This document shows, one piece after another, positions 1 through 64,000 of a DNA stretch of 64,000 bases. The stretch's first letter is position 1, and each line of letters starts with the position of its first letter. Both the position numbers and the translations under genes were made by a program. The stretch is from contig OY970061.1 of the NCBI GenBank assembly GCA_963705255.1, positions 416,001 to 480,000 on the forward strand. Reading direction: 5' to 3'. The notes under the pieces were generated by a model. It had not been told where the DNA came from, made no database searches, and worked only from the letters and a program-made list of their open reading frames with translations. The DNA comes from an uncultured Methanoregulaceae archaeon. GTDB lineage: Archaea; Halobacteriota; Methanomicrobia; Methanomicrobiales; Methanospirillaceae.

Positions 1-1882
1 CGAGCACGAAGATGACTGATATGCAGGGGATATAGAGCATCGAGACGAGTGCGATAACGATGAGCTGGACCGGGGTGAGGAAGGCCGCGAAGTTGGTCGA
101 ACCGAAGAGCACTGCGAGAGTGAGGATGGTGAGTTCCTTTCTCACAATGCCGAAGATGAGGGTGATCCCGACAATTACGGGAAGGCCGAGCCAGAAGACT
201 GTGACGGGAGCGAGGAGATTGTTGACCGGGTTGAGCAGGCCGACCGCGTAGAAGACCTGGATCGCGGCGCTCCCGATGATGTATGCGGGAAATACAAACC
301 AGATAAGCGACTTTGTCCGCGCCCATGTCTGCTTTACGACGACAGAGGCTGAAGGGACATGGTAGTCCGGCATTTCCATGATCAGCCCGACCGACTCGCC
401 CGGCACCACTTTGAAGGCGATCCTCCCGACAAGGATTATCAGGAGGATATCAAACGCATAGAGCGCGAGCGCCCACCAGATGCTGACGAATTTACCGACG
501 AGTCCGAGAATGACAACCGTCCGGGCCGTACAGGGAATGAGGGTGACCAGAAACGCAGCGAGCAGTTTCTGCTTGGGCGATTCCATGATCCTGCAGGAGA
601 GGCAGGCCGGGACGTTACACCCGTAGCCCAGGATGAGGGGAATGACCGCTTTGCCGTGCAGTCCCAGCTTGTGCATGCCCCTGTCGAGCATCACGGCGAT
701 CCGGGTGAGGTAGCCGGAGTCCTCCATCACCGCGAGGAGGAGGTAGAACGGCAAGACGTACGGAATGACCAGCGTGACTCCCGCGACAAATCCCGAGAAC
801 GCGCCGTTCCAGAGGATGCCGGCGACCGGGCCGGTGATGACCGGTTCATACGGCTCGACCTGCGAGAGGATTGTCTGGATGAAGTCGGAAATACGGGCAC
901 CAACGACAAAGGTCCATACGAGCAACCCCCCTATAACGAGAAAGACTGCGAGATATCCGAGAAATGGGTGGAGGGCGACACGGTCGAGCCGGTCGGTCAG
1001 GGACTTTTTCTGCGGCCTCTCCGACACCGGGTGCATCATGATAACGTCTGCAGCGATCCGGTCGGCGACCTGGTACCGCTCCGCGCTCATCACTACGCAG
1101 ACCGATTCGCCGTGCATTGCCTCAATCTCCCCGGCGAGCTGTTCAGCCGTCCCGACGATGGCCGGGGCCTGCTCCTTCACGATCTTCACCATTGAGGGGT
1201 CGCGTTCGAGGAGCTTGATGGCGGTAAACCGTACGGGGTAGGGGATGGTCAGCTGCCCCAGCAGGGGGACGAGTTTTTCTATCCGTTCCTCGATCTCCTT
1301 CCCGTACCGGAGGACAGGGGGTGCCGGGCGGCGCTGCGCGAGATCGAGGATCGCATCGGTCAGCGTGGCGATCCCCTTGCCCTTGATCGCGACGGTCGGG
1401 ACGACCGGGACGCCCAGGAGTTCGGCGAGTTTCTCAGCGTCAATGGTGATCCCCTTCCTCTCCGCGAGGTCGATCTGGTTGACCGAGATGAGGAGCGGCG
1501 GGGCGAGTTCGAGGAGCTGGATGGTAAAAAAGAGATTCCGCTCCAGTGCCGAAGCATCGATGACGTTGACGACAGCATCCGGCCGCTCGAGGGCGATGAA
1601 GTCGCGGGAGACGAGTTCCTCCATCGAGTAGGTTGAGAAGGAGTAGATGCCGGGAAGGTCGATGATCCGGATCCGGTGCCCTTTGTACTGGAGGAGGTCT
1701 TCCGCACGCTCGACTGTCTTCCCCGGCCAGTTTCCGATGATCTGGTCGACCCCGGTGAGCTGGTTGAAGGTCACGCTCTTTCCGACGTTTGCGTTGCCTG
1801 CGAGCGCTACAGTATATTCGGCGTCTTTTATTTTGGTCTCGCCTTTTGGTGGGCAGGCCTTGCACTCCCCGCATCCGCTCAT
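1..1882 (-). CDS. feoB: Ferrous iron transport protein B (3' end runs off the window)
   Basis: Absent from the ORF track because no stop lies inside the window. Manual translation from ATG at 1882 gives MSGCGECKACPPKGETKIKDAEYTVALAGNANVGKS...GNWPGKTVE...DLPG...NQID (G1-G4 GTPase motifs). The C-terminal LYIPC gate motif near position 30 is in the same frame. ATGA overlap with the upstream regulator. Confidence 0.95.
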   Translation of the reverse strand, partial: MSGCGECKACPPKGETKIKDAEYTVALAGNANVGKSVTFNQLTGVDQIIGNWPGKTVERAEDLLQYKGHRIRIIDLPGIYSFSTYSMEELVSRDFIALERPDAVVNVIDASALERNLFFTIQLLELAPPLLISVNQIDLAERKGITIDAEKLAELLGVPVVPTVAIKGKGIATLTDAILDLAQRRPAPPVLRYGKEIEERIEKLVPLLGQLTIPYPVRFTAIKLLERDPSMVKIVKEQAPAIVGTAEQLAGEIEAMHGESVCVVMSAERYQVADRIAADVIMMHPVSERPQKKSLTDRLDRVALHPFLGYLAVFLVIGGLLVWTFVVGARISDFIQTILSQVEPYEPVITGPVAGILWNGAFSGFVAGVTLVIPYVLPFYLLLAVMEDSGYLTRIAVMLDRGMHKLGLHGKAVIPLILGYGCNVPACLSCRIMESPKQKLLAAFLVTLIPCTARTVVILGLVGKFVSIWWALALYAFDILLIILVGRIAFKVVPGESVGLIMEMPDYHVPSASVVVKQTWARTKSLIWFVFPAYIIGSAAIQVFYAVGLLNPVNNLLAPVTVFWLGLPVIVGITLIFGIVRKELTILTLAVLFGSTNFAAFLTPVQLIVIALVSMLYIPCISVIFVL

Positions 1883-2598
1883 GATTGCCCAGCCCGCGGA
1901 GCATCGACAAAGATGTTCTCGGCGATGGCATGGTCAATGGCAAGCTTTGTCCGCCGGACGAACACCTCAACCGGCCCGTTCATGGGGGCTTTCCGCGTCA
2001 CGGATACCGTAGTCCCAAGTGTAAGCCCGAGATCGGAGAGGCGCTGGACGATCCTGCAGTCCCCGCGGATGAATGCGATCTTTCCCTTGTCCTCGGGGCC
2101 GAGGTCCGTGATCGGAATGATCTTCCGCTCCCGTGCTGCCAGGGTCTCTCCCGTTTCTGCTTCGGTCCTGCACTCGGCACAGTTCGTGATACCTTTGTCG
2201 CACGGGCCGATCGGGCTCCCGTGCGGGCAGCGCGAAGGCGCGTCCAGCATCTTACAGAGGGCACATTCGGTCTCTTCTGAGATGGTGTGCTCCATCTTGC
2301 AGGCCTCGTCGTGCACCTTCTCCCGGTTGATCTTGAGGACATCGGTCAGGAATACCTCGAGGAGGCGGTGGCGGCGCTTAATCCTCTCCGCAATCGTCCT
2401 GCCCGCTTCCGTCAGGGTTGCACCCTGGTACGGCTCGTACTGGATGAGCCCTTTCTTCTCAAGATTGTGGAGGGACTCGGTAACGCTTGCGGGAGCAACA
2501 TCGAGACATTTTGCAATCGCCGTCGTCTTCGCTGAACCGTCCATCTTCTGAAGATCGTAGATCGACTCGAGGTATTCTTCCGTGTGTTCCTGCGCCAT
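1879..2598 (-). CDS. DtxR/MntR-family metal-dependent repressor with C-terminal FeoA domain
   Basis: EEYLESIY HTH start, RRHRLLEVFL, EACKMEH, CPHGSPI, then FeoA-like RLSDLGLTLGTTVSV..KAPMNGPV. Confidence 0.95.
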   Translation of the reverse strand: MAQEHTEEYLESIYDLQKMDGSAKTTAIAKCLDVAPASVTESLHNLEKKGLIQYEPYQGATLTEAGRTIAERIKRRHRLLEVFLTDVLKINREKVHDEACKMEHTISEETECALCKMLDAPSRCPHGSPIGPCDKGITNCAECRTEAETGETLAARERKIIPITDLGPEDKGKIAFIRGDCRIVQRLSDLGLTLGTTVSVTRKAPMNGPVEVFVRRTKLAIDHAIAENIFVDAPRAGQS

Positions 2599-2607
2599 CG
2601 TACCAGA

Positions 2608-2650
2608 TATTTAGGATGTCCTAAATAAATAAAGATTCAGGTTAAGCTAA
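2608..2650. promoter_or_regulatory. Two DtxR/MntR-type operator boxes flanking a TATA-like element
   Basis: Perfect 9-bp inverted repeat TATTTAGGA-TG-TCCTAAATA (2608-2627) 9 nt upstream of the regulator ATG. A second degenerate box TCAGGTTAAGCTAA lies at 2637-2650. TTTATTTA on the minus strand lies between them. Confidence 0.75.
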
Positions 2651-2911
2651 AAATCAGGATCGCTGTGTGCCACAATTCTGCCAATCCTTCAACAAAGGAA
2701 CAGAACCGGCGCCCGTACAAAAGGGGATTCCCAATTGGTCCATACCGATACACCTGCGCCCGATCCGCGACCCCTTTTTCTCCGGCCCTTCAGCACAATC
2801 CGGTTATCCATTCTTCGATCCAATCGGAAGGAATATAGAATCCGGAAAATGAACATATTCTGATCTTTGTGAGATTCACAAAAATACCATAAAATAATCT
2901 GGGAATGGATT

Positions 2912-5581
2912 ATGCTTTCATTAAAAATCAGATGGGATACCCGTTCTAGGATCGCGGCGGTTATCCTTTTTTTTATGGCCATAGCCCTCCTTCTCCGTCT
3001 CATTCCCGCGTTGTTTATCAAGGATGCAGGTTTTTTGTATACCTATGACACGGACGGATGGTACACCCTGCGCCAGATCGAGGTGATGGTGCACCATTTC
3101 CCGCAGTACAACTGGTTTGACCCTATGACTGCGTACCCCACCGGGAAATTTATCGACTGGGGGCCGCTGTATCCCCTTATCGCTGCACTTTTCTGCCTGA
3201 TCGGCGGGGCGACATCCCAGGCTGCGATCGTTTCAGCGGCCGGCTGGGTCTCCCCGATCATGGCCATGCTCATGGTCCCGGTTGTGTACTACGTGGGAAA
3301 GACGATCTGGGACTGGCGGGCCGGGATCGTTGCTGCCGGCCTTGTTGCAGTGATATCCTACCACTATTTCTTCCTCTCGTCCTACGGCCTGATCGGGCAC
3401 CACATCGCCGAAGCTCTCTTCAGCACGATATTTTTGCTGGTATATCTTTCCTCTCTCGCGTATACACGAAAATACGGACTGGACAGAAAAGATCTCCGCA
3501 CATTTTATGTTCCGGTACTGCTTGCTCTCGGAGGAGGCGTTATCTATTTTTGCGCACTGCTTGCTTCGCAGACGGTTATCCTGCTATTGTTCGTTGTGGG
3601 CATCTTTACCTTTATCCAGAGCATTCTTGATCACTGTACCGGCCGGTCTTCCCTTGACCTTCTGATCCTGAATGGAATCTCCCTTTTGGTATCGGCAGCG
3701 CTCCTGCTCCTTTTTGGATTCAAACAGACCGGTTTCTCGATCACCCAGTATTCCCCTGGCCTTGTGTATGTGCATCTTGCCGTTCTCGCCGAGACCGGGC
3801 TGCTCGTGGGTATCTCTTCGATATTTATGGGGAAGAGGTACTCCTATTTATTCAGCATCGGCGCACTATGCGCAGCGGGGATTGCCGTGATCGAACTATA
3901 TCCCCCCTTCCAGTATCTGAGTGCTCAGGGACTTGGACTCATATTTGGATCCATGCAGTATTCAGTGGGCGTTGTGGAAACACAGCCCCTCACCCTGCCG
4001 CTGGCGTGGGACTATTTCGGGCTTGCCCTTCTCCTTACCGTTGGCGGGTTCCTGGTGCTGGGATATTCTGTCCTGAAAAAACCGAAGGCCGAATGGATCT
4101 TTCTTTTGATCTGGTCAATCGTGATGCTCCTGTTGACCGTCAAGTTCCAGAGATTTGATTACTACAGCACCGTCAATATCGTGCTTTTGAGTGCCATCTG
4201 CATCACGGAGCCCTTCCGCTGGCAGGATGCCGGCGTGAAAGCAAAAATCTCTTCCCTAGTATCCCGGATTGTCCCGGCTCCTTCAGCTGCTTCAGGAGTG
4301 GAAGGCCCTCAGGGAAGACCGTCGGGTGCTCCTGAACGTTCGGGGAAGAAAAAGAGGACCCCCCGTTCCCGGGATGACCGGGATGCCAGGGGGACGCTTA
4401 AGGTCCTGTGCCTGGCACTGGTCCTTCTCCTTACCGTGGTTCTTGTGGGTGTTTCCGTGTACAAGGATCTCGATCAGGGGCTCCACACGCCGGATCATGA
4501 ACTGTCTCCCGACTGGATCGAATCGCTCAGATGGCTTGGAAATGCCACGCCTGCCACGGGAGTCGATTATTTTGGCGAGTACCCGTCTTCCGGGTATAGG
4601 TATCCCAACAGCTGGTACGGGATCCTGGCATCATGGGATTCCGGCCACTGGATCACGTTCTTTGCGCACCGGATCCCGATCACCAATCCGTTCCAGGACA
4701 ACCTTGCCGGCAGCAACGGTGCTGACGCTTTCTTCCTTGAGCAGAACGAGCCACAGGCTGATGCGATCCTGGAAGGCCTCGGTGGGCGGTACGTTATCGT
4801 CGACTCGACCCTCGCGGTAGACAAATTCACGAACCTTATCCCCTGGGCGAGCGATTCGACCGATATTTCGCCCTACATCTCGTGGTTCATGCTCCCGGAG
4901 CCTGGCAACACCAAAAATCTGGACAAGGTCCACCGGTTCAACGACGGGTATTTCCAGACGGTGGTCTCCCGTCTCTACAACTTTGACGGATCCATGACCA
5001 TGCCAGTGAATGCGGAGTATATCCCGTACGTCATCCGGCAGGTACCAGCGGCAGGGGAATCCGCAGGGGATGTAAACGGGTACGCAAGAGTGATCTCGGG
5101 TGATGTGCCGGTCGATATCTCTTCGGGGACCGGGAACCTCACGCTCATACCGGAGGGGCAGGTGCTTTCTTCATCGGCCTATGCCGGCCTCTATTCCAGT
5201 CTCCCGTACGAGCCGGTCGCGACCGTTCCGGCCCTGAAACATTACCGGCTCGTCCACGAATCACCGGACAATGCGTCTGTCGCGGCATTTCCCGAGTCGG
5301 ATACCGTCATGCTCCCCGATATAAAATCGGTCAAGGTTTTTGAGTATGTCAAGGGGGCACAGATAACCGGTGACGGGATCATTGAGGTCCACGTCATCAC
5401 CAACACGGGACGGACCTTTGTCTACCGCCAGGCGAGCGAGAACGGTATGTTTACCGTGCCGTATTCTACGTCGGGTTCATCCTGCGAGGTCAGGGTGACA
5501 GGGCCATACCATATCCTTGGGACAGACCGCTACATCAACGTGACCGAGGAAGACGTGATGCAGGGCAACCGGATTTCCTGA
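2912..5581 (+). CDS. aglB: STT3/AglB-family oligosaccharyltransferase, divergent motifs
   Basis: 889 aa with ~13 TM helices. EL1 YDTDGWY..R, WFDP..YP.G..IDWGPL, VVETQP, QRFDYY, ASWDSGHWI..R.PITNPFQ, DK-type DSTLAVDKF, LKHYRLVHES, VKVFEYVKGA, NGMFTVPYST. Confidence 0.92.
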   Translation: MLSLKIRWDTRSRIAAVILFFMAIALLLRLIPALFIKDAGFLYTYDTDGWYTLRQIEVMVHHFPQYNWFDPMTAYPTGKFIDWGPLYPLIAALFCLIGGATSQAAIVSAAGWVSPIMAMLMVPVVYYVGKTIWDWRAGIVAAGLVAVISYHYFFLSSYGLIGHHIAEALFSTIFLLVYLSSLAYTRKYGLDRKDLRTFYVPVLLALGGGVIYFCALLASQTVILLLFVVGIFTFIQSILDHCTGRSSLDLLILNGISLLVSAALLLLFGFKQTGFSITQYSPGLVYVHLAVLAETGLLVGISSIFMGKRYSYLFSIGALCAAGIAVIELYPPFQYLSAQGLGLIFGSMQYSVGVVETQPLTLPLAWDYFGLALLLTVGGFLVLGYSVLKKPKAEWIFLLIWSIVMLLLTVKFQRFDYYSTVNIVLLSAICITEPFRWQDAGVKAKISSLVSRIVPAPSAASGVEGPQGRPSGAPERSGKKKRTPRSRDDRDARGTLKVLCLALVLLLTVVLVGVSVYKDLDQGLHTPDHELSPDWIESLRWLGNATPATGVDYFGEYPSSGYRYPNSWYGILASWDSGHWITFFAHRIPITNPFQDNLAGSNGADAFFLEQNEPQADAILEGLGGRYVIVDSTLAVDKFTNLIPWASDSTDISPYISWFMLPEPGNTKNLDKVHRFNDGYFQTVVSRLYNFDGSMTMPVNAEYIPYVIRQVPAAGESAGDVNGYARVISGDVPVDISSGTGNLTLIPEGQVLSSSAYAGLYSSLPYEPVATVPALKHYRLVHESPDNASVAAFPESDTVMLPDIKSVKVFEYVKGAQITGDGIIEVHVITNTGRTFVYRQASENGMFTVPYSTSGSSCEVRVTGPYHILGTDRYINVTEEDVMQGNRIS

Positions 5582-5628
5582 AGGATCTCTTTCGGGACTG
5601 TACAAGCTTGTCAATCAACAGAAAAAAT

Positions 5629-5919
5629 TCAATAATACCCATATTTCTTATGCGCTTGTTCTATCGTAAGTATATCCTCTACAATAACCAGTTTTTCAAC
5701 GTCATCGATGGTATAAAACGCGGTATAACGGTGAGAGATATGCAGGCGGTAGATGATTACGCCGCCTCTTAAAACCAGTTTTTCTTTATCCCCGTGGCGT
5801 CCCGGATATGGATCATTTTCAAGACGTTTCAGGGCATTTTTGATTATTCTGCGTGTCTTATCCGGTAGACAATTAACATCCTCTGATATTTCATACCAGA
5901 GTTTAAGTTCAAAGGTCAA
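5629..5919 (-). CDS. RelE/ParE-family type II toxin
   Basis: 96 aa; IKNALKRLENDPYP...EKL...YRLHISHRYTAFYTID..K.V.V pattern; TTG start overlaps the antitoxin stop. Confidence 0.8.
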   Translation of the reverse strand: MTFELKLWYEISEDVNCLPDKTRRIIKNALKRLENDPYPGRHGDKEKLVLRGGVIIYRLHISHRYTAFYTIDDVEKLVIVEDILTIEQAHKKYGYY

Positions 5920-6116
5920 TCCTTAATCTCCGAAAGAGATACGTAATCTCCTTTTTTCCTCTGACTCCACCTCTTTACATCTTCCTCAAGACGCCGTTTT
6001 TTGCGCTCCTCTATCATATCCGCAAGGAGCTCAGAATACGTCTGACCAGCCGAACGCATCTCTGCAAGATCCTTCCATATTGGTTCGGATACCGGGATCC
6101 GCTTTACTGCTGACAT
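5916..6116 (-). CDS. Putative antitoxin (ribbon-helix-helix-like)
   Basis: 66 aa from MSAVKRIPVSEPIWKDLAEMRSAGQTYSELLADMI...YVSLSEI; directly upstream of and overlapping the toxin. Confidence 0.75.
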   Translation of the reverse strand: MSAVKRIPVSEPIWKDLAEMRSAGQTYSELLADMIEERKKRRLEEDVKRWSQRKKGDYVSLSEIKD

Positions 6117-6312
6117 GATCATATTGTAAGTATGGCACACATGAAAAATATTATCACCATTTATCCGCTCCTGCAACCTCTTCCCGGAAAATCTCCCGGG
6201 CGGTCAGGACTCTCACGATAAAAGCACCAACTGATGGAGAAGGACAATTAAAATTGCAGGCAGAGCCGTTTCAGTTCAGAAGAATGCAGGCCTTTATAGT
6301 GTTGTACCCCGG

Positions 6313-7473
6313 CTAGTGAGCCGGTCCTGTTTTTGCAATCACCGATTGGTAATACTCTTCGCACTCTGCCGCGATGCAATCCCAGTTGTATGCTGCCACA
6401 GTTGTGATACAGGCCTCGCGCATCTCCGCATGGTGCCCGAGCGCCCTGCGGATCTTTTCCGCGAGATTCTCCGCTGAAATGGACGAGAGGAACCCGTTTT
6501 TCTCCGTGATGAGATCCCGGACGGCGTTTGCCGGGTGATCGATTGTCACTACGGGCAGTCCGCACGCGAGCGCTTCGAGCGCGGTTATCCCGAATCCCTC
6601 GCGGGTTGACGGGAGCACGAAGACTTTTGAAGACTTGAAAAACCCGATGAGATCGCTATGATCTTCACAGAATCCTTTCAAGATAATATGATCTTCCAGC
6701 CCCGGTTTCCGGATCAGCGACTGTATCCAATCGCGTTCCGGCCCGTCGCCGATAATGAGAACCTTAAGATCAGGAAAATGCGGGACAAGCAGCGCCGTGG
6801 CCTCGATGAGGAGGTCCACGTGTTTCTCCCGGATCAGCCTGCCGGGAAAGATGAGATCGGATCTCTTTTCGGATGAACGGGCCGCGGCGATCTCTGCGAG
6901 GTCAATCCCGTTGGGGATGACGACAGGACGCAATCCGGGAGACAGGCGCCGGAGTCGTCCCGCGGTTGTCTCCGATACCGCGATGGTATCGGGCGTTATC
7001 CGGGAAACGAACCGCTCGGTGATCTTTCCGAACACTCCTTGGTATCCCAGGTACTCGTACCAGTAGTCGTCCCAGACCTCGTGCCAGGTGATGACAAGCG
7101 GTGTTCTTTTGATGATGGCAAGGAATTTTGCCGAGAGGCAGGAGAAAAAAGGAAACTGCTGGCAGTCGATGATATCGAACCGGTACCTTCCTAAGTGCGG
7201 GATGAGCCGGAGGCCGAAATTACATGCTTCTCCCACGGTCCTTTTTCCCCCGGCATAGAGGGGACGTGACGGGCAGACCCCATGCAGGATCACCCCGTCG
7301 CGGATCAGGATATCTTCCCCCTCCCAGTATTTCATGCCGAAGAGGTGGACCTCGTGGCCCCTTTTTGAAAGCCGCACCGCCAGCTCCCGGACCCGTTTCT
7401 CCACCCCACCTTTCACGTACGGGTAGATGACATCATAGACAAACGCGATCTTCATCCGATCCGTTTCAGGCAT
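6313..7473 (-). CDS. GT4 glycosyltransferase
   Basis: GGVEKR, GRLIREK, EGFGITALEALACGLPVV. Confidence 0.92.
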   Translation of the reverse strand: MPETDRMKIAFVYDVIYPYVKGGVEKRVRELAVRLSKRGHEVHLFGMKYWEGEDILIRDGVILHGVCPSRPLYAGGKRTVGEACNFGLRLIPHLGRYRFDIIDCQQFPFFSCLSAKFLAIIKRTPLVITWHEVWDDYWYEYLGYQGVFGKITERFVSRITPDTIAVSETTAGRLRRLSPGLRPVVIPNGIDLAEIAAARSSEKRSDLIFPGRLIREKHVDLLIEATALLVPHFPDLKVLIIGDGPERDWIQSLIRKPGLEDHIILKGFCEDHSDLIGFFKSSKVFVLPSTREGFGITALEALACGLPVVTIDHPANAVRDLITEKNGFLSSISAENLAEKIRRALGHHAEMREACITTVAAYNWDCIAAECEEYYQSVIAKTGPAH

Positions 7474-8622
7474 GGCCGTTGTTCTCGTTCAGGAGCATCA
7501 TGCTCTGGAAGATGGCAAAGAGGAAGACCTGGATGCCGCTCACGATCAGGACCAGTGACACGATCGCTGTGGAGATCTCCGAGAGGAATCCGAACCCGAC
7601 GGAGACCCACTGGATCAGGATATTGAGGCCGAGGATTACGCCACCCAGAATAAGGATGATGCCAAGGACGAGGAATTTTTCCAGGCTGCTGTACTGCATG
7701 ACGAGCGTGATGATGCCTGCTTTCCTCTCATACCCATGGATGACCGAATAGGACTTCATCAGAAATGCGGTAAGGAGCACCTGGACACCGCCCATAATCA
7801 GGATGGCGCCGACGATGAACGTGTGGAGGTGCGAGGACTCGACATTCCCTTCAAGGGCAAAGAAGGCCATCAGGAGGAGCCCGACCAGCGAGAACAACAG
7901 CCCCGGTATGGCAAGGAACGGAAGGGGCTTCATGAGAAGCACGAACCGGATGTGCCGCCATCCGTCGGCAAAACTGTGTAACTTGGATGGTGCTGCCCGT
8001 GGATAATAACTGACCGGGACTTCTTCGATATGCAGCCCCTCTTTTGAAGCCATCACGAGCATCTCGGATGCAAATTCCATCCCGCCGGTCTTCAGGTCGA
8101 GTTGCTCGAGCGCATCGCGGGTGATTGCCCGAAAACCGCTGTGAGTGTCCGTGAAACAGGTATGGAAGATGTGGTTGATCATCCACGTGAGGAGCGGGTT
8201 GCCGATGTACCGGTGCAGGGGGGACATCGAGCCCGGGTGGATGGTACCCGGAACCGGGACCCGATGACGAAGTCCGCACCGCTGTTTAACGGTTCCAGGA
8301 GGAAGGGAATCTCGGAAAAATCATAGGTATCGTCGGCATCGCCCATGACGATGATGCGGCCCTGCGCGTGCCGGAACGCGCTCAGGTAGGCGTTGCCGTA
8401 CCCGCCCTTTTCCGGCGTGATAACCCGCGCACCCAGCGACTGCGCGATCTCCGGTGTCCGGTCGGCCGAGGAGTCGGCAATGATGATCTCGCCGCTTAGG
8501 TTTTTGCTGCGGAAGACGGCCTGGATTTTTTTTATGCATTCGCTAATGGTACGTTCTTCATCAAGCGTGGGGAGGATTACCGAGACTTCGACCGGGGATC
8601 CGCTGAGTGGGGAGGGTTCCAT
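7466..8622 (-). CDS. GT2 polyprenol-phosphate glycosyltransferase (DPM1-like) with C-terminal TM helices; frameshifted at ~8245
   Basis: ORFs 8179-8622 (VILPTLDEE, MGDADDTYD, VIGSRF) and 7466-8227 (DTHSGFRAI, GMEFASEM, KLHSFADGWRH) join if one G is restored (GSRFRGTIHPGSMSPL). Confidence 0.85.
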
Positions 8623-8775
8623 TGGTTGTCCTGTATTGGATTGGAGGATGTATGAAAATAATGGATGTTACATTGAATAAAATCATTGGGGAACCAGTTA
8701 TTTCATCCAAGAAGAACTTCAAACCCATTCTCGCTCGCGAATCCAGCCACCAGATACTCACACGTTTTCCCTTAA

Positions 8776-9702
8776 TTATACAATATTTTTCATCGCGTAC
8801 CGGCCACCAACGGCAAAATGAAAGAGCATGGTCACTCCCCGATCAAGTATTGCGAGTGAGAGCGCAGCCGAAACAGGCATCCCCAATCCGACAAGAACTG
8901 CCGTCATCCCCCCTTCGACAAGTCCCAGGCCGGAGAGCGTGATCGGGATGATGGAGAGCGCGCTGATCAGGGGCAGAATCAGGAATAATTCCGGGAGCGG
9001 GAGTGAATAGCCCAGCCCCAACGCTATCAGGACAACGCGAAGAGCCTGGAAAACCCATGCCAGAACGGTGAGAAGAATGCCTTTGACAAAGACATTCCTC
9101 TCATTCCGGAATTCGGAGATTGCGGTCTGGACCTGTGCCGTAAAAGCCTGAATTCCAAAGTACGGAATTTTCTGGGTCCATGAAAATATCCTCTCATTCT
9201 GCCAGAAGAGGATGATGGCACCCACAAAGACCACAACAAGAACGATGAGGGAGACCACGGGAAGTACCGATGCAAAATGTGAGGAATATACCACGACTGC
9301 AGCGATGCCCAGAGTGGTCAGGACTATGATATCGATGAACCGGTCTATTATCACCGAGACGGTACCCTTGTGGAGATCCATCCGGTCTCTCACCAGAACT
9401 GCACGGGTGAGATCGCCGATCCGCCCCGGAGTGAAATCAGAATAGAGAACTCCTCCGGCAAATGCCTGGTACGCTTCCCCTAACGGGAGGTACCCCCTCA
9501 TATGCGCAACGATGATCTTCCAGCGGATGGTGAGTATGAGAAATGCAAGAGCATAGACCAGGATTGCGGCGATCACAAAAACCGGGTTGATGGATCTTAT
9601 GGAACTGATTACTGCAGACGGAGATACAAACAAGAGCAACAGGATTATGAGAATCAGTCCAATGGTCAGGCGCAGAAAAAACTTCACCGGGAGACGAGCC
9701 AT
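8776..9702 (-). CDS. Lysylphosphatidylglycerol-synthase TM domain / UPF0104 flippase-like membrane protein
   Basis: RWKII, FTPGRIGDLTRA, VIIDRFID, IPITLSGLGLVEG, LDRGVT family motifs. Confidence 0.85.
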   Translation of the reverse strand: MARLPVKFFLRLTIGLILIILLLLFVSPSAVISSIRSINPVFVIAAILVYALAFLILTIRWKIIVAHMRGYLPLGEAYQAFAGGVLYSDFTPGRIGDLTRAVLVRDRMDLHKGTVSVIIDRFIDIIVLTTLGIAAVVVYSSHFASVLPVVSLIVLVVVFVGAIILFWQNERIFSWTQKIPYFGIQAFTAQVQTAISEFRNERNVFVKGILLTVLAWVFQALRVVLIALGLGYSLPLPELFLILPLISALSIIPITLSGLGLVEGGMTAVLVGLGMPVSAALSLAILDRGVTMLFHFAVGGRYAMKNIV

Positions 9703-9906
9703 TCCATAGTTGACTGAGAAGTAATCCTTTTTAATACCAGTGCACGGGATCGAAAAACTGGAGCCCCCTCATTTTGAGAGGGTATTGATAAAGACACGGT
9801 AGAGGGGTACGAAAATCTCCGGAACCCGTGAAATTACATAAAAAATCATCCATTCCGGAGGAATACCGGTCCGTTATTCTGAACCAGACCGATCCAAGGG
9901 AGGTTC

Positions 9907-11916
9907 TCACGCAGTGGAGAATGAATAAATTACCGCGTTTCCATTGTCGTACAGCCTGTTGCACTCAGACTCGATCATTGAGGACTCGGTCTCGTCAAGA
10001 GGTTGTTTTTCTTTCATCCAGTCTTCCCCAAATTCCAGATATTCTTTCATCCGTGGGAGAATGACCAGATAGTGCTGCTCTGAAGCGGTACCCACCGCCT
10101 GAGGATACCCGGCCTCCCGGACGAACGAAAAATACGTCTGGACTGTGAGAGGGAAATCTGCCAAGATGATGGCTTGTGCAGGATAGCCAACGTACACATC
10201 GCTTTCGATTTCCCCTTTGGCCTTATTGGCATCCAGCCATACAATACCAGAGATTTCCGTGGGATCGTGATTAATGACCAGGCTCCGGTTGTCGTACAAC
10301 GGGTGGCCGGGTTCAAAGGGCTGCCCGAAAAAGACCACCGCCGGAAATGTCGTTACGATACTTGTGAGAACCAAAGCTGTGAGTAAGACGGACAGGAGTA
10401 CCTTGGAATGAATACATTGTGCGACTCTGCTGAGTCCGCATGCTGCGACGATGACAAGCGGGATATAGAGAAATTCCATCAGCCTGAGGGGATCCACAAA
10501 TGACACGAGGCCGCTCATCGAAAGGACAAGTGCTGACGATAATACCGCCACCCATGCAAGAACAAAGAGACGATCCTTTTCCAGAAAATAATACAGCCCG
10601 ATCAGTGCGAGAACAGCTATGCAGATCCCGTTGAACAACATAGGTATGGGGTAGGAGAGGAAGAATGTGGACTTCCCAATGACAAAATTAATTACAAGAA
10701 TGCATCCTATCACCGAGCCGATGATCATAACCGCGTAAATAATTTTTTTCCTGATCAGAATACGCTGTGCGAGTGTCTGCAACGCAAGGATCTTTTCGGG
10801 GATCAGCACCGGTATGAGATAAAGGATAATCACGCTGATCAGGAGGAGGGGTATACCATAATCCGAATGAAAAAGGGAATTTGTCAACCCGCTGAATTCA
10901 GAAAACTCATACTCCAGTCTCCCTATCCACCACGCTATGATCGCAAGGATTGTTGTCGTTGTAATGAAACCTGCAATCAGACTTGCCCTGCGCACCCACT
11001 CTCTCCTGCACATTAGGTAAAGGAACACAAGAGAGATGACGATCCAGACACCAAGGAAGATCAGTGCTGAAAGATGATGGGTAAGTACCATGCCGATGAT
11101 CAGCAGGAGGGAGACTGCAAGAAATCCGGGTTTTTGATCCCTTATTGACCGGAACGATATATAGAGGGCGAGGATGAAGAGTGCAATACCGAGAGTTTCC
11201 CGTACTCCCTGTGTTGTCCAGTGCAGGTAGGGTGTTCCTGAAAGGAGGAGTAATCCTGCAAAAAATGCAGTCTCCTCAGATGAGATCTCCTTTACCCACC
11301 GGTACACCACAACAATCGCAATGATGGAAAGGGGAGGGATACAATATTTGAGAAGGGTCAGGGGGTACATCCCGGCAAAAAGGGAAAGCGAGGCGACGAT
11401 GACATGGAGGACGGGGAGCTGGGCCGGGTAGAAGGATGGTGAAACCGACTGGTACGCCAGGATCCTGAGGATCATCCCGTATTCAAACCAGGGATCTCCC
11501 CATGGCAGATAGTCGAACCTCAGGGAGAGGATCAGTGAGGTGAACAACCCTATTGCAATGAGGCTGAAGAGTTTGTGTCGTGAATTACAGGCAAGGAGGA
11601 CTGCGACACCTAAAAGAATGATGGCCGGGAGAAGCGCAACTACAGTTATACGAGAGGTATAGAGAAAGAGACCGGCTCCGAGTATGGATGCTACCAGTGC
11701 GACGATCCTGGTTCGTTCATCAGAAAAAAAAACTGACAGGAGGTCTTCACCGGAAGGAACTGGCATTTCAGGGCACTCCTTTTTGGGATATTCCGCGGGA
11801 ATGCCGGTGGTTTTTGGTACTGAAAATACCTCCCGCATGATTACCGTAAATCCTCTGATCGGCAGGATTCCCTTTACCAGATAGCATTCCACCGATGGTC
11901 GTTTCATCTGTTTCAA
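9907..11916 (-). CDS. Large polytopic membrane protein, GT-C-like (DUF2206-type); true start may be downstream of 11916
   Basis: >12 TM helices, first-loop LPWGDPWFEY, LTHHLS, DPLRLMEF, C-terminal EISGIVWL and RLYDNGNAVIY. Confidence 0.6.
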   Translation of the reverse strand: MKQMKRPSVECYLVKGILPIRGFTVIMREVFSVPKTTGIPAEYPKKECPEMPVPSGEDLLSVFFSDERTRIVALVASILGAGLFLYTSRITVVALLPAIILLGVAVLLACNSRHKLFSLIAIGLFTSLILSLRFDYLPWGDPWFEYGMILRILAYQSVSPSFYPAQLPVLHVIVASLSLFAGMYPLTLLKYCIPPLSIIAIVVVYRWVKEISSEETAFFAGLLLLSGTPYLHWTTQGVRETLGIALFILALYISFRSIRDQKPGFLAVSLLLIIGMVLTHHLSALIFLGVWIVISLVFLYLMCRREWVRRASLIAGFITTTTILAIIAWWIGRLEYEFSEFSGLTNSLFHSDYGIPLLLISVIILYLIPVLIPEKILALQTLAQRILIRKKIIYAVMIIGSVIGCILVINFVIGKSTFFLSYPIPMLFNGICIAVLALIGLYYFLEKDRLFVLAWVAVLSSALVLSMSGLVSFVDPLRLMEFLYIPLVIVAACGLSRVAQCIHSKVLLSVLLTALVLTSIVTTFPAVVFFGQPFEPGHPLYDNRSLVINHDPTEISGIVWLDANKAKGEIESDVYVGYPAQAIILADFPLTVQTYFSFVREAGYPQAVGTASEQHYLVILPRMKEYLEFGEDWMKEKQPLDETESSMIESECNRLYDNGNAVIYSFSTA

Positions 11917-11958
11917 GGGTCTCGGTTTTTAGACGGCAGATCATGGAGCATCTCATTG

Positions 11959-12972
11959 TCATGAGGATTGAGACAGGGTGTTATTTGTTACAAAAACTGG
12001 CACCGTGGCATTGATCTGGAGATGGAGGTTGCGGTAGCTGGCGTTTATCCGGTCCTGTCCTGATATTTCCTGTCCGGGAACGGTTTCATTGAAGAGCAGG
12101 AACTCCATCCGGTAAAATCCGGCAGCGGGTGCAGAAAACTCAAGCGGAAGAACCGACGTCTGATTGTGATCTAGGATCACTGAGTAGGATTCCAGGGGTG
12201 TGAAACCTGATGATGCAATAGGTGTCGTCTCGTTTACCGGTACCAGGTATACTTCGACAGTATAGTTTATCGTCCGGTATTCATGGTTTCCGATACCGGT
12301 ATACAGTAGTTGCAGGATACCGGGGCTTATCATTTCCGGATATGCATCTGCAGTCCTCTTTCCTCCCAAGATAAAAAATTCCGTATATTTGTCTCCTGCT
12401 GTTGGCAGCGAGATCACAAGAACTGTGGATGCGATGACCATGAGAATGGCAAAAACACCTATTCCAAAAATAATCCGGTTACCGGTAGACTGATTTGTTA
12501 ACATGCAGTCTTTTGAGATGCGGCGTAGAATTTCCGGTGCCGGAATGGTATATCGTGATTCAGGTGGGATCGCAGCGCGGCGATACGTTGCAATAAAAAC
12601 CATTGAGACGATAAAAACCGTAAGAGAGACAAGTACCGAATCCAGCCGGATCCCCCACGAGATAAAGTTCAAAAGGAGGGCAATTAAAGGAGTCACTACA
12701 AGGCTTGCGCCGATTGAGAGAACTAGCCGTTCAATCGTGCCGATATCCACCGAATCAGGGAATAATGCAGCCATCAATACATAACCGGGGATAAAAAGAA
12801 TCATTGGAATGGCGAGGATAAGCCGCAGGAATGTCAGGCTGACAATCGGTAGAATAACCGAAAGAATGCACAACGCGGTCCAGAACAGAACGATTTTCAA
12901 ATCGCCGGAAATGATTGAGCTGCTATTTCCGGATGATATTTTTCTCCCCTGTTCAGGTTCTGGAGGTTCCAT
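11959..12972 (-). CDS. DUF1616-family membrane protein (full length)
   Basis: LFIPGYVLMAALFP, IERLVLSIGAS, YTEFFILG...ADAYP, GIGNHE...NYTVEV, YRNLHLQIN. Confidence 0.85.
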   Translation of the reverse strand: MEPPEPEQGRKISSGNSSSIISGDLKIVLFWTALCILSVILPIVSLTFLRLILAIPMILFIPGYVLMAALFPDSVDIGTIERLVLSIGASLVVTPLIALLLNFISWGIRLDSVLVSLTVFIVSMVFIATYRRAAIPPESRYTIPAPEILRRISKDCMLTNQSTGNRIIFGIGVFAILMVIASTVLVISLPTAGDKYTEFFILGGKRTADAYPEMISPGILQLLYTGIGNHEYRTINYTVEVYLVPVNETTPIASSGFTPLESYSVILDHNQTSVLPLEFSAPAAGFYRMEFLLFNETVPGQEISGQDRINASYRNLHLQINATVPVFVTNNTLSQSS

Positions 12973-13378
12973 GCGGTTTTTCCCAATCAGGAGCGGTTAT
13001 CCTTCTAACTCCACTCATTGCCGTCAGTAATAATGTTATGGCGGACAATGAAAAAAGAACAGAGACCTGCGATACGCCAAAGGGTGTATAGGTTAATAAA
13101 AATCCGGTAAATGCTGCTATGCAAATGCTCAGGCCGATGCTAAGAGCAATGCGTTCGAGAGAATCAAACTCTTTTTTTTCCGGGAACAGCGCAGAAATGA
13201 AAACATAACCTGGGACAAAAAGAATAAGAGGTAATCCAAGAATGACACGCAGGAGTGTCTCATTGAGAGGGGGCAAGAGGGTAACTGAAACAGCTAAAAG
13301 GATGTAACATACAACAAGCAGAAGATCGTAAACTCTGGTTATTGGGATTATATCCTTTTTTGAGAGAGTATTATTCAC
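12953..13378 (-). CDS. DUF1616 N-terminal transmembrane module only
   Basis: LFVPGYVFISALFP, LERIALSIGLS; ends after ~4 TM helices. Confidence 0.8.
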   Translation of the reverse strand: MNNTLSKKDIIPITRVYDLLLVVCYILLAVSVTLLPPLNETLLRVILGLPLILFVPGYVFISALFPEKKEFDSLERIALSIGLSICIAAFTGFLLTYTPFGVSQVSVLFSLSAITLLLTAMSGVRRITAPDWEKPHGTSRT

Positions 13379-13457
13379 AAATAGTTCCCCATTCGCATAG
13401 TTATTTCTGAATTGACAGTATTTATATTACTATACGATAACATCAGTATAGATTGCC

Positions 13458-14330
13458 ATGGAGCCAAAAGATCGTACCATCGTGTATGGACTTATCGCCG
13501 CGTGCATCGCAGGCATTTTGATTGTGGGGTTATTGCTCATTTTTGTTGGTGGTACGACTTTCTCCGGCCAGGGCTTCAGTGAAGTATTTTTTTTGAATAG
13601 CGAAAAATTGCCGGTGGTAATTGAAACGGGAACACCTCTGAACTTCTCTTTTATGGTAGCTTCTCATTATAACGAGAAAATGGATTACAAATATGATATA
13701 ATTGCAGGGAATACGATTATTCAGAGCGGGGCATTTTCGCTTCCGAATGATAGTCTATCACAAAAAGATCGATACAATCAGACTATCTCAATTACAGTTT
13801 TAACCTTAAATCCAACATTAATCAAGATAGCCAACTCTTCGAGATCTGAGACAAAACAAACCTATAATGGGGGATTAGGTCTTCTTCTTTCACAGAACGG
13901 AAATGGAGCCCAGGTGGTATCAGATCCTTCTCACCTCTATTATCCAATTCAGTTGTCCGTCGGAAATGAGCCTGCAACTCTTATTTTCACTCCTAACAAC
14001 ACGCAGACCTATCAAACAACAACAACAAGCAGGACCAATGTCGGAGATTTACAAAATGTCGGCCGAAATGCGGCAACCGTAAACATTGAAGGTTTTCAGA
14101 TTTCAGATACGGGATACGATATATCCCGCGCCATATGGACAATCCAGAATGATCATGGAATTATTAATGCTACGTCAATAACGGTTACAGATAGTTATCG
14201 GTACGAGTATGAAAAAATCGCTGTAGAAATGGAAGCATATCCGGCAAATAATCCCGATACAGTTACAAAATATGAAATTGACTTCTGGGTTATCATCAGT
14301 GGGAAACCATTAGTGGTCAATGACCATTAA
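13458..14330 (+). CDS. Membrane-anchored secreted protein resembling the DUF1616 C-terminal half, with a Thr/Asn-rich insertion
   Basis: Single N-terminal TM, GFSEVFFL..LPVVIETG.PLNFSFMVASH...YKYDI, C-terminal YEIDFWV; several N-x-S/T sequons. Confidence 0.55.
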   Translation: MEPKDRTIVYGLIAACIAGILIVGLLLIFVGGTTFSGQGFSEVFFLNSEKLPVVIETGTPLNFSFMVASHYNEKMDYKYDIIAGNTIIQSGAFSLPNDSLSQKDRYNQTISITVLTLNPTLIKIANSSRSETKQTYNGGLGLLLSQNGNGAQVVSDPSHLYYPIQLSVGNEPATLIFTPNNTQTYQTTTTSRTNVGDLQNVGRNAATVNIEGFQISDTGYDISRAIWTIQNDHGIINATSITVTDSYRYEYEKIAVEMEAYPANNPDTVTKYEIDFWVIISGKPLVVNDH

Positions 14331-14379
14331 ATATATACATTTTATCAGGAGGGTACTTTATATAAGTACATAATAATAA

Positions 14380-14720
14380 TGTGCAAGAGTCTCTGTTTCT
14401 AAAGTAGTAACTAATTTATGCCCTTTTCAAGAACACCGAACATGCGCTTGAGGGTGAAAGCGAGCGACAATGGAAATTGGTACAAAGGAGTCGTATTCTA
14501 TGAACCGGGGATACGAAGTCCACGAGACATCGGGGAGACGTATAGCATATCTGAAAGGATCGTGATACGATGAGCGAAATCTCATCGTCAGGATAAAGAG
14601 AACGGGTTACAACCGAAAAAGACCGGGCCAGACGATCACCCCCAGCCACATAACTATCGTTGGAACAGCGAATTATCCAGCTCAAAGAGAAATATCCCGC
14701 ATGGGGAGGTGTCGTCAACG
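14380..14720 (+). mobile_element. Decayed IS481-like transposase 5' fragment with possible left end
   Basis: From ATG 14418: ...SPRDIGETYSISERIVIR*AKSHRQDKENGLQPKKTGP, then after a frameshift LEQRIIQLKEKYPAWG (HTH plus typical IS481 linker). TGT-starting candidate terminus at 14380. No DDE domain. Confidence 0.6.
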
Positions 14721-14781
14721 CCAAATTTTAAAAGGGTTGCTGTCGAAATTTAGTATATCCATTCTCAATATTGGGTTCAAT

Positions 14782-16476
14782 ATGATTAGCCTGAAAAAAG
14801 TACTGAAAATTGATGAAACAGTCTGTCTTCTACTTATTCTATGCTATGGATTTTTTTCCAATATTTATATAATGAGCCGATACGGGGGATTAGTCGCTGA
14901 TACCGATGTCTCTTATTTTACAAAAGTGATCCAGGATTTTCAGGTTCACGGGGGAGTTGGAGAATTAATTCGATATAGTAATGGACTTGGATTTCAAATC
15001 CTTGCAACAGAAATTTCTGATATTACGGGCTTAACTATCCCCCAGGTTCAACTATTGCCATTCGGATTTTTTTATCTTATTATCGCATATGTGCTATTTC
15101 GGGAATTTACTGACAGCAAATATACAGCTCTCATCGGGGCAGCCATACTTTCGGTCCTTCCGGATTTATTATTTTTTACGGCACGGGGAACGTATGAACG
15201 GTATACTGTTTTTTTATTTTTACTGGCAATCTTTATTTTGGTACGGTATTCAAAGAATCTCCTCTCGTTTCAAAAATCCGCTAAATACCTTGCTATTCTC
15301 TACTTTTCACTATTTACAATAGTATTAATTAATCAATGGTTTTTTATCCTCATTCTGCTGGCAATAATAGCGACAATTATTTTGGGATTAATCCAGTCAT
15401 TCGTTTTTAAAATGGATGCGGAGACCCTATATGAAAATGTTATTTCCCATAATCCCTATCATACCCTTATCCTATCTTTTGGTTCAATACGGGTCATTTT
15501 CGAATAGTATGTTCATGGGGGTCATATCAATCTGGTTGGGAAAATTTTTTACATTCATTTCTCCATCACGAGTGCTTCCCTTGCTCGGACTGGCAATAAT
15601 GTTGGTTTTGATACTTTATACCGTTCATCGGAGGGGTAGTCTGTCTATTGTACGATATCGTATCACTACTCAACCTGATAATCTCAAAAAAAATGAATTT
15701 GCCGGTGGGCGACTACATTTTGTAGTTTTGGTGTTATTTCTGATATGGATAACGTTCGTGTATTTTTTTATTGCACCATCAAATACGTCATTTCATTCAC
15801 CAACAATATACTTCCTATTAACAGGAATTTATTGGATTATATTACCGATTTCCATTATTGTGGGCTTGATTGTTGTTAAGCGATACGCTATCGATAAACA
15901 TAGTGAGTATGCACACAAAAATTTGGGGATCTTGTTTCTTATATCCTTCTTTGGATTATTGGGTTTGAGTATTTTTATTGACCGGGTATCCATTCAGGAA
16001 TTGGAGATAATCTTGAACTGCGCGTATTTCCATATTTATTAGTATTTTTAGCATATGGTGCAGCGTGCGCCTTATCGGAAATTTCAAAGACGATTACTAA
16101 AGCACCTTGGAAAAAATTATTTGTCGTTTTGATAATTGTCACATTCCTCATTTTTTCAATAAGTTCCCTTTTAAAGGCAACAAATGATCCATCCGTTTCA
16201 GATTTTAAAATTTATTATTCTCCTGAAGAAAAAAGCGGAATCGACTGGATTGAAATAAACAGTCCCCAAAATTCAATTTGGTTCGGAGAGGATAGATTTT
16301 CTACAGCATTCACATTCGATTCTTCCGATTATGTATCTAAAAATGTTCGTTTAACTCAAGAAAATACTGCGGATGTCTTCATGGTTACATCTGATTATTT
16401 GAACGAACCGGCGAATTTTGACTCTAACAATAAAGTTTATGATAATTCAAAAATTATGATTTTCAGAAAGATTTGA
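14782..16476 (+). CDS. Large polytopic GT-C-like membrane protein, broken by two frameshifts (~15424, ~15992)
   Basis: ORFs 14701-15507, 15416-16042 and 16129-16476 join into ~565 aa. First-loop VADTDVSYF, NLELRVFPYL, EKSGIDWI and KVYDNSKIMIF parallel the 9907-11916 protein. Confidence 0.6.
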
Positions 16477-16647
16477 GTTTATAAAGTATCAAGATCTGAA
16501 AGCAGACGATAAAGTCTCCATCCCGGTAAACAAACAGGACTCATTTTGCAAAAATTTGTTATTCACTGATAAATCACAAACATTGCATATAAAAACGATA
16601 AGCTAATACAAATAAAATTCACATTAATGTACTTAAGGAAATATTCT

Positions 16648-17526
16648 ATGATCCTTGCCGCAATTCCCGCATATAATGAAGAGGTTGCGATCGGAAGCGT
16701 GATTCTGCGGACAAAAAAATATGCAGATAAAGTAATTGTCATTGATGATGGGAGCACAGATGCTACATCAACAGTTGCTAAAATGGCCGGTGCTGATGTC
16801 GTTCACCATGACAAGAATCTTGGAAAAGGGGCGGCCCTTAAAAGTGCATTCCGGGCAGCAAAAGAACTCGATGCGGATATTTTCGTATGCCTTGATGCTG
16901 ACGGGCAACACAATCCCGATGAAATTCCCCGATTATTGGACGCGATCAAAAACGGGGATGCCGATATGGTTATCGGTTCGCGTTTCTTAAAGGATAAAAA
17001 TTCAGTTCCGGTTTATCGCAGGATCGGTCAGCAGGTATTAAATATTCTGACAAATTCCATCTCTCATACAAAAGTTACTGATTCACAGAGTGGTTTCCGG
17101 GCCTTCTCGAAAAAAGCGATTAATTCTCTTTCATGTAACGAAATGGGAATCGGCATAGAATCCCAGTTACAGCGAACTGCAGATGATTTAAATCTTAAAA
17201 TTGCTGAGGTCCCTATATCATGCAGATATGATGTGCAACACGGTTCAAAACTGAATCCGTTCAATCACGGATTCCGTGTCATAAATACAATTCTTAGGAT
17301 TGTTGAGGAACGCCGACCCCTGCTCTTTTTTGGGTTACCTGGATTTATCCTTATATGTATTGGGTTATTTTTTGGATTGGACGTGGTGAGAACGTATACA
17401 GCAACACACGTTTTTGCGATAGGAACCTCATTAATTGTAATTCTTCTCTTAATGGTAGGGATAATATCAATTTTTAATGGCATTATGCTCCACGCAATTA
17501 GTAAGATTATAAAAAAAGAACAATAA
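16648..17526 (+). CDS. GT2 polyprenol-phosphate glycosyltransferase (DPM1/AglJ-like)
   Basis: IPAYNEE, IDDGSTD, LDADGQH, VIGSRF, DSQSGFRAF, two C-terminal TM helices. Confidence 0.9.
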   Translation: MILAAIPAYNEEVAIGSVILRTKKYADKVIVIDDGSTDATSTVAKMAGADVVHHDKNLGKGAALKSAFRAAKELDADIFVCLDADGQHNPDEIPRLLDAIKNGDADMVIGSRFLKDKNSVPVYRRIGQQVLNILTNSISHTKVTDSQSGFRAFSKKAINSLSCNEMGIGIESQLQRTADDLNLKIAEVPISCRYDVQHGSKLNPFNHGFRVINTILRIVEERRPLLFFGLPGFILICIGLFFGLDVVRTYTATHVFAIGTSLIVILLLMVGIISIFNGIMLHAISKIIKKEQ

Positions 17527-17537
17527 TATATCGGGGT

Positions 17538-18635
17538 GTGACTTATACGATAGCGATTATTCTCGGTACTCGTCCGGAAATTATCAAAATGTCCCCAATA
17601 ATCCGGGAATGTGAATGCCAGGATATTGCTCATTTTATCCTTCACACCGGACAGCATTATTCCTATGAGATGGACAAAATTTTTTTTGAAGATCTGGATC
17701 TTCCTCAACCAAAATTTAATCTGGATATAGGTTCCGGTAGTCATGCCAACCAGACCGGGAGAATGATGCGGGGGATAGAAAAAGTTTTACAGAACAATAA
17801 ACCGGACATTGTACTTGTTCAGGGAGACACCAATACGGTCCTTGCCGGTGCATTAACCGCTTCTAAAATGAACATAAAAGTTGGTCACGTGGAAGCGGGT
17901 CTTCGGAGTTTTGATCGGTCAATGCCTGAAGAGATTAACAGGATTCTGACTGATCATATATCAGATCTTCTTTTTGCGCCAACAAAGGAATCGCAAAAAA
18001 ATTTATTTCAAGAAGGAATTGATAGGAAAAAAATCCATGTTACAGGGAACACTATTGTTGATGCAGTCTCTCAAAACAAGAAAATTGCTGATGATAAGGG
18101 GGATATCCTAAAACAAATGGACTTGTCTTCAAACGATTACTTCCTCGTAACTGCCCATCGTGCGGAAAATGTCGATGTTAAAGAACGGTTACAGGGAATT
18201 ATCGGCGGTCTCCAACGTATTCATGCAGAATTTTTCATTCCTGTAATTTTTCCCATTCATCCAAGAACTAAAAAAATGATCGAGAAATTTCATATTTCGG
18301 TTGATGGAATTCGAGTGGTTGATCCCCTTGGATACCTCGATTTTCTTCAGTTAGAGGCAAATTCAAAACTTATACTGACGGATTCCGGTGGGGTACAGGA
18401 AGAGTCCTGTATTTTGGGGGTACCTTGTGTAACCTTAAGGAAGAATACAGAGCGACCTGAAACAATTGCCGTTGGATCAAACATGCTCGTTGGAAGTAAT
18501 TCTGATAATATTGTTAAAGGCGTACATTTAATGATAAAGAATAAAAAGAAGTGGAAAAATCCATTTGGTAATGGAACAGCTGGAGTAAAAACTATTAACA
18601 TATGTAAGGAAATCCATCCAATTATTGGTAGCTAA
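17538..18635 (+). CDS. wecB: UDP-N-acetylglucosamine 2-epimerase (non-hydrolysing)
   Basis: GTRPEIIK, TGQHY, VQGDTNT, HVEAGLRS, PEEINR, TDSGGVQEE, TERPE. Confidence 0.95.
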   Translation: MTYTIAIILGTRPEIIKMSPIIRECECQDIAHFILHTGQHYSYEMDKIFFEDLDLPQPKFNLDIGSGSHANQTGRMMRGIEKVLQNNKPDIVLVQGDTNTVLAGALTASKMNIKVGHVEAGLRSFDRSMPEEINRILTDHISDLLFAPTKESQKNLFQEGIDRKKIHVTGNTIVDAVSQNKKIADDKGDILKQMDLSSNDYFLVTAHRAENVDVKERLQGIIGGLQRIHAEFFIPVIFPIHPRTKKMIEKFHISVDGIRVVDPLGYLDFLQLEANSKLILTDSGGVQEESCILGVPCVTLRKNTERPETIAVGSNMLVGSNSDNIVKGVHLMIKNKKKWKNPFGNGTAGVKTINICKEIHPIIGS

Positions 18636-18649
18636 CATGGGGAGTTGTC

Positions 18650-19591
18650 ATGGATATATATAAAATATTAGTTACTGGCGGTACCGGATTTATTGGCACA
18701 AATCTTGTCAATGAATTACAATCGCGTGGACACGATGTTCATGCAATTGATCTCCTGAATACGGAACGCAATAACTACACACGAGCAGATGTCCGGAATT
18801 TCCGTCAGGTCGAACGGGTTTTTGAAAAATATTCATTTGATTGTGTATATCACCTTGCTGCGGAATACGGCCGATGGAATGGGGAGGATTATTACGAGAA
18901 TCTCTGGCATACCAATTGTATCGGCACAAAAAATTTGATCCGGCTTCAGGAAAAACTGAAGTTTAAAATGATCTTTTTTTCCAGTGCTGAGGTATATGGG
19001 GATTTTGAAGGGAAAATGTCAGAGAATGTAATGGTCGATAATCCCATCAAGGACACCTACCAGATGAATGATTATGCCATCACGAAATGGGCGGGCGAAC
19101 TCATGTGCATGAACTCGGCAACGATGTTTGGCACGGAGACTGTAAGGGTTCGCCCGGTGAATTGTTACGGCCCTCACGAGCACTATACACCGTATCGGGG
19201 CTTCATCCCTAAATTTATTTATCACGCACTGTTCAACAGACCTTACACGGTATTCAAAGGTCATAAACGCATTATTGATTATGTCGAAGATTCCTGCCGG
19301 ACCTGGGCAAATATCATGGATAATTTTATTCCGGGCGAGGTGTACAATGTCGGGGGGAGACCGGAATGGGAGATGGACATAAAGGATTATTCAGATCGTA
19401 TCCTGAATGCTACTGGCAGGGATGATTCCCTCGTAACCTATGAAGAGGCTGAGCCTTTTACAACAAAAGCCAAACACATGGACTTTTCAAAAGCAATCCG
19501 GGATCTCAAGCACAATCCTGTTGTCCGACCGGAAGAAGGAATCAGCAGAACAGTTACATGGATGAAAAAATACTATCACATCGGTGAATAA
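18650..19591 (+). CDS. NAD-dependent nucleotide-sugar epimerase/dehydratase
   Basis: VTGGTGFIG, YHLAA, YAITK. Confidence 0.9.
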   Translation: MDIYKILVTGGTGFIGTNLVNELQSRGHDVHAIDLLNTERNNYTRADVRNFRQVERVFEKYSFDCVYHLAAEYGRWNGEDYYENLWHTNCIGTKNLIRLQEKLKFKMIFFSSAEVYGDFEGKMSENVMVDNPIKDTYQMNDYAITKWAGELMCMNSATMFGTETVRVRPVNCYGPHEHYTPYRGFIPKFIYHALFNRPYTVFKGHKRIIDYVEDSCRTWANIMDNFIPGEVYNVGGRPEWEMDIKDYSDRILNATGRDDSLVTYEEAEPFTTKAKHMDFSKAIRDLKHNPVVRPEEGISRTVTWMKKYYHIGE

Positions 19592-20592
19592 TATGGAAGA
19601 CTTTTCAGAATTTTACCAGGATTCGACAATTCTTGTTACCGGCGGGGCAGGAGCGATCGGGGGAAATCTCTGCAGGAAACTTTCCCCGCTGGGAATAAAA
19701 AAAATTATTATTCTTGATAATCTCTCCTCCTCTTATGAATGGAATATTCCAGAGGCACCGGGCATCATGTTTGTCCGGGGGGATATTCTTAACGATGCTA
19801 TTCTAAAACGAGTCTTCAAAGAAAAGCCCGATTATGTGTTCCATCTCGCCGCTCATTTCGCCAACCAGAATTCTGTTGATAATCCGGAGAAGGATCTCAT
19901 GATCAATGGCCTGGGGATTCTCAAAGTATTACAATATGCGCAATTAACCGGCGTCAAACGGTTCGTATATTCATCATCGGGTTGTGGGGTCTATGGGCTT
20001 GAGTCCAAGATGCCGTTTGAGGAGCACGATGTCTCAATTCATCTCCACACGCCGTATCAGGTCACAAAACTTCTCGGGGAACTCTACACCAATTATTTCC
20101 ATAACCTCTATGGCCTTCCAATTGTCAATGCACGGTTCTTCAACTCATATGGACCCGGAGAGGTGCCCGGAAAATACCGCAACGTGATTCCCAACTTCTT
20201 CTACTGGGCGATGAAGGGTCAGCCCCTTCCCATCACGGGGAATGGGACTGAAACACGGGACTGGACCTATGTCGGGGATATCGTAAACGGACTTCTTGCC
20301 ATGGGAGTTAAGGAGAAGGCAATTGGAGAAGCGTTTAATCTTGGTGCAAGTAAAGAACAGCGTGTCATCGATATGGCAAACATTGTGAACAGGCTTACAG
20401 GTAACGAGAGAGGTATCGTGTTCAGGGATCGCCGTGACTGGGATGTGAAGACGCGGCTGCTTTCTTGTATTACCAAAGCTGAGAACCGTGCTTGGGTATA
20501 AACCGCACATGAAATTTGAAGATGGATTAAAAGAAACCCACAATTGGTTTGTCGAGAACTGGGATAACATCAGTAAGAGTGCGGAGTTTTAA
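19584..20592 (+). CDS. NAD-dependent nucleotide-sugar epimerase/dehydratase; frameshift at ~20485
   Basis: VTGGAGAIG, FHLAA, YQVTK, RFFNSYGP; C-terminus TVLGYKPHMKFEDGLKET...AEF* continues in the +1 frame. Confidence 0.85.
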
Positions 20593-20601
20593 CACAAAAT
20601 T

Positions 20602-21801
20602 ATGAACATTCTCGTCGTCCAGGAATCCAACTGGCTCACCCGCAACCCACATCAGCAGCACCATCTCATGGAGCGTCTCGCAGCCAGGGGGCATTCCATC
20701 AGGGTAATCGATTATGATATCGACTGGAAGAAAAGTAGTACCCAAAATGGACTTTCAAGCCCGAGGACCGTGTACCAGAATGTACACAAGATCCTCCCTG
20801 ATATTTCCATTGGAGTAATTCGTCCTCAATCCATCAGGTTTCCCGTCCTTGAATATCCCGGACTCCTGATTACTCACCGCCAGGAAATCATACGGCAGAT
20901 AGGTGAGTTCAAACCCGATATTATTATTGGATTCGGGATCCTGAATGCCTGGATAGCGGCGCGGCTGGCACGGCATCATTCCATTCCATTCATCTATTAC
21001 TGGATCGATGCACTTGACACCCTGATTCCTGAAAAGTTATTCCAGATACTAGGTCGCTCCCTCGAAAAACAAACCCTCCGAAATTCTTCGAAGGTCATTG
21101 CCATTAACGAAACACTCAAGGATTATGCTATCAATCTTGGGGGAAATCCTGAAAACACTACACTCATAGGTGCCGGTATCGATCTTGACCGGTTCAATCC
21201 GACTATCGATGGATCCGCAATCAGATCTGCCTACGGTATCGGGCATGATGATATCGTGCTTTTCTTTATGGGCTGGCTCTACCATTTTTCGGGCTTAAAA
21301 GAGGTCGCACTTGAGATCGCCCGTTCACGCGATCATTATCGCCACCTTAAGGTCCTCATTGTCGGGGAGGGGGATGCCTTTTCTGATCTTGAGCGCATAC
21401 GGGATGAGAATCAGCTGAGTGATTCTCTTATCCTTACCGGCAAACAACCTTATGAGAAAATTCCTGAATTTATCGCTGCAAGTGATATTTGCATTTTACC
21501 CGCAGACCCCGGAGAGAAGATCATGCAGGATATTGTCCCCATCAAGATGTATGAATATATGGCTGTAGGAAAACCGGTTATCAGCACAAGGTTACCGGGA
21601 ATTTTGCGGGAATTTGGAGAGGGAAACGGGGTTCTTTACGCGGATTCCCCGGAAAATGTTCCCGAAACTGCATATATTATTGCCACGAATGGATCAATGA
21701 AAAATCATGGGAATTCTGCCAGAATATATGTCCAAAATTTTGACTGGAATACCATCACTGATACATTTGAAACCTTAATAAAAGAGGTGGATAACAAGTG
21801 A
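20602..21801 (+). CDS. GT4 glycosyltransferase
   Basis: PIKMYEYMAVGKPVIST, GIDLDRF. Confidence 0.9.
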   Translation: MNILVVQESNWLTRNPHQQHHLMERLAARGHSIRVIDYDIDWKKSSTQNGLSSPRTVYQNVHKILPDISIGVIRPQSIRFPVLEYPGLLITHRQEIIRQIGEFKPDIIIGFGILNAWIAARLARHHSIPFIYYWIDALDTLIPEKLFQILGRSLEKQTLRNSSKVIAINETLKDYAINLGGNPENTTLIGAGIDLDRFNPTIDGSAIRSAYGIGHDDIVLFFMGWLYHFSGLKEVALEIARSRDHYRHLKVLIVGEGDAFSDLERIRDENQLSDSLILTGKQPYEKIPEFIAASDICILPADPGEKIMQDIVPIKMYEYMAVGKPVISTRLPGILREFGEGNGVLYADSPENVPETAYIIATNGSMKNHGNSARIYVQNFDWNTITDTFETLIKEVDNK

Positions 21802-22797
21802 AAGATTACCGGGCATACATAACAAAGATCTCGCATCTCCGTGATGATATTACAAATAGTCTCGAATTCATAAAATGGAAGGATTCCATCCGCAATGATT
21901 CTACGGTCTTCATCAAACCCAATTTTACGTACCCCTTCTATAAAGAAGGTATCACTACTAATCCCTTCGTCCTGAAAGAGATCCTGGCAATCCTCAAAGA
22001 CCGGGCGGGGCGGGTTATTGTCGGGGAATCTGATGGGGGCAACCATTCCTTCTCTGCCGATACAGCATTCAAAGGTCACGGGATGTCCGGGATCTGCAAA
22101 GAGACTGGTGCGGAACTTGTCAACCTGTCAACGCTTCCTTCGAAATACATAGAGGATAGTATCCGTGGAAAGAGGGTTAAAGTCCAGGTGCCGGATCTTC
22201 TTGTTGACGAAATTGACTGTTTTATTTCGGTTCCCGTTCTCAAAGTGCACGTGATGACGACAGTCACCCTGAGTATGAAGAACCTGTGGGGTCTGTTATC
22301 CTGATACCATGCGATGTCTGCATCATAAATATTTGAGCCGGAAACTGACGCTGCTCACCAGGATACTTGATCCAAAAATTGCTATCATCGACGGCACCTA
22401 TGCCCTTGACGGGCATGGGCCGATGTATGGTGAAGCGGTAAAAACAGATCTCCTGATGGCGGCAAACAACCCGGTCGTTGGCGATGCGTTTGGCTCAGCG
22501 ATTATGGGGATCCCGGTTTCACTGGTTGAACATATCATGATCGCAGAAAAAGAGGGGTTGGGGGCAACAAATCTTGATGCTGTCCACTTCAATGAAGACT
22601 GGAAAAAATACCAGATGCACTTTCAGGTTAATAAAACAATAATCGACCAGCTTTCTACGATCCTTTTCAACAGCGAGTGCATGGCAAAACTGGTGATGGA
22701 TTCACCGGTAAAACCAATTATTTATGGGGTTGCTACAAAATTGAGAAATAGAGATGAACAGCGGGTAAATGATCAACTGAAACGAGGGCATGAATGA
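21798..22797 (+). CDS. DUF362-domain protein; frameshift at 22292
   Basis: VFIKPNF, GITTNP, IVGES, SVPVLKVH..T.VTLSMKNLWG, then (+1 frame) CYPDTMRCLHH..AIIDG..ALDGHGPM.G..NPVVGD. Confidence 0.8.
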
Positions 22798-23943
22798 AAA
22801 TATTGCAGGTGATACCATTTTTCTCACCTGAATTCGGCGGATCAGTAGCGGTTCTCTATACATTATCAAAGGAACTTGCAAAGCAGAACCACGATGTGAC
22901 GATTATCACCACTGATTTCGGTTTTGATTTGCAGTACGCTGACACGATCCGAAGTGAAGGCGTTACGGTGATCCCTTTTCACTGCATTGCAAATTGGGGC
23001 TTCTTTTTATATTCCCCCTCCATGAAGATCTGGCTTGATCAAAATTTGAAGGGGTTTGACATAATCCACCTCCATAATTTTCGGTCATATCAGAATATCG
23101 TGATTCATACATCCGCGATGAAGTATGGGATTCCCTATATTATACAGGCTCACGGCTCGGTACTCCCTTTTTTTGAAAAGCAAAACCTGAAAAAACTGTA
23201 CGATTTTGTGTGGGGGCATAAAATCCTGACAGATGCAATAAAATTAATTGCCGTATCAAAAGTTGAGAGCGCACAATACAAAAAAATGGGAGTACCCGGA
23301 AACAAAAATCGAAATTATTCCGAACGGGATTGATGTATCTGAATATACGTCTCTTCCAGAACGGGGAGTGTTTCGAAAAAAACATGGCATTGCATCAGGT
23401 GAAAAGATTATCCTCTACTTGGGAAGATTGCATAAACGGAAGGGGATACATTTCCTGATAAACGGTTTTTCATTTTTTTTAAATCAATATCGAAAGGGAA
23501 TTCTTGTAATTGCAGGTCCGGATGATGGATTTCGAAATATTCTGGTCCGGCAGGTAAAAAATTTAAAAATCGATAATAATGTAATCTTTACCGGTCCTCT
23601 CTCCATGGATGAAAAACGGGAAGCATTCGTCGATGCTGATGTATTGGTATATCCGGGGGTATTAGAGATATTTGGACTGGTGCCATTTGAAGCGATAATG
23701 TGCGGGACGCCGGTTATTGTGACAGATGATTGTGGGGGTGGGGAGATCATTGAAGACGCTGATTGCGGATATTTAGTAAAATACGGAGATGCCAACCAAT
23801 TAAAAGACCAGATAAACAGATTATTCGATACTTCCCAGGAGTCCTCCAATTTTATAATGAACGGTCAGGAATATATACATAAAAATTTAAATTGGGCTAA
23901 TTTAATAGGAAAATTTGAATCTCTTTATTACAAGTGTATCTAA
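22794..23943 (+). CDS. GT4 glycosyltransferase; frameshift at ~23295
   Basis: ORFs 22794-23333 (FGGS, AHGS) and 23248-23943 (IPNGID, LGRLHKRKG, EIFGLVPFEAIMCGTPV) join. Confidence 0.85.
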
Positions 23944-23977
23944 ACATTACAAATTCCACATCAAAGGAGAAACGTGA

Positions 23978-24799
23978 ATGGATCCACAAATACCAAAAAT
24001 TTCAATTGTAACACCATCGCTTAATCAATCGCAATATTTAGAGACAACAATACAATCGGTCGTCAATCAAAATTATCCCAATTTGGAATATATAATAATG
24101 GATGGAGGTTCGACGGATGGGAGTGTAGATATTATAAAAAAATATACAAATTTTATAACATATTGGGAAAATAATCCCGATAAAGGTCAAGCCGATGCGA
24201 TATTTCGCGGCTTTGAAAAATCAACCGGGGAAATTATCGCTTGGATTAACTCTGATGATTATTATCTGGAAGGAGCATTTGCCTGTGTAGAGGATTTCTT
24301 TGCACACCATCCGGAAATCCAATGGGTTATTGGAGATGGAATGTTCGTTGATGAAAACAATAAGAAATTGCTTGACTGTTATTGTCCAACGATTGATCAC
24401 GATCGATTATTATATTTTGGTATGACGTTTCTTCAACCTACCCTGTTTATCAGAAGAGAGTTTTTTTTTACATCTGGGGGTTTTGACCGGGAATTAAAAT
24501 TTTCTTTTGATTATGATCTGGTATTACGATTATCGATACGCAGTCCGCCAGGAAAAATTAATTCAATGCTGACAGCGTTTCGTCTTCATAAAACAAGTAA
24601 AACGAATACTATACCTGAAATTAATACTTTGGAGGACAAATATTTAAAAAAGAAATATCGGAAAGATCATTCGAAACATATAGAATTCAATTATAGGCGA
24701 TTTTTATATGGATTGGAACTTTTAATTCATAGATTAAAAACTTGCGGAGTTATACCCTATATTTCATTTAAATTTTTCATAAATTCGAGTAAACGTTGA
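23978..24799 (+). CDS. GT2 glycosyltransferase (WfgS-like)
   Basis: ISIVTPSLNQ, MDGGSTDGS, DKGQADA, WINSDD, FDYDL. Confidence 0.9.
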   Translation: MDPQIPKISIVTPSLNQSQYLETTIQSVVNQNYPNLEYIIMDGGSTDGSVDIIKKYTNFITYWENNPDKGQADAIFRGFEKSTGEIIAWINSDDYYLEGAFACVEDFFAHHPEIQWVIGDGMFVDENNKKLLDCYCPTIDHDRLLYFGMTFLQPTLFIRREFFFTSGGFDRELKFSFDYDLVLRLSIRSPPGKINSMLTAFRLHKTSKTNTIPEINTLEDKYLKKKYRKDHSKHIEFNYRRFLYGLELLIHRLKTCGVIPYISFKFFINSSKR

Positions 24800-25437
24800 A
24801 ACATATCATCTATTTCAATTCTATAGTAAATTTTAGATCACATCAATTCTCTCTTCGGTAATGATTGATGTGTTTATCCAAAATTTTGCAGATCCGTTCA
24901 TTGCCGATAGTAATTTTTACAAATCCTCCTCATAACAGCGAAAAGTCTTAAGATCGCCCTCTATTTTTTCGTCACTTCCGAACCGATAAATTTGTTATTA
25001 GCCTGTTGATTTTTATGATCTTGGATAATTCGGATATAAATCTACCGTACGTCTTCATGGCATGAGCCATTTTTTGTACTTTGATACATATATGCGCCTC
25101 TAACGCAGGTACTTTTATTCAATCTGAACAAGACTCCTGATGGCGCTAAATTTATCATTTGATCGGCAATACTACTCATCACCTCCATTGCCAAACACAA
25201 CTTTTACATAAGTTTCTCTCGTATTAATGATAGTAAAGACATGAAAAATTTAGGAGTTCATATTAGCCATAATAGCATAGCTTCATTTTGTATTGAAATC
25301 GTAAATGTGATTACAGCAGTAAAATCCCCTCTCTATATAAAAAAAATCCCTTTATCTAAAAAAATTAAATCTCTCTCAGCGAGTATCATTTTGTGCATGT
25401 CACATCGGTATATTAATACAAAAACTGGTGAAGCGGA

Positions 25438-26586
25438 TTGAAAATCGCTTTCATTACTCATGCAACTAGTTTTGGCGGCGCAGCATTAAGTTCATCGAAA
25501 ACAATTCAATTTCTTCTCGATAAAGGATTATTACAACCAGAAGAATGTTTGCTAATTCAACCAAAACACCGAGATCCTTCTGATGAAAAAAATGATGTAT
25601 ATTTTAATTTGAAAAAAAAATTATACTTTTATGAGTTTAAACTTCCGTTCAGTCCGGTCTTTAAAGGTGCCACATCGGATTATATCATTCGATTATTCAA
25701 TATCTATAAAGGAATTATTTCGATTTTTTCCTTTTTATTTTTTTATAATAAAATTCTTAAGCGAGAAAAGATTACTGTAGTGCATTTGAATTCACTTGTA
25801 TTGTGGCCAATTTTATTGGTTCTTCCCAAATCGATGAAAAAGATAATTCATATTCGAGAAGTTCCGAATGATTCAATAGAGGCAAAGATAGCAATTTTTG
25901 TTATTACGCGCCATGCCACAAAAATAATTTCGATTGATCCGATATCAAATATTTCATTCTTTAAAAGTGGTAAATCTGTTGTAATTTCAAATCCATATAC
26001 AATGACCAAGTCGCGTCAAATTAGACAAATAAAAAAATCAATTAAATTGGAATTTGGCATTCCTCCGGAATCTTTTATAGTATCGATATTTGGACTGATA
26101 GGCGAACAAAAAGGATTCGATTTTTTTTTAAAAATTATAAAATCGTCCATTCAAATACAAAATCTGATTTTTTTAATAGTAGGTAAACCTTCAGGAAGAT
26201 ATGGAGAAAAATGTGTTCAGTTATTAAACGAATATCCGAATGTAAAATACATGGGAGAATTTACAGATACTAGTAAATTTTATGCAATAACCGATGTAGT
26301 TATTCGGTGTGAGGATTATCTGCCGTTAGGGCGAACCGTTTGGGAAGGAATTTTTGCCGGTGGATTAGCTCTTGTTCCTGTAAACAAAAATGATGACGCC
26401 TCGGTAATTCAGGGTTATATTGGAAAATATATCTATCTTTATCAGGCCTTAAATATTGACAGTTGTATCGAAACCCTTAATGATATTATTAAAAAGTATC
26501 CTGATACTGTTTTAGACTCCGGGTATCCAGTTACAGATAATATTGCAACTAGTGCGGAACAATTCTTCAAAGAAATAAATTTATAG
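25438..26586 (+). CDS. GT4-like glycosyltransferase
   Basis: SFGGAALS, IHIRE, QKGFDFF, EDYLPLGRTVWEG. Confidence 0.75.
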   Translation: MKIAFITHATSFGGAALSSSKTIQFLLDKGLLQPEECLLIQPKHRDPSDEKNDVYFNLKKKLYFYEFKLPFSPVFKGATSDYIIRLFNIYKGIISIFSFLFFYNKILKREKITVVHLNSLVLWPILLVLPKSMKKIIHIREVPNDSIEAKIAIFVITRHATKIISIDPISNISFFKSGKSVVISNPYTMTKSRQIRQIKKSIKLEFGIPPESFIVSIFGLIGEQKGFDFFLKIIKSSIQIQNLIFLIVGKPSGRYGEKCVQLLNEYPNVKYMGEFTDTSKFYAITDVVIRCEDYLPLGRTVWEGIFAGGLALVPVNKNDDASVIQGYIGKYIYLYQALNIDSCIETLNDIIKKYPDTVLDSGYPVTDNIATSAEQFFKEINL

Positions 26587-26612
26587 AAATTATTTATATG
26601 ATTATTTGTTAA

Positions 26613-27772
26613 TTATTCTTTTTGAATTGCATTGATAGATTTACCTACAAACCGGAAAATAACTCCTATTGCTTTATATATTTTTGAATTTTCATATGAG
26701 GGAAAATCCTCGAATTTTCTTTTGGGTAATTTCATTATTCTCTCAAATTCTTCTTCGGCAATTCCAAATTTTTTAATGACATATTCGTTATCTTGGCTTT
26801 GCATCTCTTGTGGATAGGGTTCGTTTTCCAATTCATCAATCGCTTTGGATCTGGAAATTTCTCCCGAACAGATTAAACTTGACAGATGTGTCCTTCTTTT
26901 ATCATATCCAAATTTATTTGGCAAAATATATCCCTGATAAAATCGGGTATAGATTGATTCATAGTGTTTACCCCCATAATATTTCCAACCCAATTCCTTC
27001 TCAAGGAGATTCATCGCTTCTTTCTTGGAATAATTCAGGTAATTCAAAATATTGATTGTTTTATGGGTAATCAGATAACGCTTTAGGGTGAAATAATCCA
27101 TATGGGGGAATGTTGTAAGGGGGAGATGGCCATATCTCTTATGGATGCTTGTAATATACTTCCAATCCAGATGACCCTGGGACCAGGTCTTGGGAGATGG
27201 GATTCTGTCCTGATGTTGCACCCGTAAATAATATATTTTATCCTTTTCTCATGTGCAATATCGTGTAAAATCGCATTAATTGCATGATCGCTGGGGATTT
27301 CAGAGTCAGGCGTCGAAGCATATAAAAAAGACAGTTGCAGGTCTTTAAACTCTTCCCAATCGATCACATGGGTATAGAGATCGATATTGAGTTTCCTTAA
27401 AAACAATTCAATGTTTTTTACAGCAAGTTCCGAATCCCATCCATTATCGAGATGAACCGCAAGGGGGCGCAAGCCTAATTCTTTCACTTTGTATGCAACA
27501 AAGGAACTGTCAATACCCCCGCTAACCCCAATAATACAATCATATTCTTTTCCTGTGCCGGATTTTTTAATTTCATTAACGATATGATTTAATTTTTCTT
27601 TTCCCTCTTCGCCATCAAAAACAAATCTCTTTACTGATTCATCATACTGATGACAATGATTACACATACCGTTTCCATCAAACTGTATTTCAGGATCCGT
27701 TGTATCCATTACACAACGACTGCATATCTGATATTTTTCTCTCATGTGCATCATCTGAGATTTTGTATTCAA
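26613..27772 (-). CDS. N-acetyl sugar amidotransferase (WbuX/WbpG/AglX-like); frameshift at ~27193
   Basis: CSRC..CNHC, PP-loop GVSGGIDSS, DNGWDSELAVKNI; C-terminal YYGGKHYES, GYDKRR in the next frame. Confidence 0.88.
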
Positions 27773-28532
27773 TGTAATCCGCCGGACTTTAGCTCTTCGT
27801 CATTTGGGAAATTAATTAATACTGCTTGGTGTTTGCCATAATATACAAACATACTCCCCGCGGCAACGGCAGAAGCTCCTCCATCAAGGACCGCCTTACC
27901 AAAATCCCTCACGGTTCCAGCTCCCCCGCATGCAACGACAGGAATTGATACGGAATCGGATACGGATTTGATGAGGGGGATATCGTAGCCGTTCCTGGTT
28001 CCATCATGGTCGATGGAATTCAGAAAAATTTCTCCTGCTCCCAGCCTTTCTGCCTCCTGCGCCCATGTGACTGGATCCCAACTGGTTTTCATTTTGCCGC
28101 CGTACGTATAAGTCTGGTAATTACCAAAAAAATTCTTTTTTACATCGATAGAAACAACAATGCTCTGGCTCCCAAACAGATCAGCAAGTTCATGGATGAA
28201 TGACAGGTTTTCAACAGCGTAGGAGTTTATGATAACTTTCTCAACACCCCGGTTAAAAATATCTTCTGCGTGTTTCACAGATTTTATGCCTCCGCCATAT
28301 CCAAGGGGCATGAAGCACTCACTTGCGATATCGGAGATATAGTCCAGTCGGGGGGATCTCTTTTCTGTCGATGCGGTAATATCAAGAAAAACCAATTCAT
28401 GGACTTCTTTGTCATTGAAAATTTTAACTGCGTTTATGGGATCTCCAATATACTTCGGAGTGGTAAAGTTGATGGTTTTTACTAATCCCTGCCCTTTTAA
28501 CAACAAGCAGGGAATTACCCTGTACGAATCAA
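27769..28532 (-). CDS. HisF2/AglZ-family glycan amidination cyclase-like subunit; frameshift near start (~28523)
   Basis: TTG 28532 with GAGAGGA RBS gives MIRT(R)VIPCLLL; LVKTINF..KYIGDPINAVKIFNDKEVHEL, GAGEIFLNSIDHDGT, AAGSMFVY. Confidence 0.85.
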
Positions 28533-28554
28533 AGTGAGTCCTCTCGAAGCGCTA

Positions 28555-29169
28555 TTATCTGTTGTTACAGAAGTTCACTAATAGTCTCATCCCATATTTA
28601 TGACTTTTTTCCGGATGAAATTGTACTCCGATGATGTTATCTTTTGCAAGTGAAGATACAAAATCATATCCGTAGTGAGATGTTGATAATACATCTTCGC
28701 TGCGATTGCATACAACATGGAATGAGTGCACAAAATAATACATGGCATTGATATCTGTGTCTTTGAATAGAAAATGCGATTTTTTGATATCCAGGTTGTC
28801 CCATCCCATGTGCGGTATTTTGAGAGAAGAGTTTTTATCCATATTAAATTTGATCGTTTTTGCATCTACCCAACCCAATCCTTGCTGTGTCCCTTCTTCA
28901 CTTGTTTTGGTAAACAACTGCATGCCAAGGCAAATGCCAAGGATAGGGGTTTTATCCCTGATAACTTTTTTATTAAGAATATCTATTAAATTGAGTTCCC
29001 GTAACTTTTGCATTCCATGATTGAATGAACCGACACCGGGCAGGATTAAATTTTCAGCGGATTCGATGTCTCCGATATCAGATGATATTTTTGAAGAAAC
29101 CCGAATTTTTTTAAGCATGTTGGCCAATGAACCAAGATTTCCCATGCCGTAATCGACGATGATCGACAT
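28555..29169 (-). CDS. HisH-like class I glutamine amidotransferase subunit (glycan amidination)
   Basis: DYGMGNL, LPGVGSF, GICLGMQL, IPHMGW, YFVHSF, QFHPEKS. Confidence 0.92.
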   Translation of the reverse strand: MSIIVDYGMGNLGSLANMLKKIRVSSKISSDIGDIESAENLILPGVGSFNHGMQKLRELNLIDILNKKVIRDKTPILGICLGMQLFTKTSEEGTQQGLGWVDAKTIKFNMDKNSSLKIPHMGWDNLDIKKSHFLFKDTDINAMYYFVHSFHVVCNRSEDVLSTSHYGYDFVSSLAKDNIIGVQFHPEKSHKYGMRLLVNFCNNR

Positions 29170-29236
29170 TTATAATTCCATCAAATTGAGTATCATTTTT
29201 ACATGTCCATTAATGTAAATTATTTACTCAGTGGTG

Positions 29237-30277
29237 CTATTCTGGTATGTTAAAGATGGACCGCCATCTATAGGGAGATATTAATAAATTACGAGTTTTT
29301 CTTAATAAATTGAATATTCGGGAATTGTAACGATAGGTCTCATTTGGGGTAAAATATTTATTTGTCCGTTCTATGCTCTGAAAAATATCACAGGATGCAC
29401 AAGGAATATCTGATCGCGGCTTAACATGACCAAGTAACATTTTTTGGGCATAATCAATTTTTTCAGAATTTACACACGAAATAAATCCTTCGAATGCATT
29501 TCCTCCAAATTCACTCCATACATTCCAGCAACATCCCGTTACTCTGCCATTCCAACTAATCCGAGGACTGGACCATAAAGATAAACAGGTTGGTCTGACA
29601 AAATTAATTCCTGTAATTTTTTCATATTCTTCACGTGTTACTGCTGGCCATCCGGTTTCAGACATCACAAATTCTTTGTTTATTATTGGAGAATAGTTAG
29701 AATTCCAATTCATTTTGGGATAAAATTCCATATTTAAATTTCGAGCCATCTTTCTTGCCCGTGGGAGTTCGTGCTCATTATGGCCAAATACTATGAATTG
29801 CCATTTTAATTTCGGGAATTTTGAATGATATTGATCTTTATAATAATTAATTGACTTAATATTATTGATAACTTTTTCAAAATTTCCTCCCACTCTATAC
29901 AATTGATATGTCTCTTGAGTTGCTCCATCTATTGAACATGTGATAAAATTAAATCGATATTTTACGAGACTTTCGAGCATTTCAGGTTTGGCGGTGTTTA
30001 AATTTACACCGGTATTGCAGGAGATTGCAATTTTCTTTTCATAAGCATATTTGATCAAAGAGATTAAATCGGGATTTAAAAAAAGTTCTCCGAAATTATC
30101 GAATTCAACGGTCTGAATTTGAGGATTTGCATCAATAAGATTTTTAAAATTTCTAAATTTTAGATAACCCCGGCCAACATTAAATTCATATCCCATTTTT
30201 GTTGCAGGACATTCCTTACATCTAAGTTGGCAAATTGAACATGCATCGATATTAATATGACTGGGTTTTATTCTCAT
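29237..30277 (-). CDS. Radical SAM protein with SPASM/twitch-like domain
   Basis: CSICQLRCKEC (CxxxCxxC), FGELFLNP, SIDGATQETY..YRVGG, C..LW..ISWNG.V.GCC, PCASC. Confidence 0.9.
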   Translation of the reverse strand: MRIKPSHINIDACSICQLRCKECPATKMGYEFNVGRGYLKFRNFKNLIDANPQIQTVEFDNFGELFLNPDLISLIKYAYEKKIAISCNTGVNLNTAKPEMLESLVKYRFNFITCSIDGATQETYQLYRVGGNFEKVINNIKSINYYKDQYHSKFPKLKWQFIVFGHNEHELPRARKMARNLNMEFYPKMNWNSNYSPIINKEFVMSETGWPAVTREEYEKITGINFVRPTCLSLWSSPRISWNGRVTGCCWNVWSEFGGNAFEGFISCVNSEKIDYAQKMLLGHVKPRSDIPCASCDIFQSIERTNKYFTPNETYRYNSRIFNLLRKTRNLLISPYRWRSIFNIPE

Positions 30278-30299
30278 TTTTTACCTTATGTTCAATAAT

Positions 30300-30706
30300 C
30301 TCTTTCCGGATGCAAATGTATTTCCGTAATAGTACCATTCGCTGCCGATGATACAAAATCTTATCCATCGTGAGATATTGATGTAGTATCCTGAATTCAT
30401 TTCACTCAGTTGCATCTACCCGGCCTCATCTTACTGAGTTCCGTCTTCATTTGTTTGTGAACATCTTCATTCTAAGCCAAATGCTCATGATTATGGGGTT
30501 TATCCTTGACAACCTTTTTATTAAGAATAACTATTAAATTGAGTTCCCTCAACTTTTGCATTCCATGATCGAATGAACCGATGCCGGGCAGGATTAAATT
30601 TTCAGCGGATTCGATGTCTCCGATGTCGGATGATATTTTTGCATAAACCCGAATTTTTTTGGCCAATGAACCAAGATTTCCCACACCGTAATCAATGATA
30701 ATTATC
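30300..30706 (-). pseudogene. Decayed duplicate of the hisH-like gene at 28555-29169
   Basis: 30499-30700 aligns almost base for base with 28950-29165, with a 9-nt deletion and ATG>GTG. More eroded matches (tgcatctacc, gatacaaaatc..atcc, tttccggatg) continue to ~30300. Confidence 0.85.
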
Positions 30707-30723
30707 GAGCAGCGTCCTAGATA

Positions 30724-31998
30724 TTATGATTTTTTATTATTTTTTAATATATTTACTAAATCTTTAACAAAAGATTGTAAATTCTTTTCCGAATTATATT
30801 TTTTATCCCAATTTTCGTAGCTCTTTTTTTTCTTGTCTTGTATTAAGGTACGATCATCCAATAAAATGCAAATTGCGTCCGCAATTTCTCCAGGTTCAGG
30901 ATTCTCACTTAATAATATGCCATTATCGTTAGTAACAATTTCCGGATTCCCTCCAACACCCGTTGCGATCACAGGAATGCTACAACTTTGTGCTTCCATA
31001 ATGGAAACAGGGGTTCCTTCTGATGAACTAACATTGATAAAAACTTCAATTTTATTATTCTGATAAAATGATATAACGCCTCCTTTTGGTAAAAATCCTA
31101 AAAAAGTAAATTTTACATTTTGCGGTAACTGTATCCCTGCCATATGTTCCAATTCTGACCTTAATGGGCCATCCCCAATATGTACCCATTCAAAAATCTG
31201 GTCTTTACGGTTTTTTCCAAGTTCTGCAAGACCTCTAATCAGCAATTCAATTCGTTTTACAGAAACCAAATACGAGCATGATACCAATCGGAAAACGTTA
31301 TCTTCCGATGGAATTGTTAAACTTTTCTGTTCTGACACTCCTAATCGAGATGTAGTGAATATCGCATCAAAATCGGGATATTTTAATGAGAGGTATGATT
31401 TGCCACTTTCTGAAGCCAAAAAGATTTTATCGATACCGGAAAAAATTTCTGGTCTGAAGGGAATAAATGGCGGATCATAAATTTCTTCGTATAAATCAGC
31501 CCTGTGTGCTCTTGAAACAATCTTAATACTGGGATATTTCCTTTTTGCTAGACAAATCCCCATTGTTATTTCATCCAACCAATATGTATAAAAAATTGTT
31601 TTTGTCAAATCAATATTGTTGTTCTCAATGTATTTTATTGCCCAGATTTTGGTTCGTAAGGCGACTCCGAAATAGTCTATTATTCTGATAATTGAACGAA
31701 TTTGCTTTTTTTTAATTTCATTATAAAAATCTAAAAAAGTAAAAACCAAAAGAAAGTTTTTGATTTTGGATTTGGCTGCCCTGGAAGGTTTCAACAATTT
31801 TCCTAAAGTAGTCTCTATCAAAATACCGTTGGGGAGTTCTGTTTCCTCCCTCCCTACATATTTGGGAATAATGACAACAGAACCGAATGAAGATTTAAGG
31901 TAAGAAAGTTCGGGCTCAATAAACGTATCTTCTGCAGCTGATGATCTATAAGGATATGATCCGGTAAATAATAGAACCTTGAAGTTTGAACCAATCAT
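30724..31998 (-). CDS. GT4 glycosyltransferase
   Basis: SRAHRADLY, VKRIELL, HIGDGP, SEGTPVSIMEAQS. Confidence 0.9.
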   Translation of the reverse strand: MIGSNFKVLLFTGSYPYRSSAAEDTFIEPELSYLKSSFGSVVIIPKYVGREETELPNGILIETTLGKLLKPSRAAKSKIKNFLLVFTFLDFYNEIKKKQIRSIIRIIDYFGVALRTKIWAIKYIENNNIDLTKTIFYTYWLDEITMGICLAKRKYPSIKIVSRAHRADLYEEIYDPPFIPFRPEIFSGIDKIFLASESGKSYLSLKYPDFDAIFTTSRLGVSEQKSLTIPSEDNVFRLVSCSYLVSVKRIELLIRGLAELGKNRKDQIFEWVHIGDGPLRSELEHMAGIQLPQNVKFTFLGFLPKGGVISFYQNNKIEVFINVSSSEGTPVSIMEAQSCSIPVIATGVGGNPEIVTNDNGILLSENPEPGEIADAICILLDDRTLIQDKKKKSYENWDKKYNSEKNLQSFVKDLVNILKNNKKS

Positions 31999-32253
31999 AA
32001 ATTTCTAATTAAATAGTTTTACTGTTGTTCAATAATATTGTTATGTCCAAAGTTTGGCTACGGAGCCTGATCGTAAACAAAGTTTGCGTAAGTATCAGAA
32101 ACCGATGAGTCTCTTGAAGTTTATGTTGCTGAAACTTTTTCTTGTATTTCTTATGGATTAAATTTGGATTGGCCATATGGACCAATTTTAAATAATCTGG
32201 CGAAAACAATTGCAACTTATATAGATATCACTCATAATCTAAAATGATAAAAA

Positions 32254-33076
32254 ATGCGTTTAATCGATTTAATAATAATGCCATTTTTCAATTTACTACC
32301 TGAGAAATTGGCAAATCCATTCAGAGGATTATTTAGACAATTACGGTGCATATATAGAAATTGTTTTATTAATAAAGACTTTAAGCAATATTATCAGAAG
32401 GGTGTTTATGAGTTTAAATTCAATAATGGTTTATTATTATTAGGTTATCGTCCTGACTTCCAAGAAGGTTTTGGAACTGAATTAAATGGTTATTTTGCAC
32501 ATGCTACTTTGAAGACAGGAGACATTGTTGTAGATGCAGGAGCATATCTCGGTTCTTTCGCAATCTATGCAAGTAAAATTGTTGGAGATGAAGGTAAAAT
32601 AATCGCGTTTGAACCAGATCCTGAAAATTATAGGAAATTGCAACAAAATATTAAATTAAATGGCGTAAAAAATATAATACTTATCAATAAGGGGTTATCT
32701 AGCGAAAATACTGAACTATATTTTTATGCAAAAGGAACGACAGCTTCAGCAATTGTGCAGTTATCGGAAAAAAATATCTCTTTCAATCAGAATATAATAA
32801 AAATTTCTGTTGTTCGATTAGATGATGAGTTAGATCAATTAAATATAAAAAATATCGATTTCATTAAAATGGATATTGAAGGGGTCTGAAATTGAAGCTC
32901 TTATTGGGTGCAAAAATTTGTTACTTAATAATTCAGTAAATTTAGCAATTGCAAGTTACCACATTATCAATGGAACTCAAACTTATATCTGTGCTGAAAA
33001 GATACTAAAAAATTTTGGTTATAATGTAAAAACTGATTTTCCGGAACACTTAACAACATATGGCTGGAAAAAATGA
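32254..33076 (+). CDS. FkbM-family methyltransferase; frameshift at 32885
   Basis: VVDAGAYLG, AFEPDPEN, RLDD, IDFIKMDIEG then (+1 frame) AEIEALIG...LAIASYH. Confidence 0.88.
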
Positions 33077-33284
33077 GGGTGACTTAATAGACTCTTCCTG
33101 GACAATACGATATATTTCATTAGAGCATCATAAAAATCCGTGTGTCGGTAATTGTATCGGAATCCTTTTTTCAGGTCTTGTGAGAATTTCTTTGGATTAA
33201 CTCCGTCAATTTTTTATCAATCGTCTATTAGCAAAGACTAGAATACAGATACCCTTAAAATAGGCCTTGCCATTGGAGAATCGT

Positions 33285-34667
33285 TTATTTTGATTTTTTT
33301 GAAATCTCGTTTAAAATTTCTGGAATTGTTCGATATGGGGGAGCGGGGTGATACTTGCGTTTAAAAATATCTGGATTATACGAGCCATCCGCTTCAATCC
33401 AATCGATCCTTTTTTCCAGATTACCAATATCACCTAAGAGATACTTTGGATTTTCTGCAAATGCCTCTGATATCCCAACAAAACCAACCACGAAAGTGTA
33501 ATCGCATGCATTTCGTGCCTCAAGCAATGACGCCGAAGCGCAACCGACTATACCAATATAATCACAGGCGATGTCTCTGATTAGTTTATCTACCCCCATT
33601 ATGGTTACTGCGATGCCCTTTTCTTTAAGATAGATCTGTAATTTCTCTACTTCCGATCCACATTTCTTCGGATGCGGTCTGATATGTGCCTCTTTTGCTC
33701 CACTCTCTGACATGACAATTTGTAGATCGCGATAAAGGAGTTTCTGTTGGTTGATTGTCCCTTCATATCCGCTCAGGCAAACAAGCACTTTATCAGGTTT
33801 TTGTTGTGTTAAACTACATCGACAGCTACCAGCGAAGGGGTATTGAGCTAGATAAACACGAACATTGTTTTTACAGAACGATCTAAAAAAAAGTGCTTGT
33901 ATCTTTTGAAATACGATAAAGGAATCAAGTTCATTCGTGTCAAAGTAAGTAAGATGCTCATATCTGCGTGGGGGGAATGTTTTGTGAACAAGAATTGCCG
34001 GAATAATGTACCGGTTCATAATATATCTTGGATATCTTGAGAACCTGTTTAAAGCGAATAATATACCTTTTTTTATGAATTGCGACTTTGAAGAACTTCT
34101 TATAAACTTTGAAGCTACTCTTCGTATTGGATTATCTTTGATAGTGACTACTTTTGAGGTCTCATTTTGTTTATAATTCCCTGGAGTTGCTATACTCATA
34201 ATCAGATCGGATGCCGATTCCCCTCTAAAAATACCTTCGATAATAACGGGGTAATTTGCAAGTGGAAAACCACATGCAAGTAGACCCACGCAAACGCATT
34301 CATGAGGCAGGATACAATCAATCAGATACCTCTCGTAAATTTCATCTGTTGATCCAATAAGGAGCAGGTCGAACTTTTGGTTACGGAGATAATTTAATTT
34401 CGTTCTCATAAAAAAATGCACTTTAAGGATATTAAGAATATTTTGATTTTCAGTTGAGTTACTAATAAACATGGGAACAATCAGATAATCGATAATTGTT
34501 CCATCTTCTCTCCAATGCTCAAGTTGTTCGGTAAAATCATCCTTAAGATAATAATTGGTTGTCAAAATGAAAATATCGAATGTTTCACTCAGGTCAGCAA
34601 TGAGTGGAGTTATTGCCGCATGAAATAGATACGGGCTCCTGTAAGCGATAAGGAGTTTTTTTTTCAT
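33285..34667 (-). CDS. Hypothetical GT-B-like protein, candidate nonulosonic-acid transferase
   Basis: 460-aa open ORF; C-terminal HIRPHPK and GCASASLLEA resemble the HP and S/T-S/T motifs of CMP-sugar/CDP-polyol transferases. Confidence 0.5.
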   Translation of the reverse strand: MKKKLLIAYRSPYLFHAAITPLIADLSETFDIFILTTNYYLKDDFTEQLEHWREDGTIIDYLIVPMFISNSTENQNILNILKVHFFMRTKLNYLRNQKFDLLLIGSTDEIYERYLIDCILPHECVCVGLLACGFPLANYPVIIEGIFRGESASDLIMSIATPGNYKQNETSKVVTIKDNPIRRVASKFIRSSSKSQFIKKGILFALNRFSRYPRYIMNRYIIPAILVHKTFPPRRYEHLTYFDTNELDSFIVFQKIQALFFRSFCKNNVRVYLAQYPFAGSCRCSLTQQKPDKVLVCLSGYEGTINQQKLLYRDLQIVMSESGAKEAHIRPHPKKCGSEVEKLQIYLKEKGIAVTIMGVDKLIRDIACDYIGIVGCASASLLEARNACDYTFVVGFVGISEAFAENPKYLLGDIGNLEKRIDWIEADGSYNPDIFKRKYHPAPPYRTIPEILNEISKKSK

Positions 34668-34975
34668 TAATCAACTCTTTTAACTATCTTTTATTGGGGT
34701 CGCTATATCTGATAATTCATGGGGCGGTTGATTTCAGCAATATTATAGTTATGTCTGATAAGAATTTAGTGAGATTCTGGTCATGTTACGATGTCGACTG
34801 AGATATCCACAATTGGTATATGCTAAGACTTGAATGCCTAACCTCATTAAAATATAGTATAACATTTTAAGGAGAGGGGGTATAGGACTTCGAGCAGGAT
34901 TTTCTGATACATTCGGGAGAGATTCATGGTTACTCGATCTCCATTCCGGGTCTGTCCGTTTCCTAATGAGTTTTA

Positions 34976-36047
34976 TTAGAACTCAGTTTTTCGGTCAGGT
35001 GATTGCGTAAGTCCCATATCAAGATTATCCAAGATAGAACTAATCTCTTTTTTTGTTATCAGCCTCGCATTTTCCGATGAGAATGAATCAACCTTTGCAG
35101 GCTGGAAACCTGATGGCACCGCATCTGAAGGTGAATAATCGGTATACGGTATATTTTTAGGCAGTACAATATACATCTCATCATTTTCATAAGCACAAGT
35201 TGTTTCGTCTAATGTCATAAGTGTCTCATCAATCTTCTCACCACATCTCAATCCAACGACTGAAATTGGGATATCCTCAGGTTCAAAGCCATAACGTTGA
35301 GCTAAATTTGCCCGCATCACTTCTGCAAGGTCCAGAATGTGCATAGCCGGCATCTTCAAGATAAAGATTTCATTTCCACAAGAAAGCAATCCTGCTGTAA
35401 GGATGAGATGAGTCGCAGAAGGAATATCCATAAAGAACCGTCTCATATCCGAGTGAGTAACGGTTATCGGACCTCCTTTTTGGATCTGTTTTACGAATAA
35501 TGGTATAACAGATCCCCGCGAATTAAGTACATTTCCAAAACGTACACATGAAAATACGGTCTTTTTTATATACCCTCGATAACTGTTTGCAGAGATAGTA
35601 AGCCGTTCTGCAAGAAGCTTTGTTGCACCCATCACATTCGCAGGATTTACTGCCTTATCCGTACTTATAGTGATTACTTTCCGGACTCCTTGGGCGAAAG
35701 CGGCATCCAGAACATTTTGTGTTCCGACTACATTTGTCTTAACAGCATCAAAAGGATTGAACTCACAGAGAGGAACATGTTTGAGTGCTGCAGCATGGAA
35801 GACGATGTCCACACCTTCCATCGCCATCGTAAGTCTTTCCTTGTCCCGGATATCTCCGATAAATGAACGGATCTTATCAGAAGCTGAGATCCTGTTCGAG
35901 ATCAAAAAGACCGCTTTCGTTATTATCAAAGATCCGGACACTATTAGGTTCATATTTAAGAATTTCCCTGACCAAATAACTGCCTATCGATCCAACACCA
36001 CCGGTAATCAAAACCGTTTTTCCGCCGTAATAACTTTTCAGATCCAT
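34976..36047 (-). CDS. UDP-GlcNAc 4,6-dehydratase (PglF/CapD-type catalytic domain); frameshift at ~35885
   Basis: From ATG 36047: KTVLITGGVGSIG; then HAAALKHVP.CE.NP, ISTDKAV, MGATK, VRFGNVLNSRGSV, GEKIDE. Confidence 0.88.
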
Positions 36048-37176
36048 TCAGTTTCCTCCATAATATTCTGAAATAACCTGAACTACTTTTTCTGCATCTT
36101 CAACCGGCATGCCAGGATAAATTGGCAGGCTTACGATATCGTTTGCCACTCTCTCCGTGACAGGAAGCGATACCTGGTATCCTAGTTCATGGTGATAGTA
36201 GTGGGTGAGATGAACCGGCAGGAAATAGATTTTGGTCATGATCTCTTGTTCCGTCAGGAACTGCATCAATCCATCCCGGTCAGAAGCCCGGACTGAGAAT
36301 AACTGATGCACATGTTTGTAGCCATTCGGTGTATTCATTGGTGATACAACGGATTTATTCTTCTGGAGCAGAGAAGTATACCCATCTGCAATGCGTGTCC
36401 TCATCTCGATTATCGCTTTAACCTTTCGTAATTGTGCAAGCCCCAGAGCTGCAGAAATATTCGAGAGTCTGAAATTGTACCCCAGCGTGACGTAGTCCAT
36501 GCATTCCGATGATGTAAAGTAATCCGAGGTCTCCAGACCTCCCATGAGAGCGTACCAATTTTACCTTCTCATAGAGATCTCTTGAGTTTGTAACCAAGGC
36601 ACCCCCTTCCCCTGTGGTAATCACTTTATTCTGGCAGAAACTAAGCATCGCAGAGTCGCCATAGGATCCTACCCGTTTACCCTCAATAGAAGCGCCAAAA
36701 GCCTCTGCTGCATCCTCAATGAGAACAAGATTGTGATCATCTGCAATTTCCCTTAATTCCCTGATCCTGCAGGGGCAGCCCCCATAATGAATTGGTATGA
36801 TCGCTTTCGTCTTCGGGGTAATGTTCTCAATCACGCTTTCCGGACTTAGTCCAAGGGTGCTCTCTTCGATATCTGCAAATACAGGTTTAGCCCCAACGAA
36901 CTTCGGGGCATTTGCCGTCGCAATGAATGTAAAAGAAGGCACAATCACTTCATCTCCGCTACAAATGCCATGTGCGATAAGCCCGGCATGGAGCGCCGAG
37001 GTGCCGGAGTTGAATGTGAGGCAATATTTTGTCCCGATATAATCTGCGAGTTCATTCTCGAACTGCGTCACATTCGAACCAACAGCCCAATTCATGCCGG
37101 AACGTATTGCTCTGTCGACGGCATCGATGTCGTCCTGATCCCAGTACATTTTGAATAGAGGGATATTCCATGTCAT
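36048..37176 (-). CDS. DegT/DnrJ/EryC1/StrS sugar aminotransferase; frameshift at 36537
   Basis: NSGTSALH, PSFTFIAT, IEDAAEA, SFCQNKVITTGEGG, RSHGR; C-terminal GYNFRLS, LPIYP. Confidence 0.9.
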
Positions 37177-37181
37177 CCAGA

Positions 37182-37608
37182 TTACTCCTGAAGCCGTATG
37201 TCAATAATCTCATCATCGGTCAACGCTCGCACAACTTTTGCAGGTACGCCAAACGCAAGGACATTATCCGGGATATTGACATTTACAAAGCTCGAATGCC
37301 CCGATGATCGAACCTTCCCCTACCGTTACTCCCGGCATGATGACCGAATGTGTACCAATGCGGCAACCTTTCTTTAACCGGACTTCGCCACGTTTATTAT
37401 CAATTGTTGAAACAGAATAAATTGAGCAATGTGATCCTATCTGAACAAATTCTTCAAATATCACTCCGTTCTGTGCGTTGATATAGGTGAAAGCACCGAT
37501 ATCAGTTTTATATCCAAGTATGAACTTATCGGTATGCCTTACCATCCATTGGTACCGTGTGGGCTCTCCGTCTTTTATCTCGGGAGGGGTCCAATCGTGA
37601 AAACGCAT
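37182..37608 (-). CDS. Hexapeptide-repeat (LbH) acetyltransferase; frameshift at ~37293
   Basis: IGAFTYI, QIGSHCSI, RIGTHSVIMPGVTVGEGSIIGA, then SFVNVNIP...GVPAKVVR. Confidence 0.85.
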
Positions 37609-37892
37609 AGTCAAAAACACTTCTGTCCGGGTGAGTCGGTTAAAATAAATTTGAGGTAGAAAAAAAACATGAGTTCGTTGTTTCCATTCATTTCATCCCC
37701 ATCATTTCGATATTTTGTTAGTGATTATCTAAAGTATTAATTCTTCCCCAATAAATTGGTTATCTCCCAAAAATACGAGAATATTAGGATATGAACCATC
37801 CCTTGTTTATCGCAATATTCCACTATTTACTTCAGTTCGAAGGAGACTTAATACTATTCAAGTTAAAACTGCATCTCAATCTCTCTTAATTT

Positions 37893-38645
37893 TCATTTTC
37901 TTGCCGCAATGAAATACCACGGCATCAACAATGGACCAGATATCTGCAATTTATGACCGCTCTCTAATTTTTCAGTATATGTTCCCATTATATTTTTATT
38001 TGGCTTGGGTAAATCTATGTCAATTTCATAAGATTTAACTTGAGGATCAACATATCCCATGCTTTTTAGATATTTCATTACAATCGGTAGTGAATATATA
38101 TTTGAGAAATAATTTCGGTGTGGTTCTAAAGAGTCATCATATTCAGTTACTTCAACCGTACATGAGGCTTGACCATCGTAGAATAGCGAGGTAATTGCAA
38201 TCCATCGTGGTGCAAGTTTTGTCATTACATCAATCGGAGACCTGAATTCTGGAAGCCAGCTTAGTGTTTGAAAAGATATTACTCCATGAAAGTTGCCAAT
38301 ATATTTGGCATTGAGATCGTAAATATCTCCAACTTCTAATCGACAATTTTTAATTCCGTTGTTTTGGAAAAAGTTATTCCCTTTTTTAACGAAGTCGGGG
38401 TTAATATCTACTCCCAGAAAGGTTGAGTGGGGGTATCTTTTTGACATATAATAGATGTTTGCGCCCATTCCAGAACATAAATCGAGTATCGTTAAGCGAC
38501 TATCACTATTTATAAACCCAAGTTTTTCAAGCCAATTGCAGACAGAGACCGTACTTCTATATGGCTCTCTGAATTGTCTTTCATGATAATCGGCTCTCAC
38601 CTTACCCTTATCGATCCATTCATCTTTTCGCTGTTTTATTTTCAT
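37893..38645 (-). CDS. Class I SAM-dependent methyltransferase
   Basis: ILDLCSGMGAN, GVDIN, GDIYDL, SFQTLSW. Confidence 0.85.
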   Translation of the reverse strand: MKIKQRKDEWIDKGKVRADYHERQFREPYRSTVSVCNWLEKLGFINSDSRLTILDLCSGMGANIYYMSKRYPHSTFLGVDINPDFVKKGNNFFQNNGIKNCRLEVGDIYDLNAKYIGNFHGVISFQTLSWLPEFRSPIDVMTKLAPRWIAITSLFYDGQASCTVEVTEYDDSLEPHRNYFSNIYSLPIVMKYLKSMGYVDPQVKSYEIDIDLPKPNKNIMGTYTEKLESGHKLQISGPLLMPWYFIAARK

Positions 38646-38676
38646 TCCAATCCACCATCGATAATGCAGAAAATTC

Positions 38677-39831
38677 TTAATTTTTTGGATTTCGATTAAA
38701 TTTAATTAAAAGGTCTTCGTCAATATCTATTTTTGAAAGAATCTCACTAATCTTTATTGATGCCATACCGTTTCCATAAGGATTTCTGCACAATCTTGCT
38801 TTTTTCCGAAATTTATCATCGTGAATGGCTTTATAAATGCAATCTCTAATTTTTTCTCGGTTATATTCTGTATCAATGACATTATCCGCTCGCTCCCTCC
38901 CCCTCTGGCGTGTGCCGATATTCACGACCGGAAGACCAAATGACGGTGCTTCGATAAGTGCACTGCTTGAATTTCCGATTAGGACGCTCACTTGTTGCAA
39001 TAGACTAAGATAATCCTCGTGAGGGATGCTTGAAAAGATTTTTAGATAGGGCAGATGTTCGTATTCTCTGATCACTTCAATCATTCTTCTCCCTCCGGCA
39101 TCCGCATTTGGATAAATCATAATTGTCTGGTATTGTAATGAAACAACAGCCTCTAAGGTTTCCCGGATCTGTACTGAAGCGTTATCCACTTCAAGTGTTA
39201 CCGGGTGCTGAACAATGAGAAGAACCGGTTTTGAGAAATCAATCTCATATTTTTGTTCAAGTTCATCATGGGATAATAATCGTTCATGCAGGATCTGATC
39301 TAACCCGGGAGCACCGACAACAAAAATCCGGAAGGTATCTTCTCCCATCCTGTGTATTCGTTTTGCACTTTCGTCTGTAGCTGGGAAATGGATGTGTGCA
39401 AGTTTTGTTATCGCATTCCTGGTATAATCATCAACCGTAGAAGTGACTTCACCTCCATGGATGTGAGCAACAGGGATACTCATATAAACTCCGACAATCG
39501 CTCCGGCAAGCATCTCACCCCGGTCTCCAAGGACGAGAATAATATCTGGGTGAAGAGAATGCATTACAGGTACAAGTTCTTGAATAAATTTTCCAATAAA
39601 AATTGCCATCGATTCTTTTGTATCATCTTCATACTGAACATCAACGATATGATAACTGAATCCATCTTTTTTTATTTCATCAATTGTATTTCCGAATTCA
39701 TCCATCAGGTGCATACCGGTCACAACTATGTCAAGAGACAGATCCGGATGATTATGAATGCTACGTAACACTGAGCGCATCAGACCATAATCTGCCCGCG
39801 TACCACTGATATAGAGTATCTTACGCATCAT
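38677..39831 (-). CDS. neuC: Hydrolysing UDP-N-acetylhexosamine 2-epimerase (NeuC/LegG)
   Basis: GTRADYGL, VTGMHL, LGDRGEML, HIHGGE, QHPVT, YPNADAG, GNSSS, RQRGRE. Confidence 0.93.
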   Translation of the reverse strand: MMRKILYISGTRADYGLMRSVLRSIHNHPDLSLDIVVTGMHLMDEFGNTIDEIKKDGFSYHIVDVQYEDDTKESMAIFIGKFIQELVPVMHSLHPDIILVLGDRGEMLAGAIVGVYMSIPVAHIHGGEVTSTVDDYTRNAITKLAHIHFPATDESAKRIHRMGEDTFRIFVVGAPGLDQILHERLLSHDELEQKYEIDFSKPVLLIVQHPVTLEVDNASVQIRETLEAVVSLQYQTIMIYPNADAGGRRMIEVIREYEHLPYLKIFSSIPHEDYLSLLQQVSVLIGNSSSALIEAPSFGLPVVNIGTRQRGRERADNVIDTEYNREKIRDCIYKAIHDDKFRKKARLCRNPYGNGMASIKISEILSKIDIDEDLLIKFNRNPKN

Positions 39832-40889
39832 TCAATCATATCCCAGTGGATTACTTTGTCTTTTGGAATTTTTATTCTTGCTTTCTTATGTAAGATTGAT
39901 TCATAATATCTCGGTTCAATTCCGGTTCCTGGCCTTTTTATTGCAAGATTGCTCTCTTTCAGTATTTCCCCTGCTTTTATATCACATTTGGCAACGACAC
40001 TCCTCCGTGAAACCTTTTTTAGTGCTTCCTCTTCTTTATTCGGCCCCTTGATCCCATTTCCCAAAGCAATTTCCACATCCCGTATCGCTTTTACCATCGC
40101 TCGTAATTCATGAGGCTCAAGAGAGGCTTCGTGGTCCGGACCCGGGAGTGTTCTATCCAGCGTGAAATGTTTTTCTAGGACACAAGCACCCATGGCTACG
40201 GCTGCAATAGGAATGGTGATACCTTCCGTATGATCTGAATAGCCAACCGGTGCCTGAAATGCACAGCGCATTGTTTCCATCACATGCAGGTTTACGGAAT
40301 TGATGGATGCTGGATAACTTGTTGTGCAATGAAGAAAGATAATATTTTCAGATCCCCATTTTTTCAGATAATGAAGCGCATCTTCGACCTCTCCAAGTGT
40401 GGCCATCCCTGTAGACAAAATAATCGTTTTCTTTTTTTCTGCTATTTTTTTAAGAAGGGAAAAATTCGTAATTTCACCGGATGAAATTTTATATGCTGGT
40501 ACATTAATCCTATTAAGGAGATCGACACTTCTCTCATCAAATGGCGTCGATAAAAAAATTATTTTCCGTTTTTTCGCGTACTCTGCAAGTCCTAAAAAAA
40601 CTTCATCAGAAAGCTCTAATTTTTTAATCATATCGTATTGGGTTTCATTTGAATTAATCGTATTTTTTTGATATCCGGCTTTTTCGGCAGTGCACGTAAC
40701 AACGTTATCCGCATGAAACGTCTGAAACTTTACCGCGTCCGCCCCTGCCTCTGAAGTGACATCAATAAGCCTCTTTGCAAGGTTAACATCCCCGTTATGA
40801 TTGACTCCGGCCTCAGGAATAATGAATACCGGTTCGCCGCATCCGATTAATCGGTCACCGACTTTTATTTTTTTATCATGGGGATTCAT
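39828..40889 (-). CDS. neuB: Nonulosonic acid synthase (NeuB/LegI-like) with SAF domain
   Basis: EAGVNHNGD, AVKFQTF, LSTPFD, KISSGE, LHCTTSYP, GYSDHT, EKHFTLD..GPDH, KRPGTGI. Confidence 0.95.
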   Translation of the reverse strand: MNPHDKKIKVGDRLIGCGEPVFIIPEAGVNHNGDVNLAKRLIDVTSEAGADAVKFQTFHADNVVTCTAEKAGYQKNTINSNETQYDMIKKLELSDEVFLGLAEYAKKRKIIFLSTPFDERSVDLLNRINVPAYKISSGEITNFSLLKKIAEKKKTIILSTGMATLGEVEDALHYLKKWGSENIIFLHCTTSYPASINSVNLHVMETMRCAFQAPVGYSDHTEGITIPIAAVAMGACVLEKHFTLDRTLPGPDHEASLEPHELRAMVKAIRDVEIALGNGIKGPNKEEEALKKVSRRSVVAKCDIKAGEILKESNLAIKRPGTGIEPRYYESILHKKARIKIPKDKVIHWDMIE

Positions 40890-40891
40890 AT

Positions 40892-41671
40892 CTATAACGT
40901 CCAGCCCCCGTCAACAATGATATTTTGTCCGGTAATATATCGGGATTGGTCACTCAGTAAAAATGACAGAACGCCAGTAATGTCATTCGATCGGGCCATT
41001 CGTTTCCCCAAAAAAACCTTTGATGAATATTCTTTTATAAATGATTCGGGCTGGCGATCTTCAATTCCCCCGGGAGAGATCGCATTCACGCGGATATTGT
41101 ACTTACCGAGATACGAAGCGAGATATTTTGTAAAATTAATAATTCCACCTTTAATTACAGCATATTCTACGGGCATTGTCTTTGACGTTCCATCATATAT
41201 TTCAAATCTTGGCGCTGTGAAACCATATATCGAGGCCATATTAATGATATTCCCGGAGTTCTGGGCCATCATCTCCCGGGCAACCCATTTGGTAATATTG
41301 AAATAGCCCCCCATATGCATACACACATTTTCACAAAAATCGTCATAGGTTACTTCCTCAAAGATTCTGCCATAATTCCTATTCCGTGGATACGCATTAT
41401 TGACTAAGGCGGAAATTGTTCCGTATTCCGCTTTGCAATAATCAATTAATTCCTGAATTTCCGTACTATTCGTGATATCGCAATGCTTGTATCTGATATT
41501 TGCGTTCCCTGTTGTTTCTGCAATCTCCTTCGCAGTTTTTGTACCGATCTCCTCATTAATATCTGCAATTACAACAGAGTACCCAGTATCTGCACATACT
41601 TGGGAAAATGCCCTCCCCAACAATCCTGAACCACCGGTGATTATTACGACATTTTCCTTTACAATATCCAT
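40892..41671 (-). CDS. ptmA: SDR oxidoreductase, flagellin modification protein A (PtmA)/ElaC-like
   Basis: ITGGSGLLG, NNAYPRNRNYG, ASIYG, YAVIK, RVNAISPGG, GQNIIVDGG. Confidence 0.75.
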   Translation of the reverse strand: MDIVKENVVIITGGSGLLGRAFSQVCADTGYSVVIADINEEIGTKTAKEIAETTGNANIRYKHCDITNSTEIQELIDYCKAEYGTISALVNNAYPRNRNYGRIFEEVTYDDFCENVCMHMGGYFNITKWVAREMMAQNSGNIINMASIYGFTAPRFEIYDGTSKTMPVEYAVIKGGIINFTKYLASYLGKYNIRVNAISPGGIEDRQPESFIKEYSSKVFLGKRMARSNDITGVLSFLLSDQSRYITGQNIIVDGGWTL

Positions 41672-41685
41672 GTGAAATCACTTCC

Positions 41686-43002
41686 TTATGTTAAGCGTTT
41701 GAATCCTTCGTGTGCGACCGGGCCTTTAAGAAGGGAATTGATCTCTCCATTTTCGATCCCATGCTGGATTATACCAAATACTTCTTCAACATTTGAGAGG
41801 TAATCTTCAACATGCTGATTTGAGTGACTGTAAGACACATAGACGCTCTTTGATGCAAGATATCCTCTCTTTAGCATCTCTTGCGTGAAGAGGGTATGCA
41901 ATACCTGACTGTTGTCAGACATAAATTTGAATGTAGTAAGAGGAGGAATTCCCATGACTTCGAGAGGTAATGAATATTCTTTCGAAAGATTTTCCCATCC
42001 ACGACTGATCTGTTTGCCGATCTCTATCAGATGTTCAGGGACTTTTTTATTGCTACATTTATTAATTGTTGCGATTGACGCGACAAGACCAATGCTCTCT
42101 GTCCAATAGGTACTGCTGATGAAGCTTTCCTGTGCACTTCCCATCACCTCTTTTTTTCCGATTATTGCTGCCATGGAATATCCATTGCTCATCGCTTTTC
42201 CGTAAACAGCAATATCCGGAGTTACCTTATAGAGCGCGTGTATCCCCCCGACATTCATTCGCCAACCGGACGTAACCTCGTCAAAAATCAATACCGCTCC
42301 GATATCATCCGCAATCCTGCGTACACCGTTTAGAAATCCGTGTGCGGGTTCGTGATGCCGGAGAGGCTCCATCACAATCACACCAACATCGTTTTTCTCC
42401 ACAATCCTCTCAAGCTCATTCAGGTTATTATAATTGAATGGTAGAGCGGTTCCTTTCAAGCCACGTGGTACCCCTTTCGGTTCAAGTCCTGGTAGTAATT
42501 GCCCATCAAGATTTTTATTGTCCGCTAAATTGGCGGCGAGATACCAGTCGTGCCAACCATGATATCCACAAAACGCGACAATATCCTTATCTGTGTGTGC
42601 ACGACCGATTCGAACCGCAACAGCCATCGCCTCTCCACCGGTCTTAGCATATCGGACCATGTCTGCCCAAGGATGCAATTTCAGGAGTAATTCCGCAAGA
42701 TCAACTTCTTCAGGACAGTTCAGGGTTGATATCGACCCCGCGTCCACGGCTCTATGAACCGCCGTATTAACATCATTATCCGCATATCCAAGGATGCAGG
42801 CACCAACACCCATGATTGACATATCGATATATTTTTTTCCGTCGAGATCCCAGATCTCAACACCTTTTGCTTTTGAATAATATGACGGCCAGCCATCGGG
42901 TAAAAACATCTCCGATCGTTTTGACAAGAGCTGTGTTCCTCCGGGAATGATTTTTTTAGCTTTTTCCCACAAGGAAATTCCGGCATTTGTAGTTTTTTTC
43001 AT
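41686..43002 (-). CDS. Class III PLP aminotransferase (GSA-aminomutase-like fold), glycan-locus type
   Basis: IPGG.QLLSKR, WDLDGKKYID, YAKTGGEA, GYHGWHDW, FDEVTSGWR, YGKAMSNG. Confidence 0.88.
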   Translation of the reverse strand: MKKTTNAGISLWEKAKKIIPGGTQLLSKRSEMFLPDGWPSYYSKAKGVEIWDLDGKKYIDMSIMGVGACILGYADNDVNTAVHRAVDAGSISTLNCPEEVDLAELLLKLHPWADMVRYAKTGGEAMAVAVRIGRAHTDKDIVAFCGYHGWHDWYLAANLADNKNLDGQLLPGLEPKGVPRGLKGTALPFNYNNLNELERIVEKNDVGVIVMEPLRHHEPAHGFLNGVRRIADDIGAVLIFDEVTSGWRMNVGGIHALYKVTPDIAVYGKAMSNGYSMAAIIGKKEVMGSAQESFISSTYWTESIGLVASIATINKCSNKKVPEHLIEIGKQISRGWENLSKEYSLPLEVMGIPPLTTFKFMSDNSQVLHTLFTQEMLKRGYLASKSVYVSYSHSNQHVEDYLSNVEEVFGIIQHGIENGEINSLLKGPVAHEGFKRLT

Positions 43003-43715
43003 AGCAACCCTTTCAATTTTGCATCCATCAATGCTTCAGCACAAATAAAATCACTCAAATCATCTATTTCAATTAGTTTGTACTTCTGAATGATATAAGC
43101 AAGTGTAAATTCTTGGTAAAAGGATCTCCTCTCCCTAAATGTCTCGATCCATGATACATACACAGATCCATCAAAGAAAAATACTTCTTCTAATTCCTGT
43201 CTTCGTAAGATATTGAAATTGGAACTGCCATTATATTTTCTTATAAAACCCCCGGGATTAATAATTACATTGAATTCAGGGTGCCCCGATTCAAGTTTCG
43301 CGACACTAACAATAGCTTTTGCCTTGGGAGTATCAACCAATTTTTTAATGCAGGTGTCAATATCGATAACATCTCTCAATGGAGATGTGGGTTCCAGAAG
43401 GATGATTAATGAATACTGCTCGTTTTCTTTCTCCAAAAAGTCAAGTGCATGTATTATCACATCTGCTGTTGCCGACGTATCCAAAGCTAATTCTTTTGGG
43501 CGCAGGAATGGGACATCAGCACCATACGCCCGGGAAATATGGGCAATCTCTTCATCGTCGGTACTGACGATTATTTTATCAATATATTTGCTTTTTTTTG
43601 CCTCTTCAATAGTCCATGCTATCAAAGGTTTTCCCAAGAGGGGTCTGATATTTTTTTTGTGAAGACCTTTTGATCCACTGCGGGCAGGTATTAGAGCAAG
43701 AATTTTTGGTTTCAA
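42999..43715 (-). CDS. neuA: CMP-nonulosonic acid synthetase (acylneuraminate cytidylyltransferase)
   Basis: IPARSGSKGL.KKNI, VSTDD, PFLRP.ELA.D, LEPTSPLR, RRQEL, EIDD. Confidence 0.92.
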   Translation of the reverse strand: MKPKILALIPARSGSKGLHKKNIRPLLGKPLIAWTIEEAKKSKYIDKIIVSTDDEEIAHISRAYGADVPFLRPKELALDTSATADVIIHALDFLEKENEQYSLIILLEPTSPLRDVIDIDTCIKKLVDTPKAKAIVSVAKLESGHPEFNVIINPGGFIRKYNGSSNFNILRRQELEEVFFFDGSVYVSWIETFRERRSFYQEFTLAYIIQKYKLIEIDDLSDFICAEALMDAKLKGLL

Positions 43716-44300
43716 GAAATACCTCTCTTCGTTAGGGCCATTGCATCAACAAAATCTGCGACACGTTCACTCAATTTTCATCAAACCCGTAACAGTATTG
43801 ATGAATAACGTATTCTAATTAGATTGAATTCTCGATAGGTTTAATATTTTCCCGAGGTTCGGAATTGGACCTGTTCAACAATATTCATGGCTGTTTGGTC
43901 AGGTCCTTTTATGATGATAAAACAAAACTTCTTTTGGAATAGAACCAAATACCAATCAGGATAGAAGTTCATGAAAATTCAAAAGGACTGAAGAAGATCC
44001 CGGAATATGTTAGAGATGTTGTTCATGAAAGAAAACTTAATTAAAATTTATGGCCTTTCACTATTGCGAATGGGTTGCAATCGCGTATGTGTTGACCTGT
44101 TTTTGAGAGTTCATGATACGAACATCCCCCAGTCATTCAGTTTCAGGAAATACGCCAATCCGACGCAGTTATCCATTAAAAACCTTTTCAAGATACAACA
44201 GATTGTCGGGATTAATCCCATCTCTCCGCGGAGTTAATGCTGATATGAACATTATTATCTTATACCAAACAGTTAAAACAACAAATTTTCTGATGATGCC

Positions 44301-45299
44301 ATGTCTGAACTGAAATTATTACTTATCGGAGCCGGTCAGATTGGAAGTCGACATCTCCAATCCTTGGCAAAACTTCGGCCTAGTTCAGATATTTACGTGA
44401 TCGATCCTTCAAATATTGCACTAAAATTAGCAGAAGAACGGTATAATGAAGTAATCAATACTAGTTTAACTCCTCATAATCATACAACCTGTTTTTCAAC
44501 GGACTATGAAAACGTTCCAGCAGAAATAGATGTCGCAATTATTGCTACGACCTCAAATCATCGACTTGAAGCCATCAGATCCCTTTTAAGGAAAAGACAT
44601 CCAAAAAATATTATTTTGGAAAAAATTGCATTCCAAAATCCTCGTGATTTTATTGTTGCAGAGAATATGTTTGAAACGGCAAAATGTTCTGCATGGGTAA
44701 ATTGCCCCAGAAGATTCTGGGCGGGGTATCAACAGATCAGGGAGGAATTCAAAATATCTCCTGCACAGCAAAATTTGATGATAGTAACCGGTTCGAAATG
44801 GGGGTTGTGTTGTAATAGCATCCACTTTTTGGATTTGTATTCGTTTATTACCGATAACTCAGATCTGAAATTATATTCTGATCAGTTGGATAATAATATT
44901 CTCCCCGCGCAAAGGAATGGTTTTATTGAATTGTCCGGAATAGTGCACGGTCACGACTCAAGGGGCGGACAGATACTGATCAAAGATTATGAATACGGGA
45001 ATCTGCCTTTAATTGCATATTTTGAAAATGAAAATATCCGGTGTTATGTGGCTGAAAATCAAGGAATGGTCCACCTTTCCAAATCCGTCAACGACTGGAT
45101 TTGGGAGAAGATACCATTGCAACCTCTTCTCCAGAGCGAACTTACGCATCTGTACATCAATCAAATTTTAGAGAGTGGTTCCTGTAATCTTCCCACATTT
45201 AGAGATTCCTGGAAGATCCATACCCCCCTTTTGGAAGCATTAATTGCCCATATACAAAAGGTTACCAATACGGAGATTTCTGCATGTCCGATCACGTAA
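44301..45299 (+). CDS. Gfo/Idh/MocA-family oxidoreductase
   Basis: IGAGQIGSRHLQ, AIIAT, ILEKI, WVNCPRR, NSIHFLD. Confidence 0.85.
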   Translation: MSELKLLLIGAGQIGSRHLQSLAKLRPSSDIYVIDPSNIALKLAEERYNEVINTSLTPHNHTTCFSTDYENVPAEIDVAIIATTSNHRLEAIRSLLRKRHPKNIILEKIAFQNPRDFIVAENMFETAKCSAWVNCPRRFWAGYQQIREEFKISPAQQNLMIVTGSKWGLCCNSIHFLDLYSFITDNSDLKLYSDQLDNNILPAQRNGFIELSGIVHGHDSRGGQILIKDYEYGNLPLIAYFENENIRCYVAENQGMVHLSKSVNDWIWEKIPLQPLLQSELTHLYINQILESGSCNLPTFRDSWKIHTPLLEALIAHIQKVTNTEISACPIT

Positions 45300-46244
45300 C
45301 TGAAGATACAATTTTGTTAGTTGGTGCCGGGCCGATTGCCGTTGAATATGCAAAAGTCCTTACCGCACTTCATGTGCCGTATATTGTCGTAGGTCGGGGA
45401 TCAGACCTCGGCAGAAACATTCCTGAAAAAAACCGGGATTAAACCTATTGAAGGGGGATTGAAAAAATTTGTTGAAAATTCAGATGTGATCCCGAAGACT
45501 GCAATAATTGCGGTGGGAATTGATAGACTTTCTGCCTGTACCTTGATGCTTATCCAACATGATACAAAACAAATTTTGGTTGAAAAACCCGGGGGGCTGC
45601 TAACAAAAGAACTAGAATCTGTAAGAAAACTGGCGAAAAAATATGGATCACAGGTTTTCGTTGCGTATAACCGACGTTTTTTCGCTTCCACACTTAAAGC
45701 AAAAGAAATAATTCAGGAAGATGGGGGAGTAACCTCCTTTAATTTTGAATTCACAGAATGGAGTCATGAGATTCGATCTCTTTCCAAACCTAGAGAGATC
45801 AAAGAACGATGGTTCATCGCAAATTCAAGCCATGTGGCTGATTTGGCATTTTTTTTGGGGGGGGGACCTAAACATCTCAAATGTTTTACCTCCGGGCAAA
45901 TGGATTGGCACCATTCAGCATCTGTTTTTTCCGGTGCTGGTGTCTCTGAGAACGGTTCCTTATTCTCATACCAAGCGAACTGGGATGCCCCTGGAAGATG
46001 GGGGGTTGAGATTCTTACCCGGAATCACCGTTTGATACTCCGTCCACTTGAACAGCTTCATCTGCAAAAAAAGGGATCCACACTGATAGAAAAAGTTGAG
46101 ATTGATGATGCGTTGGATATTACATTCAAACCCGGCTTTTACAAACAGGTTAAAGCGTTTTTAAAAAATGAGACAACCGCCATGATGCCACTTGAAAAAC
46201 AACTAATGATGTTAACATTATACAACAAAATGGGGGGATACTAA
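45284..46244 (+). CDS. Gfo/Idh/MocA-family oxidoreductase; frameshift at 45405
   Basis: From ATG 45284: ILLVGAGPIAVEYAKVL..VVGRG; joins ORF 45459-46244 (LVEKPG, VAYNRRF, NSSHVADL). Confidence 0.85.
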
Positions 46245-46249
46245 AAATG

Positions 46250-46446
46250 ATGAGAGATCCATTTGAATCCCCAGTTTTTTCAAAACCGGAACAATGCCAA
46301 TCATATGAAACGTTATTCTCATGTCGACATATTTTCAAAGCATCTGAATTCTGATCGCAGACATCAACTAATGATAATGATGAATCCAGCTCGTTAAGAG
46401 ACCTGCACATAGCGGCGATTTATTCGGCCAATGCGACTTTCATCAT
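46250..46446 (-). pseudogene. Eroded 5' fragment of a Gfo/Idh/MocA oxidoreductase
   Basis: GGAGG RBS then MMKVA..(L)GRI.RRYVQV..LNELD..LSLVDVCDQNSDAL across a stop and frameshifts. Confidence 0.5.
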
Positions 46447-46453
46447 TTCCTCC

Positions 46454-47422
46454 CTAAATTAACTTGTACCAACGCCTACCAGCCCACAGGATTCGTTTTA
46501 ATGAGTTGAATAACCACATTTTAAGCAAGCCTTTTCGTATATATGGTAACCATTCGGGATTTGTTTCTTTGACCCATTTCTTAAACTCTTTCCAGTCTAA
46601 TTCTCCCAATTTATATAATTCGTAAACACTATCAGTTACAATTTCAATTGACCAAGGACTTGAAGGTTGGAAATACTTAATGATCCCTTTGGCATGCATA
46701 GTCCAAGTCCGGACTTCCTCTTCACGGCTCATTTCCACGTCTATTTCCACCCACTTTACTTTGCGTGACCAGGGAGTTGGTTTCCTCATGGTCTGGTGAT
46801 AGTGAAAGGTATCTGTTACTTTACCTTCTTTGAATCCTGCTTTGTGAACAATATCGGCAAAAACAAAATCTTCCTGCCGATAAACATAATCATCATCAAT
46901 TCTTTTTAAATTGTTCTCAAACGCTTGTTTACGCCCCATCTGACTTCCTGCCCAAGGACGGTTTCTATAATCGCCTTCGTATTCCACTAATATTGTATGT
47001 CGCATAGGACAGCCAAACCAGTCGTAATCCACCTGATGCTTGTGCATCGCATCAAACCATCCCTTTGGAAGATACGCATCAGAATGCACGTAAATGAACC
47101 AATCCGTTTCAACCGTTTCTATTAACTTGCGAATGCTGTATCCCAAGGATATATATTTTCGATGGTCAAGGACTTGGACTCGGGGGAACCTCTGGGCTAT
47201 TGCTATCGAGTCATCAATGCAGCCTCCATCACCGATCAATAGTGTGTGAATAGGGATTTCCCGGTAAAATGAGAATAAATTTGCTTCCCACAGTTCATTC
47301 GTGTGAATTACGGGGATAATTACGTCAATGCCCCTTTCGGGATGCTCCAGATAACGATCAACAAATGGTTGTTCAGTATAATACTCCCGAAAAATTGAGT
47401 TCTCCTGCTCATTCATAATCAT
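46454..47422 (-). CDS. GT-A fold (GT2-like) glycosyltransferase
   Basis: IDVIIPV, IGDGGCIDDS, YVHSDAYL, RQED. Confidence 0.75.
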   Translation of the reverse strand: MIMNEQENSIFREYYTEQPFVDRYLEHPERGIDVIIPVIHTNELWEANLFSFYREIPIHTLLIGDGGCIDDSIAIAQRFPRVQVLDHRKYISLGYSIRKLIETVETDWFIYVHSDAYLPKGWFDAMHKHQVDYDWFGCPMRHTILVEYEGDYRNRPWAGSQMGRKQAFENNLKRIDDDYVYRQEDFVFADIVHKAGFKEGKVTDTFHYHQTMRKPTPWSRKVKWVEIDVEMSREEEVRTWTMHAKGIIKYFQPSSPWSIEIVTDSVYELYKLGELDWKEFKKWVKETNPEWLPYIRKGLLKMWLFNSLKRILWAGRRWYKLI

Positions 47423-48385
47423 GTTTTCCTTTTATGTTGTTCCAAAGCTTCGTATACTAGATTCCGCACCATTTCATGAAAAGTGACTGATGGGTTCCAT
47501 CCGGTTTGTTCCCGCAATTTTTCTGCGTTTCCTATAAGACCCGGCATTTGTCGCGTGAGAATATCTTCTCTTTCTTCAACATAATTTTTCCAATCCAGTC
47601 CCAATTCGTGGAATGTAATCTCAATAAATTCTTTGACGGTGTGGGGTTGTCCTGTTGCAATGATAAAGTCATCCGGATTGGGAAGGGCCAATATTTGTTT
47701 CATCGCCATCACGTAATCAGGAGCATACCCCCAATCGGCAACGGCAGTCAGATCTCCCACAACTAATTTTTCCTGCTCTGATCTGCTTATTCGGACAGCG
47801 GAATGGATAATTTTTGCGGATAGGTAATTCTCACTCCGGTATCGTGATTCATGATTATAGAGGATTCCAACTGCAACAAATAGACCGAATTTTTCACGAT
47901 AAAATCGCGATAAAAAAAGTCCCGCGGCCTTGGTAATTCCGTAGATTGTTACCGGGTTTGCCGGGGTGGCTTCATCCTGCGGTTCACGGAAAGGATTTCC
48001 AAAAATATGTGAAGATCCTGCATAAAAAATTCGTGTGTGGGGGGAAAAGAGCCGGATTGCTTCGAGGAAATTCAGAAGGGATTGGGTATTGACCGCATAA
48101 CTTTGCTGCCACAAGTTCCTGGTTTCACAAACTACGTCCTCGGAAGAATTATGATAGGCCGCAAGATGATAAACCTCGTCTGGTTGGAAAAAACGGATTA
48201 GTGAAGAAACCTCTTGTGCATCACAAATATTTATCGTATTTATCGGCAGGCGATCCTGATTCGTACGAATGCCGGATCTGCCAAGACCTATAATCTGATA
48301 ATTATTCTTCTCGAGAAGCTGGTACAGCAGAGTTCCATCCTGCCCGTTACTTCCGATTATAATCGCGTTTCTGATTTTAACCCAC
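47419..48385 (-). CDS. GDP-mannose 4,6-dehydratase-like SDR; start region probably carries an extra G
   Basis: The frame of ORF 47419-48114 stays open upstream through IIGSNGQDG and PDEVYHLAA. YGITK, GILYNHES, DWGYAPDYV. GTG at 48385 is one base out of frame. Confidence 0.8.
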
Positions 48386-48423
48386 CTTCAGAGAAATCAT
48401 CGGATAACCGTAGGAATCTCCCT

Positions 48424-49686
48424 TTAAATCAGAGTGAAATACGGCATAGGTACAATGAAACGACCCCCGGCTCGCAGATACTCCTTTTCTCGGATCATAA
48501 ATTCTTCAATAAAATGCCATGGAAGGACCAGAAAATAATCGGGATTCGCAGCGCGAGCAGCTTCTTCAGAAACGATGGGGATATGTGTGCCTACAGTAAC
48601 CTTGCCCCATTTATCAGGATTGCGTTCCGCTGCTGCGGTAATCAGCGTATTATCCAGACCAAAATACTGGAGTAGTGTATTTCCTTTTGTGGATGCCCCA
48701 TACACATATATTTTTTTACCTTGTTGTACTTGGTCTCGTATGAAACTGACAATATCATCTTTGATACGTTCAACGCGTTCGGCAAATTCAATGTACCGTT
48801 GTGGATTATCCAGCCCCATCTCGATCTCGGTTTGTCTGAATGCCTCAACTCGATCACTTGCCAGCTTGCGATAGGTTGCATCTCCAAAAGCATCTTTATT
48901 GGCATGAATATTACGGATATATACCCTGATACTGCCACCATTGACATCGTTCACTTCCATATCCACTACCTCCATATCGTAAAGATGCAATAAATATTCA
49001 AGAGACTGCAACGAATAATACTCAAGGTGTTCGTGACAGATGTTCCCGACTTCATTTGTCTTGAGCATCAGGGGGAGATAACTCATCTGGATAATCCAAA
49101 TACCATCCGGGTGCATCACTGCCTTTACCGATTCTACAAATTTCCTTGGCTCTTCCAGATCATAGAACATCGCAATGCTGGTGACAATCTTGGGTCGGAC
49201 CTTTTTAAGGCCGGCATCTGCCAGGTAGTTATCGTCTGTAAAAAAATCTACGACAAGTTTGTCGGCAATTTTTACCGAGTATTTCGCCAGATTCTTGGCG
49301 GGATCAAAACCAATCTTGAATAAACCCTCAGTTTTATATGCCTTCAACAGCGTGCCATCATTGCATCCAATATCCAGGACTGCGTCCCCTTTGTGGACAT
49401 GTATCAGTTCTTCAGATTTGTTGGCAATTTCAGCTAAAGCTTCACACATGGTCCTGTTTGTACCGGAGCAATACCAGTAATTCTGATACATTGCCTCTGC
49501 AGGTACCGTATGTTTGAGTTGGAGGAGCCGGCATCTCTCACATAAAACAAGTTCCAGCGGTGCTAGGACGCCATCGGGTTTACCGGGTTCGGGAAAATCG
49601 GAGACATAGTGCTCTCCTAATGAAAGGATTGGTTTGAGAGAGCTATCACATACCCGACAGGTTTTTCGTTTTTTCATTTGAATCAT
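48424..49686 (-). CDS. NDP-hexose C-methyltransferase (TcaB9/TylC3-like, zinc-binding)
   Basis: CRVC...CERC, LDIGCNDGTLL, HEHLEYYS, GGSIR, YGASTKGNTLL, LVLPWHF. Confidence 0.88.
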   Translation of the reverse strand: MIQMKKRKTCRVCDSSLKPILSLGEHYVSDFPEPGKPDGVLAPLELVLCERCRLLQLKHTVPAEAMYQNYWYCSGTNRTMCEALAEIANKSEELIHVHKGDAVLDIGCNDGTLLKAYKTEGLFKIGFDPAKNLAKYSVKIADKLVVDFFTDDNYLADAGLKKVRPKIVTSIAMFYDLEEPRKFVESVKAVMHPDGIWIIQMSYLPLMLKTNEVGNICHEHLEYYSLQSLEYLLHLYDMEVVDMEVNDVNGGSIRVYIRNIHANKDAFGDATYRKLASDRVEAFRQTEIEMGLDNPQRYIEFAERVERIKDDIVSFIRDQVQQGKKIYVYGASTKGNTLLQYFGLDNTLITAAAERNPDKWGKVTVGTHIPIVSEEAARAANPDYFLVLPWHFIEEFMIREKEYLRAGGRFIVPMPYFTLI

Positions 49687-49742
49687 CTAAAAAATTTTAG
49701 TTTAATTAATCTTTATCTAAGTCTATAAGATTCATTCTCTCA

Positions 49743-50777
49743 TTATTTTTGTGCAATGACTTTCATTACACTTCCACGCTTGGTCTTATTTGCCATTATG
49801 GGAGTTATAGTGCGATCCAGCCAGCAAACCGGTGGAACCAGAAATGGCAAGCATAGAAATCTCAACAAATTCTGGCGTTGTTTAGTGATTGACCATGGAT
49901 ATATTGTGGTAAAAGTTGGTTTTATGAAATAATCAAGGATATCACTGATTGTAAAATCTAACGATGAGTAAATCACGTTTTTTACCTTAAAGCCGTTTTG
50001 TTCCAATGCGTTACCCAGTGATTTTGGCGACCAGTGGAGGGGGTGTTCAAAACCAAAAATCACCGTATGTTTTTCGCGTACTATGTGATGTATAAGTCCA
50101 TCAATATTGTGAGTCTCTATGAATAATAGTGAGCCAGGTTTTGCAATACGGCTCAGTTCTGCTAAAAATGGCTTGGGATTCGTAATATGTTCGATAACAT
50201 CACGCATATAGATAACATCGAACATTTCATTTTCAAAATGAATATTGAAGAGATCCTTATTATAAATTGTATTCCCTAATGATTTCCGTGCAATCTGACA
50301 ATTTTTTTCGTTCAACTCCACCCCATATACCTGATATCCACGCTCTTTAGCTTTCGTCAGGAAATTGCCTTTTGCGCATCCGATTTCCAGAATTTTTCCG
50401 CGTTTACCTTTCCCGTGTTGATCGATTATGTCCAGATTTTCGAAATTAATTTTATCGTCAAGAACAGTAGAGGAAGAAACTGTGTCGAACTTGGTCTCAT
50501 TATAAATGGCATTCACATTGCTGTTGTAAAAAGCATAGGTGGCAGCCTGATTCAGATGCGGATTCATATATACCATCGAGCAGTTTGAGCATTTGACATA
50601 ATGAAACCCATCCTTTTCGAACATCGCGATGGTTTGTTCTGAATCACAGACCGGGCAGGGAGTATATTCTGAAAACTGAGATTTTATTGACCGTGTTTCA
50701 TTATCAAAAAGGAGATCGTGCTGCTCACGGAGTGCAGTATTCCAACGGATTTGCCAGTTCAAAATTTTAGTCTCCAT
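49743..50777 (-). CDS. Class I SAM methyltransferase with N-terminal zinc ribbon
   Basis: CPVC..CSNC, LEIGCAKG, DVIEH, KPG. Confidence 0.88.
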   Translation of the reverse strand: METKILNWQIRWNTALREQHDLLFDNETRSIKSQFSEYTPCPVCDSEQTIAMFEKDGFHYVKCSNCSMVYMNPHLNQAATYAFYNSNVNAIYNETKFDTVSSSTVLDDKINFENLDIIDQHGKGKRGKILEIGCAKGNFLTKAKERGYQVYGVELNEKNCQIARKSLGNTIYNKDLFNIHFENEMFDVIYMRDVIEHITNPKPFLAELSRIAKPGSLLFIETHNIDGLIHHIVREKHTVIFGFEHPLHWSPKSLGNALEQNGFKVKNVIYSSLDFTISDILDYFIKPTFTTIYPWSITKQRQNLLRFLCLPFLVPPVCWLDRTITPIMANKTKRGSVMKVIAQK

Positions 50778-50997
50778 TTGTGCTATCGACTTGAATATTT
50801 TACGATAAGTCTTCTAAATATTAATCTCTCTGGATTTGCCATCAAATCAAACCTGTTTATATGGGCGATAATGAATCAACTATAACTTCTTAAAAAATCC
50901 GGCGTATATTATACGATAAAATATCTTAAAAAAATCCAATTTTATGTCACTCATGATTATCCCCTATTAGTTATTAGAGGTACCATTAAAAACATGC

Positions 50998-52050
50998 TTA
51001 AATAAGATCAGACCATTTTAATTCATCGTCAAATTTCAAATTATGTTTCACGGTTCGACCAATTACGTAATTTACTTCATTGGGTGAGATTCCTGTTCCG
51101 GGTCTTTTATAATCTAAATCCCCAATGCTAATTTTTTCACCTTTTTTCATTGGTCGGCTAATGACAATACATCTACGAAATTTTTTTCTTTTCTCAATCT
51201 CCAACTTGGTTAGCGACCGGGTTGAATTACCAAGCGCATCAAAGACGTTTTTCCCGTCCCTCACAATAATCTGAAGTTCTGATGGATCGCAAGAAATTGC
51301 GTGATCCCAGCCGTCTAAATTTTTGTCGAGGGTAAAATGTTTTTCAATAATACAGGCTCCAAGAGCGATTGCGGCCAAAGGAATTGCCGTTCCAAGAGAA
51401 TGGTCGCTGAATCCAACAGGTACATCAAATGTTCTACGTAGCATCGTTATATTCCGGAGATTGATTGTTTCATAAGCAGGGGGGTATATTGAGATACAAT
51501 GAAGAAGGGCAATAGATCCTGCACCTCCTTTTTTCAGTACATAAATAGCTTGTTCAATCTCACCAATGGTTGCCATCCCGGTTGAAAGAATAACCGGTTT
51601 ATGTTTACTGGCAACATACTTGAGAAGGGGAATATGATTCACATCCATTGAAGAAATTTTAAACGCCGGTACGTCAATATCATTCAAGAGATCGACTTCC
51701 TCTCCTGAAAAGCTACTCGAAATGAAAGTGATGCCTTTTTTATCACAATATTTTTTTACCTCATAGTGCTGCTGAACGGTAAGCTGATATTTTTCAACCA
51801 TTTCTTCGAGGGAGCCAAAATGTTTCTTTTTATCTGCGTAATTTGTATTGCGCTGGTATTCTGCATGGGAAATGAGGGATGATTTTGACCATGATTGAAA
51901 TTTTACTGCATCCGCTCCACATCGTTTTGCGCTAACAATTAATTTTTTACACAATTCCATGTCGCCATTGTGATTGGATCCGATCTCTGCAATAATATAC
52001 GGTGGTTCACCGGGTCCGATAAGCTTACCATTAAGATTTAATTTTTCCAT
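50998..52050 (-). CDS. neuB: Second nonulosonic acid synthase (NeuB family) with SAF domain
   Basis: IAEIGSNHNGD, AVKFQSW, KISSMD, LHCISIYP, GFSDHS, EKHFTLD..GWDH, KRPGTGI. Confidence 0.93.
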   Translation of the reverse strand: MEKLNLNGKLIGPGEPPYIIAEIGSNHNGDMELCKKLIVSAKRCGADAVKFQSWSKSSLISHAEYQRNTNYADKKKHFGSLEEMVEKYQLTVQQHYEVKKYCDKKGITFISSSFSGEEVDLLNDIDVPAFKISSMDVNHIPLLKYVASKHKPVILSTGMATIGEIEQAIYVLKKGGAGSIALLHCISIYPPAYETINLRNITMLRRTFDVPVGFSDHSLGTAIPLAAIALGACIIEKHFTLDKNLDGWDHAISCDPSELQIIVRDGKNVFDALGNSTRSLTKLEIEKRKKFRRCIVISRPMKKGEKISIGDLDYKRPGTGISPNEVNYVIGRTVKHNLKFDDELKWSDLI

Positions 52051-52944
52051 ATCTCCTCCAGGTCAGGATGAGCAACGCATACCCACCATATATGGTTTGA
52101 TGGCAATTGGTTTAACTTCCGAACGTATTCTTGAAATTTTTTGGGTGATTGTTTGATGGAATTATAAAATGATTCGACATTATTTTGTGCCGTTTCAAAT
52201 AAAACACGTTTTGAATCAGGAATTTCAGGAATGTTGTTCAAAATGCAATGATAATGATATAGCACGCGTTCCGTCGAAAGGATGATTATTTCCGGGGTGA
52301 ATGGAGGTATAACGCGAGCAGTATTAAGGGACCACTGTCTGTATAACATTCTTTCCTTCGGATCAAAGCACATCCGTGCTCCCTGTAACCAAGACCCGCG
52401 TGGCGAGAAACCAATCAAGAAGAACGCAGTCCTTAGGAAATGGTAAACAATTGCAAAGCACACTAGATGAATAAGTTGTATTAGATAGACCAAAAATGTT
52501 GAACTGCGGTATGAGGGATGAAATATCAATCTGTGGGGGCATTTTAAATGAAATATTCATATCTGTACCGCTCTCATCAATAATTTTCATGGCACACCCA
52601 TATACATCATAGTGTTTCATTGAAGAACGTGAAACTGATACGCGTGACGGGGCAAGGATATCATCACTATCAACAAAAACAATGCTATTATAGTGCTCAA
52701 TCATTTGCTCTATGGCTCGCTGGCGGAGAGTGATATTTGACTCATTGGTTTCACGTTCTATGCAGGTAATCGGAAAATCATCGGAGAAAAATTTTGCAAT
52801 TTCTCTTTTGCGAATCCGATCAAGTCCAATCCAGAGATCAAACTTTGTATCGGTTTGGGTTGACAAAGATTTAAAAAAATCGGGAAGAAATTCTGTTCCC
52901 TCTGGATACACTGTTGTAAAAAGAGCTATTCTATTACGTGGCAT
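52038..52944 (-). CDS. GT-A-like hypothetical protein between neuA and neuB; frameshift at 52394
   Basis: ALFTTVYP..FL.DFFKSL..QT, VFVDSDD (DXD), FGLSN, DWFLATR then (+1 frame) AWLQG...YRQW. Confidence 0.65.
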
Positions 52945-53669
52945 TAATATTCAGTCATCCTTTTGCGCATTAAAATCTCTGCCAGTCTCCAGTCATCCTC
53001 TGTATCGATATCAATGGCATGATCCCACGGTATTTCCCATCCCGTTCTATGAGGGCAATAGAAGGTTTTTTCACGCCGAAGTGTATCCGGTTTTATCCAC
53101 CAGATCGCACCAGTTGGACAAAAAAGTTCAGGGAGATCCTGACTTCTTTTTTTCAACTGCTCCTCAAAAATGGGGGAGACTATGTTGTTCTTATTTTTTG
53201 TCATCGCCCACCAAGGGTTTAGCCAATTATATCTAGTTAGAGAGATCTGCGATTCAGTTTTTGATCTAATAAATTGGGAAAAACTATTCATAATATCCAT
53301 AGAATCTCGTAATGGACAAATGGGCATTAATTGCGCGATAGAATCAAATTTTTTGTGGGTAGGGTCTAATGATTCAAGCATATCCAACGTGACTAGGGAG
53401 ACGGGACTATAATCATCAGCAAGAGTTGATTTTCTGATATAAGGTATTTCTGCACCGTATTCTCCAGAAATTTCGGCAATTTCCTGGCTGTCAGTGCTGA
53501 CAATGATATGAGAAAACAGGTTACTTTTTTTTGCTGCCTCAATGGTATATGCAATAATTGGTTTCCCACAGAATTGCCGGATATTTTTTTTAGGTATGCG
53601 TTTGGATCCCCCTCGAGCGGGAATAACCGCAATAGCATCCATTTTTATGATTTTCCTCCTTATTTCCAT
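52944..53669 (-). CDS. neuA: Second CMP-nonulosonic acid synthetase (NeuA/PseF-like); start probably 53642
   Basis: IPARGGSKRIPKKNI, VSTDS, LADD, RSQDLP, DIDTEDDW. Confidence 0.92.
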   Translation of the reverse strand: MEIRRKIIKMDAIAVIPARGGSKRIPKKNIRQFCGKPIIAYTIEAAKKSNLFSHIIVSTDSQEIAEISGEYGAEIPYIRKSTLADDYSPVSLVTLDMLESLDPTHKKFDSIAQLMPICPLRDSMDIMNSFSQFIRSKTESQISLTRYNWLNPWWAMTKNKNNIVSPIFEEQLKKRSQDLPELFCPTGAIWWIKPDTLRREKTFYCPHRTGWEIPWDHAIDIDTEDDWRLAEILMRKRMTEY

Positions 53670-53708
53670 TGGAAATTATGTATTATTAATTATGAAGGTT
53701 GTTTAAAT

Positions 53709-54914
53709 TTACTTCTGATATTCTTTAAGACATACTTTGCCATATGAGGATGATCCTCCCCATATATTATCCTTAACCCACTCTCCCCTTTCAATTCTCC
53801 ATACACGTTTATCTCTAAAAGTATCTGCTATCTGGTCAAATTCTTCTTCATTCATATCAACATATTTTAACCAGCGCTCAAGATCTCGGCGGGGTTTTAT
53901 ATGATCGTATTTTCGAACCATCTCTATTCCCTGCTCACGGGTCATAATACCTAAACGAATATCTTTTGTTGCATGATCCGATCCTCGACCATATCCAAAT
54001 TTAACGAATTTCATATAGTCATGGATACCATTCTCATGCATATCATCTAAATTCGAGATTAAACGATATGTTCGTTCAAAAGGTTGTTGTGCTGCTCTCC
54101 ATCCATAAAGATCCATTGAAAGTTTCGCATTTTTATTACCATCCCATGGAACATAATTTCCTAGATAAATACCACGGATTCCTACAGTATCAATTTCTTC
54201 ATCCGTCGGATATTGACCCCACAATAAATCTTTTTCAGTTAGCCCCTCTTTTAATTCAGGTCGCCCCATACGTTCAAGCCCTTCATCTGTAAAATCGAAC
54301 CAATCGTATCCATGTAAAAAATGTTCCACGCGTGTTTTCGCTGTGAATTCTGGGAAATCATTAAACGAGAACATCCCACATAAATCCAGCCAAGTATGTT
54401 CACCCCAAAGAATCAACGGGACTTTGTATCGAACTGCCATTTGAATTGGAATTGTTGAAATACCACAATGATTTTGCCAGTTCATATCCCCCTGAAGTTT
54501 GAATCCAAGGCGATTCATTTTTATTAAAATATTTATGCTCGGTTTAAAGATAATGTGATCGCAACCGAAAACCTCACTCATTCGTTGAAGATTGTATTCT
54601 GCCTCAGGGAGGTAATTATTTCCATGATAAGTAATCAAAAGAGGATTGAGCCCTAGTTCTTCGATCGCAAAATGAGTCTGGAAATAACTGTCTTTTCCCC
54701 CACTTACAGGAATGATAATATCGTAGTTACTATGAGATCTATATGAATTAACAATCTTTTTTAATTTTTCTAACCTCTCACCCCAATTAATATACTTCTG
54801 CTGATCATGGACTCTGCACCCTGAACAAACACCATTTTCATCAAAGGTTAGTGGTGTTGCGGCCATTGCGGGATATACACATTTTGTACAATATGTCACG
54901 CTCAAAATTTCCAC
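53709..54914 (-). CDS. N-acetyl sugar amidotransferase (PseA-like)
   Basis: CTKC..CSGC, PVSGGKDS, WGE, HDYMKFVKFGYGR, IRLGIMTRE. Confidence 0.9.
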   Translation of the reverse strand: MEILSVTYCTKCVYPAMAATPLTFDENGVCSGCRVHDQQKYINWGERLEKLKKIVNSYRSHSNYDIIIPVSGGKDSYFQTHFAIEELGLNPLLITYHGNNYLPEAEYNLQRMSEVFGCDHIIFKPSINILIKMNRLGFKLQGDMNWQNHCGISTIPIQMAVRYKVPLILWGEHTWLDLCGMFSFNDFPEFTAKTRVEHFLHGYDWFDFTDEGLERMGRPELKEGLTEKDLLWGQYPTDEEIDTVGIRGIYLGNYVPWDGNKNAKLSMDLYGWRAAQQPFERTYRLISNLDDMHENGIHDYMKFVKFGYGRGSDHATKDIRLGIMTREQGIEMVRKYDHIKPRRDLERWLKYVDMNEEEFDQIADTFRDKRVWRIERGEWVKDNIWGGSSSYGKVCLKEYQK

Positions 54915-54918
54915 CTTA

Positions 54919-55725
54919 CTATAAACGAATGTTAATACCTGCCCTGGCTAACGCTCGTTTTCCCCCGCGATCCGCCAAGTCTTTGAAATGCCAGATATTT
55001 GCTGCGGCAACAGCTGAAGCACCTGCATGAATCCCCTCCTCATAATCCTCATAACATCCCACACCGCTGCAAGCAATAACAGGGATTGAGGTAGCAGAGC
55101 ATACATCTTCAATTAACTTTATATCATATCCTCGACCAGTTCCATCCCGATCAATACTTTGTAACAATATTTCACCTGCCCCACATCTTTCTGCTTCTTT
55201 TGCCCATTGTTCTGGATTTACTCCAGTCGGGGTACGACCGCCATCAATAAACACTTCGGTTGAGTTATTATCTCGTAATACATCAATACTGATAACGATG
55301 GCTTGACTACCGAATGTTTCAGCGGCTTTTGTAATTAGTTTAGGATTGCGAAATGCTTCTGAGTTGATAGTAATTTTATCTGCTCCATGTAAAAATTTTT
55401 CTCGCATATCTTCAATGGATCGGATGCGTCCTCCATAGGTAAGGGGCATAAAACACGTCTTACTGACACAGTCAAGAATGCTTACTGGGTCGTCTAAATT
55501 CTTTATTTTCAAATCATCACGACGTAAATCGTATTGATCGTGTCTACTTATGTCCAAATAAATCAATTCATCAACGTTCCATTCATTAAATCTCTTTACT
55601 TCATAAATAGGATTGCCAATAATTTGATGAATTTTAAATATCTCACTTCGAACTAGTAAACCATTTTGTAATAATAATATTGGTATTAACCTTTTTTTTA
55701 ACATTTTCTCACCATCAATAATCAA
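54919..55725 (-). CDS. HisF-like cyclase subunit (glycan amidination); start probably 55704
   Basis: MLKKRLIP, DELIYLDI, PLTYGG, GAGEILLQSIDRDGT. Confidence 0.88.
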   Translation of the reverse strand: MIIDGEKMLKKRLIPILLLQNGLLVRSEIFKIHQIIGNPIYEVKRFNEWNVDELIYLDISRHDQYDLRRDDLKIKNLDDPVSILDCVSKTCFMPLTYGGRIRSIEDMREKFLHGADKITINSEAFRNPKLITKAAETFGSQAIVISIDVLRDNNSTEVFIDGGRTPTGVNPEQWAKEAERCGAGEILLQSIDRDGTGRGYDIKLIEDVCSATSIPVIACSGVGCYEDYEEGIHAGASAVAAANIWHFKDLADRGGKRALARAGINIRL

Positions 55726-56329
55726 GAAAATTGTTTAGGACTGTAAGGCCGGTTTTTTGACTTTTCTCCGGGTGAAATTGGGTTGCAAAAATATTATCCA
55801 TTTCTATACTTGCAACAAATTCCCCGCCATAATTACAAGTTGCATTTATTATAGACCGGTTTTCGGGTTGAAAGATATAACTGTGAATAAAATAAACAAC
55901 CTCTGTATTTTTCATTCCCTTGTATAATTGGGCATTGGGTTTAATCTGGATATCATCCCATCCTATGTGGGGAATTTTGATCGAAGTATCTGTTGATTTC
56001 ATCTTTTCAACTGTACCTGGAATCCAGTTTAAGCCATCATAAACCCCGTTTTCCGTTCCTTTTGTCGCTAATAGTTGCATCCCTAGGCAAATACCGAGAA
56101 AAGGTACTTTGTTTGTTAATACTTCTCTTTTTAAAATATCAATCCATCCGATTTTCTTTAAATTATTCATACCGTCCGCAAATGCCCCGACACCGGGTAA
56201 TACAATCTTTTCAGCACTAATCAATTCCTCAGGATTTGAGACAATTTTTACCGGAGATCCTAATGCTTCAAATGCATTTGCAACAGAGCGAATATTTCCC
56301 ATATTATAATTGATTATATTGACAGTCAT
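55715..56329 (-). CDS. HisH-like glutamine amidotransferase subunit (glycan amidination)
   Basis: NYNMGNI, LPGVGAF, GICLGMQL, IPHIGW, QFHPEKSQ. Confidence 0.92.
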   Translation of the reverse strand: MTVNIINYNMGNIRSVANAFEALGSPVKIVSNPEELISAEKIVLPGVGAFADGMNNLKKIGWIDILKREVLTNKVPFLGICLGMQLLATKGTENGVYDGLNWIPGTVEKMKSTDTSIKIPHIGWDDIQIKPNAQLYKGMKNTEVVYFIHSYIFQPENRSIINATCNYGGEFVASIEMDNIFATQFHPEKSQKTGLTVLNNFLDY

Positions 56330-56421
56330 ATGTCACACTAGTGTTTTTATTTAAGTGAATTAAAGGATTCCTCTTAGGGATATTTATTTTACTAAAAAAT
56401 AAGAAATTGTATTGAGTTATT

Positions 56422-57432
56422 ATGGTATTAAAAGAAAACGATATTCGCCCAAATCAGTTTGTTGAAGGTCAGCAGAAATATATAATATCAGATCGAGAAA
56501 GATTGTTAAAGTTTAAAAAAAATTTCATCTATGTTCCATGTCCTGCATGTGAATCAGATCAATATTTTTCATTATTCGAGAAAAATGGAATAAATTATGT
56601 TTCATGCTCGAAATGTGAAACATTTTATATAAATCCCCGCCCCACCCCAGAAATTCTTGAATTTTGCTATGCAAACTCTGAAGTTTATGCATATTGGAAT
56701 AAATATATATTCCCCCATTCAGAAAAATCCCGTCGCGAACAAATATTTCGTCCTAGAGCCAAAAAAATTGCAGAACTCTGTACTAATTTAGGAATTTCTA
56801 AAGGAACGTTAGTAGAAGTAGGGGCGGGATTTGGAATTTTTTGTGAGGAAATTAAGCGCCTTGGAATTTTTGATAGGGTTATTGCAGTTGAACCGACGTC
56901 TGATCTTGCCAAAACATGTCAAGAAAAGGGAATCGAAATCATCAATAATCCAATCGAAAAAGTAAATTTTGAAAATCAATCTATTGACGTTATAGTCAGT
57001 TATGAAGTGATAGAACATTTATTCTCTCCACAAAATTTTATAAAAAAATGTGCAGAATTTTTAAAACCTGGAGGGATATTGGTGTTAACCTGCCCCAATG
57101 GGAAAGGATTCGAAATATTAGCGTTACAGGAAAAAGCAGATACAATTGATCATGAACATTTGAATTATTTCAATACCTCATCAATTGCTATACTTGTCGA
57201 ACATCTGGGTTTTGAGATTATTGAACTATCAACCCCCGGTGTATTAGATGCTGACATCGTTCGTAATAAAATTATGAATGGAACCCTTGATATATCATCA
57301 GATCATTTTTTACAATTCATTTTTACTGAGAATTGGGAAAAAATAGGACAAAACTTTCAATTTTTTTTATCAAATAATAAAATGTCAACACACATGATGA
57401 TAATTGCAAGAAAATTAATTAAAACAATTTAA
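56422..57432 (+). CDS. Class I SAM methyltransferase with zinc ribbon
   Basis: CPAC..CSKC, INPRP, VEVGAGFG, EVIEH, KPGG, EHLNYF. Confidence 0.88.
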   Translation: MVLKENDIRPNQFVEGQQKYIISDRERLLKFKKNFIYVPCPACESDQYFSLFEKNGINYVSCSKCETFYINPRPTPEILEFCYANSEVYAYWNKYIFPHSEKSRREQIFRPRAKKIAELCTNLGISKGTLVEVGAGFGIFCEEIKRLGIFDRVIAVEPTSDLAKTCQEKGIEIINNPIEKVNFENQSIDVIVSYEVIEHLFSPQNFIKKCAEFLKPGGILVLTCPNGKGFEILALQEKADTIDHEHLNYFNTSSIAILVEHLGFEIIELSTPGVLDADIVRNKIMNGTLDISSDHFLQFIFTENWEKIGQNFQFFLSNNKMSTHMMIIARKLIKTI

Positions 57433-57570
57433 ATCCTTTTAAAATTCTAGGTAGAAATGTATCTTTATTCCACTATGATTTTTATCAATAATGTTGATAT
57501 GATATGTATACATCATGTATGTAAGAATTTGTAAAACAATTTTTTCGTTAGATTAGTCGAGTGTATTTTC

Positions 57571-59028
57571 ATGAAGAAGGTGTTATTAGTCATTAATAAT
57601 GATGCATTCGGCCGTCAGATTAAACGATGGGCTCTACTATTAAAAAAACAGGGGGGATGGGAACCTATAATTTTTGTCACCCATGATTTTATTACCCCTG
57701 AAATGATGAACCCGCATTTAGAAGAATGTCGAATTAATGGAATAACCATTTTATCTTTTAATATACCTTCATCAGACTATCAATCAACGTCAATAAAACA
57801 ATCAGAATCCTCATATTTTACTATTTTTCCAAAATTGAAGGGATTATTAAGACAAATACCCGTTCTTTGTTTGATCCATCGAAAAATTTATCGGTATCTT
57901 TATTTTTTTACTAATACTATAAATTTAAAAAATGATTCGATAAAAAAGATATGGTTTATTAAAAATCAACTCCATCAAAATCAAATTGATGCATTGGTGA
58001 TTCCCGAAAGTGGGCCCGCATATGAGGCTCCTCTTTTTATTCACTCTGCCCATCTTCAAGGTATTCCGGTAATTACTGTTCCGACTGAAAAATTTGCAGC
58101 CTTTGATTATGCTGAATATTATTTAACCGAACCAACTTTAAATTTAAACAGTTTTTTAAACAAACTTGTCGGTCTACTTTTTCCTCGTTGGGTAATATCC
58201 CATAAAGGACATAAGATGCTGCGTGTTCGACCTGAATTACTAATCGCATTTGAATATTTAAAGATAAGTCCACCATACCCTTGGAAAATGATCGGCAATT
58301 CTGAGGATATTGTTGCAGTGGATAGCAAGGCCACTTACGATTTCTATCTAACTGAGGGTGTTTCACCATCACAGATGCAAATAATCGGAACATCAGAACA
58401 TGATTTGATGACAGAAATAATTCGGGATAGTGAGAAGAGAAGACGAGATCTGTACATTTCTTTGGGACTTCCAACCGATCGACCTCTTATATTATCCGCA
58501 TTAATCGCGAATCATTATTTATCTGGCCGTCCCCAATGCGATTTTAAAAAATATTCTGATATGATTCAGTTTTGGGTGCAATCTCTCGCTGCCGTTAAAG
58601 ATTATAATATTGTTATTAGTTTGCATCCATCCCATAAAATTGATGAAATAAGATATATAGAACAATGGGGAGTTAAAATTTGTCAGCAGGATATTACCTC
58701 ATTAATACCTCTTTGTGACATTTTTGTCGCCCTTTCATCAACAATTCCTTGGGCGATTGCTTGTAGCAAGCCAGTTGTAGTATATGATCCTTATCGTTAC
58801 AATTTTGACTCAACTATGTACAAAAATGTACCAGGAGTACTATATGTAAAAGAACAGCATGAGTTTATAGAAATACTGCGGCGTTTAACCGAGGATCCAG
58901 AATATTATAATGAAGTTGCTTTAAAACAGGCTGAATATGCTGAACAATGGGGACGATTGGACGGTAAAGCGGGAGAGCGTCTGGTTCAATTATTTGATCA
59001 AATAACTAAAAAACAAGATACACCGTGA
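57571..59028 (+). CDS. Hypothetical GT-B-like protein, candidate nonulosonic-acid/CDP-polyol transferase
   Basis: 485 aa; ISLHPS, LSSTIPWAIACSKPVVVYD, C-terminal DGKAGERL. Confidence 0.55.
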   Translation: MKKVLLVINNDAFGRQIKRWALLLKKQGGWEPIIFVTHDFITPEMMNPHLEECRINGITILSFNIPSSDYQSTSIKQSESSYFTIFPKLKGLLRQIPVLCLIHRKIYRYLYFFTNTINLKNDSIKKIWFIKNQLHQNQIDALVIPESGPAYEAPLFIHSAHLQGIPVITVPTEKFAAFDYAEYYLTEPTLNLNSFLNKLVGLLFPRWVISHKGHKMLRVRPELLIAFEYLKISPPYPWKMIGNSEDIVAVDSKATYDFYLTEGVSPSQMQIIGTSEHDLMTEIIRDSEKRRRDLYISLGLPTDRPLILSALIANHYLSGRPQCDFKKYSDMIQFWVQSLAAVKDYNIVISLHPSHKIDEIRYIEQWGVKICQQDITSLIPLCDIFVALSSTIPWAIACSKPVVVYDPYRYNFDSTMYKNVPGVLYVKEQHEFIEILRRLTEDPEYYNEVALKQAEYAEQWGRLDGKAGERLVQLFDQITKKQDTP

Positions 59029-59037
59029 ATACCAATC

Positions 59038-60384
59038 TTAATCATAATCTTCATTAAATGGTATAGTGTCTCCGTTCGGAAGATGCCAGACATAGGGGAC
59101 AATTATCGAATGGAAATGATTAAAGAAATTATCTGCTAATTCTCCTTTCATATTCAAATCTTTAGCCGTACCTTCAACATAAAAACTTCCGATCTCTATC
59201 GCAGGCATAAGATGGTGAATTCCCTTTTCATCGCGTATACTAAACCAGATTGAATATACTTGTGGTATTAATGGAATTTTCTTGAATATACAGGATATTA
59301 CCCCATGATTCTCAATATAATCCGGACGTGCACCATCAAATAGCATGTTGGCTCCAAACAGAATTCCTGATAGTCCAGACATATTAGTGATAACAATCCA
59401 AAAATAAGGTTTGGGAATTCTTTTTAAAGCACGAAAATGAATTTCAATATGCAAATCTTCGAAGGGCTTAAAAGTTGTCGTTATTTGACCCTCTTTGTTC
59501 TTAAAAAGTGCTTTTTCAATAACAATATCTGTATATCTTGAATCATTCTTCGAAGAAAAAAGGTCAGAATTTTTATTAATAGTATTCATATAATACGTCA
59601 CGATTTGTCTCGCATTTCCATCAGCAACAATACATCCATCATTTAATAATATTGCCCGAGAACAAAGATTTTTTATTGCGCCCATATTATGGCTGACAAA
59701 TAATACTGTTCTTCCTTCTTTTGCGATAGATCCCATTTTTCCTAGGCATTTTTTCTGGAACTGAATATCTCCAACTGCGAGCACCTCATCTACGATAAGT
59801 ATTTCCGGTTCCAGATGCGCCGCTACTGCAAACGCAAGCCGGACATACATCCCGCTCGATAACCGCTTTACGGGCGTATCTATGAACTTGTCAATCTCGG
59901 CAAACTTGACAATCTCATCAAATTTTTGTTCGATTTCCCTCTTGTGCATTCCCAGGATTGCGCCGTTCAGAAAAATATTCTCCCTGCCGGTAAGTTCCGG
60001 GTGAAAACCGGTTCCAACCTCAAGCAGGCTTGAAACCCGGCCCTTGATTTTAATGGTGCCGCTCGTTGGTGCAGTGACCCGCGATATAATCTTAAGCAGG
60101 GTTGACTTACCAGCGCCATTGCGACCAATGATACCAACAACTTCCCCCTGCCGGACATCAAATGAAATGTCCTTTAATGCACAAAACCTGTCGTTAGTTT
60201 TATTCAACTGCTCCCGGTTTACTGTACCTATCCTGGCGTTGGGATCTTCGGTTCCCCGGAATTTTGCCCATCCGCTTTGTAAATCCTGATATAATGTACC
60301 ATGGCTGATTGTGCCGAGGCGATATTCCTTGGAGAGGTTTTCTACACGAATCACGACATCGCTCATAGTATCAAATCTCTGCAT
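59038..60384 (-). CDS. wzt: Wzt/TagH-type ABC transporter ATPase with C-terminal carbohydrate-binding domain; start probably 60366
   Basis: GRNGAGKST, TGFHPELTGREN, PVKRLSSGM, VDEVLAVGD, VSHN, followed by ~180-aa Wzt_C-like extension. Confidence 0.93.
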   Translation of the reverse strand: MQRFDTMSDVVIRVENLSKEYRLGTISHGTLYQDLQSGWAKFRGTEDPNARIGTVNREQLNKTNDRFCALKDISFDVRQGEVVGIIGRNGAGKSTLLKIISRVTAPTSGTIKIKGRVSSLLEVGTGFHPELTGRENIFLNGAILGMHKREIEQKFDEIVKFAEIDKFIDTPVKRLSSGMYVRLAFAVAAHLEPEILIVDEVLAVGDIQFQKKCLGKMGSIAKEGRTVLFVSHNMGAIKNLCSRAILLNDGCIVADGNARQIVTYYMNTINKNSDLFSSKNDSRYTDIVIEKALFKNKEGQITTTFKPFEDLHIEIHFRALKRIPKPYFWIVITNMSGLSGILFGANMLFDGARPDYIENHGVISCIFKKIPLIPQVYSIWFSIRDEKGIHHLMPAIEIGSFYVEGTAKDLNMKGELADNFFNHFHSIIVPYVWHLPNGDTIPFNEDYD

Positions 60385-61241
60385 TAAATTGTATCCATAA
60401 AAGTTTTTTCTACATGGCTGAACAGCATTATTCCAATGATTAATATCAGAATGGTCATACCGAAACTAACTCCTAACATCCATGGTTGTATCGCTCCGGA
60501 ACCAAGAAATGCGTAACGGAACGTTTCGATAACAGCAGTCATTGGATTAAGAGCGAACAACCACTGCCATTTTACCGGAATCTGAGATAGTGGATAGACA
60601 ATGGGCGTTGCATACATCCAAAGTTGAACTCCGAATCCCAATGCCAATACCAGGTCCCGATATTTGGTAGTCATACTGGAGATCAGTATCCCTATGCCGA
60701 GTCCGAGTGCTGCCATCTGTACCAGCAATAGTGGCAGAAGTAAAATCCATACATTTGGCTGAATATTTGATCCATTCAGATAGTAATAGAGAATGAAAAC
60801 CAAAAATAAACCAAACTGAATTGCAAATGCTATAAGATTTGATATTACTATTGCAACGGGTACAACAAGCCGTGGAAAATATACCTTGCCAAATATGGCC
60901 GCATTGGTGATGAATGTATTAGAGGTCTGTGTCATGCAACTGGCAAAATACGTCCAGGCAACCGTACCTGCCATATAAAATAAAAATGGGGGTAAACCAT
61001 CGGTTGAAATATGAGCAATGTTGCTGAAGATCACGGTAAATACTATCGTCGAAAGCAATGGTTGTAAAAAAAACCATAACGGTCCAAGAACGGTTTGCTT
61101 ATAATACGCAACAAAATCCCGCCTTACAAAAAGGATAATCAAATCCCGGTATCGCCATAGTCCTGATAAATCAATGTCAAACCATCCGCTACGAGAACGA
61201 ATTTCCATGGTCCAGTTTGGATCGTCGTTAGTTGATTTCAT
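60384..61241 (-). CDS. wzm: Wzm/TagG-type ABC transporter permease
   Basis: YKQTVLGPLW, KVYFPR, YRD, YATPIVYP, LNPMT. Confidence 0.93.
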   Translation of the reverse strand: MKSTNDDPNWTMEIRSRSGWFDIDLSGLWRYRDLIILFVRRDFVAYYKQTVLGPLWFFLQPLLSTIVFTVIFSNIAHISTDGLPPFLFYMAGTVAWTYFASCMTQTSNTFITNAAIFGKVYFPRLVVPVAIVISNLIAFAIQFGLFLVFILYYYLNGSNIQPNVWILLLPLLLVQMAALGLGIGILISSMTTKYRDLVLALGFGVQLWMYATPIVYPLSQIPVKWQWLFALNPMTAVIETFRYAFLGSGAIQPWMLGVSFGMTILILIIGIMLFSHVEKTFMDTI

Positions 61242-61275
61242 CCGTTTTCCTCTATTCCCCTCACAAGAAGTTACA

Positions 61276-61488
61276 TTAGTCGCTCGGTTTCATTATTGAT
61301 CGTGTAATCATATCATACTTCATAGCCGAGAACCCCTCATTCAAAAGAGCCCGAGGGTACATCGAGAATGGCGCCTTCAGGAAATTGGCCATAGCATCAC
61401 GAAGTGTCTGATATCCTTCCTGCCGTCCGCTTAGGGTGTATTTCTTGCCGAGTCCACGGACGCGGACGGCGGGGTGATCGGGTGACAT
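61276..61488 (-). pseudogene. 5' remnant of another wzt gene
   Basis: MSPDHPAVRVRGLGKKYTL..QEGYQTLRDAM...EGFSAMK matches the Wzt N-terminus up to just before the Walker A region, then degenerates. Confidence 0.7.
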
Positions 61489-61612
61489 GGAAAGGTTCCT
61501 TAGAGAAAATACATCGTTCAGGTACTATTTGTATTCGGGATAATTGAATCAAACGGTTGTGAGAAGTCAGATCAAATTGGATATACATTCAAAATAGTGT
61601 ATAATCTATTAA

Positions 61613-62956
61613 TTAGTGCGGGGGAGTATATTCCCCAGAATGCCGAATTTTCATTGAGATAAATTCGTCGAATTTATCCAGCACATATTTCATCATCTCA
61701 TCCGTCAATTTCGGGGACACTCCAATCCAGAACAGGTTATCCATCACGAGATCGGTGTTCACAAGAGCACCGGGTGCCCGGTACTTCATATCTGCATACG
61801 CCGGCTGCTTGAGAAGATTCCCTCCAAAGAGCATCCGGGTAGCGATCCTGTGCTCTTCCAGATATCTGACAATCCCGTCACGATTGAACGGGGCATCCTC
61901 CCTCACCATAATGGGAAACCCAAACCAGCTGGGATCCGAGTGCGGTGTTGCATGGGGAAGGATCAAATACTTCTCGTATCTTTTCAGTCCCTGAGACAGG
62001 ACTTTGAAATTCTCTCTTCTTCTCTCAATAAAATCTGGCAATTTCCTGAGCTGCTCGACACCGATTGCAGCCTGCATATCGGTAACCTTGAGATTGTACC
62101 CGATATGGGAATAGATGTACTTGTGATCGTATCCCTTAGGGAGATCTCCCAGCTGCCAGTCAAAGCGTTTCCCGCAGGAATTATCGCAGCCGGGATCGCA
62201 CCAGCAGTCCCGGCCCCAGTCGCGGAACGAGGCGATTATTTTCCTGAGCGAGGGATCGTCTGTGCATACGGCACCCCCTTCCCCCATGGTGATATGGTGT
62301 GCCGGATAGAAACTGAAAGTAGAGATGTGTCCGAAAGTCCCGGTGAATTTTCCCTTGTACCGGGAGCCGAGGGCATCGCAATTGTCTTCGATGAACCAGA
62401 GATCATATTTTTGCACCATGTCCATGATGGTGTCCAGATCCGCGGGATTCCCCAGCGTATGCGGGACCATGATCGCTTTTGTCTTGTCAGAAATTGCACC
62501 TTCGATGAGATCGGCCTGGATATTATACGTTCCCGGGTCCACATCCAGAAAGACCGGGACCAGATTATTCTGGAGGATGGGGTTGAGTGTCGTGGGGAAA
62601 CCGCAGGCCGTTGTAATGACTTCATCGCCGGGTTTCAATCTCTTTTCACCAAGCTTGGGGGAGGTGAGCGCAGAGGCGGCAAGAAGATTTGCGGAAGAGC
62701 CGGAATTTGTCAGGAGGCAATAGTTCACACCGAGAAATGCAGCCAGATCTTTTTCAAACCGATCTGCATAGCGTCCGGTGGTGAGCCAGAAATCGAGAGA
62801 CGCGTCAACAAGGCTGATAAGTTCTTTCTCATCGTAGACCCGGCCGGCATAAGGTACGGGGGACGTTCCGGGTATAAAAACTTCGGCTCTCTTTTTCAGG
62901 ATATGATATTCTTTCACCTTTTCAAAAATTTCTTTCCGCAGTTTTTCAGGGTCCAT
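61613..62956 (-). CDS. rfbH: CDP-4-keto-6-deoxyglucose 3-dehydrase (E1, RfbH/DdhC)
   Basis: [33 protein letters not shown] (His in place of the PLP Lys), [20 protein letters not shown]. Confidence 0.93.
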
Positions 62957-62963
62957 AGGTCAG

Positions 62964-63902
62964 TCACAACTCCTTGTTGGCGATTGGTTTAATCCTGCAG
63001 GATGCGGCGTATGCATCTTTTCGGATTGCATCGGGATCTATTCCGGGGAGTATTTTCTGGTAATATCTGATCAAATCTTTCAACGCTGATTTCATTGGGG
63101 TGAATGCCAGTCCCGGGATTTCTTCGCTCAATCGTCTGTTACTCCCGCTATATTCATAGTTCAACCCTTCATTCTCAACGATAATTTCAGACGTGAAATC
63201 TGAAATGGAATTAATGAGTTCCGAGATAGAAACAAGATCTATTGGATCGGGCGGGGTGATATTATATGAAGAATATTTGGGTTTATGGGTCAGGAAATAG
63301 TCGAGAATTTTCAAAAAATCTTCGATGAAAAGCCAGCTGAAGTATACGTTCTGTCGTATGGTGATTGGCATAGAGAGAAGGTTTTTCAGGATCGCATTTG
63401 ATATGAACTTGAATTCATAATCCTCGTATTTCCCGAATATCCCAAATAACCGGAGGCAATACATATTTTCTGTTTGTCCGATGTATTTTGAGATAAGATA
63501 TTTGGAAAAACCATGTTCTTCTGTAGGAATCCGGCTCCCGAATTCCCCTTCCGGTATCTTCCGGATATTCCGGCATTTATGGTATTCCCCCCCGGATCCC
63601 ATATGAATCAGGGTCTGGAACCGATCCTGGTTTTCTGCGAGATTGAAAAACATTCGCATATTCTTTTCAATTACCTCCCCGCATCCCGGTGTCTTTCTGG
63701 TTCCTCCGAAATTCGCGCAATGAATTACGCAGTCGATTTCATTTCGTAAGAAAAACGTTCGCACATCCTTCTGGGAAAAAAGGTTCAGATCTTTATGGGG
63801 CGGGGTAAGCAGGATATAATTATCCTTCAAATATTCGACAATGTTTTTTCCGATAAATCCGGTGGATCCGGTAATGAAAACCGTTTTCTTATCATTTTTC
63901 AT
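62964..63902 (-). CDS. NAD-dependent epimerase/reductase (CDP-dideoxysugar pathway)
   Basis: ITGSTGFIG, VIHCA, GSGGEY, HGFSK, LRLFGIFG; directly upstream of rfbH. Confidence 0.82.
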   Translation of the reverse strand: MKNDKKTVFITGSTGFIGKNIVEYLKDNYILLTPPHKDLNLFSQKDVRTFFLRNEIDCVIHCANFGGTRKTPGCGEVIEKNMRMFFNLAENQDRFQTLIHMGSGGEYHKCRNIRKIPEGEFGSRIPTEEHGFSKYLISKYIGQTENMYCLRLFGIFGKYEDYEFKFISNAILKNLLSMPITIRQNVYFSWLFIEDFLKILDYFLTHKPKYSSYNITPPDPIDLVSISELINSISDFTSEIIVENEGLNYEYSGSNRRLSEEIPGLAFTPMKSALKDLIRYYQKILPGIDPDAIRKDAYAASCRIKPIANKEL

Positions 63903-64000
63903 CCGACATCACCCGATAACGTCGATTTAGTCCCCTCACCCGGATAACGACTGACCGATCGGACGCTCAATCTCCTTTCCGGGGCACCATCTGGTTCCAG

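Follow-up and report, generated by a model that had tools for sequence, protein, structure and literature searches.

Introduction

[quoted passage not shown] Some genomes encode several single-subunit paralogues, as in Archaeoglobus fulgidus with three AglB proteins and Trypanosoma brucei with three STT3s, and we know of no report of a paralogue from either organism that lacks the first Trp or the Asp that ligates the metal. The T. brucei STT3s are described as having distinct donor and acceptor specificities (PMC2722254, PMC3703281), and more than 30 archaea are described as carrying multiple aglB genes, some of them with WWDXG variants (PMC5131992).

The locus analysed here resembles these multi-copy systems in that its genome encodes more than one single-subunit enzyme. 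It lies in a 64,000-nucleotide stretch of DNA from an uncultured Methanoregulaceae archaeon, hereafter the window. The reading frame at 2912-5581 encodes a real second AglB, retained by selection, in a Methanoregula-like methanogen. This protein, here termed AglB2, belongs to an accessory paralogue clade of Methanoregulaceae and some other Methanomicrobiales. Judged from its sequence and those of its relatives, AglB2 may still catalyse transfer, drawing on a dedicated donor and recognising its acceptor through an altered pocket; to this reading, which we favour, we assign a probability of roughly 0.55.

Results

The aglB2 reading frame is uninterrupted over its 889 aa in the ORF analysis of the window, as a first-pass annotation had claimed, and the protein aligns with positions 2-831 of the 831 in TIGR04154 (archaeo_STT3) at 673.9 bits, the curated cut-off being 450 bits. 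Three Pfam families, PF02516, PF22627 and PF18079, all scored above cut-off. An AF2 model built from 60 clade sequences had a mean pLDDT of 69.2 and served for fold matching only, as it drops below 50 precisely at EL1, 153-160, EL5 and 546-650 and is useless for pocket geometry, including the reach of Asp416 to the metal site. Its top Foldseek match was 7e9s_A (TMq 0.66), and ranks 1-4 were all entries of A. fulgidus AglB-L (TMq 0.58-0.66). The two proteins share the STT3 membrane domain, the AglB core and the AglB_L1 peripheral domain (3WAJ, 3WAK, 5GMY, 7E9S) at about 20% identity. Motifs were assigned by phmmer against PDB chains, using the alignment to A. fulgidus AglB-L (Table 1).

Table 1. 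Features of the aglB2 locus, in window coordinates (Af, A. fulgidus AglB-L)
Feature	Position	Strand	Remarks
AglB paralogue (AglB2), STT3-family GT-C oligosaccharyltransferase homologue	2912..5581	+	889 aa; ORF, profile, fold matches
EL1 motif D46-T47-D48	3047..3055	+	D48 equivalent to Af Asp47; D46 completes DXD
L155	3374..3376	+	Site of Af Arg154 / PglB Arg147 (metal-site Arg); alignments
G162-H163-H164	3395..3403	+	At Af Asp161-His162-His163; Asp161 metal ligand lost, both His retained
EL5 V354-V355-E356-T357 (TIXE-type)	3971..3982	+	Glu retained; Thr position is G353
Q413-R414-F415-D416	4148..4159	+	R414 equivalent to Af Arg426 (phosphate site; PglB Arg375)
S574-W575-D576-S577-G578	4631..4645	+	Replaces WWDYG; phmmer alignment to Af
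N592-P593-F594-Q595	4685..4696	+	Equivalent of Af NPFQ571 (DGGK position); alignment to Af
A635-V-D-K638-F-T-N-L642	4814..4837	+	DK motif site; aligned to Af E615-T-G-K618-Y-Y-A-M622
GT4 glycosyltransferase	6313..7473	-	386 aa; PF00534 130.5 bits, PF13439; convergent with aglB2
AglJ-like GT2 (dolichyl-phosphate hexosyltransferase-like)	7466..8622	-	PF00535 on 8179-8622

The paralogue clade comprises 35 rows in the tree with a support of 99, and the proteins with Gly or Ser at the first DHH position form a subclade of six rows with a support of 100, here called [G/S]HH. This state recurs in 25 separate database clusters at 90% identity, drawn from several sources, as well as in six GTDB loci, each from a separate species. 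On that account we rejected the idea that GHH is a mutation or error confined to one genome. Among the six [G/S]HH genes, dN/dS was 0.135-0.203 in 15/15 pairs. Relaxed selection on the AglB2 branch was also rejected, given a terminal branch that is not long (0.044) and a dN/dS of 0.19 to the nearest relative. These data support variants of the SWDSG/GHH type as marking a conserved clade and subclade under purifying selection, with one amendment to the first-pass annotation: GHH is real but is not peculiar to AglB2, being a subclade trait while most of the clade retains DHH. Literature searches on AglB paralogues, WWDXG, Methanoregula and Methanomicrobiales returned no description of the xWDxG paralogue clade; such variants may be listed in two studies cited in PMC5131992 and PMC11407970, by Kaminski et al. 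(2013) and Nikolayev et al. (2020).

That AglB2 is a paralogue, as had been proposed, follows from a canonical DHH/WWDYG aglB located 1.79 Mb away in the same genome (G000:C1:2209632-2212244); a canonical copy also co-exists with the paralogue in G041-G045, which leaves the paralogue free to specialise. The two types share TIGR04154, length and domain order at 36-39% identity, and the canonical proteins of this and other Methanoregula genomes have DHH, the metal-site Arg, TV(Q/E)E, RYEYY, WWDYG and DTGK. The canonical gene evolves more slowly (dN 0.011 versus 0.042 for the paralogue in the same genome pair) and is preceded by genes for a GT4, an acetyltransferase, GlmS, two GlmU-like proteins and a phosphoglucomutase.

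In the assembly, the canonical aglB is split over three frames by two apparent frameshifts. Contigs of four public runs (X1-X4) lack a letter at L002:1507 and carry an extra C after L002:2837, both at full depth in each run, and since these changes correct exactly the two shift sites, the frameshifts are assembly errors. The copy is 97.6% identical to the intact gene of G041, with a dN/dS of 0.117. AglB2 as the sole intact OST was therefore rejected, and the case serves as a warning that homopolymer indels in this assembly make an essential-looking canonical aglB seem broken. A depth spike was seen at L002:871-1305, within the canonical-copy stretch, where no tRNA, Rfam family or tandem repeat was found. 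A search for RNA runs covering the canonical-copy stretch gave none.

The same indels, together with an apparent one in the neighbouring GT2 gene, a split phosphoglucomutase and a completeness of 89.5% for a single contig, could be taken to mean that aglB2 is itself a sequencing or assembly error or a decaying pseudogene. We regard this as highly improbable given a frame open throughout and aligned along the TIGR04154 profile, the recurrence of the same substitutions in the 25 clusters and six GTDB species, and the dN/dS to the nearest relative.

Beside aglB2 lie two glycosyltransferase genes (Table 1). The window GT2 is in two frames in the assembly, with one 1-bp gap relative to the intact 385-aa orthologue of L058. 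AglJ (TIGR04182) is the best-scoring family for the GT2 proteins of L058 (188.6 bits) and L100 (174.7 bits), and as both scores are below the cut-off of 325 the protein can only be called AglJ-like. A GT4 orthologue adjoins the paralogue in L058, L060, L070, L063, L064, L089, L067 and L100, and the GT4 and GT2 pair adjoins it in the window as well as at 7 of the 10 annotated loci. Within the [G/S]HH subclade, they are present in 4 of 5 assessable loci (the window, L058, L060 and L070; absent in L059). At L100 (42% identity), the glycosyltransferase genes are co-directional with the paralogue and the GT2 start overlaps the paralogue end. A GT2 orthologue, defined by at least 69% identity, was found in 13/15 genomes of the same genus that encode the paralogue and in 0/9 of those that do not; it lies within approximately 3 kb of the paralogue in 11 genomes and 214 kb away in G021. 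Six of the nine genomes without either gene belong to one canonical-AglB subclade, so that the co-occurrence reflects few independent events. The conserved neighbours suggest a dedicated donor pathway for AglB2, which is in line with the altered donor specificity that had been put forward.

The first-pass annotation had placed GHH at the DHH position (3395-3403) and SWDSG at the WWDYG position (4631-4645), and the phmmer alignment to A. fulgidus AglB-L returned exactly these coordinates, pairing glighhiaealf of AglB2 with gfnDHHiweafw and gilaswdsghwitf with gvisWWDYGhwiea. It had also listed the EL1 Asp (D48), the EL5 Glu (E356, in VVET) and the Arg of QRF (R414) as kept, and the alignment agrees. 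Across the clade there is no variation at the EL1 Asp, at either His, at the EL5 Glu or at the phosphate-binding Arg: D46 and D48 occur in 106/106 proteins covering that region, the His pair in 109/109 with residues there, E356 in 117/117 with a residue at that site and R414 in 120/120.

Other positions of the metal site are changed. The first position of DHH is Asp in 84, Gly in 23, Ser in 2 and a gap in 11 of the 120 clade proteins, and Asp161 is reported as a direct metal ligand in A. fulgidus AglB (PMC8342417). The Arg equivalent to Arg154 occurs in 0/109 clade proteins, and most canonical Methanoregula copies carry Arg there. All 25 subclade proteins have L155, G353 and D416, and 24 of them (96%) have G49 in place of Ser, the remaining one having Thr. 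Residue 416 is acidic in 0/84 DHH proteins of the clade. Canonical Methanoregula AglBs combine a Glu at this position with DHH, so compensation is not the only reading of Asp416. Two features had not figured in the first-pass annotation: the loss of the Arg154 equivalent throughout the clade and, in the subclade, the gain of Asp416.

The loss of both the Asp161 ligand and the Arg154 equivalent counts against an active enzyme, and it is what one would expect if the [G/S]HH subclade were non-catalytic or crippled, keeping the fold and the lipid and peptide surfaces to serve in binding, regulation or scaffolding, or acting as an LLO hydrolase only. Sister paralogue L083, with VHH, a lost EL5 Glu (VLNT) and no remaining glycosyltransferase neighbours, demonstrates that inactivation occurs in this family. 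WWD is eroded further in 4/25 subclade proteins, with the Asp lost in three (SWTSG) and replaced by Glu in one (SWESG), which also speaks against activity and at the same time fits a pocket freed from its old constraint. We nevertheless consider a non-catalytic subclade unlikely: D46, D48, H163, H164, E356 and R414 are retained in 25/25 proteins, for which there is no obvious reason if the protein is inactive, and the dN/dS range and the GT4/GT2 genes kept in most assessable subclade loci also argue against it.

In the acceptor pocket, AglB2 has lost the first Trp of WWDXG and retains the second Trp, the Asp and the Gly. The first Trp is present in 0/120 clade proteins, where VWDAG is the commonest form, and is retained by 118/137 diverse family representatives; in alignment A1, both W575 and D576 reach a conservation of at least 90%. 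Position 4 is described as variable in Euryarchaeota (PMC11407970, PMC5131992), and WWDNG is given for active Methanococcus AglBs (PMC5131992). The Tyr to Ser change noted earlier is thus present but carries less significance than it had been given, and at the level of sequence the real departure of the pentapeptide is the missing first Trp. [quoted passage not shown]

The DK motif (DxxKxxxM/I) had been listed as kept. This is only partly correct: K638 and L642 align with K618 and M622 of A. fulgidus AglB-L, but the Asp position is Ala635, and across the 120 clade proteins residue 638 is Lys in only 2 (Thr in 90, Ser in 19, Arg in 6, Leu in 2 and Ala in 1). NPFQ is found in 117/120 clade proteins and SPFQ in 3/120.

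The conserved Trp575-Asp576 pair could still bind the +2 hydroxyl, in which case AglB2 would be an ordinary N-X-S/T isozyme that differs only in its lipid-linked glycan or in the timing of its expression. The natural variability of position 4, including WWDNG in active enzymes, is compatible with this, as are the dedicated GT2/GT4 neighbours, which point to donor specialisation. However, the first Trp and the DK Lys, which contacts the +2 residue, are described as pocket elements conserved across the three domains (PMC7226087). The absence of the former from the whole clade, set against its retention in most family representatives, and the rarity of the latter make an ordinary isozyme rather improbable.

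Discussion

We infer that AglB2 is still an active transferase of lipid-phosphate glycans. Its donor would be a short glycan on dolichyl phosphate, to which the AglJ-like GT2 would add the first sugar and which the GT4 would extend. AglB2 would then hand the glycan to an acceptor recognised otherwise than as Asn-X-Ser/Thr, given that the pocket for the +2 Ser/Thr has been remodelled: the first Trp is missing, position 4 is Ala or Ser, and the DK Lys has mostly given way to Thr or Ser. With its altered pocket and metal site and its own sugar-building genes, AglB2 probably modifies targets that differ from the standard Asn-X-Ser/Thr sites; those put forward earlier were non-canonical Asn sites, O-linkage and a lipid acceptor. 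The metal site of the subclade has likewise been rebuilt, with the Asp161 ligand replaced by Gly or Ser, Ser49 by Gly, and a new Asp416 two residues beyond the phosphate-binding Arg; either Asp416 or Asp46 may provide the missing carboxylate.

More tentatively, the xWDxG clade may give methanogens a second system for glycan transfer, one that works without the Ser/Thr sequon, has its own AglJ-like GT2 and GT4, and uses a re-sited carboxylate in the subclade. It is a similarly speculative possibility that this STT3-family enzyme, with its +2 hydroxyl pocket dismantled, targets a non-sequon Asn or a different nucleophile. If true, a carboxylate re-sited to Asp416 or Asp46 would represent an OST active-site build unseen in any solved enzyme.

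AglB2 is a concrete candidate enzyme for N-glycosylation that bypasses the sequon or does not depend on AglB, an activity described from haloarchaea but not attributed to any enzyme there. One example is the reported result of an Asn-Ala-Ser exchange in Halobacterium. In another, the low-salt glycan of Haloferax volcanii is reported as still being transferred in an aglB mutant (PMC5131992).

The locus resembles the AglJ/AglB-type Dol-P pathway of Hfx. volcanii in that an AglJ-like GT2 and a soluble-type glycosyltransferase stand beside an AglB-family transferase. The shared logic is a glycan built on dolichyl phosphate and then transferred, AglJ being the enzyme that adds the first hexose. Unlike in Hfx. 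volcanii, the GT2 score is too low for an AglJ equivalog, only two glycosyltransferases are conserved, and the transferase lacks a canonical acceptor pocket.

Compared with A. fulgidus AglB-L, AglB2 keeps the equivalents of Asp47, His162/163, Glu360, Arg426 and NPFQ571, and has Gly for Asp161, Leu for Arg154, Ser for Trp550, Ser for Tyr553 and Gly for the Thr of TIXE; the first DXD is Asp-Thr-Asp in AglB2 versus Gly-Asn-Asp in A. fulgidus. A lineage in which most of the pocket has changed, and in one subclade a metal ligand as well, while purifying selection continues and a link to its own glycosyltransferases is maintained, represents a natural experiment on which OST residues are truly indispensable.

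Motif states of the aglB2 product

The AglB-family gene aglB2 matches the profile of archaeosortase-A-associated oligosaccharyl transferases (TIGR04154; 673.9 bits, cut-off 450) over positions 2-831 of 831, and its product contains the PF02516 STT3, PF22627 AglB core, and PF18079 AglB_L1 domains. A phmmer comparison with PDB chains aligned it with Archaeoglobus fulgidus AglB-L (3WAJ/5GMY), whose Asp161-His162-His163 and WWDYG correspond to G162-H163-H164 and S574-W575-D576-S577-G578, and whose Asp47, Arg426, Lys618, and NPFQ571 correspond to D48, R414, K638, and NPFQ595. By this alignment the GHH and SWDSG coordinates of the first-pass annotation were exact. The AF2 model has an overall fold like AfAglB-L (7e9s_A, TMq 0.66), with a mean pLDDT of 69.2 and values below 50 in precisely the acceptor-pocket and metal-site loops.

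Sections of PMC8342417 describe Asp47, Asp161, and His163 as the AfAglB metal ligands, with Glu360 acting through water, and a Ser/Thr pocket built by WWDYG and DK/MI. The first-pass annotation considered the DK motif kept; K638 does align with Lys618, but Ala635 occupies the Asp position, and the motif is therefore kept in name only. The Tyr-to-Ser change in WWDYG is present as claimed, but passages of PMC11407970 and PMC5131992 already describe position 4 of WWDXG as variable in Euryarchaeota, with WWDNG occurring in active Methanococcus AglBs. The sugar contact assigned to the pentapeptide Tyr was misplaced, since PglB and Stt3 make that contact through Tyr residues Y468 and Y521, respectively, which do not belong to the pentapeptide (part of PMC7226087).

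Location of features in the window, on contig OY970061.1 (G000:C1), and on compared loci (L-numbers)
Feature	Location	Strand	Description
aglB2	window:2912-5581	+	uninterrupted 889-aa frame
Two small overlapping ORFs	window:5629-6176	-	96 and 86 aa; between aglB2 and GT4; nothing there in relatives
GT4	window:6313-7473		downstream of aglB2, convergent
AglJ-like GT2	window:7466-8622	-	downstream of aglB2, convergent; two ORFs, break near 8250
Glycosylation island past GT2	window:8776-13378	-	flippase-like LPG_synthase_TM protein (TIGR00374); 669-aa PMT_2-like GT-C protein; two DUF1616 ORFs (337 aa and a 141-aa N-terminal piece)
Canonical aglB	G000:C1:2209632-2212244	-	DHH, TVEE, RYEYY, WWDYG, DTGK; three frames in assembly
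Intergenic segment	L002:871-1305 (G000:C1:2209165-2209599)		just 3' of canonical aglB
Phosphoglucomutase/phosphomannomutase	L131:17200-18571 (G000:C1:2218200-2219571)		two ORFs; domain I apart from domains II-IV
VHH paralogue	L083:5989-8679		EL5 Glu lost (VLNT)

A conserved clade and subclade

AglB matches from 41 genomes, drawn from the genus and the order, fell into two groups, one 46-55% identical to aglB2 (43% in G025, of another family) in which the first Trp of WWDXG is never present, and one 33-40% identical with WWDYG. By their named records, relatives of aglB2 belong to Methanoregula, to Methanoregulaceae, and to a small number of other Methanomicrobiales MAGs; the closest one is 92% identical. 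Among the best 120 database proteins (90% clusters), Trp is absent at position 574 (0/120; VWDAG is the commonest pentapeptide, n = 69), and the DK Lys position 638 is T in 90, S in 19, R in 6, K and L in 2 each, and A in 1. Arg is never found at position 155, equivalent to Af Arg154 (0/109), unlike in most canonical Methanoregula copies. Invariant in the same set are D46 and D48 (106/106), H163-H164 (109/109), E356 (117/117), and R414 (120/120). Position 162 is D in 84, G in 23, S in 2, and a gap in 11; the 25 proteins with [G/S]HH rank as the nearest to aglB2 in the set. All 25 share L155, G353, and Asp416, and 24 (96%) have G49, the remaining one Thr, while none of the 84 DHH members is acidic at 416. 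Four of the 25 also change the Asp of WWD (SWTSG, n = 3; SWESG, n = 1).

FastTree placed the paralogue clade (35 rows) at support 99 and the [G/S]HH subclade (6 rows) at 100, with an end branch of 0.044 for aglB2. The tree held 72 rows, being the 81 of 117 sequences of at least 800 aa minus nine duplicates; 36 shorter or X-containing rows were excluded. The variant motifs thus mark a conserved clade and subclade, which the first-pass annotation had raised as a question, and that they are an artefact in aglB2 is scarcely credible. In a fast alignment of aglB2 with 150 diverse 50%-cluster representatives of the family, WWDYG occurs in 95/137, the first Trp is absent in 19/137, and Asp holds position 162 in 125/132; degenerate copies therefore exist elsewhere in AglB, as a minority.

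A third AglB type of the genus (L051 in G015, L052 in G020) keeps WWDYG but replaces DHH by YHH and the phosphate-binding Arg by Lys (IKYEYY), and is a separate lineage likewise lacking the Asp161 equivalent. The VHH paralogue, on a long branch, is sister to the [G/S]HH subclade and likely an inactivated copy. Paralogues lie in two or three frames in MAG loci L072, L076, L077, L086, L094, L096, L103, and L105 and are intact in other MAGs, which is more suggestive of assembly indels than of decay.

Six [G/S]HH genes are under purifying selection, with Nei-Gojobori dN/dS of 0.135-0.203 in 15/15 pairs (aglB2 versus L058: dN 0.042, dS 0.222, ratio 0.19). In the same genome pair, paralogue dN exceeds canonical dN about fourfold. 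There, dS is 0.222 for the paralogue versus 0.091 for the canonical gene (G000 versus L114), a gap for which recombination, codon usage, or differing histories could be responsible.

Glycosyltransferase neighborhood

Ten related loci were annotated with their flanks. The convergent GT4 and GT2 pair also lies behind the paralogue in L058, L060, L070, L063, L064, L089, and L067. In L100 (42% identity), aglB2, GT2, and GT4 share one strand and the GT2 start overlaps the aglB2 end; L098 has GT4 only, L059 has a 909-aa GT2-GT4 fusion upstream instead, and L083, with the VHH paralogue beside an IS1595-type transposase, has neither. AglJ (TIGR04182) is the best NCBIfam family for GT2 (188.6 bits in L058, 174.7 in L100, both below the cut-off of 325), followed by dolichyl-phosphate hexose transferase. 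Aligned with L058, where the gene is intact, GT2 in the window shows one 1-bp gap that breaks it in two, probably another assembly indel. The first small ORF behind aglB2 barely reaches the ParE-toxin cut-off (23.1 bits against 23), and the two look like an inserted ParE-like toxin-antitoxin pair.

GT2 orthologues (at least 69% identity) occur in 13 of 15 same-genus genomes with the paralogue; the two genes are separated by no more than about 3 kb in 11 and by 214 kb in G021. Of the two genomes in which no orthologue was found, G014 is a case at a contig end and G017 is 56% complete. None of nine genomes without the paralogue has a GT2 orthologue, but six of these cluster together on the canonical-AglB tree, so the independent co-occurrence events are few.

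Canonical aglB of the same genome

The 2.60-Mb single-contig genome, rated 89.5% complete, also carries a DHH/WWDYG aglB, which makes aglB2 a paralogue, as first annotated. One frameshift of the canonical gene falls within a G5 run and the other at ACCGGGCAGAAAC. The contigs from four public metagenome runs (X1, maybe the source sample, at depth <5; three from other studies) all lack one letter at L002:1507 (genome 2209801; changed/total depth 4.24/4.24, 7.02/7.02, 10.2/10.2, and 46.7/46.7) and all add a C behind L002:2837 (genome 2211131; 4.62/4.62, 8.63/8.63, 10.2/10.2, and 46.7/46.7), precisely what is needed to bring the gene back into one frame. Since both homopolymer indels are missing from all four runs, the breaks are assembly errors and a pseudogene is rejected. 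With the frame restored, and the three fragments together 97.6% identical to the intact G041 gene (L114; dN 0.011, dS 0.091, ratio 0.117), the canonical AglB of this organism looks functional.

Upstream lie GT4, a hexapeptide acetyltransferase, GlmS, two GlmU-like genes, and phosphoglucomutase. The split phosphoglucomutase/phosphomannomutase is a further sign of assembly indel errors. In the intergenic segment, summed contig depth is 10- to 20-fold higher and short joints are many in all four runs; searches of it for tRNAs, Rfam families, and tandem repeats were negative.

Proposed function

From sequence, we argue that the paralogue is probably still a glycan-binding, catalyzing enzyme, given the invariant Asp48, His163/164, Glu356, Arg414, and NPFQ, purifying selection, and the linkage to GT2 and GT4. 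It would still bind a lipid-phosphate glycan and perform the chemistry, linked to a putative initiating-type GT2 and an extending GT4. That the [G/S]HH subclade, short of a metal-site Asp, is non-catalytic appears improbable beside these features. The acceptor side is altered clade-wide (first Trp, position 4, DK Lys), and the same Ser/Thr recognition at +2 is unlikely; we likewise doubt that aglB2 is an ordinary N-X-S/T isozyme differing only in donor.

Many archaea have several aglB genes, some with WWDXG variants that perhaps act on different substrates (part of PMC5131992). Our literature search found no description of the paralogue clade, its GT2/GT4 linkage, or an AglB kept by selection despite lacking the Asp161 ligand; two possibly relevant phylogenetic surveys, which may list the clade, lay outside it. 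In the [G/S]HH subclade, the metal site has lost one carboxylate, and S49G together with the simultaneous gain of Asp416, two positions away from the Arg that binds phosphate, suggests a possible re-sited metal ligand. Canonical copies, in comparison, have Glu at position 416 together with DHH.
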